NCBI GenBank assembly: GCA_001773455.1 | Contig: MEWR01000023.1 | Coordinates: forward strand, 50,485 to 96,838 | Direction: 5' to 3' | DNA: 46,354 nt | DNA from: Candidatus Abawacabacteria bacterium RBG_16_42_10 | GTDB taxonomy: Bacteria; Patescibacteriota; Gracilibacteria; RBG-16-42-10 | Shown here: positions 1-46,354 of the stretch, piece by piece | Numbering within the stretch: the first letter of the stretch is position 1 | How the letters are laid out: each line of letters starts with the position of its first letter | Notes under the pieces: model-generated | Seen by the model: only the letters and a program-made list of their open reading frames with translations | Told to the model about the DNA's origin: nothing | Databases searched by the model: none | Position numbers and translations under genes: made by a program

Positions 1-957
1 CGCGGGAAATTTATCCCAGCCAATGATATGAGCCATCTTTTTGGGGTCACCATTACAGATGAAATTCTTAGCAGCAAATTTCTTGCCATCTTCGGTCTCC
101 ACACTGACTACTCTGTCATTTTCTACATTGATTTTCGTCACTGGAGTCTCGAAGTATATATGACAGCCATCATGGTCAGTAATGAACTTGGCTAAACGAT
201 CAATATAATATTTGAAATGTTTCGTTGGGTAATAAGCTCCAGTATTGTAACCACCAAATAAAGCCACGTACATGAAGAGGGAAAGTCTATTGGGCGGAGC
301 CATAAAATCTCCAGCATTGGCTGCCAATACCGCTTGAGCTTCCTTGCTTAAATCTACTTCATTATAAAGATCTTGGAGCGTAGCTTTGCGATATTTGATA
401 ATTGTCGGAAATTGATACGCTTGTAGATAATCTTTCCAAGTCAGTTTACGATCAGGAAAATGACGAAATTCTTCGCGGATTTTCCTCAGAACCTTAACAA
501 ATTTTTCCATCGGTTCTTTTTGATCGGGATACGCATCAGTAACACTTTTTACCAAATTGTCCCAGCCATAAGGAATTTTTACTCGCTTACCATCTGGCAT
601 AACCATATGGTCATACCCCTCCTTATCAAAAAGTTCGAAAGTAATGTCTTTTTCTAAACCAATATGTTTCAAGAATTCATAAATTTTCCCTCCCGGTGCA
701 CATCCCCATATATAGTGTACTTGAGCACAAAAATAAAAGTCTCCCGTACGAAATGTCTGACAGTAACCACCTGGGATATCATGGGCTTCTAGCATACACA
801 CCTTGTATCCAGCATGTGCTAGTAGTGCTCCTACGGTCAAAGCTGAACTACCAGTACCAATGATCACATAATCATACTCATGTCCCTCTGCATATCGTTT
901 ATCCTGAGCTGTGTGTTGTTCTTTGGTAAGCGCACTGGTACTGGATTTTTTGGCCAT
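1..957 (-). CDS. FAD/NAD(P)-binding oxidoreductase, phytoene-desaturase (CrtI)-like; C-terminal part lies outside the window
   Basis: Not in the ORF track because it is cut by the window edge. My translation of the minus strand from the ATG (plus 955-957) gives MAKKSSTSALTKEQHTAQDKRYAEGHEYDYVIIGTGSSALTVGALLAHAGYKVCMLEAHDIPGGY. This contains the GxGxxG...E dinucleotide-binding motif, and the frame stays open to nt 1. Confidence 0.7.
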   Translation of the reverse strand, partial: MAKKSSTSALTKEQHTAQDKRYAEGHEYDYVIIGTGSSALTVGALLAHAGYKVCMLEAHDIPGGYCQTFRTGDFYFCAQVHYIWGCAPGGKIYEFLKHIGLEKDITFELFDKEGYDHMVMPDGKRVKIPYGWDNLVKSVTDAYPDQKEPMEKFVKVLRKIREEFRHFPDRKLTWKDYLQAYQFPTIIKYRKATLQDLYNEVDLSKEAQAVLAANAGDFMAPPNRLSLFMYVALFGGYNTGAYYPTKHFKYYIDRLAKFITDHDGCHIYFETPVTKINVENDRVVSVETEDGKKFAAKNFICNGDPKKMAHIIGWDKFPA

Positions 958-1109
958 AGAGAAAATAAATTTGCGCGATAATAGCATCGGAGAGCATGAA
1001 CGTAAACCATAAGAAAGCGTCTGGGCCTTGCTTTGTTGGTATAGAGCCCTTAAACTTATGCTAAACTGTTTCAATTTTACATTTTACACTTTACATTTTT
1101 CATTTCCCT

Positions 1110-2306
1110 ATGAAACGTCTTTGCACCGCTTTTTTGATTGTCATCCAAGTAATTTCTTCGCTTGTATTGATTCCACTTGTGAGCGCATCCAATTATCCTG
1201 ACCTCACCACCTATGTGAGCTTACAAAGTACGTTACCTGGAGTGATGACCGGGGACAAAGTAAATGCTCTTCAAGAAATTGCCAGTGTTTTGACACAAAC
1301 TAATGCAACGAAGGAAGCTTTGGAACTTGCTCGAACTGAAGTAGATAATTTGATTACGTATTTTGATGTCAAAGCCAAGGAATTGTTACCTGAACTTAGT
1401 AATCTAGCCGTAGCTAAAAATGAATTTGATGAAATGGTGTTGGACGCTGATGGCAAGTCAAAAGAGGCATGTGTTGTTGGTATGATCTATCATTTTGAGA
1501 GTTATGTGTATTGTTTTGACAAGGACAGCTATCTGAATTCCTTCCTCAGACATCTTAATGCGTACGGAAACAGAAAACCCACAACTCCAGTCACGAAAGA
1601 TTTTCTATCTATTTTAAATCTACTAACTGACTTGTCGAAGACATGGAGTTTGATCGGAACAGCAATAAAAGAATTTGGGACATCAACAAGTACACCGACT
1701 CCCACTGCAATACCCACGATTTCTCCGGTAAGTGCATCAATTCTTGCTGTAAATGCTTCAGAGACTGAAATGCCGTTTACCGATGTATCGGGAGACTATT
1801 GGGCAAAAACATATATCGAAACATTATGGAAAGGAGATATCGTGAAGGGCAGAACGGCAAGCACATTTGCCCCTGATGCGACGGTGACTCGTGCAGAGCT
1901 TGTGAAAATGGTGGTACTTGCGAATCATATTAATGTTTCTGACTTACAAGACACAGATACAGGTTTTACTGATGTTCCCGCATCTCACGGTTTGGCTGCC
2001 TATATTGCATACGCAGCAGAACATGGATGGGTAAAAGGCAGTAATGGTAATTTCTCACCTGATCGACCAGTGACTCGTTTTGAAGCAGTGAAGATTATTT
2101 TGAATGCCTTTGCCATCCCATTGATAGCGATACAAGATACGACTTTTTCTGATGTCGCTGACGGTGAACAATCTCAATACGTGGAAACAGCACGTGTGAA
2201 AAATATTGTACGTGGCTATAGTGAATCTATTTTTGGTACAAATCGACTGATCACTCGCGCCGAAGTATCCAAAATTATTGCATTGCTTTTGGTACCTGCT
2301 ATTTAG
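1110..2306 (+). CDS. Secreted surface protein with three C-terminal S-layer-homology (SLH) repeats
   Basis: Signal peptide MKRLCTAFLIVIQVISSLVLIPLVSA. Three SLH-type repeats: FTDVSGDYWAKTYIETLWKGDIVKG..TRAELVKMVV, FTDVPASHGLAAYIAYAAEHGWVKG..TRFEAVKIIL and FSDVADGEQSQYVETARVKNIVRG..TRAEVSKII. Confidence 0.8.
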   Translation: MKRLCTAFLIVIQVISSLVLIPLVSASNYPDLTTYVSLQSTLPGVMTGDKVNALQEIASVLTQTNATKEALELARTEVDNLITYFDVKAKELLPELSNLAVAKNEFDEMVLDADGKSKEACVVGMIYHFESYVYCFDKDSYLNSFLRHLNAYGNRKPTTPVTKDFLSILNLLTDLSKTWSLIGTAIKEFGTSTSTPTPTAIPTISPVSASILAVNASETEMPFTDVSGDYWAKTYIETLWKGDIVKGRTASTFAPDATVTRAELVKMVVLANHINVSDLQDTDTGFTDVPASHGLAAYIAYAAEHGWVKGSNGNFSPDRPVTRFEAVKIILNAFAIPLIAIQDTTFSDVADGEQSQYVETARVKNIVRGYSESIFGTNRLITRAEVSKIIALLLVPAI

Positions 2307-2315
2307 ACTGAATAA

Positions 2316-3053
2316 TTACAGTGAAATTATTTTTGCACTTAAATGCTTCATAACTCGTGCAGAAGCCATTACATAGCTAGTTCCCTGGTTGTGGTTTTCG
2401 AGAAAGCGATTCAAATCAACTGATTGGAAACTATAACTTCGTATTTTCAACACCTGTTGTTGATAACCAATATAGGTCCAAGTAGGCCTCTGGAGAACAA
2501 TACAGGCATCAACATGCTTTTGGAGTAATTCAAAAGCCAATAAATCACCTATTTCGTGCACACTTTCAAAAGTAGCAAACATGGTGAGTAAAGAAGTATT
2601 GTTAGGATATTTTGTGTGAATAGTTTTCTTGCTTAAACGAAGTTGTGATTTAATTCGATAATATTCAATGTGTATCTGTCGTGCATAAGATTTTATCTCT
2701 CGTGAATAGGTACTGAGGGGATTTTTGAGTATATGTGAACCGTAATACCATAGCTCCTTTAAAGTGGTAAGAATTGCATGAGGATTTTTCTCTCCTTGGT
2801 ATCGAAAGATAAATTGTAAATCCTCAAGCCAAGTCTGATTGTTCTTGTTCTCAAGCCAATCTCTAGCTCCAAAAGTTTGTTGATAGATCTTAAATAGTGA
2901 CGTAATGTTGTAGACGTCTGCATTGATGTGATCTCCATGAAGATTCATCAAAATACCTCGCTCTTTTTGTATACATTCAGCGTGTGAGCGAAGTGCCTGG
3001 AGTAAGCTCGCTTTAATATAACTTTGCAGTTCGTCTCGGTAGTATATGATCAT
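2316..3053 (-). CDS. Hypothetical protein (245 aa), no recognisable domain
   Basis: Long ORF directly downstream of, and co-oriented with, the Cys-rich gene 3137-4786. No motif I can assign. Confidence 0.5.
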   Translation of the reverse strand: MIIYYRDELQSYIKASLLQALRSHAECIQKERGILMNLHGDHINADVYNITSLFKIYQQTFGARDWLENKNNQTWLEDLQFIFRYQGEKNPHAILTTLKELWYYGSHILKNPLSTYSREIKSYARQIHIEYYRIKSQLRLSKKTIHTKYPNNTSLLTMFATFESVHEIGDLLAFELLQKHVDACIVLQRPTWTYIGYQQQVLKIRSYSFQSVDLNRFLENHNQGTSYVMASARVMKHLSAKIISL

Positions 3054-3136
3054 AAGGTAAGTTTTTACTCACCATCAAGGTATACCTTTACTCAAACTTG
3101 CACAACGGGTGAGTGAGGGGGAGACAACTATGAACT

Positions 3137-4786
3137 TTATGAAACGAGGCGCTGATAGCACTTTTCGCAGAAGATTTTTTCCGAGCGTTCCGGACTATAC
3201 GGAGTTTCAAGGTTACGAATGCATCGTTCGACATGATTATGGCCTTTCTCTTGGCATTCGCATTGTCTCGACCACAGCTTCCTCGGTAAACGTAATTTCA
3301 ATCTTTCCTGATAGCGCACGTCCGGATGAGTACGGGGCAATGGAATTTTGTGTTCCTGATAAAATTGTAATTCCTGTTTGGTAAGTCTAAATAATTTACC
3401 AGAAACAGCACAAGTAATAGCTTCGCTACTGGAACTTGGTTCAGCTTCATATTCATTCCAATAAGCTCCCATTGCTACAGCATCAGTCCTATTTAATGGA
3501 AAGTAATCTGCTGCCAAAGTTTCATTATAACCATGAGGTGAAACTGGCATGGGGAAAAACTCACCCCATTCACTGCGAGCTTTCATATGCTCTATGATCT
3601 TTGGTACCAAACTTTCATATTCTTCTTTGGAATACTTTTTATTGAGTATGCAATATTCTTGATTCTTTAGTCCGGCACAACCAAAACAATTCTTCGCATT
3701 GGCGGTTAAGTATGAATAAAAAATATCTTGACTGTTGATAGAATAAAAAGAGAAGAAGTTTCTGTAAATATTAGTAGCCGCCATTATTTCCAAAGAAAGT
3801 TCGGCATTGTAGGTATGTTGGATATCATATGAATCACGAATTTGTCTCGTGGCAATAGTATATTTACTATCCTCGTTATCATTGGAATCGAAGGATGCGT
3901 GATTATTGTGTGAATGAGCAATGACATTACCTGTGCAATTTTCACAATGCATTAAAAAGGCATACTCTCGAGGAGCAGCTTTGATGAATTCCAAGAATTC
4001 TGTTCTAGTCTTTTGATAAGTATCATAATTACTGAGGTCCAAAGCTGCTTTGCGTTTTTCAAATTCCTCTTTGGTTAATTGTTCATTGTTCCAACAATAT
4101 TGTTTGTGCCTGAGATTATAACAACCGAAACAATCATTACAGGACTTACAAGCGTACAAAAAAGCACTGTCCCGACAGTTCTCACAATCAATTAAGAGAG
4201 TACTGTTATAGCACTTTGTGCTTCCTACCAAATCATAGCTGATTTCACAACCAACGACCGCTGTACAATCGATACAGTTTTTTGAATACCCAATAATGTT
4301 GCTGTAATAACAGTCCTCGGAGTTACCGGCATCAAAAATCATATAACAATCCTTCAAAGAAATGGTGCAATTCACATAATCACTATTTTTATTGCTGGGC
4401 GCATCATTGAGGAGATTTGGATGAGGTATAGCGCGAAGCAAAGAAGCAAATTGTTCAAAGAAACTCTTGGTAAGGTCAAAATCCCGACCATATTCCGTCC
4501 CATCCCAATTCTTATCCCACCATACATCTTGATCATAAATTGTTACTGGTAATGAAGGAGGAAACATTGCTACCACAGCTCTACCAGTTTTGGCACAACG
4601 ATTGTTATAAAGAGAGCGTTCATTACGAAAAGTCCATCTTCTTCTTAATCTTTCATCAGGAGAAAGAGTTGGTGGAGGAATGGAATATTTGGTGCCATTA
4701 AAAACCGGACTGATTTTATCGTAAAAGGCTAAATCTTCCTCAGTTATCTCAAAAGCTTTCTTACTAACTCGACACTCCTGCATCAT
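3137..4786 (-). CDS. Cysteine-rich repeat protein with degenerate zinc-ribbon-like modules at both termini
   Basis: Central run of short Cys-containing repeats (NCIDCTAVVGC, CENCRDSAFLYACKSCNDCFGCYN, CENCTGN, NCFGCAGL). The N- and C-terminal modules resemble each other (KKAFEITEEDLAFYDKISP...RLRRRWTFRNERSLY versus GKLFRLTKQELQFYQEHKIPLP...RYQERLKLRLPRKLW). Confidence 0.7.
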   Translation of the reverse strand: MMQECRVSKKAFEITEEDLAFYDKISPVFNGTKYSIPPPTLSPDERLRRRWTFRNERSLYNNRCAKTGRAVVAMFPPSLPVTIYDQDVWWDKNWDGTEYGRDFDLTKSFFEQFASLLRAIPHPNLLNDAPSNKNSDYVNCTISLKDCYMIFDAGNSEDCYYSNIIGYSKNCIDCTAVVGCEISYDLVGSTKCYNSTLLIDCENCRDSAFLYACKSCNDCFGCYNLRHKQYCWNNEQLTKEEFEKRKAALDLSNYDTYQKTRTEFLEFIKAAPREYAFLMHCENCTGNVIAHSHNNHASFDSNDNEDSKYTIATRQIRDSYDIQHTYNAELSLEIMAATNIYRNFFSFYSINSQDIFYSYLTANAKNCFGCAGLKNQEYCILNKKYSKEEYESLVPKIIEHMKARSEWGEFFPMPVSPHGYNETLAADYFPLNRTDAVAMGAYWNEYEAEPSSSSEAITCAVSGKLFRLTKQELQFYQEHKIPLPRTHPDVRYQERLKLRLPRKLWSRQCECQEKGHNHVERCIRNLETPYSPERSEKIFCEKCYQRLVS

Positions 4787-4864
4787 AAAAAACAGATTTC
4801 ATTTTGCTCAGAGTATAGCAAAATACATCTTTTTATCTAGTGTGCTTTTTAGCATATCTCTTTC

Positions 4865-4893
4865 TTGACAAGAACTAGGAAAGGAGTAAGAAT
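4865..4893 (+). promoter_or_regulatory. Near-consensus sigma70-type promoter (TTGACA-N16-TAAGAAT) for 4911-6440
   Basis: ttTTGACAagaactaggaaaggagTAAGAAtg. The -10 box overlaps an apparent AGGAG+ATG(4892) that opens only a 36-codon out-of-frame ORF. Confidence 0.4.
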
Positions 4894-4910
4894 GCTCTAT
4901 TCTACATTAA

Positions 4911-6440
4911 TTGAATGTCATGACAACTTTACGAGAAAATCCCAGGGAATGGTCACCGGAAGCAAGACGATTCTTTGGTCAAGATTTCATTCGTGCTGTG
5001 GATGAAGGTGCCTCAATATTTGCTCCTTATACTTGCCATCAGATTGAGCGAGACCCTTCTCTAGCTCTTGAACTTAAACGTAGATCACAACCCCTTGAAC
5101 AACGAGCGATCGAAGTTGGAACGCAAGCTTTTTTGAAGTATCTCTTTTTGATCAGCGGTGACAAGATAAGGGCAAAAAAAGATCCAGAAGCTGCAATAAG
5201 AAAACTGGATGCAATGATCGCCTCTGCTTATCCGGAATTTGTTGGGAGTACTTGTGCTGAAAATATTTTTCTTCTTCCTATTATTGCAGCAATACGCTCG
5301 AGTGCCCTTGTTAGACTCGTTAAGTGGCGACACAAGAATAACAAACCGGGGCGGTTTGAATATCATTTGTACCAAGAGCTTGGTGTGAAGTCTGACTTGG
5401 AAAGTTATCAGAAGCTACAGCGCAGAGAACCGATGTTTGTTCGTGCATACAATTCTTACTTCGAATCTCTCCAGATTGAAAAAATTCTCAATGATATTCA
5501 AATCGAGTCTCAAGACGATGAAAAAAATGTTTCAGTACGTGAAAGAAAAGTTATCAATGATACTGTTGCTCGGATTATTGATACACATAGACAATTTGGT
5601 GTTCCACTTGCAATTGGTGAAAAGAGTGACCTTGGGGAAAATAAGGCTCATGTGCAGTTTGATGATATCAATCTTCATTTACCCGAATACCCTCATTTTA
5701 TCGCGCAAACAGTGATCCATAACGATGTAGGGGGACAAAGAATGAGACGGGTTCCCAATCTCTTAGAGATTTCACGTCCACGAATTGTAAGTGATTTGTT
5801 TATTTCGACCTATACTTTTAGTGAAGACTCCGCCGTGTTTTTTATCGGAAGAGATAATGGAGAAGTCAGTGGTATGTCAATAAATCACACAGCGCTAAAA
5901 TACTTCTTGGGAAATGGAACATACGAACTACTCCGGACGCATCTTCTTCTTCGGCTGGCCGAACTAACCTGTTCTGGAGCAAATCTTCGTGAGGCTCTGG
6001 AGGGAATAATAGAACTACCACCATTACCGACTCCTATACATCGTGGACCATCCACAGGTACATCCTTACTTCGTCCTGCGAAATTGCTACCTGTGAGATA
6101 TTTCCCTCGATCAGCACTGCAGCAAGATTCAGATGGACCTGAACAGGATCCTGAAGAACCTAGATTTATAAGACAGCATGGTGTTGATTATCACCCGCGT
6201 CTTTTACCTGCAGGTCATTATCCTTCAAGACGAGCACTGGCATTGGCGGCTGATCACGATTTTACTCTTCGTGTTGTCGATATGGATGGTCAGTTACGTT
6301 ATGAAACTTTTGTGAGTAAACATCGTCGCGGACGTCCTGATCCAATTTTGACACCACAAAATAATACTGAATTAGCTATTCAAGCAGAGACAAGAACAGA
6401 TTTCGTGGCAGCCGTAAATCGTAGTATTGAAGAGGAATAA
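4911..6440 (+). CDS. Hypothetical protein (509 aa), no recognisable domain
   Basis: Long ORF with a TTG start at 4911 (in-frame ATG at 4920). The C-terminal third is Pro/Arg-rich and visibly more GC-rich than the rest. Confidence 0.6.
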   Translation: MNVMTTLRENPREWSPEARRFFGQDFIRAVDEGASIFAPYTCHQIERDPSLALELKRRSQPLEQRAIEVGTQAFLKYLFLISGDKIRAKKDPEAAIRKLDAMIASAYPEFVGSTCAENIFLLPIIAAIRSSALVRLVKWRHKNNKPGRFEYHLYQELGVKSDLESYQKLQRREPMFVRAYNSYFESLQIEKILNDIQIESQDDEKNVSVRERKVINDTVARIIDTHRQFGVPLAIGEKSDLGENKAHVQFDDINLHLPEYPHFIAQTVIHNDVGGQRMRRVPNLLEISRPRIVSDLFISTYTFSEDSAVFFIGRDNGEVSGMSINHTALKYFLGNGTYELLRTHLLLRLAELTCSGANLREALEGIIELPPLPTPIHRGPSTGTSLLRPAKLLPVRYFPRSALQQDSDGPEQDPEEPRFIRQHGVDYHPRLLPAGHYPSRRALALAADHDFTLRVVDMDGQLRYETFVSKHRRGRPDPILTPQNNTELAIQAETRTDFVAAVNRSIEEE

Positions 6441-6441
6441 G

Positions 6442-7395
6442 TTATTTCTGATATTTCTCTGCAATAGTTTTTAAATATCGCAGAGCTGCCAACGGATATT
6501 TCCCTATAGTGGTTTCATCTGAGAGCAGGAGTCCAGTAGCCCCTTGTTTTACAGCTTGAGCGATGTCATTGATCTCGGCTCGAGAAGGCATCGGGTTATT
6601 GATCATAGAATAGAGCAGTTGTGTTGCCACAATAACTGGTTTTCCATATTGCTTGGACACTTGAATAATTTTTTCCTGATTTGCTGGCAATTCAGTTAAT
6701 TCTGCTTCAAGTGCTAGATCACCACGGGCCACCATGACCAAGTCACTTTCTTGAACAATACTATCGAGATTATTCATGGCTGCTTGGGTTTCTATTTTGC
6801 TCATGATTTGCCATTGTTTGTTTTTGCTATTAATAAAATCCCGCACGGCTAGAATGGGCTTTTCATCTTGAATAAATGATAAAGCTAAAATATCTATCGG
6901 TTTGTCCAAAAGATAATGTACATCTTCCCAATCTTTTTCGGTCAGGGCAGGTAATTGCAAATGAACTTTCGTGTGCATATGCATCTTGTCCGTCAATGTG
7001 AAGCTATTATGACTCTTCAATGTCAGCGTTTCTTTGTTATCTACCACCTCCATAGTGCCATTCCCTTCACCAAAGATAATTATTGTGCCTTTAGGCAATT
7101 GTGGTATGGCTTCTGGCAATGTTACTGGAAAATTTACTGTGTCACCTTTTTTTACGACTACATCTTTCTGTTCTGGTGTTTGGATACGAAGCGATGGCCC
7201 AGAAATATCCGCCAGTATTTTTAAGTGAGGATGTAATTTCTTTACTTCTTGTAAATCATCAAACAAATTGTCATACCAGTCATAATTGTTATGAGAGAAG
7301 TTGAGACGAAAAACAGTTGCCCCTTTTTCCGCTAATGCCTGCATCATAGGAAGTCCCTTCGTCGCCGGTCCAATAGTCACAATGAAATCCAACAT
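6442..7395 (-). CDS. pyk: Pyruvate kinase, short form lacking the C-terminal regulatory domain
   Basis: Pyruvate kinase motifs: FRLNFSHN, ISGPSLRI, MVARGDLALEAE, ATQLLYSMINNPMPSRAEINDIAQAV, LLLSDETTIGKYP. The protein ends right after the A-domain at 317 aa. Confidence 0.8.
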   Translation of the reverse strand: MLDFIVTIGPATKGLPMMQALAEKGATVFRLNFSHNNYDWYDNLFDDLQEVKKLHPHLKILADISGPSLRIQTPEQKDVVVKKGDTVNFPVTLPEAIPQLPKGTIIIFGEGNGTMEVVDNKETLTLKSHNSFTLTDKMHMHTKVHLQLPALTEKDWEDVHYLLDKPIDILALSFIQDEKPILAVRDFINSKNKQWQIMSKIETQAAMNNLDSIVQESDLVMVARGDLALEAELTELPANQEKIIQVSKQYGKPVIVATQLLYSMINNPMPSRAEINDIAQAVKQGATGLLLSDETTIGKYPLAALRYLKTIAEKYQK

Positions 7396-7429
7396 GAAAA
7401 ATGCTTATTCATATAATGATAACACAAAT

Positions 7430-7504
7430 GAGTTCAGAGTGCAGAGTTCAGAGTTATGAGTTGACACTCTGCGCTCAGCGCTCAGAACTCAGAACTCAGA
7501 ACTT
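7430..7504. repeat. Long imperfect inverted repeat built from heptamer repeats (GAGTTCA / TGAACTC-like); probable terminator between rlmD and pyk
   Basis: Left arm GAGTTCAGAGTGCAGAGTTCAGAGTTATGAGTT, right arm GCTCAGCGCTCAGAACTCAGAACTCAGAACTT. The arms pair with a mismatch about every 7 nt. The repeat overlaps the rlmD stop codon. Confidence 0.45.
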
Positions 7505-8857
7505 TTCGAATACCACTACATTCTCTATATGGTACGTATGCGGAAACATATCGACCGGTTGCACACTTTTGATGACAAAGCCATATTTCGCTAATTCCTT
7601 GAGGTCACGGGCTTGCGTTGTCGGATTGCAGGAAACATATACCAATCGTTCTAAAGGCAGTTTGCCGATCAATTCCACTGCCTGAGGCATTAATCCCGCG
7701 CGAGGTGGATCTACGAGAGCAATCTCTGCTTGCAGGTTTAATTCTTTCAATTTCTCTGCTGCATCACCGACAAAGAATTCGGCATTAGAAATCTGATTAT
7801 CTATAGCGTTGGCCTCAGCACTTTTGATAGCGTCCGGCACATTATCGATACCGATGACTCTCTTGGCTTTACGGCTAGCAAAAAGCCCCAAAGTCCCTGT
7901 GCCACAATACAGATCGAGCACGGTGTCAGTTGGTTGAATATTGGCTGCCTCCAGTGCTAATTGGTAAAGAATTTTTGCTTGGTCAGGATTCGGTTGAAAA
8001 AATGCGTCAGGGTAGATTTTAAATTGTAATTTTCCCCAAGGTTCCGGGAGATTTAAGGTTTCCTGTAAATGCTCTTCTCCCCATAATTTCCCTGTAATTC
8101 GTGTAGTGGATTTTCCAGTAAGAGCATTCACTTGGGTATGAAAAGCAGCAACGATGTTAAAATCTTTTAATGCTTCTTTTAATTCGTGGGTATTTGGTAA
8201 TGCTCCTTTTCTGGTAATGATGTTAATTAAATGATCGCCAGCTTGGTTGTGACGGATTACCAGGTTGGTTAATAGTCCTTGTTCGGTTTTAGATTCATAG
8301 ACAGGAACTTTATTTTCTCGGGCCCAAGTTCTTACTGTACTAACAATTTGCGCATAAACAGGGGAGGGAAGATGACATTCAGTCAGTTCAAATACATCAT
8401 AATGATAGCCTTTAGGATGCAGTCCCAATGAGACTTCTTTTTGTTCATTATAGGCAAAACTAAACTCCATCTTGTTGCGATAATTCCAAGGATTGGCACA
8501 ACCGATGATTTTGTTGACGCTAACGTCTTTAAATCCTCCGAGATGTTCTAAACTTTCTTTGACGATTTGTTCTTTATAAAACAATTGATCTTCATAGGAG
8601 AGAAATTGCCATGTACAGCCTCCACACACACCAAAATGTTTGCACTTTGCTTGAATGCGTTTTGTTGATGGTTTGAGCAGTTCAACGATTCTACCCTCGG
8701 CATAATTTTTCTTTTTCTTGCTGATTCTAATTTTTGCCTCATCGCCAGGAACAGTTCCCGCGACAAAAATCTTCAGACCTTCATGCGTAGCCACACCCAA
8801 TCCACCGAATGCTAGTTTCTCGGTCTTAATATCTATAATTTGATTTTTTTTAAACAT
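7496..8857 (-). CDS. rlmD: 23S rRNA (uracil-5)-methyltransferase, RumA/RlmD family (TRAM + Fe-S + SAM MTase)
   Basis: N-terminal TRAM-like domain, Cys cluster CKHFGVCGGCTWQ, SAM motif LDLYCGTGTLGL and catalytic VYVSCNPTT. Confidence 0.85.
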   Translation of the reverse strand: MFKKNQIIDIKTEKLAFGGLGVATHEGLKIFVAGTVPGDEAKIRISKKKKNYAEGRIVELLKPSTKRIQAKCKHFGVCGGCTWQFLSYEDQLFYKEQIVKESLEHLGGFKDVSVNKIIGCANPWNYRNKMEFSFAYNEQKEVSLGLHPKGYHYDVFELTECHLPSPVYAQIVSTVRTWARENKVPVYESKTEQGLLTNLVIRHNQAGDHLINIITRKGALPNTHELKEALKDFNIVAAFHTQVNALTGKSTTRITGKLWGEEHLQETLNLPEPWGKLQFKIYPDAFFQPNPDQAKILYQLALEAANIQPTDTVLDLYCGTGTLGLFASRKAKRVIGIDNVPDAIKSAEANAIDNQISNAEFFVGDAAEKLKELNLQAEIALVDPPRAGLMPQAVELIGKLPLERLVYVSCNPTTQARDLKELAKYGFVIKSVQPVDMFPHTYHIENVVVFEKF

Positions 8858-8873
8858 CGATCAGAAATTATAT

Positions 8874-9539
8874 TTATTTTCTTCTCACTTTCAAAATACA
8901 TGCATCATCAATACCTCCTTTAGCACTGATGTAGATTGCATACATTAATATATTTTTATCCAATGAATGTTTTCCACCGAATTCATCACCAAAATCGGGA
9001 TCATTTGTAATAAACTTTGCACCGTGCATTCCAGTTACAACATTGAAGTGAATGCTAAATCGCGGTGGTTCGTTGGTTTTATGCAAAAACCAATGAGAGA
9101 GAGGTACAAGTACAGGTCTATTTTTCTCTAATTCTGCCTCAATATCCTGAATAGTGGGGATTTTAACGCTTATCTTCCCACCTTCTTTAACAAAAGATAT
9201 AAAATGATCCAGAGAAATTGCATCATAACCATCTTTTAAAACGGTTCGCATTTTCTTTAAATAATCAATCAATTCGTCCTGGTCAGAAAAACTGCTATCC
9301 AATTGAAAAAGTGCAGGATGAAGTCCCATAATTTCAACATCAAAACCCTGAGTCAGAAAAAATCTTCCTAATTGAGGTGTAGTCGTCCCCCAAGCATAGA
9401 CTCCAAGTTTCTTTCTTATCTCAGTATAAGCGATATCTAGTTTATAATAATCAGCGATCATAGCAACGCAGGCAACCCCACAATCATTACTCATGTCGTG
9501 TTGTTTTATTGTTGGAATTTTTAAATCAATGCTTTTCAT
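8874..9539 (-). CDS. Papain-like cysteine peptidase, C39-like domain
   Basis: IKQHDMSNDCGVACVAMIADYY (Q...C motif) with a downstream His in HFNVVTG. No attached ABC transporter domain. Confidence 0.6.
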   Translation of the reverse strand: MKSIDLKIPTIKQHDMSNDCGVACVAMIADYYKLDIAYTEIRKKLGVYAWGTTTPQLGRFFLTQGFDVEIMGLHPALFQLDSSFSDQDELIDYLKKMRTVLKDGYDAISLDHFISFVKEGGKISVKIPTIQDIEAELEKNRPVLVPLSHWFLHKTNEPPRFSIHFNVVTGMHGAKFITNDPDFGDEFGGKHSLDKNILMYAIYISAKGGIDDACILKVRRK

Positions 9540-9596
9540 ATTTTCTCATTAAAAACTGAGGAAAAACTACAACTGAATTGGTTGAGTGATTCGACA

Positions 9597-9839
9597 TTAG
9601 ACCACCAACTTTATCAATGCAACTATACCAATAATGCCCCAGAGAATATTAAGGAACATAGGTTGGTAATTCTTCTTCATATAACTGACAGTTACAATAC
9701 CAATGGCCCCTGTGGTATTGAGAAGTTGATACCAAATATTTGTCACTGAAATGATTGAAAAACTATTCAGGAAATAGGCGCTAATGATAGCAATTGCTCC
9801 ATACCATCCGATTATTTCAATGAAAGTATTTTTATGCAT
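9597..9839 (-). CDS. Small three-TM membrane protein (80 aa)
   Basis: Three hydrophobic segments. Size and shape recall SemiSWEET/PQ-loop-like or CBU_0592-like small membrane proteins, but I cannot assign it firmly. Confidence 0.5.
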   Translation of the reverse strand: MHKNTFIEIIGWYGAIAIISAYFLNSFSIISVTNIWYQLLNTTGAIGIVTVSYMKKNYQPMFLNILWGIIGIVALIKLVV

Positions 9840-9892
9840 TCTTTTTAGATAGGTTTTCTGATATTTTGATTCTGGAATTAACTAGATCATAG

Positions 9893-9923
9893 CGGGGTGT
9901 AGGTCGCCTCAGGCGACCGCCAC
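9893..9923 (+). repeat. 31-nt unit: tRNA-Pro nt 1-10 (CGGGGTGTAG) fused to the GC-rich hairpin GGTCGCC-TCA-GGCGACC plus GCCAC; left copy of an inverted pair
   Basis: CGGGGTGTAGGTCGCCTCAGGCGACCGCCAC. The reverse complement of 10782-10812 matches it at 30 of 31 nt. Confidence 0.85.
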
Positions 9924-9936
9924 GTCTTGGGACTGA

Positions 9937-10176
9937 TTATGTCACATGTCTATCTAACCACTCTCTTCCCTTTCCACTTTTCAGGAATTTTTCTCTTTTT
10001 ATTGCTTCATTTCTTGTCTCATATTTTTCCGAATATTCCATAATAAAGGGAATTTGGAATCTAATTGACTTTGTAAATCCTGAATTATGTTCCTTTAGTC
10101 TACGAGTTAAATTGTTTGTATGTCCAATGTATCGATATCTGGTTTTCTGACTTCTTAACACATATACAAAGTACAT
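9937..10176 (-). CDS. GIY-YIG nuclease family protein (79 aa, Uri domain only)
   Basis: MYFVYVLRSQKTRYRYIGHTNNLTRRLKEHNSG...YETRNEAIKREKFLKSGKG carries the GIY/YIG, R, H and E/N motifs. The ATG lies 16 nt after the CCA end of tRNA-Pro(GGG). The 133-aa version in the ORF track reads through the tRNA and is an artefact. Confidence 0.8.
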   Translation of the reverse strand: MYFVYVLRSQKTRYRYIGHTNNLTRRLKEHNSGFTKSIRFQIPFIMEYSEKYETRNEAIKREKFLKSGKGREWLDRHVT

Positions 10177-10192
10177 AACAAAAGAAGTTATA

Positions 10193-10269
10193 TGGTCGGG
10201 GTGACAGGACTTGAACCTGCGACCTCTTGCACCCCATGCAAGCGCGCTAGCCAACTGCGCTACACCCCG
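10193..10269 (-). tRNA. tRNA-Pro (anticodon GGG), copy 1
   Basis: Minus strand: CGGGGTG-TA-GCGC-AGTTGGCTA-GCGC-G-CTTGC-ATGGGGT-GCAAG-AGGTC-GCAGG-TTCAAGT-CCTGT-CACCCCG-ACCA. Full cloverleaf, G37, encoded CCA. Confidence 0.9.
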
Positions 10270-10316
10270 GAAAACCGAAAGAAATCTATCACACAAATTA
10301 CCAGCTTGCACCCCAT

Positions 10317-10333
10317 GGTCGCCTGAGGCGACC
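10317..10333. repeat. GC-rich hairpin GGTCGCC-TGA-GGCGACC (copy 2)
   Basis: 17-nt palindrome at the junction of the two 211-bp units. On the minus strand it is followed by ATGGGGTGCAAG, the tRNA-Pro anticodon loop plus 3' stem strand. Confidence 0.85.
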
Positions 10334-10387
10334 TCCAATGTATCGATATCTGGTTTTCTGACTTCTTAACACATATACAAAGTACAT
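10334..10387 (-). pseudogene. 5' stump of the GIY-YIG gene (18 codons) created by the tandem duplication
   Basis: ATGTACTTTGTATATGTGTTAAGAAGTCAGAAAACCAGATATCGATACATTGGA is identical to the start of 9937-10176, then runs into the hairpin. Confidence 0.8.
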
Positions 10388-10403
10388 AACAAAAGAAGTT
10401 ATA

Positions 10404-10480
10404 TGGTCGGGGTGACAGGACTTGAACCTGCGACCTCTTGCACCCCATGCAAGCGCGCTAGCCAACTGCGCTACACCCCG
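10404..10480 (-). tRNA. tRNA-Pro (anticodon GGG), copy 2, identical to copy 1
   Basis: Same 77-nt sequence as 10193-10269, offset by 211 bp. Confidence 0.9.
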
Positions 10481-10515
10481 GAAAACCGAAAGAAATCTAT
10501 CACACAAATTACCAG

Positions 10516-10568
10516 CTTGCACCCCATGGTCGCCTGAGGCGACCGCTAGCCAACTGCGCTACACCCCG
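10516..10568 (-). pseudogene. Disrupted tRNA-Pro(GGG): nt 1-24, then the 17-nt hairpin in place of about 8 nt (D-stem end plus 5' anticodon-stem strand), then anticodon loop and 3' stem, then unrelated sequence
   Basis: Minus strand: CGGGGTGTAGCGCAGTTGGCTAGC-GGTCGCCTCAGGCGACC-ATGGGGTGCAAG-CTGGTAA. Preceded by the same GTTAGATT promoter-like box seen upstream of the other Pro genes. Confidence 0.8.
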
Positions 10569-10645
10569 AGACTTGGAGAATCTAACATATCTTATTCCTT
10601 GAGTTTATTCAGAGGTCGAGGTGAGGGTTATATTTTCACTGCCAT

Positions 10646-10674
10646 TCAAAACTTCGATGGCCCGCCATCCGAAG
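10646..10674 (-). terminator. Rho-independent terminator after tRNA-Pro(CGG)
   Basis: Minus strand: CTTCGGATGGC-GG-GCCATCGAAG followed by TTTTGA. Confidence 0.6.
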
Positions 10675-10687
10675 CCTTGGCGTAGGA

Positions 10688-10764
10688 TGGTCGGGGTGAT
10701 CCGATTCGAACGGACGACCTCCACGTCCCGAACGTGGCGCGCTAGCCAGCTGCGCTACACCCCG
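10688..10764 (-). tRNA. tRNA-Pro (anticodon CGG)
   Basis: CGGGGTG-TA-GCGC-AGCTGGCTA-GCGC-G-CCACG-TTCGGGA-CGTGG-AGGTC-GTCCG-TTCGAAT-CGGAT-CACCCCG-ACCA. Confidence 0.9.
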
Positions 10765-10781
10765 ATGATACCGATTAAACT

Positions 10782-10812
10782 GTGGCGGTCGCCTGAGGCG
10801 ACCTACATCCCG
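10782..10812 (-). repeat. 31-nt unit (tRNA-Pro-like nt 1-10 CGGGATGTAG + hairpin + GCCAC); right copy of the inverted pair, sitting in the leader of tRNA-Pro(CGG)
   Basis: Minus strand: CGGGATGTAGGTCGCCTCAGGCGACCGCCAC, preceded by GTTAGATTTTTGGAGGTTTTT (promoter-like box). Confidence 0.85.
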
Positions 10813-10947
10813 AAAAACCTCCAAAAATCTAACATATCTTACTCTTCACCTCCATCTGCATTTTTTCTTAAAATTTATTTAAGATGAAGATGGAGGGATA
10901 AGAATGTTGATCTAAGTGATCTGACTGGAACAATGCCAGTAAAAACT

Positions 10948-11208
10948 TTACTTTTTCTTAATTGACCAATTATACACTGTAGCGAGTAACCAACCTGCTA
11001 TTGCTCCACCGATAACGGCACAAAGTAAAACGCCAACGACTGCCTTTGGATCGAGTGGGGAAATATTATAGAGAAGACCAACGACGGATGGTTGGGCCAT
11101 GAGTCCGTGCCAAATAAGATGAACAAGCCAACCAAGGAAGCCTAAAACTGCCCCAGTCATCGCCAAGCCATTGGCGCTCAATGGATGATATGAATCATTA
11201 CCAAACAT
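10948..11208 (-). CDS. Small membrane protein (86 aa)
   Basis: Two to three hydrophobic helices (GAVLGFLGWLVHLIW, VVGVLLCAVIGGAIAGWLLA). Confidence 0.5.
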   Translation of the reverse strand: MFGNDSYHPLSANGLAMTGAVLGFLGWLVHLIWHGLMAQPSVVGLLYNISPLDPKAVVGVLLCAVIGGAIAGWLLATVYNWSIKKK

Positions 11209-11315
11209 AGAAAATGGTTAATTGTAGCCTTAGATTATGTCTAGCACACAAGAGTAAACAAGGTGTTGTCGGTACTATGACTGGCAACATACGTGATTTG
11301 CGTTGAAATGCCGTA

Positions 11316-11546
11316 TTACTTTTTGCTCAATAATCTGCTACCAAAGACGGTAACAATAACGACTATAGTGGTAATAATACCAGCATAACCGAATTTAGCC
11401 CATACAGAACTTGTTTCCAAAGGAAAGACGTATTTAATCAATGACTGAAAGGCATCGTTCCAAGCAAAAGCTGTTACTACTCCAAGAGAGGCAAAGATAG
11501 TTGCAGTAAGCGGAAACGATTGTGTCTTACAGGCATAAATGGGAAT
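11316..11546 (-). CDS. Possible small 2-TM protein (about 75 aa) without a canonical start codon
   Basis: Own translation: (I)PIYACKTQSFPLTATIFASLGVVTAFAWNDAFQSLIKYVFPLETSSVWAKFGYAGIITTIVVIVTVFGSRLLSKK*. The frame opens directly after a TAA, and the first plausible codon is ATT. The AWNDAF motif recalls a conserved ~80-aa family that I remember as DUF5654, without certainty. Confidence 0.35.
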   Translation of the reverse strand: MPIYACKTQSFPLTATIFASLGVVTAFAWNDAFQSLIKYVFPLETSSVWAKFGYAGIITTIVVIVTVFGSRLLSKK

Positions 11547-12412
11547 TAATTAACTACAACGATGCTACCGAGCATATTTTGGGGAACATGCGCTGAACAA
11601 TGATAATTGTATTGCCCTGGGATTTGAAAAGTAGTGGAGAAAGATTCTCCTGATGCTACTTCTCGGGAATTCTGTTCTGGGAAATAGGTATGTTCAGGAT
11701 GAGTCTCTGTATTTACAAAATGTCCGAATGAACCTTCATTGCTCCAGGTGACTTTTGTTCCTGGGGAAATAATGATCTGCCTTGGCTCGAAGTTAAAATC
11801 CTTCATCGAAACAGTAACAGATGTTTGATTTCTCATGTCAGTATAAACAGTTTTTTTGCTGCTATCGATGGCAAATGAAAATTCTCCATCGTGACATGAT
11901 TTGTCTGGCCAACAGGCATAATAAGTGACCTTATAAAGACCATCAAGCATACCAGACTTTAGAGCAATCTTGAGCACAGTATTGTTGTCTTCAATAACAA
12001 CATTTCCATCAGTCCATTCCTTATTATCCGTTGAAGTCACTGATATTTTGCTGCCGACCGCAACGTCGAAGTTAAAGTTTATAGTAATGTTGATTGGTTG
12101 TGCTGCATAAATTTCTTCATGTAATGGTGTGGAATCTACAAAGTGTGGAGACTTTAATTGTTTGTCGAAGGAAAAAGTAAGAGGTACAGGAAAAGGTGAT
12201 GACGTAGGCGGCACAATTAATTGTGCCGGGGCTGTGGTAGATGGAGATGAAGGAGGAGGGAAAAGGGGCGAAGTAGGCGCCGCAAAATCTTGCGGCGGTA
12301 CCAGTGTAGATGAAGATGGAGAAACGGGCGTAGTCAATGCAGGCGTAGATATAGAAAAATCACAGGCACTTACAAAGAGAACAGCAACAACAAGCAAAGA
12401 AAGTTTTTTCAT
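11546..12412 (-). CDS. Lipoprotein with a CopC-like domain fused to a blue-copper cupredoxin domain
   Basis: Lipobox LFVSAC and a Pro/Ser linker. CopC-like segment (KISVTSTDNKEW...YKVTYYACWPDKSCHDGEFSFAI). Cupredoxin ligands are H (GHFVN) and C-x2-H-x5-M (YHCSAHVPQNMLGSIVV). Confidence 0.75.
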   Translation of the reverse strand: MKKLSLLVVAVLFVSACDFSISTPALTTPVSPSSSTLVPPQDFAAPTSPLFPPPSSPSTTAPAQLIVPPTSSPFPVPLTFSFDKQLKSPHFVDSTPLHEEIYAAQPINITINFNFDVAVGSKISVTSTDNKEWTDGNVVIEDNNTVLKIALKSGMLDGLYKVTYYACWPDKSCHDGEFSFAIDSSKKTVYTDMRNQTSVTVSMKDFNFEPRQIIISPGTKVTWSNEGSFGHFVNTETHPEHTYFPEQNSREVASGESFSTTFQIPGQYNYHCSAHVPQNMLGSIVVVN

Positions 12413-12432
12413 GGGGGAAAATGAATGATATA

Positions 12433-13113
12433 TTAGCCGGCTAAATATAAAAGTGTCAGGACAAAATCGACTGGTTTAGCAATGAGATATTGTAAAAGAG
12501 GAATGTTTAGAAAATTGCTAAAAATGATGACAGAGAATAGTGCTATTGGGCCGTTAACCTCTAACCATTCTGAGACATTAGCTAGACGATGACCAAGAAC
12601 TAAAAAGAGTACTTTTGATCCATCAAGCGGGGGAATAGGAATCAAATTGAATATCATCAAGACAATATTTAGGGAAATGGTGAATGCCAGAAAGGTGGTG
12701 AGAAAATCAGTAAGTGGCCCACTGAAGAGCGGTAGTATGTGTTTCATGGGGATGACCAAGATGGCTGCAGTGACCAGATTGGAAAGTGGACCTGCAAGCG
12801 AGATTAATGCCTGATCGCGAAGAGGATGAGCCAGATTGCGAGGATTCACTGGTACAGGTTTACCCCACCCAAAACGTACAAGAAACAGCAAAATAGTTCC
12901 CAATGGATCGAGATGTTTAAGTGGATTGAGTGTCAATCTGCCAGCAAATTTGGCTGTAGGATCTCCTAAAGCATACGCAGCGGCAGCATGTGCACATTCA
13001 TGTACGCTGATAGCGACAAAAAAAGCTAAAACGATCGCCAGAAATTCTAAAATAAGTTCCATGAATTCATATAAAACTGATGCTACTATAAACGATACAC
13101 TTGCTTGTGTCAT
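12433..13113 (-). CDS. Site-2 protease family (M50) membrane metalloprotease
   Basis: HECAHAAAAYALGD (HExxH) and NLIPIPPLDGSKV motifs, multiple TM helices. Confidence 0.8.
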   Translation of the reverse strand: MTQASVSFIVASVLYEFMELILEFLAIVLAFFVAISVHECAHAAAAYALGDPTAKFAGRLTLNPLKHLDPLGTILLFLVRFGWGKPVPVNPRNLAHPLRDQALISLAGPLSNLVTAAILVIPMKHILPLFSGPLTDFLTTFLAFTISLNIVLMIFNLIPIPPLDGSKVLFLVLGHRLANVSEWLEVNGPIALFSVIIFSNFLNIPLLQYLIAKPVDFVLTLLYLAG

Positions 13114-13170
13114 GCCTATGCAATGCAGGTGAGAGGTGGACTTCGTAGGTGAGAGGGAGAGTCCAGTTAA

Positions 13171-14697
13171 TTACAACTCTCTAATCACTCTGATCTTTGC
13201 ACCAAGTTTGTTTAAGCGTTCGGCGATTTCTTCATAGCCGCGATTGATAGAATAGACGTTTCGTAATATTGATTTGCCTGGTGCAGCCAACATACCAATA
13301 AGAATGATCATAGCTGGACGAAGTGCAGGCGGACAAACTACTTGGGCCGGACGGAGTGGTGTTGGTCCTTCGACAAAGACTCGATGAGGATCAGCCAAAA
13401 TCATATTGGCATTGAGCTTGGTAAGTTCCATGAAATAAATAGCTCGGTTCTCAAATGTCCAATCATGGATAAGCGTCGTGCCTTGTACCTGAGTGGCAAT
13501 CGGTACAAAGAAAGGGAGATTGTCCATATTAATACCCGGATAAGGGCGACCATAGATTTTGTCATCAAGAGCTTTGAGTTTGGAAGGGAAAACCTCAATG
13601 TCTACTAGCTTTGTAAATCCGTTTTCCGATATATATATCTTTGAACGTTTAAATTTGAGTCCCATTCTTTTCAGTTTGTAAAGTTCCAATTCCAAGAAAT
13701 CTATCGGTGCACGACGAATAGTCAGTTGAGATTGGGTTGTGATAGCAGCACTCAGAAACATCATTGCCTCGATAGGATCTTCGCTGTTGAAATACTCGAC
13801 AGTTTTATTGATTTCTGGAATACCATGAATTGTCATAGTGGTTGTACCAACGCCATCTATTCTGACGCCCATTTTTTGCAAGAATCCACAGACTTCTTGC
13901 ACCATATAATTCGGAGAAGCAAATTTGATCGTCGTTTTCCCCGGAATTTTAGCTGCCGCCATCAGTAAATTTTCACATGCAGTATCTCCGGATTCATACA
14001 TAACTATTTCAGAGGGATGAGTTTTCTTCACACTCACTTCATAATCATCGCGAGTGACTTTGATTTTGACTCCCATTTCCTCAAGACCGAAGAGGTGGGC
14101 GGCGACAGTTCTTTTGCCCAATTTACAACCGGAAGCATGAGGTAATTTGAATTCATTTAAAAGGTGAATCATTGGGCCCATAAGCATAATCACTGATCGA
14201 GTCTTGATCGCTGAAGCAGAATTCATAGTTTCTAAAGACAACTTGGCTGGTGGAATAATCTCTAAAGAATTCTGACTAATCCACCTCATGCTGACACCAA
14301 TGCTGGTCAGGACTTCCATCATGCGATTAACCTCTTCAATCCGAGGAATATTGTGCAAAATGGTTTTGCCTTTGTTGAGGAGAGATGCGCACAATAGTCC
14401 CATAGCACCATTTTTTGATGCGTTGGTGTCGATTGCACCAGAAAGTTTGTGTCCGCCTTCTATTTCGAAGTCCATATAACCCTCAGAAAGCACCATGATC
14501 TTCCGATTGAGTGCCTCACTAATACGAGCTAACATATCAGTTGTGAGATTTTGTTCACCCTTTTCTATTCGAGCAATTGCGCTTTGGCTAGTTTTTAAAT
14601 TCTTAGCAAATTCTTCTTGAGTCAAGCCTCTTAGCTCACGTAATTCACGAATAAAGAGACCGATCTTCATCTGTTCTGACTGAATCTGTATTGGCAT
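13171..14697 (-). CDS. murA: UDP-N-acetylglucosamine 1-carboxyvinyltransferase with an N-terminal XRE-type HTH domain (fusion)
   Basis: N-terminus MKIGLFIRELRELRGLTQEEFAKNLKTSQSAIARIEKGEQNLTTDMLARISEAL is an XRE HTH. The rest is MurA-like (GGHKLSGAIDTNASKNGAMGLLCASLL, PHASGCKLGKRTV with the catalytic Cys, C-terminal RGYEEIAERLNKLGA). The likely true start is M10, at 14670. Confidence 0.85.
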   Translation of the reverse strand: MPIQIQSEQMKIGLFIRELRELRGLTQEEFAKNLKTSQSAIARIEKGEQNLTTDMLARISEALNRKIMVLSEGYMDFEIEGGHKLSGAIDTNASKNGAMGLLCASLLNKGKTILHNIPRIEEVNRMMEVLTSIGVSMRWISQNSLEIIPPAKLSLETMNSASAIKTRSVIMLMGPMIHLLNEFKLPHASGCKLGKRTVAAHLFGLEEMGVKIKVTRDDYEVSVKKTHPSEIVMYESGDTACENLLMAAAKIPGKTTIKFASPNYMVQEVCGFLQKMGVRIDGVGTTTMTIHGIPEINKTVEYFNSEDPIEAMMFLSAAITTQSQLTIRRAPIDFLELELYKLKRMGLKFKRSKIYISENGFTKLVDIEVFPSKLKALDDKIYGRPYPGINMDNLPFFVPIATQVQGTTLIHDWTFENRAIYFMELTKLNANMILADPHRVFVEGPTPLRPAQVVCPPALRPAMIILIGMLAAPGKSILRNVYSINRGYEEIAERLNKLGAKIRVIREL

Positions 14698-14700
14698 TTG

Positions 14701-14732
14701 GTATGATTAAAGTCCAAAGATTAATATCATAC
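14701..14732. promoter_or_regulatory. Imperfect palindrome directly upstream of the HTH-murA start; candidate operator
   Basis: GTATGATTAA-N10-TTAATATCATAC. The arms are complementary apart from a 2-nt insertion. Confidence 0.3.
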
Positions 14733-14810
14733 ATGATATAACTTTTCAAATTAATATGTGTAGGTTATTGACATTATTGTCGATAAGGCGGAGAATGCAA
14801 TGAGTGAATA

Positions 14811-15191
14811 TTGATTACTATGACTTCTTGGAAAGCAAAATTCATTTTCGGACTCGCAAGCATCTTCACGTTTAGTTTGCTTTGCCCATCGCTGATGCAA
14901 CTTCCAAAAGTGCAGGCATCGCATGTGATGATGTCATGTAGTCAGAACATGCCTGAAGATGATAGTGCTCCCACTGATAATTCTCACTGTCAACAAAAGT
15001 ATAAAATATCAGGGGTTCAAGCTGAGAAAAGAGAGATAAAAGATATTGTCGAAAATATTACGATTCCTCCTTCTGTTATTTTCCACTTTGAATTGCCGTT
15101 TTTCGTAGAAAATGATTTCAATCTTATTGAAAATAAACGAGAGAAAATAGAGAGGAAAAATATCCATATACGCATACATAAAAAGGAGTGA
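14811..15191 (+). CDS. Hypothetical secreted protein (126 aa)
   Basis: N-terminal hydrophobic signal-like segment. Located upstream of the RND gene cluster. Confidence 0.4.
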   Translation: MITMTSWKAKFIFGLASIFTFSLLCPSLMQLPKVQASHVMMSCSQNMPEDDSAPTDNSHCQQKYKISGVQAEKREIKDIVENITIPPSVIFHFELPFFVENDFNLIENKREKIERKNIHIRIHKKE

Positions 15192-15265
15192 TATATATAA
15201 ATTAGTTCTTTGCCTGAAGATTTTTAGGCTTGTGCTTTTTTTTATATATTTATCACTTCTTTTTT

Positions 15266-15475
15266 ATGAAAAAATTTGTATTTATTTCTAGTTTGATAGC
15301 TCTTACTATTGGTTTGAGTGCATGTGGTGCGAATAGTAGTGGAAATGAGAATGATATTGCTAAAAAGTATGGTATTACAGTTGAACAATATCGGGAAATA
15401 AAGAAAGCTGCGGAAGGTATGGGCATGTCCGTGGAGAGCCATCTTGATTCTCTGGGATTTACCAGTAAGGAATAA
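15266..15475 (+). CDS. Small lipoprotein (69 aa)
   Basis: MKKFVFISSLIALTIGLSACG lipobox. Stops 3 nt before the RND gene. Confidence 0.55.
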   Translation: MKKFVFISSLIALTIGLSACGANSSGNENDIAKKYGITVEQYREIKKAAEGMGMSVESHLDSLGFTSKE

Positions 15476-15478
15476 TAT

Positions 15479-18334
15479 ATGAAACTTACTGAATGGGTTT
15501 TGAAAAATCCTAAATCCTTTTGGGCGGTGCTTGCAGTATTTCTTGTTCTTGCTGGAGTGGCACTTATTGTCACCCCTATGCGCATGATGCCGTCCCTAGA
15601 AAGTCCAATCCTTGGTGTTGTTACTCGATCTGAAGGAAATCCTGCAACCATCGAAGAACAAATAACAATACCAATCGAAGAGACTGTGAAAGATCTTTCG
15701 CATATTCGTACGGTCAAAGCTGCGAGTACCATGAATACCAGCTTGGTTTTGATCCAATACGAATGGGGTACTGATATGCAGCAGGCAAAATCTCTTTTGC
15801 TGACCAAAGTTTCGGAGTTTGAAAATAAACTCAAAGTGTCTCATGAGAAACCTGTCGTTATTACTGTAGATCCGCTGAATCTTCCCGTAGTTGTGTATGG
15901 TTTTACAGGTACCGGGACACTCAATACTGGGACTGGATCTCTGGGCACTGGTTCGGGGTCTCTCGATAAATTGCGAAAAGATGTTGAGAAATTGGCAGAT
16001 AGTATTCGTATCGGCAGTGGACTGTCGAGCAGTGAGAATCGTGGCATACGTGCCGCTCTTGTCGGCGGTGGAAAATTCTCTCTCAGTGAACTTTCAAATG
16101 TATTTATTAGCGGGAAAATCGATTATCAGGCGGAAACGGTAAATTTTTCTGAAGGAGTGGATGAACAATCAATTGATGAAGAGTCAGGAACAGGAAGTAT
16201 GCTTGTTGAGGCAAGTTCAAGTGACATGGCAGTAGAAAAAGACATGGAAATGTTTTCTGGATATACTTTTGATGGGAAGGAAGGTGTAGAACTTGCAATA
16301 TACGGAGAGCAAAATGCAGACAGTCGAGACATCATTCAGAAGGTTGCTGAGAAAATTGAAAATTTTAAAGCGAAAAATCTGAATTACGAAGTGACAAAAG
16401 TTTACGATAACAGTCATTTCATTTCTCTGCTAGCGGAGAATATGGAAGACGAATTGCTCATTTCAATCATCTTGGCAGCTCTCATGCTCCTTATCTTTCT
16501 TCAAAGTGCGCGGGCGATGTGGATCGTGCTCATTACTATCCCAATTTCATTAGCTGGTGCTTTTGTTATATTTCCGCTTTTTAATATGAGTTTGAATAGT
16601 TCGACCCTGGTGGGGTTACTTTTGGCTATCGGACGTCTTGTCGATGATTCGATAGTCGTGATTCATGCGGTGCATCGTCATATCAAGGCCGGTATGTCGA
16701 AGGTAGAAGCAGCCATTACAGGAGTGAAGGAAGTTTATTTGGCGATTTTGTCAGCTACAGTTATTATGATGCTCGCTGTGCTACCTTTAGCTTTTGCACC
16801 TGGTCTGACTGGTATCATGTTTGTAGGCATTGCAGTTCCGATATTGGCAGCACTGGCTGTGTCCTTTTTTGTGTCAGTGACACTTACTCCTTTACTTGCT
16901 GTCACATTCTTTAAACATGGAATCAAAGAAGGTAGCCGCTGGAATCCTTTGACATGGTTTTATCGTTTGGCCGAATTTTTGCTTCATGGTTTGGAAATTG
17001 GTTATGGAAAAGTTCTGCAATTTTGTCTCAAAAACCGTTTCTTGGCCCTGTTTATTGCAATTCTTATTGCAGGGAGTGGTTTTAATCTCTGGCAAAAGAT
17101 CGGTAGTGAAATGATGCCACTTTCTGATACCGCACAAATCAGTCTTATGTATGACTTCAAAGCAGAGATATTTCCTGAAGATCGTATTAAACAGTCACTC
17201 GCCATTGAGAAGTTATTCTTAACTCAACCAGAAGTTGCGCATATTAGTTCAGAACTTGGCATGGTAAGTGATAGTTTTATCGCAGTGAATGGATTTAATC
17301 CCATGATGGAAAATTCAGTGTCTGCTCTTGTTACTCTCAAAGATAAAGGTGAAAGACAAACGTCAATTTGGGACGTTATAGATCGTTTGGCACCGGAGTT
17401 ACAGAAAAATCCTGCGATTGCCAAAGTGACTATGAAAGAGATGGGGGCTGATGTTATGGCTACGGCTGGAGCGCCAGCGGAAATTGTATTCAGTGCACAG
17501 AATAGAACCTTCCTGCAGTTTTTTGCGAAGGAGGCATTTGCAAAGGCACAAGGTATTGATGATCTTAAATTGCCTCATGCGACTGGTATAGACAACCAGA
17601 TGTTGTTATGGCGTGAGAATTTTAAGCCGAGTGTTATTATCGGCGGATTTTATCGACAAGGAAAAACTCCTTCCATGCAATTGGTTGGCAAAATGTGGGG
17701 CGAGGCAGAACGTCTGAAACAGGATGTGTTAAAACGTTCGAATATTACCGATTACTCCACTGTTACAATTACCGGCAGGGGAGATATGGTCGAAATGATG
17801 GATGCCACCAATATCATGGTAAAGAATTTGCTTATCGCTGCGATTTTGATTTTCTTTACCCTCATCATATTCTTCCGTTCATTTAGTTTGCCGTTCATCA
17901 TTTTCCTGGCTATTCCACTGGAACTTACAGGAGTATTGGGTGCCCTCTATCTCATGCAGCAAACATTCTCAACAGTTTCTATCTTAGGTATCATTGTTCT
18001 CAATGGTATCGATGTAGCCACGGCAATATTGCTCATTGATTTCCTGCAAAATTACAAAGCCAAAACCAAAGTTGCAAGAAATAAGCATATTATCAGTGCT
18101 GCAACAATTCGTTTACGACCGGTCTTGATGACGGTGCTTATTACAATTTTAGTTTTAATACCCTTAGCATTTTACCCAAAAGCTGGTATCGATGCGTTTA
18201 GTCCTTTAGCAACAGTGATTTTGGGGGGACTTACTATGTCGAGTGTTCTCGTGTTGATCGTGGTGCCAACGTTATTTACAATTTTTGATGACTTTCGTAT
18301 GAGAAAGAAATCAAAACTGATTACTACTAATTAA
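15479..18334 (+). CDS. RND-superfamily (AcrB-like) efflux transporter permease
   Basis: 951 aa with two 6-TM bundles (for example GLLLAIGRLVDDSIVVIH) separating periplasmic-loop regions. Carries an unusual G/T/S-rich and acidic insertion around residues 140-260. Confidence 0.8.
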   Translation: MKLTEWVLKNPKSFWAVLAVFLVLAGVALIVTPMRMMPSLESPILGVVTRSEGNPATIEEQITIPIEETVKDLSHIRTVKAASTMNTSLVLIQYEWGTDMQQAKSLLLTKVSEFENKLKVSHEKPVVITVDPLNLPVVVYGFTGTGTLNTGTGSLGTGSGSLDKLRKDVEKLADSIRIGSGLSSSENRGIRAALVGGGKFSLSELSNVFISGKIDYQAETVNFSEGVDEQSIDEESGTGSMLVEASSSDMAVEKDMEMFSGYTFDGKEGVELAIYGEQNADSRDIIQKVAEKIENFKAKNLNYEVTKVYDNSHFISLLAENMEDELLISIILAALMLLIFLQSARAMWIVLITIPISLAGAFVIFPLFNMSLNSSTLVGLLLAIGRLVDDSIVVIHAVHRHIKAGMSKVEAAITGVKEVYLAILSATVIMMLAVLPLAFAPGLTGIMFVGIAVPILAALAVSFFVSVTLTPLLAVTFFKHGIKEGSRWNPLTWFYRLAEFLLHGLEIGYGKVLQFCLKNRFLALFIAILIAGSGFNLWQKIGSEMMPLSDTAQISLMYDFKAEIFPEDRIKQSLAIEKLFLTQPEVAHISSELGMVSDSFIAVNGFNPMMENSVSALVTLKDKGERQTSIWDVIDRLAPELQKNPAIAKVTMKEMGADVMATAGAPAEIVFSAQNRTFLQFFAKEAFAKAQGIDDLKLPHATGIDNQMLLWRENFKPSVIIGGFYRQGKTPSMQLVGKMWGEAERLKQDVLKRSNITDYSTVTITGRGDMVEMMDATNIMVKNLLIAAILIFFTLIIFFRSFSLPFIIFLAIPLELTGVLGALYLMQQTFSTVSILGIIVLNGIDVATAILLIDFLQNYKAKTKVARNKHIISAATIRLRPVLMTVLITILVLIPLAFYPKAGIDAFSPLATVILGGLTMSSVLVLIVVPTLFTIFDDFRMRKKSKLITTN

Positions 18335-18341
18335 TTTCTAT

Positions 18342-18503
18342 ATGTTTATTCACAGATACATTGTTATTTTGACTATTGCTATACTGGCCATGTTAGCAGT
18401 TACTGTTGTAACACTTATTTTCATGTGGCCTGAAACGGCGACTCTTAACGAGTTAGAAAATCCAAATCCAACTTTAGATTTTTTCTCGAATCATCACCAT
18501 TAA
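18342..18503 (+). CDS. Short ORF (53 aa) duplicating the N-terminal TM anchor of the next gene
   Basis: Own translation: MFIHRYIVILTIAILAMLAVTVVTLIFMWPETATLNELENPNPTLDFFSNHHH. Compare MFIHKHKLTLGLTLLVVLIAAIIVMWPKIAARSEVENLYPMSSFSHVHG of 18514-19419. Confidence 0.3.
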   Translation: MFIHRYIVILTIAILAMLAVTVVTLIFMWPETATLNELENPNPTLDFFSNHHH

Positions 18504-18513
18504 TTTTATTATT

Positions 18514-19419
18514 ATGTTTATTCATAAGCACAAATTAACGTTAGGACTAACCTTGTTGGTGGTCCTTATTGCAGCCATCATTGTCATGTGGCCTAAGATA
18601 GCAGCTCGAAGTGAAGTAGAAAATCTTTATCCTATGAGCTCTTTCTCACATGTCCATGGTATGTCGGTAGACGTAAAAGATGTTACGAGACTATATCTGG
18701 CGACACATCAAGGATTATATCGATTGGACAATGATAGTAACCTGTATCGTATCGGTAAGACGCGAAATGACTTGATGGGTTTTTCTCCCCATCCCCAGGA
18801 AGTTGAAATATTTTTTAGTAGTGGTCATCCGCAAAATGGAGGTAATATCGGAGTGCAGAAGTCCACCGATGGCGGCGTCTCATGGACCAAACTGAGTAAT
18901 GGTCTTAATGGTCCGGTTGATTTTCATGCGATGGCCATAAGTACTGCTGATCCTGAAACGCTGTATGGATGGAACGGGTCACTCCAAAGAAGTGGTGATG
19001 GTGGTAAAACATGGGAAAAACTTAGTGCGAAGGGACTCTCTAATGTCATAAGTCTGACTACCCACTCTCGTCAGCCAGCAACAATAATTGCTGCTACGGC
19101 GCAGGGGATCATGATCAGTGAAGATAGAGGGCAGTCTTGGGAAATACTATCGGGGTCTTTAGAAGGTGCTTTTGTTTTAACTGTTGCCATTGATTATCAG
19201 TATTCCAATCAATGGTTGTCATATTCAGATAAACTGGGTTTGGCTTCGAGCAATGATAGTGGTAAAACTTGGCAAAAGATTGAGAGTGATTTTTCTGGAG
19301 AAAGGGTCATGCATCTTGCTTTTGCTTCATCAGATTCTTCTCTTGTTTATGCAGTAACAGATAAAAATAACATATATAAGAGCACTGATGGTGGTATCAT
19401 TTGGAAAAAGGTTTTCTAA
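18514..19419 (+). CDS. Membrane-anchored BNR/Asp-box repeat beta-propeller protein (sialidase/Ycf48-like fold)
   Basis: Five SxDxGxTW-type boxes: STDGGVSWTKL, SGDGGKTWEKL, SEDRGQSWEIL, SNDSGKTWQKI, STDGGIIWKKV. Confidence 0.75.
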   Translation: MFIHKHKLTLGLTLLVVLIAAIIVMWPKIAARSEVENLYPMSSFSHVHGMSVDVKDVTRLYLATHQGLYRLDNDSNLYRIGKTRNDLMGFSPHPQEVEIFFSSGHPQNGGNIGVQKSTDGGVSWTKLSNGLNGPVDFHAMAISTADPETLYGWNGSLQRSGDGGKTWEKLSAKGLSNVISLTTHSRQPATIIAATAQGIMISEDRGQSWEILSGSLEGAFVLTVAIDYQYSNQWLSYSDKLGLASSNDSGKTWQKIESDFSGERVMHLAFASSDSSLVYAVTDKNNIYKSTDGGIIWKKVF

Positions 19420-19427
19420 TCTTTATC

Positions 19428-19616
19428 ATGAAGAATGCATTTGGTGAATATGATATCGATGTATCGCAAGAGAAAAATTATTCTTGCCAGATTTGTGGTC
19501 TTCAGTATGAAGAACAAGCATTGGCACAGAAATGTCAGGACTGGTGTACTCAGCATCAGTCCTGCAGTCTTACGATTGCGAAACATGCAGTAAGAAAACC
19601 AAAATATAAGAATTAA
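19428..19616 (+). CDS. Small cysteine-rich protein (62 aa)
   Basis: YSCQICGLQYEEQALAQKCQDWCTQHQSC. ATG at 19428, just after the stop of the BNR gene. Confidence 0.45.
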   Translation: MKNAFGEYDIDVSQEKNYSCQICGLQYEEQALAQKCQDWCTQHQSCSLTIAKHAVRKPKYKN

Positions 19617-19709
19617 GAATGCAGGAATGTAGGAAGAATGAGGAAAACAAACAAAATAAAAACCTTCATTCTCTTCATTCTAAATTTTTATTATTCATCT
19701 TCATCTTCT

Positions 19710-19729
19710 CCTTGCGCGTTCGCGCAAGG
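19710..19729. other. Perfect 20-nt GC-rich palindrome CCTTGCGCGTTCGCGCAAGG
   Basis: Read directly. Lies between the Cys-rich gene and the long leader of the RRM gene. No T-run follows it. Confidence 0.6.
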
Positions 19730-19843
19730 TAGAGTATATTTCCTCTGGTTTAAGGTTCACCAAAAGTTCTGTGCCTGTCCGTTAGGAAGGAGTTGAGTCT
19801 GCGGTGTTGATCTATAAGCCGCATATATTTAACCCTTATTTTT

Positions 19844-20140
19844 GTGCAAGAAGCTCAAACGTTCAAACTGTTCGTCGGTGGGATCCCTTATTCTATGACC
19901 TCTGACCAGGTTCAAGAACTCTTCAGTGATGGAGGGAAATTCAAGGTCGCTTCTGTCTACTTACCTGTAGATCGTATGAATAACAATCGCCCTCGTGGCT
20001 TTGGTTTCGTAGAATTTGAATCTCATGAAGAGGCTCAAGCCGCTATGGAGAAATTCAATGGCTTCGAAGTTGAAGGTCGCAAGCTCAAAGTTAACGAAGC
20101 TCGTCCAAAGGATGAAAGTGGTCGTGGTGATCGTGAATAA
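19844..20140 (+). CDS. RNA-binding protein with a single RRM domain
   Basis: RNP-2 KLFVGG and RNP-1 RGFGFVEF. GTG start. Confidence 0.8.
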   Translation: MQEAQTFKLFVGGIPYSMTSDQVQELFSDGGKFKVASVYLPVDRMNNNRPRGFGFVEFESHEEAQAAMEKFNGFEVEGRKLKVNEARPKDESGRGDRE

Positions 20141-20158
20141 TTCATTATCTTAAATTTT

Positions 20159-20350
20159 ATGGCACGTCGTTGTGATCTTACTGGCAAACAACCAAGTTCC
20201 GGAAATAATCGTCCTTTTTCATTGAAGGCGACGAGACGTCGTTTTTTGCCTAATTTACAGAAACGTCGTGTCCTGATCGGTCCTGGCCAATACATTACCC
20301 TAAAGGTATCTGCAAAGGCCTTAAAGACTCTCTGTAAGGATTTAGTATAA
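20159..20350 (+). CDS. rpmB: 50S ribosomal protein L28
   Basis: MARRCDLTGKQPSSGNNRPFSLKATRRRFLPNLQKRRV is the typical L28 N-terminus. Confidence 0.9.
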   Translation: MARRCDLTGKQPSSGNNRPFSLKATRRRFLPNLQKRRVLIGPGQYITLKVSAKALKTLCKDLV

Positions 20351-20354
20351 TAAT

Positions 20355-21932
20355 GTGTCGACAATTTCTCCCAATAAAGTTCACATTGGTTACGTATTAG
20401 CCAGTGACTTTATTGAGGGAATACGGGTGAGAATTACCGATCCGGAGTACATGAAACAACTTCGCATCGGGCAATTGCTCGTGATCGAACAAGAAAACGG
20501 TGATAGCATTTATGCTCAAGTAGAAAATCTGCATACTGACTGGCACAAAGATATTCGTGAATTAAATATGCCAAGTGCTGTCCCCACGAAACCTGCTCTG
20601 ATGCAAAAATTATTTATCGAGCAGGAGATTTTGCTGAAGGCAGTGAAAGTAAATCGTTCAGGAAATTTACTGGCGATGCGTTCTATTCCACTACCGGGAG
20701 AAGCTGTTCGTTTCGCTTCCGATGATGATATAGGCCAAATCTATGGTCCTAAAGACGCGGAGCATATTTACATTGGTGAGCCTTTGGAAATGACATCACC
20801 AGTGGTGATGAATGTAAAGAAATTCGTGGAACGCAGTAATGGTATATTCGGCAAATCTGGTACCGGCAAATCATTCTTAGCTCGCATCATTCTCTCCGAA
20901 CTCATTCGCAGCCAAAAAGTGGCGACGTTGATTTTTGATATGCACAGTGAATACGGCTGGGAATCGATGAGTGAACAAGGACATATCAAAGGCTTACGTC
21001 AGCTATTTCCTCAACAAGTACTGATCTTTACGCTCGATGAAGATTCTTCCAAAGGACGTGGTGTTCAGCCTGATCATGTGCTGAAGATTGCTCCAGAAAT
21101 GATCACTATTGATGATATCGCCATTTTGGCGGAAGAATTGGATCTCTCTCAGGCCATGCTCGATGCCATGGAAATTATTCATAAAAAAGAAGGTAAATAT
21201 TGGCTCAGACGTATCAGCACGCTTGATCCTATGGATATCAGGACACAAGCGGAATTTTACGGTGTGGTCGAAGGCAGTTTGCAAGCTCTCTATCGCAAAC
21301 TTAATCGCATTATGTCGCTACCTTTCTTAAAAGAAGGTGAAGATACACTTTCTACCTTATTTATGGCTCTTGAGTCAGCAAAGACCATTGTCTTAGAATT
21401 TGGTCATTACAATAATCTGGTGAGCTATATGCTGGTCTCCAATCTCATTACACGTCATCTGCACAGTCGCTATGTCAAAGCCACAGAGAAGTTCATCAAT
21501 AGTCGTAATATTGCTGACAAGCCTGTGCCTCTGATGATTGTGGTTGAAGAAGCGCACAAATTCCTCCAGGGTCGCGTTGCTCGTAATACAACCTTCGGCA
21601 CTATCGCCCGAGAAATGCGAAAATATTCAGTTACGTTGCTTATTATCGATCAACGACCATCTTCGATCGATCGAGAGGTATTATCGCAATTAGGCACAAG
21701 AATCGTAGCGATGCTCAATGATCCTGATGATATTGATGCTGTTTTCACTGGTGTCTCTGATCGTGGTATGCTCAAAAACTGGCTATCCACACTGGATACC
21801 AAGAAACAAGTATTGCTCCTCGGTCATGCTATCCCTATTCCCACTGTCGTCCGTGTCCGCGACTACAATGAAGACTTTTATAAATCAATGATCACTGATA
21901 CTGATAAAGGTGTGAAGGAATTGTTTGGATGA
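20355..21932 (+). CDS. HerA-like (DUF87) P-loop ATPase with an N-terminal HAS-barrel
   Basis: Walker A GIFGKSGTGKSF, Walker B LMIVVEEAHKF, IIDQRPS motif, N-terminal barrel-like segment (IGYVLASDFIEGIRVRITD...GQLLVIE). GTG start. Confidence 0.75.
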   Translation: MSTISPNKVHIGYVLASDFIEGIRVRITDPEYMKQLRIGQLLVIEQENGDSIYAQVENLHTDWHKDIRELNMPSAVPTKPALMQKLFIEQEILLKAVKVNRSGNLLAMRSIPLPGEAVRFASDDDIGQIYGPKDAEHIYIGEPLEMTSPVVMNVKKFVERSNGIFGKSGTGKSFLARIILSELIRSQKVATLIFDMHSEYGWESMSEQGHIKGLRQLFPQQVLIFTLDEDSSKGRGVQPDHVLKIAPEMITIDDIAILAEELDLSQAMLDAMEIIHKKEGKYWLRRISTLDPMDIRTQAEFYGVVEGSLQALYRKLNRIMSLPFLKEGEDTLSTLFMALESAKTIVLEFGHYNNLVSYMLVSNLITRHLHSRYVKATEKFINSRNIADKPVPLMIVVEEAHKFLQGRVARNTTFGTIAREMRKYSVTLLIIDQRPSSIDREVLSQLGTRIVAMLNDPDDIDAVFTGVSDRGMLKNWLSTLDTKKQVLLLGHAIPIPTVVRVRDYNEDFYKSMITDTDKGVKELFG

Positions 21933-22219
21933 GGAACTCACTTGTTGACACTGGTGTTGTTTGTCTTTATATTGCTGTCCTAGTTTTAAGTTTAAATATG
22001 TCATTATTAGAAAATCTACAATTTGATATTGAAGGTGTGCCTGAAACAGAGCTACCTGAAAAAATGTTAGCGGCGGAAAATACTGACACAAGGGATGCAA
22101 TCTCTGGATTTATTAGTTTTCCCCAGATAGATGAAGTCTTACAACGTACCACTATTGAGGATATTCTTTCCAAATACCAATCTCCTTCCACCAAAATCCC
22201 TGGCGAAGTGAATTTTTGA
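21929..22219 (+). CDS. Hypothetical small protein (96 aa) with one TM helix, translationally coupled to the HerA-like gene
   Basis: ATGA overlap with the upstream stop. TM segment VVCLYIAVLVLSL and an acidic tail. Confidence 0.4.
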   Translation: MRNSLVDTGVVCLYIAVLVLSLNMSLLENLQFDIEGVPETELPEKMLAAENTDTRDAISGFISFPQIDEVLQRTTIEDILSKYQSPSTKIPGEVNF

Positions 22220-22292
22220 CATTACCCTTCTTTCTCGCCTTTACCTTTGGGTTGTCTATGGTACTCTATAGGTAATTTTTCAGTTTCGGTTT

Positions 22293-22739
22293 ATGTATCG
22301 TCATAATGTAGCCGCAGTCGTGATCAATCACGATAAACAAGTGCTAATTGGTAAAAGAAATGTTCCTCAGGATCATTGGCAATTTCCCCAGGGAGGCGTC
22401 AATGAAGGCGAAAGTGAACAAGAGGCGATGATGCGTGAATTACAAGAAGAATTGGGTAATAATAAGTTTTCTCTGCTCTACAAATCGAAACATTTGCATC
22501 GTTTTGAATGGCCGAAAAGTCAATTGCGTAATGATGGACTTATTGGTCAAGAACAACGTTATTTCTTGGTACTTTTCTACGGCAAGGATAATGAGATCAA
22601 GCTGGAAGAACGGGCTTTGCTTGATTTTGAATGGGTTGATCAAAATAAAGTCTTGGAGAGAATTTTCCCCGCTCGTCGACTTATTTACGATGCTGTGCTC
22701 CAAGAATTCCTTCCTATCATTAAGACGTCTACCACATGA
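22293..22739 (+). CDS. Nudix hydrolase, RppH-like
   Basis: Nudix box GGVNEGESEQEAMMRELQEELG. Confidence 0.7.
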   Translation: MYRHNVAAVVINHDKQVLIGKRNVPQDHWQFPQGGVNEGESEQEAMMRELQEELGNNKFSLLYKSKHLHRFEWPKSQLRNDGLIGQEQRYFLVLFYGKDNEIKLEERALLDFEWVDQNKVLERIFPARRLIYDAVLQEFLPIIKTSTT

Positions 22740-25126
22740 AAAAACTGTTTTCTATCGTCTCTGTATGTGCTTTTATTTCTCTGTCCGTCTCTTCTGTTCA
22801 AGCTGCCGAGCAATTCCCGGATGTGAACTCTGACTACATGTATGGCCAAGCGATTCAATTCTTAAAAGATAGGGGAGTCGTTAATGGTTTTCCTGACGGG
22901 ACATTTGGGCCGGAGCGTCTGATCACTCGTGCTGAATTGCTCAAGATTGCTTTAGAAGGAGCCAAGGTTGATACGAGTAACTATGCCAGTAAATCCTCAC
23001 CGTTTCCTGATTTGAGTGATGATCATTCTTTGCGTCGTTATGTGATTTACGCGTATGAGAAACATATTGTTTCTGGTTATCCGGATGGTACGTATCGTCC
23101 CAATCAACCGACAACACGAGGAGAGGCAATAAAAATGCTGCTCAATATCAATGAAACGGAGCTTTCACCCATCACCACAGCATTTTATCGTGACACTGCA
23201 TTGGATAATCCTCTAGCATCATTTGTCTATGAAGCGCGTGAACAGAAAATTATTCCCTACAAATACAATGCCGACAATGCAGGTATTGACGAACAAATAA
23301 TTCGTGGAGAAGTGGGTGAGATGATGTATCGGTTATTGTATGTCAAAGAGAGAGGCTTGGACCAATTTCCAGAAATACTCCAAAATCCATCGGTTGTGCT
23401 TGGTGATCATCCAGTTGATGTATTTCAGGGAGTCACTTTACAAAGTCCGCTACCCAAAACAGCTATTGCCGAGACCTTTTATCCTATCAGTGTGACTACC
23501 AATGCAGGACTGGTAAAATTACTCGTACAGAATGCCAGTGGTAAGAAATGGTTATGGGAATACAAAGTCGCTCAAGGAAAGGCGAATTTTGATTTGATTT
23601 TCCCTGAGGCCGGTATATACGATGTTGCAATTTTACCGGACACTGCCGGGGATCGTGTATGGGGGGTAAAGATTACTGTGTTGTCAGATTGGCAAGTGAG
23701 TGGTGGCAGCCTAACTCCGCCCGCTAATCCGGAGTTTGCTATTGATGATACCAATCAAACTTGGCTCTCCTGGGATAATAATGCTGAAAATGCAGTGCTT
23801 AAACTAGCTTGTGAACAAGGAGCAAGAAGGGTGACTCGTTTCATTGTGGCCAATAGTGACAAGTGGCAATTGGATTATCAGATCTTTAGTGGCTTTGTAG
23901 AAGGAAGTATCACATGTCATCTTGCTCAGGCTCAAAGAAATACTTCTTGGATATCAACTCTGAATAATTTTGAGGAAGAAAGAACCTGGGCATTTTCTGC
24001 TCTGCAACATCATTTTCGGACTTGGGAAAAAAATAAATTAGCGGTTGATAATTTGCCGCTCTTTACCAATGCACCGACATTGCGTTTCAGTGGTGAGTCA
24101 CACATTGATCTTTCGAATTATGCTGAAGTGATAAATCCCGATGGGTCGGTAGATGTTTTCCCTCTTGAAGACAATGAAACAGGCACGCTTCCTTCTGACC
24201 GACCATGGTCACTGAGTATTGAATTTTCACAGTCGGGTGTCTATTTCTTTGAAATTAATGATGTTGAAGGCATTGCTGTTCTCAACACGCCAATTTATAA
24301 GGGAGTTACCGGAGTACCGGTACTTCCTGATTTTATGGATATGCAAGTTGGTGTGGTGCTTGAGACCAAAGTATCGTTAACAAATAGCGCCAAGAATGAT
24401 ATGCGCAGTGATTTATTGCAGAGAATCAATGAAGTTCGCGCGAGACAAGGCAAATCTCAAATAATCCTTGATGAACAATTAAATGACTTTGCTCAGTCTC
24501 ATGTCGACGACATGGTAGCAAGCAATTATTTTTCCCATCGTGACCAGAGAGGCCGTGGCCCTGATGAAAGGAAAGCCGATTTTGGAATTACTTTACCGGT
24601 TGGAGAAAATATTGCTTTTAGTGTAGATATTCCTTCTATTGATGCTGGGCTTCGTCGAAGTGCTGTGCATTTGCTCAATATGCTCGATGGTCGATGGATT
24701 CGGGTGGGTATTGGCCTTTTCTATGATCAAGATGGACTTCTTTATGTGGTAGAGGAATTTTCTACGCGTTCTTTTGTCAGTAGTCCCATGACTGTGGGAG
24801 AAAAAGCAGAATTGAAACAAAGAACACTGGATCGTATTAATACCAATCGTACGGCTGTAGGGCTTACACCTCTCATGATCAGTCATGAGTATGATGCCGC
24901 TTTGGCTACGTGGGCTGCAAATCCTCGCACAGAGAGCCTTAGAAATTTACTTTTGGATGCAGGACTTACAACTGGTAGATTGATAAATTCAGAAGGAGAA
25001 TATTCATCAAATTTGCCTGCAGAATTGGCATTGCAGACCGCAGTTACTGTTTCAAATCTCAGTAAGATGAATATGGATATAGCATTTGAAGGTGAGACTA
25101 TGCTTGTAGCAATGGTACTTTATTGA
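22736..25126 (+). CDS. Large secreted protein: N-terminal SLH repeats, central unknown region, two C-terminal CAP/SCP (YkwD-like) domains
   Basis: Signal peptide. SLH-type FPDVNSDYMYGQAIQFLKDRGVVNGFPDG..TRAELLKI and FPDLSDDHSLRRYVIYAYEKHIVSGYPDG. CAP-like RINEVRARQGKSQIILDEQLNDFAQSHVDDMVASNYFSH and a second RINTNRTAVGLTPL. Confidence 0.7.
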   Translation: MKKLFSIVSVCAFISLSVSSVQAAEQFPDVNSDYMYGQAIQFLKDRGVVNGFPDGTFGPERLITRAELLKIALEGAKVDTSNYASKSSPFPDLSDDHSLRRYVIYAYEKHIVSGYPDGTYRPNQPTTRGEAIKMLLNINETELSPITTAFYRDTALDNPLASFVYEAREQKIIPYKYNADNAGIDEQIIRGEVGEMMYRLLYVKERGLDQFPEILQNPSVVLGDHPVDVFQGVTLQSPLPKTAIAETFYPISVTTNAGLVKLLVQNASGKKWLWEYKVAQGKANFDLIFPEAGIYDVAILPDTAGDRVWGVKITVLSDWQVSGGSLTPPANPEFAIDDTNQTWLSWDNNAENAVLKLACEQGARRVTRFIVANSDKWQLDYQIFSGFVEGSITCHLAQAQRNTSWISTLNNFEEERTWAFSALQHHFRTWEKNKLAVDNLPLFTNAPTLRFSGESHIDLSNYAEVINPDGSVDVFPLEDNETGTLPSDRPWSLSIEFSQSGVYFFEINDVEGIAVLNTPIYKGVTGVPVLPDFMDMQVGVVLETKVSLTNSAKNDMRSDLLQRINEVRARQGKSQIILDEQLNDFAQSHVDDMVASNYFSHRDQRGRGPDERKADFGITLPVGENIAFSVDIPSIDAGLRRSAVHLLNMLDGRWIRVGIGLFYDQDGLLYVVEEFSTRSFVSSPMTVGEKAELKQRTLDRINTNRTAVGLTPLMISHEYDAALATWAANPRTESLRNLLLDAGLTTGRLINSEGEYSSNLPAELALQTAVTVSNLSKMNMDIAFEGETMLVAMVLY

Positions 25127-25131
25127 TCATT

Positions 25132-26070
25132 ATGAATATTTTGGTTTTTGGTGACGATCCAGCCCAGGTAAGGAAGAAAACAGCAGATCTGAAAGCAAGA
25201 TTTTTGCAAGTAAATCCTGGTGGGGAGGTAATTATCTTGTATGCTGATGATTTACCAGGCATAGGCAGTCTCACTGACATGCTCACAACAGTTTCTCTGA
25301 CAGGGGATAAGAAATGCATCATTTTCAAAAATCTTCTTTCCACCAAGCTTGAACAGCAAGAACAGATTGAAGAGTTACTGAAGCAGAGTGATCAAGAAAT
25401 GACTACATTGGTATTTAGCGAAGAAAACAGTGATGTACTTAAGAAAACCTTTGTAAAAAAAATGACAAAAGAAGGCATTCTCTTAGAGAAGTATATTTTC
25501 TCTTGCCAGAAAGCCCGTGTGTTAAGGCTTGATCTTGTTCTTGGTCAGGAAGAAAAGAATTATCTGAATCAGCTGTATCAGAGTGACCCTGAAATGGTGG
25601 AGAGGGAGATAGAAAAAATTGCACTGTTACAAAGAGCCGGGAAGCCGGAATTGATTCCTGAAGTTTTTAGTGATTATGAATTTTCACTTTCGGTCTTTTG
25701 TTTTACCGATGCTTTGTTTGCAAAGAATTATTCTCAGGCCTCGGTTTATCTTCGCCAGCTTTTCGATCAAGATCACAATGAACATATGCTTCTGAGTATG
25801 ATCATCAATCATGTGAAGAAAATACTTTTTATACTTGACGCTGAAAATAAAAAACACGACGTGAGTAAGGTGATCAAGGAGATGAAAATTCATCCTTTTG
25901 TGGCCAAAAATTTATTGCAACAAAAGCAAAGATTCTCTTTGTCGGAAGTGAAATCGTGGCTTGCTAGATTGCTCGAAATTGATTTGTTGTCTAAACAGGG
26001 CAAAGTCAATGCGAAGCTAGCTCTAGAGCAGTTTTGTGTTAGTATAGGAACTAGAAGAATTAACAATTAG
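25132..26070 (+). CDS. holA: DNA polymerase III delta subunit-like
   Basis: Size and the C-terminal pattern HPFVAKNLLQQKQRFSLSEVKSWLARLLEIDLLSKQGK are typical of HolA. Similarity is judged by eye only. Confidence 0.55.
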   Translation: MNILVFGDDPAQVRKKTADLKARFLQVNPGGEVIILYADDLPGIGSLTDMLTTVSLTGDKKCIIFKNLLSTKLEQQEQIEELLKQSDQEMTTLVFSEENSDVLKKTFVKKMTKEGILLEKYIFSCQKARVLRLDLVLGQEEKNYLNQLYQSDPEMVEREIEKIALLQRAGKPELIPEVFSDYEFSLSVFCFTDALFAKNYSQASVYLRQLFDQDHNEHMLLSMIINHVKKILFILDAENKKHDVSKVIKEMKIHPFVAKNLLQQKQRFSLSEVKSWLARLLEIDLLSKQGKVNAKLALEQFCVSIGTRRINN

Positions 26071-26115
26071 TAATCAAATTGATAATTTTAAATTGTTAAT
26101 TGTTAATTGGATTTT

Positions 26116-26502
26116 ATGATTCGTAAGCGTTGGCAGGAACATTCTTCGATGAGGATTGTACTTGGCGTTTGTATCGTGCTGGCCATGTATCAGATGTATA
26201 CCTATGCGGTCAAAAGCTATCAGGACTATCAGATAAATCAGCAAATCAAAGATAGTGAAGCGGAAATCAGTAAGCTTGAAAGTGAAAATCGACTTATGCA
26301 GGAGTACTTGAAATATCTCAGTAGCGAGGCTTATAAAGAAAAAGAAGCGAAGCGAATTAAAAATGTCAAAAATCCCAATGAAGAAGTGTTTGTAATCAAA
26401 CAAGAAGGCTTGGAGAAAGTATCTTCCCAGGAAGATCAAGCTATCATGCAATGGCAATCACTAAGTACCATGGGGCGATGGTGGAAATTTTTTACTCGAT
26501 AA
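26116..26502 (+). CDS. Septum formation initiator (FtsB/DivIC-like)
   Basis: One TM helix, a coiled coil (AEISKLESENRLMQEYLKYL), then SEAYKEKEAKRIKNVKNPNEEVFVI. Confidence 0.6.
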   Translation: MIRKRWQEHSSMRIVLGVCIVLAMYQMYTYAVKSYQDYQINQQIKDSEAEISKLESENRLMQEYLKYLSSEAYKEKEAKRIKNVKNPNEEVFVIKQEGLEKVSSQEDQAIMQWQSLSTMGRWWKFFTR

Positions 26503-26504
26503 GT

Positions 26505-27665
26505 ATGCTTGGAGAAATTATTTTACGTGCAGGAAGAGAAAAATCAGTTCAAAAATGGCATCCTTGGATTTTTTCTGGTGCAATTGCCTCGAGCGATGCC
26601 AAATCTGGTGATATGGTTGATATACTTGATCATAAAAAAAATTGGCTAGCCCGTGGTTATTATCACCAAGAGACGAATATCGCATGTCGTATACTGACTT
26701 TTCAAAACGAAGAGCCCATTGATGCAGCTTTCTTTTTGAAACAATTTCAGACTGCTCTGCTGAGGCGTAAACCATTTTTGGTGCAAACCAACGGTTACCG
26801 TTTAGTTTTTGGTGAAGCTGATATGCTTCCCGGCCTTGTGATAGATATTTTTGATCGCTCTGCCGTCATTCAAATATCAACACTCGGTATGGATAGGCTG
26901 AGAGAAATCATTGTAGAGACTTTACCAAAGGTACTGAATCTAGAATGTATCTATGAAAAAAGTGACAGTGAAAGCAGGGAAATAGAGGGGATAAGTCCGC
27001 AAATTGGATTACTTTGGGGCAAATTGCCTGAACAAGTTATCATTCAAGATCATGGTGCCAAATTCTTTGTTGATATCGATCATGGTCAGAAAACTGGCTT
27101 CTTTCTCGACCAACGTGAAAATCGTCTGAGTGCTGCAGAGTATGTGAAAGATAAAAGTGTTTTAAATACTTTTTCTTATACGGGAGCTTTTGCTATCCAT
27201 GCTGCATTGGCTGGAGCAAAACGGGTGGTATCAGTCGATAGCTCTACCGATGCAATAAATCTTGGTAAAAAAAATGCCACTCTCAATAATGTAGAGAATA
27301 TCTGTCAGTGGGATGTTGAGGATGTCTTTGAATATCTGAAGAAAACCGATGAGGAATTTGATGTGATTATTCTTGACCCTCCGGGTTTTGTAAAAAGCAA
27401 AAGAGACTTAACCGCCGGGACAAATGCATACCGTGTTTTGCATCAATTAGCTTTGAAGAGACTAACTGAAAATGGATTACTCATTACTTCATCGTGTTCT
27501 ACGTGGGTAGATCGATTGCTCTTTCACAAAATTGCTTTCTGGGCTTGTGAAAAAGAGGGATACCAGCTCCGTCTCATCGAGGAACGTGGCCATACCTGGG
27601 ATCATCCTATTTCGGTGTTTTTCCCGGAAGGGCAGTATCTGAAATTTGCCGTATATCAAGGATAA
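26505..27665 (+). CDS. rlmI: 23S rRNA (cytosine-C5)-methyltransferase RlmI-like (PUA + SAM MTase)
   Basis: HPWIFSGAI PUA-type start, QKTGFFLDQREN, VLNTFSYTGAF, IILDPPGF. Confidence 0.8.
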   Translation: MLGEIILRAGREKSVQKWHPWIFSGAIASSDAKSGDMVDILDHKKNWLARGYYHQETNIACRILTFQNEEPIDAAFFLKQFQTALLRRKPFLVQTNGYRLVFGEADMLPGLVIDIFDRSAVIQISTLGMDRLREIIVETLPKVLNLECIYEKSDSESREIEGISPQIGLLWGKLPEQVIIQDHGAKFFVDIDHGQKTGFFLDQRENRLSAAEYVKDKSVLNTFSYTGAFAIHAALAGAKRVVSVDSSTDAINLGKKNATLNNVENICQWDVEDVFEYLKKTDEEFDVIILDPPGFVKSKRDLTAGTNAYRVLHQLALKRLTENGLLITSSCSTWVDRLLFHKIAFWACEKEGYQLRLIEERGHTWDHPISVFFPEGQYLKFAVYQG

Positions 27666-27675
27666 TTCTCAAAAT

Positions 27676-27710
27676 AAAAGAGCCCCCGGAAGCCATCCAG
27701 AAGCTCTTTT
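27676..27710. terminator. Hairpin between convergent genes (possible bidirectional terminator)
   Basis: AAAAGAGC-N19-GCTCTTTT. Confidence 0.4.
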
Positions 27711-27735
27711 GATGGTCGCTCTATTTAGAGAACAA

Positions 27736-28629
27736 TTACGTTGGATTCAAGAAAATTTGCATCATCGATTCTAACTTCTCACCATTGATAACTGTGCAGT
27801 CCACTTCTCTCTGAATTGGGGGATTTTCTCCCTGTTGGAAATCGATTCTGTAGGTGATATCGAAGAAACTATCTACTTGGAAAGGTTGAACACTCTGTAA
27901 TTGCAATTGTAGCATTTCAGTTTCAATGGTCTCCATGCTGCCATGTGCCAATGGCTGCGTTGGACTATCTCGTCTAACAACAGTCACATCGGCGCTATAG
28001 CCAAGTTTTGATGGTGGTACTACTACGGTTGGGGTAGGGAATTCACTATCACCAGGATTATCAGGTGGATTAACAACTAATTTACAACCATGAGGAGGAG
28101 GGAAAATGACAGTAATATCATTGACGAGATTGGAGCTTCCGCCTTCATCGTCACAATCTGGCTCCAGGAGAAGTTTCTCTACGAGTTTATTACTGCGTTT
28201 ATCGTACATTTCCACCAAAACAGGATTTGGTAATACTGCTTGATGAGTGTCAATTTCTACGTCTGTATAAGGAGGGACAATTGTATAGTAATCTCCTGCA
28301 GCTTTTGTGTCCTTTACCAATGCTCCCTGACCGTGCAATGTGTCAGGATCCATAAGCTCTTTACTGTGTGATCCTTCAACTGCACTCCAGATTTTGAAGT
28401 ATGCGGTAAAGCGTCTTTCAGTAAAGGCCTTTAATGATATATAAGGTGTACAAGAGATCTCGGTATGATCAAGTGGAACGAGGTTAACTCTCCCAAATGA
28501 TGGCTCCACACGAGAAAATTGTGCCAATGCTCCGTCACCCGCGAGTGAGAATACTTGCATACTGATGACACTGCTTACGATCACTGCCACCACACTGAGA
28601 CAGATCGAAAGTGATTGTAGATGTTTCAT
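27736..28629 (-). CDS. Hypothetical secreted protein (297 aa)
   Basis: N-terminal signal/anchor LSICLSVVAVIVSSVISMQVFS. Located downstream of the ABC-2 exporter genes on the same strand. Confidence 0.55.
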   Translation of the reverse strand: MKHLQSLSICLSVVAVIVSSVISMQVFSLAGDGALAQFSRVEPSFGRVNLVPLDHTEISCTPYISLKAFTERRFTAYFKIWSAVEGSHSKELMDPDTLHGQGALVKDTKAAGDYYTIVPPYTDVEIDTHQAVLPNPVLVEMYDKRSNKLVEKLLLEPDCDDEGGSSNLVNDITVIFPPPHGCKLVVNPPDNPGDSEFPTPTVVVPPSKLGYSADVTVVRRDSPTQPLAHGSMETIETEMLQLQLQSVQPFQVDSFFDITYRIDFQQGENPPIQREVDCTVINGEKLESMMQIFLNPT

Positions 28630-28720
28630 GTTTGTTTTGGTTAATAAATAAACAACTCATCTCATTCTACACCTCTTCGGGAGAGCGTGTCTATGCTGTT
28701 GCTGTATATAGGAAGCTAAT

Positions 28721-29509
28721 TTATGTGAGTTTTACCAAAAGACCTCTTATCTTGGTTGCTTCAAATGTTTTCTTGAAGATAACAAGAGAAATGGGGAAAT
28801 AAAATATATTAAGTATTAAGGCCCACCAAAAATATGTTGAAGAAAATGTGCTGTCTGTCAGCACTTGTCGCATGCCTTCAAATGCATGAGCAGTAGGTAA
28901 AAACCACGCGATAGACTGTAGCCATTGTGGAAGTGACGATAAGGGATAGAACACACAGGAAACCGGTTGCAATAGACCAGCAAAACTCCAGGCTAATATC
29001 TGTACTTTTGTTGTATAGCGAAGGATAAGGGCTGTTATACAAATACCAATGGCTGCAGCAAAAAATAAGAGATTTAACACATATGGTATCAGTAGTAGTA
29101 TATGGGGAAAAATGTTGAAGGAATAAAATATCAGCGCACAAAGAGAAGCAGTGAAGGATCCTATGATTATTTTAAAAATACTGATTGATGCTACTCCTGT
29201 AAGGTATTCCCACATGGTGATAGGAGTTGAAAAAATATTCAGCAGATTTCTTGACCAGAGCTCTTCGAGAAATCCTACTGCGAAGTCTCTTTGAAACGCA
29301 TAGAAAATACTCCAGAGAATAATTGCTCCCATAAGGAAATTGATAATACTTGGTCCAAAGGTATTATTGGTAGAAATATAGAAGGAGAAAAATCCCCAGA
29401 CAATGACATCAATGATTGGCCAATAGAAAACATCCATTGATCGATCAATGTTGTGACGAATATCGTAAAGATGTCGGCGCATTACCGCTTTTATTCGGTG
29501 TATTTTCAT
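28721..29509 (-). CDS. ABC-2 type transporter permease
   Basis: Six predicted TM helices. 4-nt overlap with the upstream ATPase gene. Confidence 0.75.
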   Translation of the reverse strand: MKIHRIKAVMRRHLYDIRHNIDRSMDVFYWPIIDVIVWGFFSFYISTNNTFGPSIINFLMGAIILWSIFYAFQRDFAVGFLEELWSRNLLNIFSTPITMWEYLTGVASISIFKIIIGSFTASLCALIFYSFNIFPHILLLIPYVLNLLFFAAAIGICITALILRYTTKVQILAWSFAGLLQPVSCVFYPLSSLPQWLQSIAWFLPTAHAFEGMRQVLTDSTFSSTYFWWALILNIFYFPISLVIFKKTFEATKIRGLLVKLT

Positions 29510-30249
29510 ATTGTTTTTGTATCTTTAATAACTCTAAAAAACACCTCCTCGAGAGCTGGTTCATTTCGTTCTTCGTTTAAGATAGCCTTGGTGATTTCAA
29601 TTGGTGTGCCATCAGCAATTATTTTCCCATGATTCAAAAAGACAATTCGATCGCAGATATTTTCTGTTTCAGCCATATTGTGAGAAGTATAGAGAATCGA
29701 GGTGTTCTCTTGTTCCCTGATTCGCAGTAAAATTTCTCGGACATGATGAGAAATCTCTGGATCTAGTGATGCCGTTGGTTCATCAAGCAGTAAGAGTTTT
29801 GGTTTGTTCAAGAGCGATTTGCATAATCCAACTCTGGTATTTTGTCCGGAAGAAAGTGTACCAGCTGGCTCGTCTTGTAAATCAGCGATTTCAAACATTT
29901 CCAATAATTCTTCAATCCTCTTTTTAGGATGTTCGATATTGTATATACATGCAAAAACCATGAGATTTTCAAATACGGTCAATCTATACGGAAGTGACAC
30001 ATATGGAGATGCAAAATTCATTTGCTGCAGGATTTCCTCTCGGTGTTTCCGAAAGTCTTTACCAAATATCGAAATCTCTCCTCCACTTGGGGTGATGAGA
30101 TCAAGGAGCATATGAATAGTAGTCGTTTTCCCTGCGCCATTTGGGCCAAGAAAACCCACAATCTCGCCTTTACCCATACTAAAAGAGATATTGTCTACTG
30201 CAGTAAAATCTGCAAATCGTTTTGTGAGGTTTTTTACTTCTACTACCAT
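29506..30249 (-). CDS. ABC transporter ATP-binding protein
   Basis: Walker A GPNGAGKTT, signature LSSGQ, Walker B LLLLDEPT. Confidence 0.9.
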   Translation of the reverse strand: MVVEVKNLTKRFADFTAVDNISFSMGKGEIVGFLGPNGAGKTTTIHMLLDLITPSGGEISIFGKDFRKHREEILQQMNFASPYVSLPYRLTVFENLMVFACIYNIEHPKKRIEELLEMFEIADLQDEPAGTLSSGQNTRVGLCKSLLNKPKLLLLDEPTASLDPEISHHVREILLRIREQENTSILYTSHNMAETENICDRIVFLNHGKIIADGTPIEITKAILNEERNEPALEEVFFRVIKDTKTI

Positions 30250-30305
30250 AAGAAAAAATTTGGTTGTCCCGAAGGGAGGCCATCGCCCGGGGGACTTTAG
30301 AAAAT

Positions 30306-30367
30306 TGGTTGCGGGGGTTGGACTCGAACCCTAACGATCCCGCTCAGCGGGATTATGAGCCTTGCGA
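30306..30367 (-). pseudogene. 3' two-thirds of a tRNA-fMet gene in which 8 nt (3' anticodon-stem strand plus start of the variable loop) are replaced by the hairpin TCCCGC-TGA-GCGGGA
   Basis: Minus strand: TCGCAAGGCTCATAA-TCCCGCTGAGCGGGA-TCGTTAGGGTTCGAGTCCAACCCCCGCAACCA. The intact gene has TCGCAAGGCTCATAA-CCTTGAGG-TCGTTGGTTCGAGTCCAACCCCCGCAACCA. Confidence 0.8.
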
Positions 30368-30610
30368 AAGACCAGTAATCTTATAAAACCCATTTCCTCC
30401 TTTCTGAGCTTTTAACGTGTTTTCTAATTTTCTTGCTTCAGAAAGTGAAAGAAATTTACTACACCATACCAGATTCCATGGTCCTTTAAAACGCGTCCAA
30501 ACAGATTGGTTGAAGCTGTGCTCAAACAACCGTTTTTCAATATTACTAGAGAGTCCTATATGTTTTCTACCTAAATCGTTTTTTAAAACATAAACTTGGT
30601 ATTGAGGCAT
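30353..30610 (-). CDS. GIY-YIG nuclease family protein (85 aa)
   Basis: MPQYQVYVLKNDLGRKHIGLSSNIEKRLFEH...SLSEARKLENTLKAQKG. The last five codons and the TAA stop (TCG CAA GGC TCA TAA) are encoded by the anticodon stem-loop of the tRNA-fMet remnant. Confidence 0.8.
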   Translation of the reverse strand: MPQYQVYVLKNDLGRKHIGLSSNIEKRLFEHSFNQSVWTRFKGPWNLVWCSKFLSLSEARKLENTLKAQKGGNGFYKITGLSQGS

Positions 30611-30670
30611 ATCAAAAGAAGTTTCATGCCTACCATAGCAAGTAAATAATGAAATTATTCAAACAAAAAT

Positions 30671-30746
30671 TGGTTGCGGGGGTTGGACTCGAACCAACGA
30701 CCTCAAGGTTATGAGCCTTGCGAGCTGCCAACTGCTCTACCCCGCG
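30671..30746 (-). tRNA. tRNA-fMet (initiator, anticodon CAT)
   Basis: CGCGGGG-TA-GAGC-AGTTGGCA-GCTC-G-CAAGG-CTCATAA-CCTTG-AGGTC-GTTGG-TTCGAGT-CCAAC-CCCCGCA-ACCA. The C1/A72 mismatch is typical of bacterial initiator tRNA. Confidence 0.85.
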
Positions 30747-30875
30747 CCGAAAAATATTGGATTTTCAAGGCACGTAAGGATTCTACTCACTTTTTATATT
30801 TGTGCAACCTTTTTTGCGCTACCTTACATCGGAAAGATATGTCCTATATAATCGCGAGTGATTTTAACTTTTTAT

Positions 30876-31406
30876 ATGACCAATCCTCATCTCCATGAAG
30901 TGGTGATTACAGCTATCATCGTCAAAGACGATAAGTATTTGATCACTCGTAGGGTGAAAACAAAAAAACGTTTTCCGGGTATGTGGACTGTCCCAGGGGG
31001 GAAATTAGAGGTCGACGATTACAAAAAGTTACCTAAGGATACCAAAGAATATTGGTACAATGTATTAGAAAAAACCTTGCGTAGGGAAGTAAGCGAAGAA
31101 GTTGGTATTGATATCGATAATATTGAGTATGTGACCAGCTTGGCGACGGTTCATGCTGATGGAGCACCTTCTCTCGTTATTTCTTGCATGGCAGATTATG
31201 CTTCTGGGGAAATCACTTTGCAGCCTGAAGAAACTGATGAATTTGCTTGGGTTGATATCGAAGAAGCCAAGAAATATGACTTGATCGATGGTATTTTGGA
31301 TGAACTGGTTGTTGCCGATAACAAACGTAAGGGCATAAGAGTGAAATGGCAGAAAGTAGTGCAGACTGAGGTTACTATTCCCCAGGACGCTAAAGTAGCA
31401 AGATAA
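30876..31406 (+). CDS. Nudix hydrolase
   Basis: GGKLEVDD...TLRREVSEEVGIDI Nudix box. Confidence 0.7.
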   Translation: MTNPHLHEVVITAIIVKDDKYLITRRVKTKKRFPGMWTVPGGKLEVDDYKKLPKDTKEYWYNVLEKTLRREVSEEVGIDIDNIEYVTSLATVHADGAPSLVISCMADYASGEITLQPEETDEFAWVDIEEAKKYDLIDGILDELVVADNKRKGIRVKWQKVVQTEVTIPQDAKVAR

Positions 31407-31461
31407 AAACATTGCAGTGTTCCTAGGACACGATATAGTACTGAAGATCTAATCGATTTTT

Positions 31462-31863
31462 ATGCATTTAAAACTCATGAGTGTTGTTAGTGTGAGCTTT
31501 TTGCTTCTTGCTTGCGATTATTCAGCAACTCAACAAACTACCCCAGTCCCTCAGAGCACAGCTAAAGCTGATGTTACTATTGAAATTACAAATGATGGCT
31601 TCAACCCAGCGAGTATTACTATCAACAAAGGACAAACTGTTGAATTTGTAAACCGTGATTCAGCGCTTCATTGGCCAGCTTCAGCTATGCACCCTACCCA
31701 TTCGGAGTACCCAACGACCGGAGGATGTGTTGGCAGTTCATTTGATGCCTGCCATGGTTTACAAAATGGAGAGAAATTTGTTTTCACATTTGATCAAATC
31801 GGTACGTGGAAATATCATGATCATTTGAATATTACGAAATTTGGCAGTATTGAAGTAAAATAA
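31462..31863 (+). CDS. Cupredoxin-fold lipoprotein (plastocyanin-like, without the canonical Cys-His-Met site)
   Basis: Lipobox LLLACD. GFNPASITINKGQTVEFVNRD...WKYHDHLNITKFGSIEV resembles the C-terminal domain of 11546-12412. Confidence 0.65.
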   Translation: MHLKLMSVVSVSFLLLACDYSATQQTTPVPQSTAKADVTIEITNDGFNPASITINKGQTVEFVNRDSALHWPASAMHPTHSEYPTTGGCVGSSFDACHGLQNGEKFVFTFDQIGTWKYHDHLNITKFGSIEVK

Positions 31864-31866
31864 AAG

Positions 31867-31941
31867 TGGAGCCACTTGTCGGACTTGAACCGACAACCTT
31901 TCGCTTACAAAGCGATTGCTCTACCATTGAGCTAAAGTGGC
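31867..31941 (-). tRNA. tRNA-Thr (anticodon TGT)
   Basis: GCCACTT-TA-GCTC-AATGGTA-GAGC-A-ATCGC-TTTGTAA-GCGAA-AGGTT-GTCGG-TTCAAGT-CCGAC-AAGTGGC-TCCA. Confidence 0.85.
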
Positions 31942-32030
31942 ATAACGAACAGCGCTTGCATCTTACTGACGAATATAGTTCTGTTCAAGTCTTCTTATCT
32001 ATGAATTTTAATAGCTGACACATAAGCCAA

Positions 32031-32047
32031 ATTCGGAATTTCCGAAT
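32031..32047. promoter_or_regulatory. 17-nt palindrome ATTCGGAA-T-TTCCGAAT upstream of the VanX-like gene
   Basis: Read directly: 8-bp arms around one central base. Candidate operator. Confidence 0.3.
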
Positions 32048-32136
32048 CTTGTATTAGTATGCCCACTCCTATGCAAAAAATGCATATTCCTTCATCATCT
32101 GGTATTATTACAACCTGTTTTTAATCAAAAATACGT

Positions 32137-32874
32137 ATGTCAGATAGAATACCGCAAAGCTCAGCAGATTTCTTTGGCTACACAAAAAAAGTTCATCTTA
32201 CCCTTATTGCTGCTCCTGAGGTTGTTGCTATTCCAATTCAAGAGAACAATGAGCCACTAGTGGATATCATGGATAACAATGAGTTGGTATTCGATGAAGT
32301 GTACAATCAGCCACATATAGGCTCCCTTGTCCGTCGCGCTGTTTTAAAGAAACTCTTAGCTGCTCAAAGATCATTGCCATCAGGTCTGCAAATCCAGATT
32401 CGAGAAGGATATAGACCATTAGAAGTACAAAAAAACTATTGGGATGAATATTGTGCCAAACTCGAAACAAAATATCCCACATGGTCACAGGAGCAAATCA
32501 GAGATGAAGCAATGAGATTTGTAGCGCCTCCTGATATTGTGCCCCCTCATACAACCGGAGGGGCTGTTGATTTAACTTTAGTTCATATGCTCGGGGCTTC
32601 TCTTTATATGGGAAAGTCTATTTATAAAGGGAAATCTCTTGATATGGGTACAGACATGAATGATGAAGAAGCTAGTCTCAACAAAGCTAGCTATACAGCC
32701 AATCCCAATATTTCAACCGAAGCGAGAAAAAATCGAGACCTATTAGTAAAAGCAATGACTGGGGTAGGATTTATTAATTATCCTACCGAGTGGTGGCATT
32801 GGTCTTATGGAGATAGATACTGGGCACATCAAACCAAGTCTGCTCATGCTATTTATGGAACAGTGTTACGATAA
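32137..32874 (+). CDS. D-alanyl-D-alanine dipeptidase (VanX/DdpX, peptidase M15D)
   Basis: REGYRPLEVQ, PPHTTGGAVDLTL, EWWHWSYGD motifs. Confidence 0.8.
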   Translation: MSDRIPQSSADFFGYTKKVHLTLIAAPEVVAIPIQENNEPLVDIMDNNELVFDEVYNQPHIGSLVRRAVLKKLLAAQRSLPSGLQIQIREGYRPLEVQKNYWDEYCAKLETKYPTWSQEQIRDEAMRFVAPPDIVPPHTTGGAVDLTLVHMLGASLYMGKSIYKGKSLDMGTDMNDEEASLNKASYTANPNISTEARKNRDLLVKAMTGVGFINYPTEWWHWSYGDRYWAHQTKSAHAIYGTVLR

Positions 32875-33534
32875 GGACTTTGGTTGGCATATATTGATTC
32901 TTCTGCTTGCTCTTAAAATGTAGTTGTTCTTTTCTAAAAACTCTTGAATATCTCTTTGGTTCTTTTTAGGCATCATTGACTGATTGAAATCATCGACTGA
33001 ATCGAACTGAAAAACAGTTTCATCATCAATTTCAGCAATTGATCTTAATCTTCTGTGTTTTTGTATAGCATCATAAGCTGCGACTTTTTCTTTCCTTTCA
33101 TCTCCATCACAAGCATCAAAGGTAATTTCTGCATCAAAAAATGTGCCATCTTGGGCTGGTTCTAAGAAAATGATATATGCATTTGTGCGTGTTACTCGAA
33201 CAGCTTCATTAATGGCAGTTTCCATCATCTCTATAGGAACATGGTGGAGAGATAACGTGAAAATAATGGCATCAAATGATTGATCTCCAAATGATAAGCT
33301 TTCTGCTGGTCCTACACAGAATGATGCGTTGGGAATGTTTCTTGCTAATGCTTGTCTTAATTTGTGCTTATCAGGTTCAATTGCATGCAAAGCAGTACAA
33401 CGACTAGCAATTTCAATAGAACGTGACCCATCACCGCAGCCGATTTCTAGGACTGATAAATCTTTCAGTGGAACAACTGTTTCAACCTTACCCAGAAATT
33501 CTTCTTTTATTCGGCGCATAAAGCAATTGATCAA
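32866..33534 (-). CDS. Class I SAM-dependent methyltransferase
   Basis: VLEIGCGDGSRS motif I, DAIIFTLSLHH. Confidence 0.75.
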   Translation of the reverse strand: MINCFMRRIKEEFLGKVETVVPLKDLSVLEIGCGDGSRSIEIASRCTALHAIEPDKHKLRQALARNIPNASFCVGPAESLSFGDQSFDAIIFTLSLHHVPIEMMETAINEAVRVTRTNAYIIFLEPAQDGTFFDAEITFDACDGDERKEKVAAYDAIQKHRRLRSIAEIDDETVFQFDSVDDFNQSMMPKKNQRDIQEFLEKNNYILRASRRINICQPKSLS

Positions 33535-33586
33535 TAAGCAATTATTTTTAGTAAAGTGCTTCTCTGAGAATATCCCTTAAATTAAT

Positions 33587-35332
33587 CTATCTTCCCCCTG
33601 AATGTGAGCGGGAGCTAAATCGTGAATTTCTATCGCGGAATTTTTTCTGTGGACGAGCTGAGGCATTTCCCCAAGATCTTTCTCCGCCTTCTTTGCGGTC
33701 GCTGAATGAACGTTTAGCGGGTCCTCGAGAAGACCAAGATCTTTCACCACTTGGTTTACGGTCGCCGAAAGGGCGTTTAGCTGGGCCTCTGTCTGCCCAA
33801 GGTCTTTCACTGCTGCCTTCTTTGCGTTCGCCATAAGGACGTTTTGGTCCTTGAGATGACCAAGGTCTTTTGTTTCCTTCTGGACGACTACCAAATGGAC
33901 GTTTGGTTCTTCCTGTTGGGTGATCTGACCATTGCTTTCGTGGTTGTTCTCCTTCATTTGCAAACATTGTTTTCTCCTTTTCAGTCATAGCTGACTCGGG
34001 CATGTATTTATCTTCATGACTTTTAAATGAACTTTTCTCATGATAGGGTCGATGCTCGGATGTACGTTCAGATGAATACCCGGACGATCGATGAGAGCTG
34101 CCTCCGCGACTAAATGGTCGCTTTCCTCCAAAGTTTCTTCCACCTCTACTGCCGCTACCGCTATCGTCTCTTTCATAAGAAGATTTTTTATCTGATAAAC
34201 GCAATTCAGGTAATTCCTCTTTTACTGTTGCTGTAGGCAATGGTTTTCTAGTTAGTCTTTCGATGCGACGAACGAGCTGGATTTGATTAGGCATGGCAAA
34301 AGAAATCGCTTTACCTTTTAGACCAGCACGGCCAGTACGACCTATACGATGAACATAATCTTCGGGATTTTCCGGAAGATCATAATTGACCACTAATTCA
34401 ATATTACTGACATCGATACCGCGAGCGGCAATGTCTGTAGCAACGAGTATGCGGTAACGTCCAGAACGAAATCCATCCATCGCTTGTTTTCTTTGTGATT
34501 GAGAACGATTTGAATGCAGCTCGGCTGCTGAATGACCGAGATCTTTTATGAAAGAAGCGACTCTCTTGGCACCGTGTTTTGTTCTGGTGAAAATGAGTAC
34601 TGTTTCTTGATATTCAGCTAATAATTTTTCTAGCAGTTGTGACTTGGCGAAATTTTTGATAATGAAGAGTTCTTGTGTCGTTTGACTAGCTAATGTGCCT
34701 TGGGGTGCAATCTCAATACGAATAGGCAGTTTCATATGACGCTTCATGATATGCGCGATTTCTGGTGGCATAGTTGCTGAGAACACCATAGTCTGGCGCT
34801 CTGTAGGTAGAGCTCGTAAAACCTTTTCAATTTGAGGAGCAAAACCCATATCAAACATACGATCAGCTTCATCGAGCACCAACATATTCACTTGTTGTAG
34901 AGACAAAGTTCTTTGTTCTAGATGATCAAGCAAGCGTCCGGGAGTAGCAACAATGATATGAGGATGTCCAGAAAGTTGTTTCCTTTGGAAACCAAAAGGT
35001 GCACCGCCGATGAGAACTGCCACTCGCACACTTAAATTAAATGAGACTTCTTTTAAAACATTTTCAATTTGCAGTGCCAATTCACGAGTAGGTACGACAA
35101 TGAGTGCTTGGCGCAGTTTTTTCTGACCGATATTCTCGATCATTGGTAAACCAAAGGCCAAGGTTTTACCCGTGCCGGTTTGGGCAATACCAATAATATC
35201 CTTGCCCTCTAATGCAGCAGGAATACATTGGGCTTGAATTGGTGTCGGTGTGATTAAATTACGTTTCTGTAAATTAGCTTTCAGCCCATGTGAAAGAGCT
35301 AACTCAGCGAAACTAGGAACAGTGGTGTTCAT
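33587..35332 (-). CDS. DEAD-box ATP-dependent RNA helicase with a repetitive basic C-terminal tail
   Basis: Q-motif TPIQ, AQTGTGKT, VLDEADRMFDMGF, SAT, HRIGRTGRAG. The tail holds about 20-aa repeats (RPFGSRPEGNKRPWSSQGPKRPYGERKEGSSERPWADRGPAKRPFGDRKPSGERSWSSRGPAKRSF). Start taken at MNTTVPSF. Confidence 0.9.
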   Translation of the reverse strand: MNTTVPSFAELALSHGLKANLQKRNLITPTPIQAQCIPAALEGKDIIGIAQTGTGKTLAFGLPMIENIGQKKLRQALIVVPTRELALQIENVLKEVSFNLSVRVAVLIGGAPFGFQRKQLSGHPHIIVATPGRLLDHLEQRTLSLQQVNMLVLDEADRMFDMGFAPQIEKVLRALPTERQTMVFSATMPPEIAHIMKRHMKLPIRIEIAPQGTLASQTTQELFIIKNFAKSQLLEKLLAEYQETVLIFTRTKHGAKRVASFIKDLGHSAAELHSNRSQSQRKQAMDGFRSGRYRILVATDIAARGIDVSNIELVVNYDLPENPEDYVHRIGRTGRAGLKGKAISFAMPNQIQLVRRIERLTRKPLPTATVKEELPELRLSDKKSSYERDDSGSGSRGGRNFGGKRPFSRGGSSHRSSGYSSERTSEHRPYHEKSSFKSHEDKYMPESAMTEKEKTMFANEGEQPRKQWSDHPTGRTKRPFGSRPEGNKRPWSSQGPKRPYGERKEGSSERPWADRGPAKRPFGDRKPSGERSWSSRGPAKRSFSDRKEGGERSWGNASARPQKKFRDRNSRFSSRSHSGGR

Positions 35333-35460
35333 AAAAAGAAAAAAAGGGTTATAAAATGTACAAGTTCCAACAATCATGGAAATGTACGCCCTTTTCCTCC
35401 ATTGTCGAGTATTGCACTGGCAGCTACTCTACACTGTTTCTATGGAATTGACAAGTTTTT

Positions 35461-36243
35461 TTATTGGTTTGTAATTAGTAATAGTACTATTACACCTATA
35501 GCTATTCGATAAACAGCAAATACATTGAGAGAGTGCTTCTTTAAGTAGGTGAGCAAGAAATGAATGGAAAGTAAACCAACGACAAAGGATAAAAGTGTGC
35601 CGACAGTTAATTCTAGACCTACTCCCTGAGGCAAACCATCTTTCATAATGTCGGCCAACTTTTTAATTCCAGAAATGGTGATAATCGGAATCGACAAATA
35701 AAATGAGAATCGTGCCGCAGTTTCCCGAGAAAACCCTTGGGTCATGCTAGCCATGATCGTAGCCCCTGAACGAGAGAAACCCGGAATGAATGCTAGGCAT
35801 TGAGCTATACCTACCCATAAACCTTGTTTGACGCTGATTTTGCCTACTTCTTGTTTCCCTCTAGCGAAATATTTTTCTGTACCAATGAAAAGCAATGCTC
35901 CGATAATAAGTACCCAAGCAACAATTACAGGGGAACGTAAATACCTATCAATATATTCTTCAGCGAGTACACCAACAATAAGTGCTGGCACCGTTCCCAG
36001 TAAAATCGCCCAAGCTAAGGTTCTTTTCCTGTGAACAAAATCTTTCAGCAATTGCCAAAGTTCTGGCGCAAAATAAATGTATACAGCGACAATAGTGCCT
36101 AATTGTAAAATAGCATCAACAGCTAGGGGATAAGGCGTAGTGAGGTTAAAAAAATATCTCGCCAAAATTAAATGTCCTGATGAAGATATAGGGAGAAACT
36201 CAGTGAGTCCCTGGAGAATACCGAGAAGAATGAAGTTGAACAT
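35461..36243 (-). CDS. uppP: Undecaprenyl-diphosphate phosphatase
   Basis: LQGLTEFLPISSSGHL, PGFSRSGATI motifs, 7-8 TM helices. Confidence 0.9.
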   Translation of the reverse strand: MFNFILLGILQGLTEFLPISSSGHLILARYFFNLTTPYPLAVDAILQLGTIVAVYIYFAPELWQLLKDFVHRKRTLAWAILLGTVPALIVGVLAEEYIDRYLRSPVIVAWVLIIGALLFIGTEKYFARGKQEVGKISVKQGLWVGIAQCLAFIPGFSRSGATIMASMTQGFSRETAARFSFYLSIPIITISGIKKLADIMKDGLPQGVGLELTVGTLLSFVVGLLSIHFLLTYLKKHSLNVFAVYRIAIGVIVLLLITNQ

Positions 36244-36339
36244 GAGGAGGTTTTCTGAATCAGGTTTATCTTAACGTTAATTCTTATAATGTGAAGCTTT
36301 GAATTATAAAGAAAGTTCATTATATTGTGTTTGCTCTTC

Positions 36340-36415
36340 GGGCCCATAGCTCAGTGGTTAGAGCAGCTCGCTCATAACGAGTTGGTCCCTGGTTCAAGTC
36401 CAGGTGGGCCCACCA
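36340..36415 (+). tRNA. tRNA with anticodon CAT (elongator Met, or Ile2 if lysidine-modified)
   Basis: GGGCCCA-TA-GCTC-AGTGGTTA-GAGC-A-GCTCG-CTCATAA-CGAGT-TGGTC-CCTGG-TTCAAGT-CCAGG-TGGGCCC-ACCA. Confidence 0.85.
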
Positions 36416-36444
36416 TGTACCATTCGCTTCGCTCAGGTACATGG
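36413..36444 (+). other. 9-bp stem hairpin starting inside the CCA end of the tRNA
   Basis: CCATGTACC-N14-GGTACATGG. Confidence 0.5.
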
Positions 36445-36492
36445 CAGGCCATTCGTCGCGATTGCAAGGAGCATTTTAAATAACAAGACATT

Positions 36493-37002
36493 ATGAATGT
36501 AATGCTCTACATGGCAATAAGTGCGAATGGCATAATTGCTAAAAATGATGATGATACTGGTTGGATTTCTAAAGAGGAATGGAATAGTTATAGCGCAGCA
36601 GTACGAGCAGCTGGTTGTCTTATCGTGGGTCGGAGAACTTATAATATCCTTACCAAACAACCGGAATTTTCGGAGTTGAAGGATGTCAAACTGGTTGTTG
36701 TTTCTCACGAGGACTTTAAAACATTGGCCCCTAATCATCTTGTCGCGCATTCACCGAAGGACGCTCTAGCACTATTGAAAGATTTTAAAGAAGTCATTGT
36801 AGCAGGTGGTGGTATACTCAATGCTTCTTTTCTGGCTGAGAATTTAGTTGATGAAATATATTTGGATGTTGAACCAATAGTGCTTGGGGATGGAATCCCT
36901 GTTTTCAAGAATAAAGATTTCGAAAGAAAGCTAAAATTCATTGGATATAAGCAAATAACAGAGAATGAGATCCAGCTCCATTACCGGGTTATTAGAGACT
37001 GA
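36493..37002 (+). CDS. Dihydrofolate-reductase-family protein (RibD C-terminal-like)
   Basis: MLYMAISANGIIAK...LIVGRRTYNIL...VAGGGILNASFL...DEIYLDVEPIVLGDGIPVF. Confidence 0.7.
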   Translation: MNVMLYMAISANGIIAKNDDDTGWISKEEWNSYSAAVRAAGCLIVGRRTYNILTKQPEFSELKDVKLVVVSHEDFKTLAPNHLVAHSPKDALALLKDFKEVIVAGGGILNASFLAENLVDEIYLDVEPIVLGDGIPVFKNKDFERKLKFIGYKQITENEIQLHYRVIRD

Positions 37003-37042
37003 TTCGTGATCCATCGAATTTGATTGGTTTATGAACTGGCAA

Positions 37043-37062
37043 AGGGGTCGATTTCGACCCTT
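37043..37062 (+). terminator. Hairpin after the DHFR-family gene
   Basis: GGGTCGA-TT-TCGACCC. No clear T-run follows. Confidence 0.35.
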
Positions 37063-37077
37063 ACACCTTGATCTTGA

Positions 37078-37116
37078 TATAGTTAATAGATATACTGTAG
37101 ATAGTTAATAACTATA
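37078..37116. promoter_or_regulatory. Repeat/palindrome cluster directly upstream of the antitoxin gene; candidate TA operator
   Basis: Direct repeat ATAGTTAATA at 37079-37088 and 37101-37110. Inverted pair TATAGTTA (37078-37085) and TAACTATA (37109-37116). Confidence 0.4.
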
Positions 37117-37120
37117 CTTT

Positions 37121-37360
37121 ATGACAACTCAAGTTTCCTTTACTACGGATCAAGACCTTAAGAACAAGGCTTTGGAAAAGGCAAAAAATGAAGGAATAAC
37201 TCTCAAAACTCTTCTAACCTATGCTATGAAAGGTTTTGTAGAGGGAAAAATTTCTCTGGGGATTGAATTTGCTGAGCATGAACCGGAGGTTGAAGAAATA
37301 ACTTTCACTGATAAAGGAATTAATGAAAAGGCAAAAAAATTAGCTGCATTGCTCAAGTAA
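37121..37360 (+). CDS. RelB/DinJ-like antitoxin
   Basis: 79 aa. VSFTTDQDLKNKALEKAKNEGITLKTLLTYAMKGFV has the RelB/DinJ N-terminal pattern. Stops 1 nt before the next ORF. Confidence 0.6.
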   Translation: MTTQVSFTTDQDLKNKALEKAKNEGITLKTLLTYAMKGFVEGKISLGIEFAEHEPEVEEITFTDKGINEKAKKLAALLK

Positions 37361-37361
37361 C

Positions 37362-37733
37362 ATGGTAGTTTTGACCAAGTATATTGCCAGACATGAGCTC
37401 GAGCCATTGAAGCGTCTGGTAAATATCGATGATATTCTTGATGGTGCCAATAAGGTCATAAAAGGACTGGCAGTTGAGACCAAAGCTCCCCGGGACCTTA
37501 GAGGATGTCGTTTTTTTAAAGTGCGTATTGGTAAAAGGAACAATGCCCGTATGATGGTCTTTGTTATCACTGAAAATAAAAAAGTTGTTCCAGTGTTAAT
37601 TCGTCTCAAGAAGGATAAGGTGTTCGGAGTGAATATGGCGATGAATAATCCGATAGTAATTGAACAAATGAATAAAAATTTAAACCACATACTTGATGAT
37701 CTGAAAAAGAAGCAATATCAGGAATTTTCTTAA
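37362..37733 (+). CDS. RelE/ParE-superfamily toxin-like protein
   Basis: 123 aa. FFKVRIGKRNNARMMVFVITENKKVVPVLIRLKKDK resembles the K-x-R...R-h-h-h...K-K core of RelE/HigB-type toxins. Gene order is antitoxin then toxin. Confidence 0.55.
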   Translation: MVVLTKYIARHELEPLKRLVNIDDILDGANKVIKGLAVETKAPRDLRGCRFFKVRIGKRNNARMMVFVITENKKVVPVLIRLKKDKVFGVNMAMNNPIVIEQMNKNLNHILDDLKKKQYQEFS

Positions 37734-37742
37734 ATTATCTGT

Positions 37743-38273
37743 ATGCTGAAAAAATGGCGGAAGCGAACTCATAATGAACTAGCCAGAGAGGCGAGTAAGA
37801 GAACAGCCAAATTCCCTGTGGTTGTGTTTCTGCATAATATTCGCAGCCAATACAATGTCGGTGCTATTTTGCGTACTGCTGATGCTGTAGGTGTAGAGAA
37901 AGTGATATTAAGTGGCTATACGCCAACACCCGAACAAAAAGGTGTAAAAAAAACTGCTTTGCGTGGACTAGTTCATAAACGTTGGGAATTTGCAGATGAC
38001 TCGATCAAATCGTTACAGAAATATAAGAAAGCTGGCTATCAGATCGTTGGTTTGGAGCAATGTCATGAAAGTAACGATTTTCAAAAAGCAAAATATACTT
38101 TTCCTGTTGTGTTAGTCTTGGGCGAAGAGGTAGAAGGGATTCACAATGATATTTTGCGCTACTGCGATCAGGTGATTGAGATTCCGATGTTTGGGGCAGC
38201 GCATTCACTGAATGTTTCTGTGGCTGCAGGTATTGTTCTTTATGATTTGCTGGCTAAATTCAAGCAATTCTAA
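37743..38273 (+). CDS. TrmH/SpoU-family RNA 2'-O-methyltransferase
   Basis: RSQYNVGAILRTADAVGV, VLGEEVEGI, IPMFGAAHSLNVSVAAGIVLYDL. Confidence 0.8.
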   Translation: MLKKWRKRTHNELAREASKRTAKFPVVVFLHNIRSQYNVGAILRTADAVGVEKVILSGYTPTPEQKGVKKTALRGLVHKRWEFADDSIKSLQKYKKAGYQIVGLEQCHESNDFQKAKYTFPVVLVLGEEVEGIHNDILRYCDQVIEIPMFGAAHSLNVSVAAGIVLYDLLAKFKQF

Positions 38274-38395
38274 AAATTCTAAAATCAGTCAAAACTCGGG
38301 TTTATAATGAAGCTCTTCAAGTGTTGTGTTGGGTTTTATTGTTAATTGCCCCAATGGGGTCCCTTCGGGATTAATTTTCAATTGATAATTATTCT

Positions 38396-39463
38396 ATGTC
38401 CGGTCTTTGGTATTTCTTTTGTGCGCAAGTTTATTTTTCTGAACATTTAGTATTCTTACGACAACGGTTTTCTTCCTATGATGAGCTGTGGGAAAAGCTG
38501 ACGCAGGCTGAATGGTGCACGAATCATAAATATTCAAAAAGCTGGCATCGAATACTTCATGTTCGTTCAAAACAAAAAGAGTATCAAGCATTGCTGCAAA
38601 GACACCAAGATCAGGGGATAGTCGTCATAGATATTGAGAATGATCTCTATCCGCCATTACTCAAAGAAATTTATCATGCACCGCTGATGATTTGTGCGCT
38701 AGGAAATAGAAATATTCTGCAAAATACTTGCGTTGCGATAGTAGGTACGAGAAAAGCTACCGAGTATGGGTTGGCAATTACTGACGAAATTGTTCGTATC
38801 TTGGCATCACACAAAATCACTCTCATTTCCGGTATGGCGTATGGCATCGATAGCCAAGTTCACATGTCCGCGGAGAAATATAATGCATCAAGTGTGGCTG
38901 TGGTCCCTGCGAGTTTATTAGATAGCAATTTGGGCGGAAATAACCGGCTGCGGAAATCTCTTTCCCCTGATCAACATCTTATTGTCAGTGAAAACACTCG
39001 CATCGGTGACTTGCAAAAATTTCACTTTGTGCAGAGAAATCGTATCATTGCGGGCTTAAGCAAATGGACCATTGTCGTCGAAGCGCCAGAGAAATCAGGA
39101 GCTTTGATCACTGCTGCATTTGCACGCGATGAAAATCGTGAAGTGTTTGTTGTCCCTCATTCATTAAACAATATCCAAGGTAGAGGCTGTCTCTGTTTGA
39201 TTCGCGATGGCGCTCAGATAATCACTGACGTCGATGAATTGCCTGGTCTTCTTGGGTTAACACCAAATAAAGTTACGAAACTTCCACTTCACTATCAGTA
39301 TGATTCGGAAATGGAGAAATTAGTCCATGAAAAAATCCAAGCCGGTAAGAATCTGGATGATATCTGTCAGGAATTACAGATTTCTTCGACAGATTTGTTA
39401 GTAGTCATTACTGATCTCACGTTCAAAAAGTATATTACGAGCACGACGGAGGGAGTATATTAG
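38396..39463 (+). CDS. dprA: DNA processing protein DprA (Smf)
   Basis: VGTRKATEYGLAITDEIVRILASHKITLISGMAYGIDSQVH and EAPEKSGALITAAFARDENREVFVVP. Confidence 0.85.
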   Translation: MSGLWYFFCAQVYFSEHLVFLRQRFSSYDELWEKLTQAEWCTNHKYSKSWHRILHVRSKQKEYQALLQRHQDQGIVVIDIENDLYPPLLKEIYHAPLMICALGNRNILQNTCVAIVGTRKATEYGLAITDEIVRILASHKITLISGMAYGIDSQVHMSAEKYNASSVAVVPASLLDSNLGGNNRLRKSLSPDQHLIVSENTRIGDLQKFHFVQRNRIIAGLSKWTIVVEAPEKSGALITAAFARDENREVFVVPHSLNNIQGRGCLCLIRDGAQIITDVDELPGLLGLTPNKVTKLPLHYQYDSEMEKLVHEKIQAGKNLDDICQELQISSTDLLVVITDLTFKKYITSTTEGVY

Positions 39464-40212
39464 TTCCTTTTAGTGATGCTCTCCCTTATTCTTATGAGAC
39501 TCTTATTAACCCTTTCATCACCCCTCTTAATATCCACTGCGGTAAGTGCACCGATGAGCATGTCACGAACATATTGGTAGGTCTCAGAAGTGAGTTCTTG
39601 GTAAATGCTTTCTATTTCTGCCTTGGCAAAATCAAAAGCCATTTGGCCAGCTTTTAACAAAGCTACAATTTCTTCACGTACCAGATTCTGATGTATACCG
39701 TGGCGCTGTATCAGTTTGTCACGAAAAGTCTTTTCTTTATCGTCCTCGCATAAAGGTTCCTCATCATCTCTTAACACATGGGCGAGGATATCCTGTGTTT
39801 CATCTGGCAGATTTTGACTATCGAATGGTTTGTTTTTTGGATCTTTCAAGTAACCAATTACAACATCCAAGTCTTCTTCGTCATAGTAATAAGTTGATTC
39901 GTAAAGTTCACCATACATCTCAGCGTCAAATGAGGCTAAATCTTCAACAAGTTTGTCTACTTTTATTTTACTTTTACTCAAAATCTCATATTCCTCTTTC
40001 GTTAATGGAAAGTCCATTTCATTTGGAATGCGTAGTACGTCAAAAATCAACACTTCATTGACCTCTACCCATTGATCGTTTTTCCGAGCAAACAAGAGGA
40101 GAATCTGTGGAGACTCTTTATCAATTTCAATCGCATAATTGTGTCCCTCGAGTCTCTGGCCTTTCACTTGCTCTAGGCTCCATTCTGGTTTTGTAGCATC
40201 TAAAGAGTCCAT
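39460..40212 (-). CDS. Acidic hypothetical protein, paralog A
   Basis: Shares blocks with 40225-41103: PEWSLEQVKGQRLEGHNYAIEID, DLDVVIGYLKDPKNKPF, LVREEIVALLKAGQMAFDFAK. Confidence 0.6.
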   Translation of the reverse strand: MDSLDATKPEWSLEQVKGQRLEGHNYAIEIDKESPQILLLFARKNDQWVEVNEVLIFDVLRIPNEMDFPLTKEEYEILSKSKIKVDKLVEDLASFDAEMYGELYESTYYYDEEDLDVVIGYLKDPKNKPFDSQNLPDETQDILAHVLRDDEEPLCEDDKEKTFRDKLIQRHGIHQNLVREEIVALLKAGQMAFDFAKAEIESIYQELTSETYQYVRDMLIGALTAVDIKRGDERVNKSLIRIRESITKRN

Positions 40213-40224
40213 GTCATATAAGAG

Positions 40225-41103
40225 TCAAAACAGTGTGCAAATATGTGCCCATTGTTCTTCTGGTGTAAGTTTTGCAAATGCCAAATCAAGAAGTTCTTTG
40301 CGTAAGGTTCTTTCTAGATGTGGACATCCTTTGTAAAAGTCAAAAACTAATTGTCCCGCTTGTTCCAGTTCTTCGCGTACTAGTCTTCTGTGGAGTTGGT
40401 AACGATTTGCCAATTTTCTCTGTTCAAAGGTTTGTTCTTCGATTCTTTTCAATCTATCGGTGACTCTCTCTATATCTGAATCGATCCTATCCAAAACGCG
40501 GTCCGAGAGAAATCCGGCATTTTTAGGAAAAAGTTTATCCCGTAATTGCTGACGAAATTTCTCATTTTCAATTTTGATATTGGGATTTTCCATCATATCC
40601 AATTTGTCTTCCAAAATTTCCCACTGAGCATCATTAAGGGCTTCGCCCTCAAATGGCGCATTTTCTGGATTTCGTAAATAAGCAATGACAACATCTACAT
40701 CCTGTTCCATTGCAGTGGGGAATCCAGTTAGTAGGGCATCATCGAATGAGTCAGGATCAATGTTGGGAATATCTGCTTCTAACATCTCAAGCATTAACTT
40801 TTCAACGAATGTGTCTACGCGTTTTTTTTCTACACATAAATTGTCATAATCTTCTTTTGATAAGGAAACACTGACACAATCACCAGGGGCACGTACACCA
40901 TCGTTGTCATATTTGTAATGATATTCATCATATATATCATCGAGACGTGCCCACTGACCATCTTTTTTCTTCATGAGTAACGTGCCCAAATGAGGGTTAA
41001 CGCTGTCAATTTCTATAGCATATTGGTTGCCATACAAAGTACTTCCTTTTACTTGATCCAAATTCCAAGGTTGTTCTTCAGCTAGTTTCTCCAAAGTGGC
41101 CAT
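40225..41103 (-). CDS. Acidic hypothetical protein, paralog B
   Basis: QPWNLDQVKGSTLYGNQYAIEID, DVDVVIAYLRNPENAPF, LVREELEQAGQLVFDFYK. Start chosen at MATLEK by alignment with paralog A. The ORF could extend to 41160. Confidence 0.6.
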   Translation of the reverse strand: MATLEKLAEEQPWNLDQVKGSTLYGNQYAIEIDSVNPHLGTLLMKKKDGQWARLDDIYDEYHYKYDNDGVRAPGDCVSVSLSKEDYDNLCVEKKRVDTFVEKLMLEMLEADIPNIDPDSFDDALLTGFPTAMEQDVDVVIAYLRNPENAPFEGEALNDAQWEILEDKLDMMENPNIKIENEKFRQQLRDKLFPKNAGFLSDRVLDRIDSDIERVTDRLKRIEEQTFEQRKLANRYQLHRRLVREELEQAGQLVFDFYKGCPHLERTLRKELLDLAFAKLTPEEQWAHICTLF

Positions 41104-41262
41104 AAAAAGTATTGTGAAGGCACTATCATAGCATTTCCAGCCCTTTGCCTCCATTTGCACTACAGAGTGATCCTAAAGTTCAACCAAAAATAAAAATTAT
41201 GAAATTTTTCATTCTAGCAAGTTGTTATCTGTTACATTAATCAAATCAGATAATAAAACAGC

Positions 41263-41749
41263 ATGAAATCAAATTATGCTTTTATAGATAATCAGAACTT
41301 ATACTGTTCCTGTCGCGATCAGGGATGGAAGATCGATTATCCCTGCTTAAAGCGATGGCTAAAGGACAAATACAAGGTGACCAAAGCTTTTATGTTTATC
41401 GGTTATATTGAAAATAATGAAGCCTTGTATGAACACATGAGACGATCTGGCTTTACAGTAGTATTTCGCCCAACCTATACAGTATAGAGATCAATCTACC
41501 AAAGGTAATTGCGATGCTGAATTAGTAATGCAGATAATGTTGGAAATAAATAACTTTGATCAGGCGGTAATAGTGAGTGGGGATGGTGATTTTTACTCTC
41601 TTTATCAACATCTCATTAAAATAAACAAACTGAGACGATTGCTGATTCCCAATCAAAATAAATTTTCAGCTCTACTTCGAGTATTCATGTCATACATAAC
41701 GTTTCTTAGTGAACCTTACATACGAGACAAAATAAAAAAGAGGCATTAA
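41263..41749 (+). pseudogene. NYN/LabA-like nuclease-domain gene interrupted by a +1 frame change near 41475-41490
   Basis: Frame 1 reads MKSNYAFIDNQNLY...GFTVVFRPTYTV*. The +1 frame continues YRDQSTKGNCDAELVMQIMLEINNFDQAVIVSGDGDFYSL, which is the conserved KG-x-D and SGDGDF core. Confidence 0.65.
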
Positions 41750-41832
41750 CGCGGGACGAAACCCTTTGTCTAGCCTCTCATGGTGACAGAATCATCATAT
41801 AAGAATTCTAAAAAAGACACAAGAGAATGAAT

Positions 41833-42291
41833 TTACTCCCACTTTTCCCACTTAAACTTCTGTATAACGGTGCCTGTTTCATCAAACTGTACCGTTGCTT
41901 TTATCTTTTTTCCAGACAAAACAATTGGTATCCACATTTGATCTGCGGGCCACATGTCATGAAAAGGAACTTGATCGAGGGCAAACCACTGAGGCTTCAT
42001 TTCATCTGTTTCTACTGGTGTTCCTGACCATTCTTGAACCAGAAATACGTGACACTCGAAAAAATGATTGTCAGCCATGTAAAAATTGATGACTGCTGCT
42101 TCCTGGAGTTTTTCTTTTTCTATGATCACGCCAATTTCTTCGCGAACTTCACGAGTAGCTCCTTGTTTTATTTCTTCATTTTCGACTTTTCCCCCATAAC
42201 CATTCCACTTTCCCTGTCCGAAACCACGTTTCTTCATGGCCAATAATATTTCTTTTTCTTTGAGCAAAAAACATAAGGTGGAGATTTTCAT
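41833..42291 (-). CDS. Nudix hydrolase, MutT-like
   Basis: GKWNGYGGKVENEEIKQGATREVREEIGV. Confidence 0.75.
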   Translation of the reverse strand: MKISTLCFLLKEKEILLAMKKRGFGQGKWNGYGGKVENEEIKQGATREVREEIGVIIEKEKLQEAAVINFYMADNHFFECHVFLVQEWSGTPVETDEMKPQWFALDQVPFHDMWPADQMWIPIVLSGKKIKATVQFDETGTVIQKFKWEKWE

Positions 42292-42374
42292 GGGATTTTT
42301 TCTAAGGGCTTAGTATAAACTTTTTGTTTGTTTGACGCCACCCTCCCACCCTATACGTAAGCCTAGCAAAAGAA

Positions 42375-42405
42375 AAAATGAAAAAAATCTCCCAATTTAG
42401 GGAGA
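42375..42405 (-). terminator. Rho-independent terminator of 42426-43034
   Basis: Minus strand: TCTCCC-TAAATT-GGGAGA followed by TTTTTTTCATTTTTT. Confidence 0.6.
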
Positions 42406-42425
42406 ATTCCTATTGACTTTTGAAT

Positions 42426-43034
42426 TTATACAAAGACTCCGAACTTGGTTAACAAAAGCAAACTTGTTCCTGCGGCGAGTGGAATCAAAATATTATCATC
42501 GAGAATTTCATTATTGAAGCGGACTTCGATCGCTTCAAGAAGCATGGCACAACTGCTGGCGATAATTGCTAGCGGTAGCGAAACAAAAAAAGCAGCGCCG
42601 ATCGCACCAGCGACAATGCCGGCTATGGTTTCTTCAATAAGATGTTTATTGCTCAGAGCAGTTTTTCTTTTACTAAAAGGGCGAGCAAGGGCAGCAACAC
42701 CATCTCCCAATGCCAATACCATAATCGCAGCAAGTGCGAAGGGGAGTGGGAAAAGTTCCAAGCTAAGTATCACGCCTATTAAATACGTGATGAAACCTTT
42801 GGCTGGAAAATGTTCAGGGCGGTCAAAATGTTCTAGAAACCAGCCGATAATTGGTAAGCGCTTTTTCCTAGAGAAGAAAGAAAATACAATAGTAATGGCC
42901 AAAACAATAAACAAATAGAACGGTTCTATAATGTTGTAGAAAATGAGTACGCACGTCACTACACCCAAAGTAATATGAATTGCTTTACGAATAAGTTCTT
43001 TTTGATAGGTGCAGTCAGATAGAAAGTGGACCAT
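42426..43034 (-). CDS. Polyprenol/dolichol-kinase or CDP-alcohol-type membrane protein (CTP-transferase family 1-like)
   Basis: Six to seven TM helices. VLALGDGVAALARPFSKRK resembles the dolichol/phytol kinase motif. Assignment is tentative. Confidence 0.45.
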   Translation of the reverse strand: MVHFLSDCTYQKELIRKAIHITLGVVTCVLIFYNIIEPFYLFIVLAITIVFSFFSRKKRLPIIGWFLEHFDRPEHFPAKGFITYLIGVILSLELFPLPFALAAIMVLALGDGVAALARPFSKRKTALSNKHLIEETIAGIVAGAIGAAFFVSLPLAIIASSCAMLLEAIEVRFNNEILDDNILIPLAAGTSLLLLTKFGVFV

Positions 43035-43064
43035 AATTAAGTTCTAAGTTTAAAGTTCTAAATT

Positions 43065-43571
43065 CTAAGTTAGAACCAATGAAGGAGAAATAAAAATAAG
43101 CGTTATGAACGCTAATATTAGACCAATGAAAATGCCGCCGATGACGTCGCTCAGATAGTGCATTTGTATATAGATTCTTCCCAAGCCTACAAGCATAGCC
43201 AGTATTATCCAGACAATTGTAAGTGTAGGGAGATAAATACTAAGGATATATGCTAGTCCAAAAGCGACACTGGCATGCGAACTAGGGAAAGAACTGTCAG
43301 TTTTGCCAAGATAGGTAACATGATTGTGGGGACGGGGACGTAAAATTACCGCTTTCAGAAAATAACCGATACAAATAGTACTGATCGCAAAGAAAGTTAT
43401 TTGAATAATGGCCAGGATACTATTGTTCAAATACAAATACATAATCGGCAATGCATAGAGAGTGATAGCTAAGAAAAAGACATGCGCAGTCATAACAAAG
43501 AACCATTGCCACTTTGGCAAAGATTTTTTATTAAAATGTTTCAACATCAACTCATCTAATTTCCAGGACAT
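43065..43571 (-). CDS. PAP2-family phosphatase
   Basis: KAVILRPRP, FPSSHAS, GRIYIQMHYLSDV (KxxxxxxRP / PSGH / SRxxxxxHxxxD pattern). Confidence 0.8.
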   Translation of the reverse strand: MSWKLDELMLKHFNKKSLPKWQWFFVMTAHVFFLAITLYALPIMYLYLNNSILAIIQITFFAISTICIGYFLKAVILRPRPHNHVTYLGKTDSSFPSSHASVAFGLAYILSIYLPTLTIVWIILAMLVGLGRIYIQMHYLSDVIGGIFIGLILAFITLIFISPSLVLT

Positions 43572-43633
43572 AAATTTCAGATTTGCTTATCAATGCTTGT
43601 ACGGTATTATGAGAACGCGTTTTTCGTCAATAC

Positions 43634-44806
43634 ATGAACACTCGTATTGCCATTGTTGGTGGTGGCGTTGCCGGTTATACAGCTATCGAAACTTTACGGA
43701 GATCTCCTATACAAAGTGACATCAAGTTGATCTGGATTTCACCGAAGCCAAGTTTTGTTTACAAGCCCTTTCTTTTTGATATCTACAGTGGCTATCGCAA
43801 ACTGACTGATTATACCTTTCCTTTCAAAAGTTATTATCAACGTTTTCGTATCGATTTTTCGCCTGGTAAAGTGAAGGAATTTTTGCCTGCTGATACTACT
43901 CTTGTGCTGGATTCAGGACAAAGAATTAATTATGAATATGTAATTCTTGCATCAGGTGAAGAAAGAGTGATGCCTGACATACTTACATCTGAAAATAGTT
44001 TCCTATCGAATACTTCTGATGAATTACAGAAAATAGCTGATCACCTTGATGCTCAATTTCAGTTAGCAAAAAAACAGTTGTCGCTGCTTCGAAAGCCATT
44101 TCTTTCAATCGTTGTGCATGGTAATGATTTATATAGCGTGCAGGTTCTTTTCGCAATTTACAATCTAACTGACTATATTCGAAAGAAATATGACTTACGT
44201 CGCAATGAAATTAGTATTTCATATGTCTCATCTGAAAAAGACTTTGGTGGAGATCTTCCCATCAAGCTGCGAGATATTTTGGAAGAATATGCGAAGGATC
44301 ATGCTATCGATGTTTATCTCCACACGACTATTCAAAAATGGGATGACGGTAAATTGGTTTTGAGTAATGGAACGGTTCTCGAGACCAAGACGTTTATTAC
44401 TAATGGTGAGGCAAGATTGGCAGCTGTCTATCAAAATGCCGGTCTCAAAACAGATCAATTTGGGGGGCTAGAGATCAATAACTTTTTGCAATTAGAAAAG
44501 TTCTACAATGTCTATGCTGCCGGCAGTCTGATCAATCATTACGATTGGCACAAGAAAGAGCGTGTATGGCACACTTTTAGTAATGCGGAGGATCAGGCAA
44601 GGTTGGCTGCTCTCAATGTCATTGCTGAAATTCGTGGTAAAAATAAACTCACATACAAGCCGAAAAATAATGTCGAGTTCATTCCTGTTAATGATCAATT
44701 ATGTATCGGTATGTATGGTGACAATGTTTATTTCAATTCAATCATGAATTATACTCGCGTACTTTTGGCCAAGAAATACTTTTGGCAGTTAACGATGCCA
44801 GAATAA
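43634..44806 (+). CDS. FAD-dependent pyridine-nucleotide oxidoreductase (type II NADH dehydrogenase-like)
   Basis: RIAIVGGGVAGYTA dinucleotide fold at the N-terminus, with size and layout of NDH-2-like enzymes. Confidence 0.6.
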   Translation: MNTRIAIVGGGVAGYTAIETLRRSPIQSDIKLIWISPKPSFVYKPFLFDIYSGYRKLTDYTFPFKSYYQRFRIDFSPGKVKEFLPADTTLVLDSGQRINYEYVILASGEERVMPDILTSENSFLSNTSDELQKIADHLDAQFQLAKKQLSLLRKPFLSIVVHGNDLYSVQVLFAIYNLTDYIRKKYDLRRNEISISYVSSEKDFGGDLPIKLRDILEEYAKDHAIDVYLHTTIQKWDDGKLVLSNGTVLETKTFITNGEARLAAVYQNAGLKTDQFGGLEINNFLQLEKFYNVYAAGSLINHYDWHKKERVWHTFSNAEDQARLAALNVIAEIRGKNKLTYKPKNNVEFIPVNDQLCIGMYGDNVYFNSIMNYTRVLLAKKYFWQLTMPE

Positions 44807-44810
44807 CATC

Positions 44811-45350
44811 ATGACTGCTTTTTTGTTTGTACAAACTGCGTTTAATTATCACGATGTCGCACTTATTGTCGATGGTAAGATTCAGAAACATTGGCATATT
44901 GATGAACAACGCCAAACTCTAAAATTCTTAAGTGGGATTTTACCTGAACTTCATGACCTTGTTTTTGATCATATTGTTTTTGTTCAAGGACCAGGTTCAT
45001 TCACAGCATTGCGCGTTGGTGCTACCTGGGTGAATACATTAGCCTATACAAGAAATGTGCTGATTAAGAACATCTCCACTTTAGATTACTTAGAATTAGC
45101 TGCACCTGAAGAACCTATTATCACCTTTGATGAAAAGCATTACTTTTTACGATCTGGGAGTGAGATTATTGTTATCACAGAGAAACCTAAAAATAAGTTT
45201 ATTCATTATGCTGAAGACCATTTTATTTCCTTTGGATACCCTGAAGACTATTTACCGCAAAAGTTAACTGATTATATTTATCCAGAACCAGTCATGACAA
45301 CTGATGTGTTGTACGTGATTCCACCTAAGATTACATTGCCCACAAAATAA
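44811..45350 (+). CDS. tsaB: tRNA t6A37 complex subunit TsaB-like
   Basis: IVFVQGPGSFTALRVGATWVNTLAY. Confidence 0.65.
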   Translation: MTAFLFVQTAFNYHDVALIVDGKIQKHWHIDEQRQTLKFLSGILPELHDLVFDHIVFVQGPGSFTALRVGATWVNTLAYTRNVLIKNISTLDYLELAAPEEPIITFDEKHYFLRSGSEIIVITEKPKNKFIHYAEDHFISFGYPEDYLPQKLTDYIYPEPVMTTDVLYVIPPKITLPTK

Positions 45351-46006
45351 TGCTCTACATCGTAGCTACGCCAATCGGCAATCTCAAAGACATCACCCTA
45401 CGTGCATTAGATGTGCTAAAGAGTTGTGCCATTATTGCTTGTGAAAATACCCGACATAGCCAGATTTTACTGAAAGAATATGCAATTCAAAAACATATTG
45501 TGAATATTAGTCAGCATAGTTCTGAGCAACAAATTCACAGATTACTGGAAGATGTAAAATCTGGAAAAAATATTGCTTATATCACGGACGCAGGCATGCC
45601 TCTGGTTTCTGATCCCGGATATCTTTTGGTGGCTGGGGCAGTCAAAGAAAAAGTTCCTTTCACTGTTTTACCAGGTCCCAATGCGGCTTTAACTGCTCTG
45701 GTAGCTAGTGGCTTTTTACAAAAAGAATTTTACTTCGGTGGTTTCTTACCATTGAAAAAAGGTCGAAAGAAAACTCTCGAAGGTTTGTTAAATTTAGGCG
45801 TCCCGGTTGTCCTGTACGAGTCGCCGTATAGAATGAATAAGCTTTTAGAAGAGATAGTTACCTTTGGCCATGGTGACAGAAATATCTGTGTCGGTAGAGA
45901 ATTGACCAAGATGTATGAGGAATATATTCGTGGCACTGCGGGCGAGTTGTCCACAAAGTATGCAGGTAAAGAATGGAAGGGTGAGTGCACGGTGGTGATT
46001 GGCTAA
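45350..46006 (+). CDS. rsmI: 16S rRNA (cytidine1402-2'-O)-methyltransferase
   Basis: MLYIVATPIGNLKDITLRALDVLKSCAIIACENTRHSQILL, YITDAGMPLVSDPG, VLYESPYR. Confidence 0.9.
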   Translation: MLYIVATPIGNLKDITLRALDVLKSCAIIACENTRHSQILLKEYAIQKHIVNISQHSSEQQIHRLLEDVKSGKNIAYITDAGMPLVSDPGYLLVAGAVKEKVPFTVLPGPNAALTALVASGFLQKEFYFGGFLPLKKGRKKTLEGLLNLGVPVVLYESPYRMNKLLEEIVTFGHGDRNICVGRELTKMYEEYIRGTAGELSTKYAGKEWKGECTVVIG

Positions 46007-46062
46007 AGCCATTGTTTGACAGTGGGGGAGTGTTTTTTTAAGTTGACTCCTTAATCGTTTTC

Positions 46063-46354
46063 ATGATCGAAACCTCCACCCAGGACATAGGCTTTGAAAG
46101 AGCTGTAGAAAATCGTGTAAAGCGTTGTATTGTGATGAAAAAGCCGAGTTTTGATCCTTTAGCTCAGGACTATTTGCGAGTTTTTTGTGATTTCTTGGAA
46201 ATCTCGGGTGTAGAAGAAGTACGTACGGGAGTTCGTTATGATATTGAGGGGATTGACGGCTCGACTTTTGAGCAAGCTAAAAGAGCTGTTCTCAGTGAGG
46301 CATCAGTAAACGATCTCCATAGTCAGGAAGATTTTTATGATGCTCCCGAGTGGC
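46063..46354 (+). CDS. purL: Phosphoribosylformylglycinamidine synthase (single-chain PurL type), N-terminal fragment running off the window
   Basis: Own translation: MIETSTQDIGFERAVENRVKRCIVMKKPSFDPLAQDYLRVFCDFLEISGVEEVRTGVRYDIEGIDGSTFEQAKRAVLSEASVND. The pattern matches the N-terminal linker domain of large FGAM synthases, from memory. Confidence 0.55.
   Translation, partial: MIETSTQDIGFERAVENRVKRCIVMKKPSFDPLAQDYLRVFCDFLEISGVEEVRTGVRYDIEGIDGSTFEQAKRAVLSEASVNDLHSQEDFYDAPEW

Follow-up and report, generated by a model that had tools for sequence, protein, structure and literature searches.

The two 31-nt inverted repeats that bracket a small tRNA-Pro cluster in the window (the whole stretch of 46,354 nucleotides analysed here) are two copies of a chimeric unit, in which a stump of tRNA-Pro(CGG) is joined to a hairpin, termed palindrome P, that probably belongs to a GIY-YIG nuclease cassette and would be recognized in an Ssn-like manner. 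By analogy, the locus most likely represents an Ssn-like nuclease and its cognate hairpin nested in tRNA-Pro genes. Because the hairpin travels across phyla with the bracketed GIY-YIG gene, the pair probably marks a selfish nuclease-plus-hairpin cassette, and this gene is the likely enzyme partner of P. P tracks the nuclease lineage, not Y1 transposases.

The arms of the pair (CGGGGTGTAGGTCGCCTCAGGCGACCGCCAC, 9893-9923 on the plus strand; CGGGATGTAGGTCGCCTCAGGCGACCGCCAC, 10812-10782 on the minus strand) differ at one base and are 97% complementary, in agreement with the initial annotation of this DNA. They are separated by 858 nt, which hold four genes, i.e., two copies of tRNA-Pro(GGG), one tRNA-Pro(CGG) and an ORF for a 79-aa GIY-YIG protein (Table 1). 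Alignment by eye to tRNA-Pro(CGG) divides each arm into tRNA nt 1-10, the 15-nt palindrome GTCGCCTSAGGCGAC and tRNA nt 25-30, with the palindrome standing where the tRNA has its 15-nt D arm. The GTAG tetranucleotide of the arms corresponds to tRNA-Pro positions 7-10. Both flanks of each arm are tRNA-Pro(CGG) sequence, which extends beyond the first 10 nt; this common origin had been overlooked. The earlier reservation that the similarity might come down to a shared 10-nt start of tRNA-Pro and a common terminator hairpin was essentially right as to these two components, but the hairpin is not a terminator.

P (consensus GTCGCC-TNA-GGCGAC, 15 nt) keeps a perfect palindrome across its T-N-A centre and folds as ssDNA with -7.3 kcal/mol (z = -5.1). 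The extended stem proposed for each arm (GTG-TA-GGTCGCC-TCA-GGCGACC-GC-CAC) likewise folds as ssDNA, with -9.5 kcal/mol. The 17-nt palindrome core occurs four times in the window as compared to 0 expected from 100 shuffles. Two of these copies lie within the bracket (10317-10333 and 10528-10544) and had escaped notice.

Table 1. Features of the tRNA-Pro/GIY-YIG locus (coordinates refer to the window).
Feature	Coordinates	Strand	Composition or support
Unit D, inverted 5' stump of tRNA-Pro(CGG) (left arm)	9893..9933	+	Alignment by eye; identical in 7 independent public assemblies; tRNA nt 1-10 = 9893-9902; 15-nt palindrome = 9903-9917 (17-nt palindrome 9902-9918); nt 25-31 CGCCACG = 9918-9924; degenerate anticodon loop TCTTGGGA-C = 9925-9933
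GIY-YIG nuclease gene, 79 aa, single-domain	9937..10176	-	Pfam PF01541, E=1.4e-15
tRNA-Pro(GGG) copy 1, intact	10193..10269	-	Rfam tRNA
Unit C	10305..10333	-	Palindrome 10317-10333; tRNA-Pro(GGG) nt 32-43 = 10305-10316
Tandem duplication, 211 bp, perfect	10123..10544	.	10123-10333 / 10334-10544
tRNA-Pro(GGG) copy 2, intact, in duplicated unit	10404..10480	-	
Unit B, 5' stump of tRNA-Pro(GGG)	10516..10568	-	nt 1-24 = 10568-10545; palindrome = 10544-10528; nt 32-43 = 10527-10516
tRNA-Pro(CGG), intact	10688..10764	-	
Unit A, right arm	10782..10812	-	tRNA-Pro(CGG) nt 1-10 (one G>A), palindrome, nt 25-30

The GIY-YIG gene is positioned between an intact tRNA-Pro(GGG), located 16 nt upstream of its start, and unit D. 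Its stop codon TAA (9937-9939) is 3 nt off the end of the anticodon-loop homology of unit D. Read as an inverted 5' half of the tRNA, unit D matches at 31/31 positions, nt 8-10 and 25-26 included. A reading of unit D as a direct 3' tRNA half (CGTGG..CACCCCG) was rejected: about four positions and the anticodon loop fail, and there is no CCA. Since each P copy is at once a direct and an inverted repeat of every other, the inverted unit D is probably the result of a rearrangement at the palindrome. Its orientation is unusual among such cassettes, and, as a counterpoint to the cassette interpretation, the direct 3' remnant of the tRNA that other cassettes show downstream of the ORF is missing from unit D.

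Units B and C, both stumps of tRNA-Pro(GGG), belong to the same type of cassette, and the design of unit B recurs in eight distant CPR genomes. Unit A is an older stump adjoining tRNA-Pro(CGG) and lies 17 nt upstream of the intact gene. A model in which slippage between two TAGC motifs turned a B-type stump into the A/D junction was discarded, as the predicted junction is off by 2 nt. Unit C is contiguous with codon 19 in a truncated copy of the GIY-YIG gene, and this fusion is the junction of the 211-bp duplication. Each duplicated unit holds the palindrome and tRNA-Pro(GGG), with a spacer, together with the initial 54 nt of the GIY-YIG gene. The duplication is present only in this assembly and absent from the eight other assemblies compared; it stems either from strain variation or from faulty assembly.

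Public assemblies vary at this locus. The right arm is also found in the sister species (G001) and on a metagenome contig (L124). Stump arrays differ in copy number between assemblies, with unit B being tandemly doubled (88-nt unit) in three of them (L125, L126, and L128), and three structural variants differ by units with P or tRNA borders. The exact GIY-YIG protein is encoded on at least 24 public contigs, and a pattern scan of metagenomes for the 26-nt unit returned one contig only.

The PF01541 match spans residues 1-69 of the 79-aa protein, which consists of the catalytic domain only. Its closest PDB relatives are the UPF0213 proteins 1YWL (E=1.7e-7) and 1ZG2. To our knowledge, small GIY-YIG proteins with a single domain (UPF0213/YhbQ-like, Ssn-like) rank with the most common bacterial proteins whose biological role is not settled. 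We examined 79 loci of homologues from many phyla. About 60 of these have a same-strand tRNA at a distance of ~0-80 nt, and nearly all of the latter contain remnants of the same tRNA on the other side of the ORF. The plan of the cassette is a GIY-YIG gene of ~80 aa directly beside an intact tRNA, with hairpin-substituted partial tRNA copies on the opposite side. Related hairpins of the type CGCC-TNA-GGCG mark the tRNA stumps in 58/79 homologous loci, and the pattern NNNCGCC-N2-4-GGCGNNN yields 139 matches in 58 of the 79 loci as compared to 7.7 in shuffles. A tRNA-fMet cassette elsewhere in the window carries the 15-nt hairpin TCCCGCTGAGCGGGA. In nine distant CPR genomes, P itself is found in tRNA stumps adjoining close homologues with 62-73% protein identity. 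The GTCGCC stem is present in 9/9 loci with a protein identity of at least 62% and in 3/70 loci below this value. Exact P occurs at nt 24/32 of tRNA-Pro(GGG) in eight loci (L034-L041) and also in tRNA-Val and tRNA-Gly cassettes. Literature searches for GIY-YIG cassettes nested in tRNA genes yielded SegB and organellar cases only.

As surmised earlier, the hairpin is a repeated unit: P is present in 16 copies in the 1.1-Mb CPR genome that contains the window (G000), in 4 copies in the sister species and in 0/39 other relatives, which are without a close GIY-YIG homologue. Moreover, P is found in 5/5 tested host genomes of P-type cassettes, one of which (G042) has 12 dispersed copies. The nucleotide sequence of the hairpin stays the same from phylum to phylum, whereas protein identity falls to about 65%, and for this reason the sequences suggest that enzyme and hairpin form a functional pair, for which the tRNA genes might serve as habitat. 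A counterpoint is provided by the sister genome, which holds P copies although a close nuclease homologue was not found in its assembly (81% complete); there, tRNA-Pro(GGG) is followed by a different small gene instead of a nuclease gene, and contigs break inside both tRNA-Pro genes.

We propose that the putative nuclease recognizes P, most likely as an ssDNA hairpin in the fashion of the Ssn family. Breaks beside P might be repaired by recombination using tRNA sequence as homology. Such repair could spread the cassette into tRNA genes, generate stumps and stump arrays, and leave solo P copies elsewhere (16 copies in G000, coding tails included). As a counterpoint to ssDNA recognition, the perfect palindrome of P would also suit a symmetric dimer on dsDNA. 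If this proposal is true, the Ssn paradigm would come to include a selfish lifestyle directed at tRNA genes, and numerous odd tRNA fragments in annotated genomes would be explained. The locus would also offer compact new candidate hairpin-specific nucleases for testing.

An unlikely reading goes further and regards P as a nuclease-dependent mobile unit of only 15-17 nt. Here, the GIY-YIG enzyme would nick hairpin ssDNA, and repair would overwrite the native hairpin with P. Candidate examples are the 15-nt D arm that is replaced by exactly 15 nt and the anticodon/T arms in other cassettes, and further ones might be short segments in the coding tails of genes such as those for ribosomal protein L4 and IleS. 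If true, P would rank as the smallest DNA element that propagates itself by means of its own enzyme, and disabled tRNA stumps as well as in-frame 'VASGDQP' peptides would be accounted for.

Classical homing is, in our assessment, quite unlikely. It would require the GIY-YIG enzyme to cut the dsDNA of cassette-free tRNA-Pro genes, with P being cargo rather than target. P might then disable or insulate the stumps by blocking recutting or stump expression, and solo P copies would have spread by another route. The location of the gene in a tRNA cluster is reminiscent of T4 SegB, a free-standing GIY-YIG homing endonuclease in a tRNA gene cluster (PMC2330249), and the stumps resemble homology arms left by double-strand-break repair. 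Furthermore, the sister-species site appears to be without the gene, and P always interrupts a stump and never an intact tRNA. However, the 79-aa protein is devoid of a DNA-binding domain, and the gene still has at its side an intact tRNA copy that could presumably be cleaved. Homing also leaves unexplained the dispersed P copies at non-tRNA sites (16 in G000 and 12 in G042) and the conservation of P at the nucleotide level among cassettes whose proteins are 62-73% identical.

A role at the RNA level is very improbable. In this scenario, P would act in the transcripts of tRNA operons as a terminator or as a hairpin for processing or stability, and leader mimicry would account for the tRNA-like flanks. 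While the hairpin is stable and many P copies are located in tRNA leaders or spacers, P is not followed by a T-run, occurs in either orientation, and is found within coding tails as well as upstream of tRNAs. Rfam searches of 18 palindrome loci (E<=0.1) returned tRNAs and 23S rRNA only and no match for P. The stems among the inspected copies are strict Watson-Crick palindromes without G-U pairs, and P follows the nuclease lineage rather than tRNA identity.

The initial annotation had compared the arms to REP elements, a reading that now appears highly improbable. According to this reading, P would count among the repetitive extragenic palindromes that carry a 5' GTAG and would be moved by a Y1 (IS200-like) transposase encoded elsewhere, and the pair would be REPIN- or MITE-like. 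The genome indeed contains three Y1_Tnp-like (RAYT-like) ORFs, and other palindrome families of this genome carry a 5' GTAG or GTAA, one of them abutting a Y1 gene. However, P flanks none of the three ORFs in G000, Y1 genes are missing from the P-bearing genomes G042-G044, and 17/39 relatives possess Y1 genes but are devoid of P. GTAG precedes P in just 2/16 genome copies, both of which are tRNA-Pro(CGG) stumps; since it represents tRNA-Pro positions 7-10 in these two copies, GTAG is not part of the repeat. The 31-nt unit has only two copies in the genome, and the arms, being 858 nt apart with four genes between them, do not form a REPIN doublet with a short spacer and one long hairpin. The 860-bp block is single-copy, and its outer flanks (ending in ATCATAG and beginning with AAAAACC, respectively) share no direct repeat that could represent a target-site duplication. 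With neither a target-site duplication nor a second 860-bp unit, the block is therefore not a MITE-like cassette. A genus-private REP family expanded by RAYT was likewise dismissed, as the same palindrome lies beside homologous nuclease genes in other phyla and Y1 is uncorrelated. What survives of the REP analogy is its functional side, i.e., a nuclease-associated repeated hairpin; the GTAG and the Y1 link fail. For annotation practice, a GTAG-plus-palindrome beside a tRNA should not be called REP, because the tetranucleotide may simply correspond to positions 7-10 of a tRNA.

Inversion of the tRNA/GIY-YIG block by crossover between the 31-nt repeats, also suggested initially, has hardly any likelihood: the arms match almost perfectly in inverted orientation and the base at the centre of the unit A palindrome flips between C and G among assemblies, yet a single orientation is shared by all five assemblies that span both flanks (five of the seven independent ones that contain the left arm), the tRNAs face the two flanking genes in the same way in the sister species G001, no recombinase is found among the ORFs at 8500-12500, and no gene-promoter relation would obviously change.

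The preferred interpretation, a nuclease-plus-hairpin cassette nested in tRNA-Pro genes, can be compared with four known systems. Like integrative elements that target tRNA genes and bring a replacement tRNA end, the locus has an intact tRNA beside the insert and a partial tRNA at the other border. In contrast to these elements, there is no integrase, the insert measures only ~0.3-0.45 kb, and the stumps are internally rewritten by a hairpin, comprise 5' or 3' parts and include one inverted copy. With REP/BIME elements and their RAYT (TnpA-REP) enzymes, including SMAG-type GTAG palindromes, the locus shares short, GC-rich, imperfect-stem palindromes that are repeated in the genome and partly arranged as inverted pairs; for both, a dedicated nuclease acting on the hairpin in ssDNA is proposed. 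P differs in that it has no conserved GTAG and no link to Y1, is partnered by a GIY-YIG gene, and resides in tRNA stumps and coding tails.

As in the case of T4 SegB, the GIY-YIG gene is lodged amid tRNA genes, its presence may vary between close relatives, and flanking markers are co-inherited with it. SegB is a multi-domain enzyme with a DNA-binding region and cuts dsDNA, whereas the present protein of 79 aa is confined to the catalytic domain; the Seg-like fusion of a GIY-YIG domain to a DNA-binding domain is not found in it. Moreover, conserved hairpins and duplicated tRNA stumps distinguish the present locus, and its hosts are cellular (CPR bacteria) rather than phage.

The Ssn family comprises GIY-YIG ssDNA nucleases of ~94 aa with NTS/SRM hairpin repeats (Chenal et al., 2025; PMC11893778). 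Ssn genes are flanked by their cognate hairpin repeats, which are also dispersed in the genome, and the analogy to REP/RAYT was drawn by the Ssn authors themselves (PMC11893778). P does not fit the published SRM motif: the search motif HGTCWY..RNCYNB gave 0 matches in the window and eight in the genome, none of them over P (0/16). In addition, the hairpin copies number tens here and not hundreds, the nearest solved structures of the present protein are UPF0213 proteins, and the cassette sits within tRNA genes and is accompanied by hairpin-substituted stumps, whereas tRNA is unmentioned in the Ssn study (PMC11893778). The 79-aa protein falls within the size limit applied to Ssn proteins (single-domain GIY-YIG under 150 aa), and both systems feature a single-domain GIY-YIG protein under 100 aa. 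In both, moreover, a short, GC-rich hairpin repeat flanks the gene on either side (P at 9902-9918 and 10317-10333 in the present locus), recurs at scattered sites of the host genome and accompanies the gene in different phyla.

The 31-nt inverted pair described in the initial annotation is present at 9893-9923 (+) and 10812-10782 (-); its arms have a single mismatch and lie 858 nt apart. It encloses the three tRNA-Pro genes reported there, of which two are tRNA-Pro(GGG) and one is tRNA-Pro(CGG), together with the GIY-YIG ORF. The pair is a by-product of a nuclease cassette, which sets it apart from REP elements, MITEs and switches. Four copies of its 17-nt core, GGTCGCCTSAGGCGACC, are found in the window (at 9902, 10317, 10528, and 10787), with none expected by chance. 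The host genome (G000; 1.1 Mb, 28 contigs, 41% GC) is of the CPR/Patescibacteria type, and the window corresponds to G000:C23:50485-96838. On the coding strand, the order is A, tRNA-Pro(CGG), B, tRNA-Pro(GGG), a truncated GIY-YIG copy, C, tRNA-Pro(GGG), the GIY-YIG gene, and inverted D, where A to D are partial tRNA-Pro copies (stumps) bearing the 15-nt palindromic hairpin P (GTCGCC-TNA-GGCGAC). A and D are the right and left arm of the pair.

The composition of the arms was read from an alignment with the tRNA-Pro genes of G000 itself. Intact tRNA-Pro(CGG) reads CGGGGTGTAG, CGCAGCTGGCTAGCG, CGCCACG, and both arms read CGGGRTGTAG, GTCGCCTCAGGCGAC, CGCCAC. The alignment thus identifies each arm as nt 1-10 and 25-30 of tRNA-Pro(CGG), with P swapped in for the 15-nt D arm. 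GTAG, previously taken for a repeat feature, corresponds to tRNA positions 7-10 and among the P copies is found only at units A and D. Beyond the arm, unit D extends to 9933 as a degenerate anticodon loop (GTCTTGGGAC), ending 3 nt short of the opposite-strand GIY-YIG stop codon; a direct 3' tRNA half fits unit D more poorly than an inverted 5' half. Both internal P copies are parts of stumps of the other tRNA, tRNA-Pro(GGG), and a perfect 211-bp tandem duplication has its joint at unit C. Unit A is also kept upstream of tRNA-Pro(CGG) in the same-genus sister species G001. Since its place is conserved, unit A is older than the species split.

Features of the cassette and of the repeats that embed P
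Feature	Position	Strand	Description
GIY-YIG gene, 79 aa	9937-10176	-	catalytic domain, PF01541, E=1.4e-15
Unit B	10568-10516	-	tRNA-Pro(GGG) nt 1-24 + P + nt 32-43
Unit C	10333-10305	-	P + tRNA-Pro(GGG) nt 32-43, joined to codon 19 of truncated GIY-YIG copy
G-rich P-embedding repeats	G000:C8:19793, C14:13504, C8:176355, C11:102507, C1:2329		

The same arrangement recurs in other phyla. With the 79-aa protein as query and one genome per species, 79 loci were retrieved from many phyla; about 60 have a same-strand tRNA gene ~0-80 nt from the ORF or overlapping its end. Nearly all of these carry partial copies of the same tRNA across the ORF from the intact gene, often split, with 6-12 nt of tRNA swapped for ~14-15 nt. 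The eight closest homologs (63-73% identity; Paceibacterota, Magasanikbacteria, Peregrinibacteria, and others) all lie beside tRNA-Pro(GGG) and, as in unit B, have an exact P joining tRNA nt 24 to nt 32. Two further P-type cassettes are found at tRNA-Val and tRNA-Gly, and at the more distant loci the hairpins are of sister types (TCCGCC-TGA-GGCGGA, CCCGCC-TAA-GGCGGG, and TGCGCC-TCA-GGCGCA). The pattern NNNCGCC-N2-4-GGCGNNN has 139 matches in 58 of the 79 loci, compared with 7.7 in shuffles. Stem type tracks protein similarity: GTCGCC stems occur at 9/9 loci with at least 62% protein identity but at 3/70 below. Nuclease gene and hairpin are inherited together, nested in tRNA genes, and rearrangement joints lie at the borders of hairpins and of tRNAs.

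Genome-wide, P (GTCGCCTNAGGCGAC) has 16 copies in G000, where it is the commonest 7-bp-stem hairpin, and four in G001; it is absent from 39 further relatives, none of which encodes a homolog above 52% identity. All five searched host genomes of P-type cassettes contain P, and the Magasanikbacteria host has 12 dispersed copies capping larger intergenic palindromes. Flanks vary from copy to copy in G000; several copies adjoin tRNA genes, one is a native 23S rRNA hairpin, and several lie in frame in basic protein tails (L4 and IleS among them), encoding VASGDQP. In-frame copies with shared flanks (GTAARGGCG-P-CAGCCYC; G000:C27:5486, C15:9191, C8:140122; G001 loci L030-L032) encode V(K/R)AVASGDQP in Lys-rich tails of ribosomal protein L4, IleS, an S1-domain protein, and MutS, and the copy in the L4 tail is common to both species. 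Upstream of several genes, P is embedded in a G-rich repeat family of ~60-120 nt (..GGGTG-P-CCCAGGGAGGGNGGGTGG..), for which Rfam gave no match.

Enzymes of the Ssn family (~94-aa GIY-YIG proteins) cut ssDNA next to a cognate hairpin, which flanks the nuclease gene and is also dispersed through the genome (PMC11893778). By analogy, the enzyme studied here may recognize P in ssDNA, and breaks next to P would be repaired via tRNA homology, yielding stumps, stump arrays, and solo hairpins. The ssDNA fold of P has an energy of -7.3 kcal/mol (z = -5.1). The main rival is classical homing, in which the enzyme would target intact tRNA genes and P would be cargo. Recognition of P as dsDNA by a symmetric dimer is possible given that P is palindromic through its centre, although the genome's 16 sites would then have to be protected. 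A role of P as the REP of a RAYT/Y1 transposase is largely excluded: the search for such genes did reveal three Y1_Tnp-like ORFs in G000, but P flanks none of them, three P-bearing genomes lack any Y1 gene, and Y1 genes are found in 17 of the 39 relatives without P.

Other G000 palindrome families do have a genuine 5' GTAG or GTAA, with sequences unlike P, and one adjoins a Y1 gene. They include GTAGG-N-GGCACAATTAATTGTGCC-GGTAC (12 copies genome-wide), GTAGGC-GCCGCAAGATCTTGCGGC-GGTAC (about four), and GTAAG-GGCGCAAGATCTTGCGCC-CCAAC (six). Two GTAG/GTAA-type palindromes (12204-12227 and 12273-12296) lie in frame within ORF 11546-12412 (-), in the Pro/Thr-rich linker of a cupredoxin-like lipoprotein. 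Directly 3' of the stop codon of a RAYT-like Y1_Tnp ORF (178 aa; G000:C8:82590-83126, L010 1399-1470) are the palindrome TGGGGCGCAAAATCTTGCGCCCGTAC and a half copy. This ORF and its palindrome, which have no relation to P, are a candidate for a genuine REP/RAYT pair from a CPR genome.

Inversion and duplication were judged from independent public assemblies. Besides the contig of the window, at least 24 contigs encode exactly this 79-aa protein. The suggested inversion of the tRNA/GIY-YIG block is not borne out, as all five assemblies spanning both flanking genes share the window's orientation, with which G001 synteny (rumA ... tRNA-Pro(GGG); tRNA-Pro(CGG)-A-86-aa gene) also agrees. In G001, no nuclease gene was found after tRNA-Pro(GGG), and contigs break inside both tRNA-Pro genes. 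Unit D is identical in 7/7 assemblies inspected. There are three structural variants: a single B stump is present in L127 and L129, and two tandem 88-nt B stumps in L125, L126, and L128. The third variant, the 211-bp duplication, is confined to the window among the assemblies inspected; it could represent strain variation or an artefact of assembly. The central P base of unit A (10787-10803) is C or G depending on the assembly (window, L124, L127, L129) within identical surroundings, which is what an in-place palindrome flip would look like.

G000 holds further GIY-YIG genes near tRNAs or hairpins. A second mini-cassette in the window (30301-30746) consists of an intact tRNA-fMet, an 85-aa GIY-YIG ORF, and a 3' tRNA-fMet copy with the 15-nt hairpin TCCCGCTGAGCGGGA in place of 8 nt; the ORF's stop codon lies in the anticodon loop of this remnant. 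At G000:C8:164452-164786 (L028), a full and a partial GIY-YIG ORF stand in tandem between tRNA-Tyr and tRNA-Ser, adjoining an assembly gap. A GIY-YIG ORF of a third type (C10:35194-35388) has the hairpin AGGTCACAATTTGTGACCT (G000:C10:34957; three genome copies) ~240 nt away, and the two may form another nuclease-hairpin pair. At G000:C6:58146-58326, two tRNA-Ile-like fragments (nt 3-27 and 45-77) lie on either side of intact tRNA-Val(GAC) (58195-58271), an arrangement that looks like a tRNA nested within another, broken tRNA.

Our literature search found no description of tRNA-nested GIY-YIG cassettes, and the Ssn paper makes no mention of tRNA (PMC11893778). The closest solved structures to the 79-aa protein are UPF0213 proteins. 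The likeness to SegB is one of address only. By analogy, the locus would work like Ssn with its hairpin repeats (SRM), but P departs from the published SRM motif.

Follow-up and report, generated by a model that had tools for sequence, protein, structure and literature searches.

What is a nuclease gene doing between an intact initiator tRNA gene and a broken second copy of the same tRNA? This question is raised by the minus strand of a 46,354-nucleotide (nt) stretch of the genome of Candidatus Abawacabacteria bacterium RBG_16_42_10 (the window). The intact tRNA-fMet lies at 30671..30746(-), has the anticodon CAT, the C1xA72 initiator mismatch and an encoded CCA, and was the single call of both ARAGORN and Rfam (tRNA-Met(CAT); 64.1 bits, E = 4e-13). 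It is followed by an A+T-rich spacer of 60 nt (30611..30670, minus strand), in which neither a promoter nor a Shine-Dalgarno sequence of its own was recognisable, and then by an open reading frame (ORF) of 85 aa plus stop (30353..30610, minus strand), which corresponds to the catalytic domain of a GIY-YIG nuclease (Pfam PF01541). In 40 related cassettes, the distance from tRNA to start codon was 0-135 nt, with a median of 31 nt. Upstream of the tRNA, a TTGCAC-16 nt-TAGAAT block (30780..30807, minus strand) is a putative promoter of the tRNA-fMet/nuclease transcript. It was not flagged in a consensus promoter scan. The upstream block GGTTGCA(C/G)AAATATAAAAAGTGAGTA(G/A)AATCCTTACGTG is conserved in two relatives that lack the nuclease gene (L137 and L141).

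The ORF ends inside the broken tRNA copy, here called the remnant. Its last four codons and its stop, TCG CAA GGC TCA TAA, are tRNA positions 24-38 (TCGCAAGGCTCATAA; 30353..30367, minus strand), an exact 15-nt repeat of 30709-30723, and the stop codon is the TAA of the second anticodon loop. Then comes the hairpin A-TCCCGC-TGA-GCGGGA-T (30337..30353, minus strand), which substitutes for tRNA positions 39-46 (CCTTGAGG). The second part of the remnant (30301..30336, minus strand) comprises the T arm, the acceptor 3' strand, CCA and an ATTTT flank. An exact 30-nt repeat (30301-30330 and 30666-30695) covers the T loop, the T-stem 3' strand, the acceptor 3' strand, CCA and ATTTT; ~1e-9 such repeats are expected by chance in 46 kb. 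The repeat period is 365 bp (30301..30665, minus strand). Beyond it lies host flank with a terminator-like hairpin, GTCCC...GGGAC, followed by AACCAAATTTTTT (30253..30295, minus strand), and just downstream an ABC ATPase gene starts at 30249. The unit has a NUDIX hydrolase and an ABC transporter as neighbours. A sequence-only reading had described the tRNA, the ORF, both repeats and the hairpin, and each was found where it had been placed. Two details of that reading needed correction. The hairpin does replace CCTTGAGG, but its stem has 7 bp once the flanking A and T are counted. The T arm after it is present but not intact, with a 2-nt insertion in the T-stem 5' strand (TCGTTAGGG vs TCGTTGG).

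The remnant lacks the 5' acceptor strand, most of the D arm (positions 1-23) and the anticodon-stem 3' strand, and neither ARAGORN nor Rfam detected a tRNA or another RNA family in it (29500-31500, E up to 10). Given the incomplete cloverleaf and these missing calls, a functional alternative tRNA was rejected. In the same Rfam search, only the intact tRNA was found; the spacer had no match and no intron family appeared. Group I introns with homing endonucleases occur in tRNA anticodon loops, such as that of a cyanobacterial tRNA-fMet, and the locus resembles them in having a selfish-type nuclease at the anticodon-loop region of tRNA-fMet. In contrast to them, the functional tRNA is uninterrupted here, no ribozyme is present, and the anticodon loop is that of the dead copy. 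A group I intron was rejected on the basis of the continuous tRNA and the lack of Intron_gpI at E up to 10.

Related genomes without the nuclease gene were located via the neighbouring ABC ATPase gene. In three Abawacabacteria-like contigs (L141, L137 and L138), whose ABC ATPases are 88, 85 and 79% identical to that of the window, tRNA-fMet is followed by the ABC ATPase gene after a gap of 10, 78 and 61 nt, respectively, with neither nuclease nor remnant. Their tRNA-fMet is identical to that of the window in L137 and L141, and over the part present in L138. What follows the tRNA in L137 is homologous to what follows the remnant in the window, and the alignment of occupied and empty sites differs by exactly one 365-bp unit. 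These data show that the 365-bp unit is a discrete gain/loss unit and that the functional tRNA-fMet upstream of it is untouched. The idea that a ~365-bp cassette without an integrase entered a tRNA-fMet gene and left a functional copy is thus supported by three empty relatives. That it was gained and not lost rests on parsimony, because recombination between the repeats would recreate a perfect empty site. An exact-tRNA pattern scan of a metagenome collection retrieved only the window's own contig and an unrelated genome (L129).

Integrative islands are classically recognised by direct repeats of a tRNA 3' part together with a tRNA that has been regenerated. The unit shares with tRNA-targeting integrative elements the preserved functional tRNA and the tRNA 3' direct repeat that bounds the insert, and at a cassette in another tRNA gene (tRNA-Cys, L134) a phage-integrase gene lies ~500 bp downstream, past a tRNA-Leu. 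The locus could then be a decayed integrase-type island with true attL/attR sites, of which only the nuclease cargo survives. We consider this extremely unlikely. No recombinase was found in or beside the unit here, where the nuclease is the only ORF with a family match, nor in the homologous loci L001-L008. The units are small and consistent (329-365 bp where measured) in dozens of species and always contain the nuclease, and the occupied and empty sites compared here differ by exactly the 365-bp unit. Unlike in integrative elements, the distal repeat is interrupted by a hairpin and has no fixed core: its boundaries vary between lineages, from 0-11 nt (up to 29) upstream of CTCATAA and from 0 to >25 nt past CCA. 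A fixed target-site duplication was rejected for the same variability. The tRNA-derived direct repeats do bound the unit, but the likeness to attL/attR that had been pointed out is formal only.

The architecture is not confined to this genome. All four database homologues of the nuclease (L001-L005, L006, L007 and L008), which were found through the protein and without reference to the hairpin, share it; L006 has an unrelated neighbourhood (TonB/ExbBD), and L008 has a shortened remnant and a hairpin variant. A junction-pattern scan of species genomes, with a pattern that required the TCCCGC/GCGGGA stem, yielded at least 120 loci and at least 142 matches listed, with a chance expectation of ~120 in 596 Gb at uniform composition. 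Among the matches listed, the hairpin is followed by tRNA T-arm or acceptor sequence in 95 of 142, and the remaining 47, without any tRNA signature, were set aside. The 95 tRNA-derived remnants among the matches listed come mostly from Verrucomicrobiota, plus at least seven other phyla. In 54 of them the nuclease ORF has its stop precisely at the anticodon TAA, and 23 more have an adjacent nuclease gene, which places 77/95 beside a family nuclease; 14 are solo copies and the last 4 sit at the edge of a contig. The junction at tRNA-fMet, suggested for a search in other CPR-like genomes, is present in other Patescibacteria and in many phyla. No published description of the arrangement was found in the literature searched on GIY-YIG genes, tRNA genes and UPF0213.

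In most genomes the right arm of the remnant equals the local intact tRNA, and its sequence varies between genomes. Chimeric or allelic T arms (L100, L022 and L027) are as expected from crossovers inside the arm. Tandem copies were present at 7 of 68 loci (counted among at least 68 related species-genome loci), with five intact 329-bp units and one truncated unit at L018, and the tRNA-nuclease module as a whole has opposite orientations in syntenic Verrucomicrobia. One verrucomicrobial clade keeps the cassette in synteny across species at dS values of up to about 1.3. Some family members (L135/L136) have no adjoining tRNA.

The nuclease matches the Pfam GIY-YIG family with 36 bits (cut-off 22.6; E = 8.5e-9). 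Its best sequence and fold matches are UPF0213/Slx1-like proteins (BH0048, EF2693 and the E. coli YhbQ group): profile searches of the PDB returned 1zg2 (BH0048; E = 2e-8), 1ywl (EF2693) and SLX1 chains, and the top seven Foldseek hits of the AlphaFold model (pLDDT 88) were the same UPF0213/Slx1 proteins. The model consists of the three-stranded-sheet/helix core only, and the 85-aa protein has no long-target DNA-binding module as in I-TevI and Seg proteins. As in the UPF0213/Slx1 clade, its domain is minimal and stands alone, auxiliary domains are absent, and no Asn is conserved in the C-terminal part after E63. By sequence and predicted fold, the nuclease belongs to this clade, as defined previously (PMC1564403).

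Y7, Y17, G19, R27, H31 and E63 are each kept in 69-71 of 71 family ORFs (Y7 and Y17 in 69, H31 in 70, R27 and E63 in all 71). In the window allele the YIG tyrosine is replaced by His (Y17H), whereas the nearly identical L001-L005 have Tyr; judging from Y17H and S32, this allele may be inactive. Close family pairs have a dN/dS of 0.2-0.35, indicating purifying selection. The family is large, with ~539 clusters at 50% identity (E <= 1e-10), and the proteins nearest to that of the window are verrucomicrobial (66%) and not from other Patescibacteria, a relationship that suggests horizontal spread. There is no support for a plasmid or viral vector, since tblastn detected the nuclease in none of 50,697 phage records and 72,556 plasmids and the junction pattern was absent from IMG/VR. 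NCBIfam, PADLOC and PHROGs contained no family for the fMet nuclease and revealed no known defence-system or phage-family link. The 46-kb window has no second copy of it; a GIY-YIG gene linked to tRNA-Pro in the window is only distantly related.

We propose, with somewhat better than even confidence, that a minimal selfish cassette, of the type formed by free-standing homing endonucleases, occupies the 3' trailer of this initiator tRNA gene. It consists of the spacer, the 85-aa nuclease gene and the disabled tRNA copy (positions 24-38, GC hairpin, positions 47-76 and ATTTT). The gene behaves as free-standing: no intron or intein surrounds it, its locus is fixed, and relatives have empty alleles alongside the occupied window and L001-L005. 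The nuclease would be co-transcribed from the tRNA promoter, and its message would be freed by tRNA 3' processing and end at the hairpin. The enzyme would cut an unoccupied or intact tRNA-fMet gene, and homologous recombination with a copy that carries the cassette would mend the break. The whole tRNA could serve as the left arm and the T arm plus acceptor segment of the remnant as the right arm, so that all sequence between the arms would be copied in during repair. By deleting tRNA sequence from the spare copy, the hairpin would make it a poor cleavage target and leave no continuous 76-bp partner, and the altered spare copy would thereby shield the cassette from excision. Repeated cuts in the resident tRNA, followed by unequal repair, could produce tandem arrays and inversions. 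This proposal is based on the empty and occupied sites, the same architecture in all four homologues and the recurrent junction; on the chimeric T arms and on arrays and inversion, which are typical of break-induced recombination; and on the maintained nuclease, the lack of a recombinase, the verrucomicrobial nearest proteins and parallel cassettes at tRNA-Pro and tRNA-Cys.

The closest known parallel is SegB of T-even phages, a free-standing GIY-YIG homing endonuclease in a tRNA cluster that cuts in tRNA genes (PMC2330249) and is required for tandem tRNA-segB amplification (PMC13096335). Both systems have a free GIY-YIG gene beside tRNA genes, and tandem tRNA-nuclease units arising through short homology of the tRNA to the 3' end of the nuclease gene; a target in tRNA genes, and spread and rearrangement through homologous recombination, would also be shared if our proposal holds. 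However, SegB is phage-borne and belongs to the I-TevI/Seg (UvrC-side) branch, whereas the cassette nuclease is chromosomal and of the Slx1/UPF0213 branch. SegB also has a C-terminal portion, truncation of which abolishes toxicity (PMC13096335), while the cassette protein is the catalytic domain only, and the hairpin-bearing partial tRNA duplication has no counterpart at SegB loci.

Several observations count against homing. The protein is devoid of an I-TevI/Seg-type DNA-binding domain, and its closest characterised relative, Slx1, is structure-specific and not sequence-specific. The intact tRNA beside the cassette stays a potential target, and the replaced segment 39-46 has a host-dependent sequence (CCTGAAGG, CCCAAAGG, CCTTGAGG or CCATCAGG). 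The window allele carries Y17H and S32, and the presence of the same hairpin at several sites of the disabled copy is left unexplained. Two further points, the host-like base composition of the cassette and the verrucomicrobial synteny with dS up to ~1.3, which looks like long vertical retention, would fit a host gene with passive duplication. A cellular repair or maintenance nuclease would then be co-transcribed with tRNA genes by happenstance, the remnant would be a by-product of segmental duplication used as transcript end, and gain and loss would occur via ordinary tRNA-repeat recombination, without targeted cleavage. Purifying selection on the nuclease and the family members that are not beside a tRNA also agree with this, as does the prediction that prokaryotic UPF0213/Slx1-like proteins are repair factors with mostly vertical inheritance (PMC1564403). 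Even so, we regard a host gene as quite unlikely: its occurrence is patchy, with the three closest relatives empty, its nearest protein relatives are in another phylum, and the identical composite junction is found across at least eight phyla. Moreover, the tandem arrays amplify the nuclease gene and not the tRNA, solo and decayed remnants exist, and one design is used at three different tRNA species.

The hairpin itself is a conserved component of the cassette family and no accidental disruption. All 95 remnants carry the TCCCGC/GCGGGA stem, but the scan pattern demanded it; the unchanged stem with a free loop of 2-8 nt was also seen in two loci retrieved by way of the protein, L006 and L007. 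The hairpin is the sole one of its kind in the 46-kb window. Six loci carry the same hairpin at two or three places within a single pseudo-tRNA (L022, L038, L073, L079, L117 and L122). Analogous cassettes occur at tRNA-Pro (one of them in the window) and tRNA-Cys, with different cognate hairpins, always in the disabled copy.

These features would suit an element directed by the hairpin. Slx1 cleaves branched and stem-loop DNA, and the protein clusters with Slx1. The hairpin would be a cis site, at which the nuclease cuts an extruded cruciform or a single-strand hairpin; breaks there would drive copying, inversion and amplification and place new hairpins into the loops of spare tRNAs, and the nuclease-hairpin pair would be a new transposon-like element unlike a classical homing enzyme. 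The constant stem, the multiple hairpins, the cognate pairs and the restriction to disabled copies all speak for it, as does inversion of the module without visible terminal inverted repeats. We nevertheless judge it unlikely. There is no target-site duplication, the hairpin swaps out 6-8 nt instead of being a clean insertion, if the donor's own remnant were broken, loss would be favoured over spread, and GIY-YIG-mediated insertion has no biochemical precedent.

Rickettsia palindromic elements and yeast mitochondrial GC clusters are short palindromic insertion elements in genes, and archaeal tRNA loops can hold multiple short introns. What they share with the cassettes is limited to short GC-rich hairpins that recur in more than one place of RNA genes, frequently within loops. 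The cassette hairpins differ in that they measure 15-19 nt, replace 6-8 nt, are confined to disabled tRNA copies beside a cognate nuclease gene and cannot be spliced back into a tRNA.

A role at the RNA level is very unlikely. The remnant would work as a 3' element, either of the nuclease mRNA or of the tRNA precursor, with a hairpin that could stabilise the 3' end, or GCGGGA, the T arm and CCCCGCA-ACCA could form a minihelix for RNase P, RNase Z or the CCA enzyme. The predicted RNA fold does contain the hairpin, immediately past the stop codon, the hairpin stem is the same as acceptor-stem positions 2-6/67-71 of tRNA-fMet, and T arm and acceptor 3' strand match the functional tRNA in most genomes. 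However, shuffled versions of the region fold just as stably (z = 0.04), the minihelix would have to form in competition with the local hairpin, and in many remnants the T loop is swapped for a hairpin or the T stem is mutated (in the window, the T stem). The tRNA-Pro and tRNA-Cys hairpins do not match their own acceptor stems, and Rfam had no match. The minihelix or permuted-tRNA reading was not adopted, given that the local hairpin wins the fold, its stability is shuffle-like and the Pro and Cys hairpins misfit.

For two decades, the standalone Slx1-like (UPF0213/YhbQ-type) nucleases of bacteria have been orphans of structural genomics, usually filed under possible DNA repair. No description of tRNA linkage or mobility of the UPF0213 family was found in the literature searched. 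This locus and at least 68 related species-genome loci suggest a testable role for a large subfamily, as tRNA-bound selfish cassettes, and, within the GIY-YIG superfamily, homing-type behaviour would be extended to the Slx1 branch; in a phylogenomic study, the selfish members were traced to another branch, not to Slx1 (PMC1564403). A wider generalisation is tentative and, on balance, doubtful: Slx1/UPF0213-type nucleases with cognate GC hairpins could form an unrecognised class of minimal tRNA-parasitising mobile elements of a few hundred bp, in which the host carries a spare copy of the target tRNA and hairpins are written into its D loop, anticodon arm and T loop. If true, the hairpins immunise the spare copy and anchor the element, and chemistry and logic are unlike those of classical homing endonucleases and known transposons.

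To our knowledge, a complete unit of 329-365 bp would rank among the smallest autonomous genetic parasites. Its target would be the most conserved single tRNA of bacteria, including the reduced genomes of Patescibacteria. The loci may also allow tandem amplification and inversion driven by a nuclease to be studied on chromosomes in a natural setting, and the recurrent hairpin-in-loop scars, a DNA-level phenomenon, could reveal a new repair or insertion mechanism. For genome annotation, the remnants are pseudo-tRNAs that are sometimes miscalled: ARAGORN reported some of them as tRNA-Met genes of 82-83 nt (L016 and L035).

The order tRNA-fMet, spacer and GIY-YIG gene, proposed by a sequence-only reading, is borne out by the minus strand of 30250-30810. 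The intact tRNA-Met(CAT) (30671-30746, minus strand) was detected by ARAGORN and by the Rfam tRNA model (64.1 bits), and is the initiator because C1 lies opposite A72; in the second CAT tRNA of the window (36340-36415), positions 1 and 72 are paired, and it is not an initiator. An A+T-rich spacer of 60 nt separates the tRNA from the nuclease ORF on the same strand (85 aa; 30610-30353; Pfam GIY-YIG, E = 8.5e-9). The final 15 nt of this ORF, TCGCAAGGCTCATAA, are an exact duplicate of tRNA-fMet positions 24-38. Therefore, as had been claimed, the ORF terminates at the TAA belonging to a second anticodon loop. The hairpin TCCCGC-TGA-GCGGGA, said to replace a tRNA segment, does occupy the place of CCTTGAGG, with a stem of 7 bp if the flanking A and T are counted. 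The T arm, acceptor 3' strand, CCA and ATTTT follow as described, except that the 5' strand of the remnant T stem is altered by a 2-nt insertion in comparison to the intact tRNA. The terminal 30 nt of the remnant are repeated exactly, 365 bp apart. This arrangement is far beyond chance. Neither ARAGORN nor Rfam detected a tRNA in the remnant, and the possibility that it is a functional alternative tRNA was rejected. That the hairpin-bearing remnant serves as an RNA-level 3' device seems very improbable; the remnant matched no other Rfam family.

The sequence-only reading had proposed a comparison with relatives lacking the nuclease. Three such empty sites (L141, L137, and L138) encode ABC ATPases 88%, 85%, and 79% identical, respectively, to the cassette neighbor in the window (29509-30249) and carry a tRNA-fMet identical to that of the window. 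The ATPase of the window itself shows 100% identity to a protein assigned to Candidatus Abawacabacteria RBG_16_42_10. The upstream block TTGCA(C/G)...TA(G/A)AAT is retained in L141 and L137. The tRNA is 10, 78, and 61 nt away from the ATPase start in L141, L137, and L138, respectively, and neither a nuclease gene nor a remnant was present in this interval. In L137, the sequence 3' of the tRNA, ATTTAGTTAATGTTCCCCGGGCCGAAGGCCTCCC...CAACCAATTTTTTCTAATGG, is homologous to the window sequence 3' of the remnant; thus, a single 365-bp repeat period is exactly what separates the occupied from the empty state. The occupied state was found in five near-identical environmental contigs (L001-L005). The 365-bp unit is a discrete unit of gain or loss. 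Recombination between the repeats would restore a perfect empty site, and therefore the polarity is argued from parsimony, given three empty relatives. In an unrelated G+C-rich contig (L129, 61-138), a tRNA differs from the window tRNA-fMet only by C for T at position 33 (anticodon loop CCCATAA); it is followed by a plain terminator, and the cassette is absent.

On one side of the unit lies the intact tRNA, and on the other its copy disabled by the hairpin. We consider a homing-type cycle somewhat probable, in which the nuclease would break the intact tRNA-fMet gene and repair would copy the cassette, using the tRNA as the left arm and the T arm plus acceptor of the remnant as the right arm. 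The hairpin would take target and homology out of the spare tRNA copy, and unequal repair would generate cassette arrays. Experimentally, the closest parallel is SegB, an enzyme that cleaves within tRNA genes and is needed for tandem tRNA-segB amplification (PMC2330249; PMC13096335). As for free-standing homing endonucleases, the locus is polymorphic (occupied or empty), but the nuclease has no DNA-binding domain, which speaks against the homing-type cycle, as do the continued exposure of the resident intact tRNA and the long syntenic retention in one clade. A decayed integrase island is hardly credible: in agreement with the earlier claim, no recombinase is present in the unit, and the cassette is not an integrase island. 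It is not a group I intron either.

The window protein belongs to the GIY-YIG superfamily and its Slx1/UPF0213 clade, and its nearest solved relatives, in both sequence and fold, are the UPF0213 proteins BH0048 and EF2693 and the Slx1 catalytic domain. Slx1 is a structure-specific endonuclease. Among 71 distinct ORFs from the loci listed, Y7, Y17, G19, R27, H31, and E63 form a near-invariant catalytic set, and a C-terminal Asn is not conserved. The lack of this Asn has been described for the Slx1 branch in a phylogenomic survey of the superfamily, which places selfish members on the other branch (PMC1564403). The dN/dS values of close nuclease pairs are 0.2-0.35; the gene is conserved and selected. 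A host repair gene accompanied by passive duplication is quite unlikely as an explanation. In the window allele, codon 17 (30560-30562), at the position of the YIG catalytic tyrosine, is CAT (His), in contrast to TAT (Tyr) in the about 99% identical L001-L005, and residue 32 is Ser (Asn in 67 of the 71 ORFs). Judged from these substitutions, the window allele may be impaired or inactive. The window protein has its closest relatives in Opitutaceae and further Verrucomicrobiota (66-55%) rather than in other Patescibacteria. The nuclease was not matched by any family of NCBIfam, PADLOC or PHROGs, and no match to cassette or nuclease was found in plasmid records, phage records or IMG/VR.

The arrangement is shared across the nuclease family. 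A protein search yielded four clusters only, all with the order tRNA-fMet, nuclease, hairpin-bearing remnant. A profile search of 1.84 billion representatives yielded 539 clusters at E <= 1e-10. In L007 and in L006 (nuclease 59% identical; flanked by a glutaredoxin gene and exbB/exbD/tonB), the final codons of the ORF are GGC TCA TAA, and then come TCCCGC-loop-GCGGGA and the T arm and acceptor strand of the respective genome. L008 has a shortened remnant with the hairpin CCCCGCC-GAG-GCGGGG. When a single genome of each GTDB species was scanned for CTCATAAYCCCGC-N2-8-GCGGGR, at least 142 matches at at least 120 loci were obtained. Among the 142 matches listed, 47 lacked tRNA sequence 3' of the hairpin, consistent with the ~120 chance matches expected over the whole collection; chance matches in L033, L071, and L103 lie within tRNA-unrelated short-repeat arrays, GATTTCATC-N-hairpin, of Clostridia MAGs. 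The other 95 matches listed do have tRNA sequence there. In 54 of them, the stop codon of a family nuclease falls exactly on the anticodon TAA; in 10, the nuclease ends at most 130 nt upstream or at most 40 nt downstream, and in 13 it lies 3' of the remnant; the rest are solo remnants (14) or at a contig edge (4). Most hosts among the matches listed are Verrucomicrobiota, the others including Victivallales, Acidobacteriota, Bacteroidota, Armatimonadota, KSB1, Calditrichota, Fibrobacterota and, among the CPR-like genomes for which such a search had been proposed, the patescibacterial Moraniibacteriota, Saccharibacteria, and Peribacteria. In these matches, the hairpin takes the place of positions 39-46 whatever the host sequence (CCTGAAGG, CCCAAAGG, CCTTGAGG, and others), with an unconstrained loop of mostly 3-4 nt. 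This inconstancy of the replaced segment counts against the homing-type cycle. Because the stem was prescribed by the scan, only L006 and L007 attest independently to its constancy.

Remnant positions 47-76 equal the local intact tRNA in most genomes, and T stems vary between genomes. Remnant-tRNA identity extends 0-8 nt (occasionally >25 nt) past CCA and 0-11 nt upstream of CTCATAA (22-29 nt with a full-length pseudo-tRNA); these variable boundaries rule out a fixed target duplication. Footprints of recombination and rearrangement are present. As informative exceptions, the L100 remnant has a chimeric T arm (GCTGG...CCTAC versus GTAGG...CCTAC in the intact tRNA), and in L022 and L027, T-stem pairing differs between both copies, the L022 stems being fully complementary within each copy. 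Tandem copies occur at 7 of the 68 loci listed. In L018 (2200-4400), an array of 329-bp nuclease-remnant units, five intact and one truncated, lies 3' of tRNA-fMet; the units differ by few substitutions, so the array is no assembly artefact. In syntenic Verrucomicrobia, the entire ~425-bp module (putative promoter, tRNA, nuclease, and remnant) is inverted between L006 (2878-3300) and L072 on the one hand and L125 (6332-6754) and L087 (2763-3137) on the other, with the same flanks (glutaredoxin, exbB) and no obvious inverted repeats at the breakpoints.

The window contains a second tRNA-linked GIY-YIG module (9900-10830, minus strand), with a tRNA-Pro(CGG), a hairpin-joined 5' tRNA-Pro fragment, and a 211-bp tandem duplication. 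The duplication contains two copies of tRNA-Pro(GGG) and extends over the initial ~60 nt of the nuclease ORF. This ORF (78 aa, complete; 10173-9938, minus strand), 3' of tRNA-Pro(GGG), is distantly related to the tRNA-fMet nuclease. Within the window, the hairpin GGTCGCC-TSA-GGCGACC is confined to this module, where it occurs four times (9902-9918, 10317-10333, 10528-10544, and 10787-10803); inverted copies of the tRNA-Pro 5' end flank the two outer hairpins. Three of four inspected homologues follow the same logic, and L135/L136 has a nuclease homologue without an adjacent tRNA. In L131, tRNA-Pro and nuclease precede a pseudo-tRNA-Pro with GTCGCC-TTA-GGCGAC for the anticodon-stem 5' strand and more hairpins in the T loop. 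L133 is the mirror image: a pseudo-tRNA-Pro 5' part (two hairpins), the nuclease, and an intact tRNA, in whose D loop the nuclease stops. In the pseudo-tRNA-Cys that follows tRNA-Cys and nuclease in L134 (Bacteroidota), the D loop and anticodon loop contain two CACCCGCC-NNN-GGCGGG hairpins. Repeated writing of the same hairpin at several loops is left unexplained by the homing-type cycle. A hairpin-directed, structure-specific element is unlikely, and it is possible, if doubtful, that the nuclease-hairpin pair represents a class of element with a new mechanism. Neither tRNA-linked UPF0213 cassettes nor hairpin-scarred pseudo-tRNAs were found described in the literature searched.

Extra TCCCGC/GCGGGA hairpins, all differing in the loop, take the place of further segments of the same pseudo-tRNA-fMet: in the T loop in L022, L038, L073, L079, and L117, and 5' of the anticodon stem, within the nuclease C-terminal codons, in L122. 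Longer insertions bearing other hairpins were found in the T loop of L045, L032, L060, and L095. Full-length tRNA-fMet copies with the hairpin for positions 39-46 are present in L016 (209-291, oriented segment), L035, L048, L058, and L099; ARAGORN reports those of L016 and L035 as 82-83-nt tRNA-Met genes, an annotation trap. In L022 and L122, a strong terminator-like hairpin, AACCCCGCC-N4-GGCGGGG-TTTTTT, with a stem similar to that of the cassette hairpin, lies between tRNA-fMet and the nuclease ORF, and therefore cotranscription with the tRNA may fail in some lineages.
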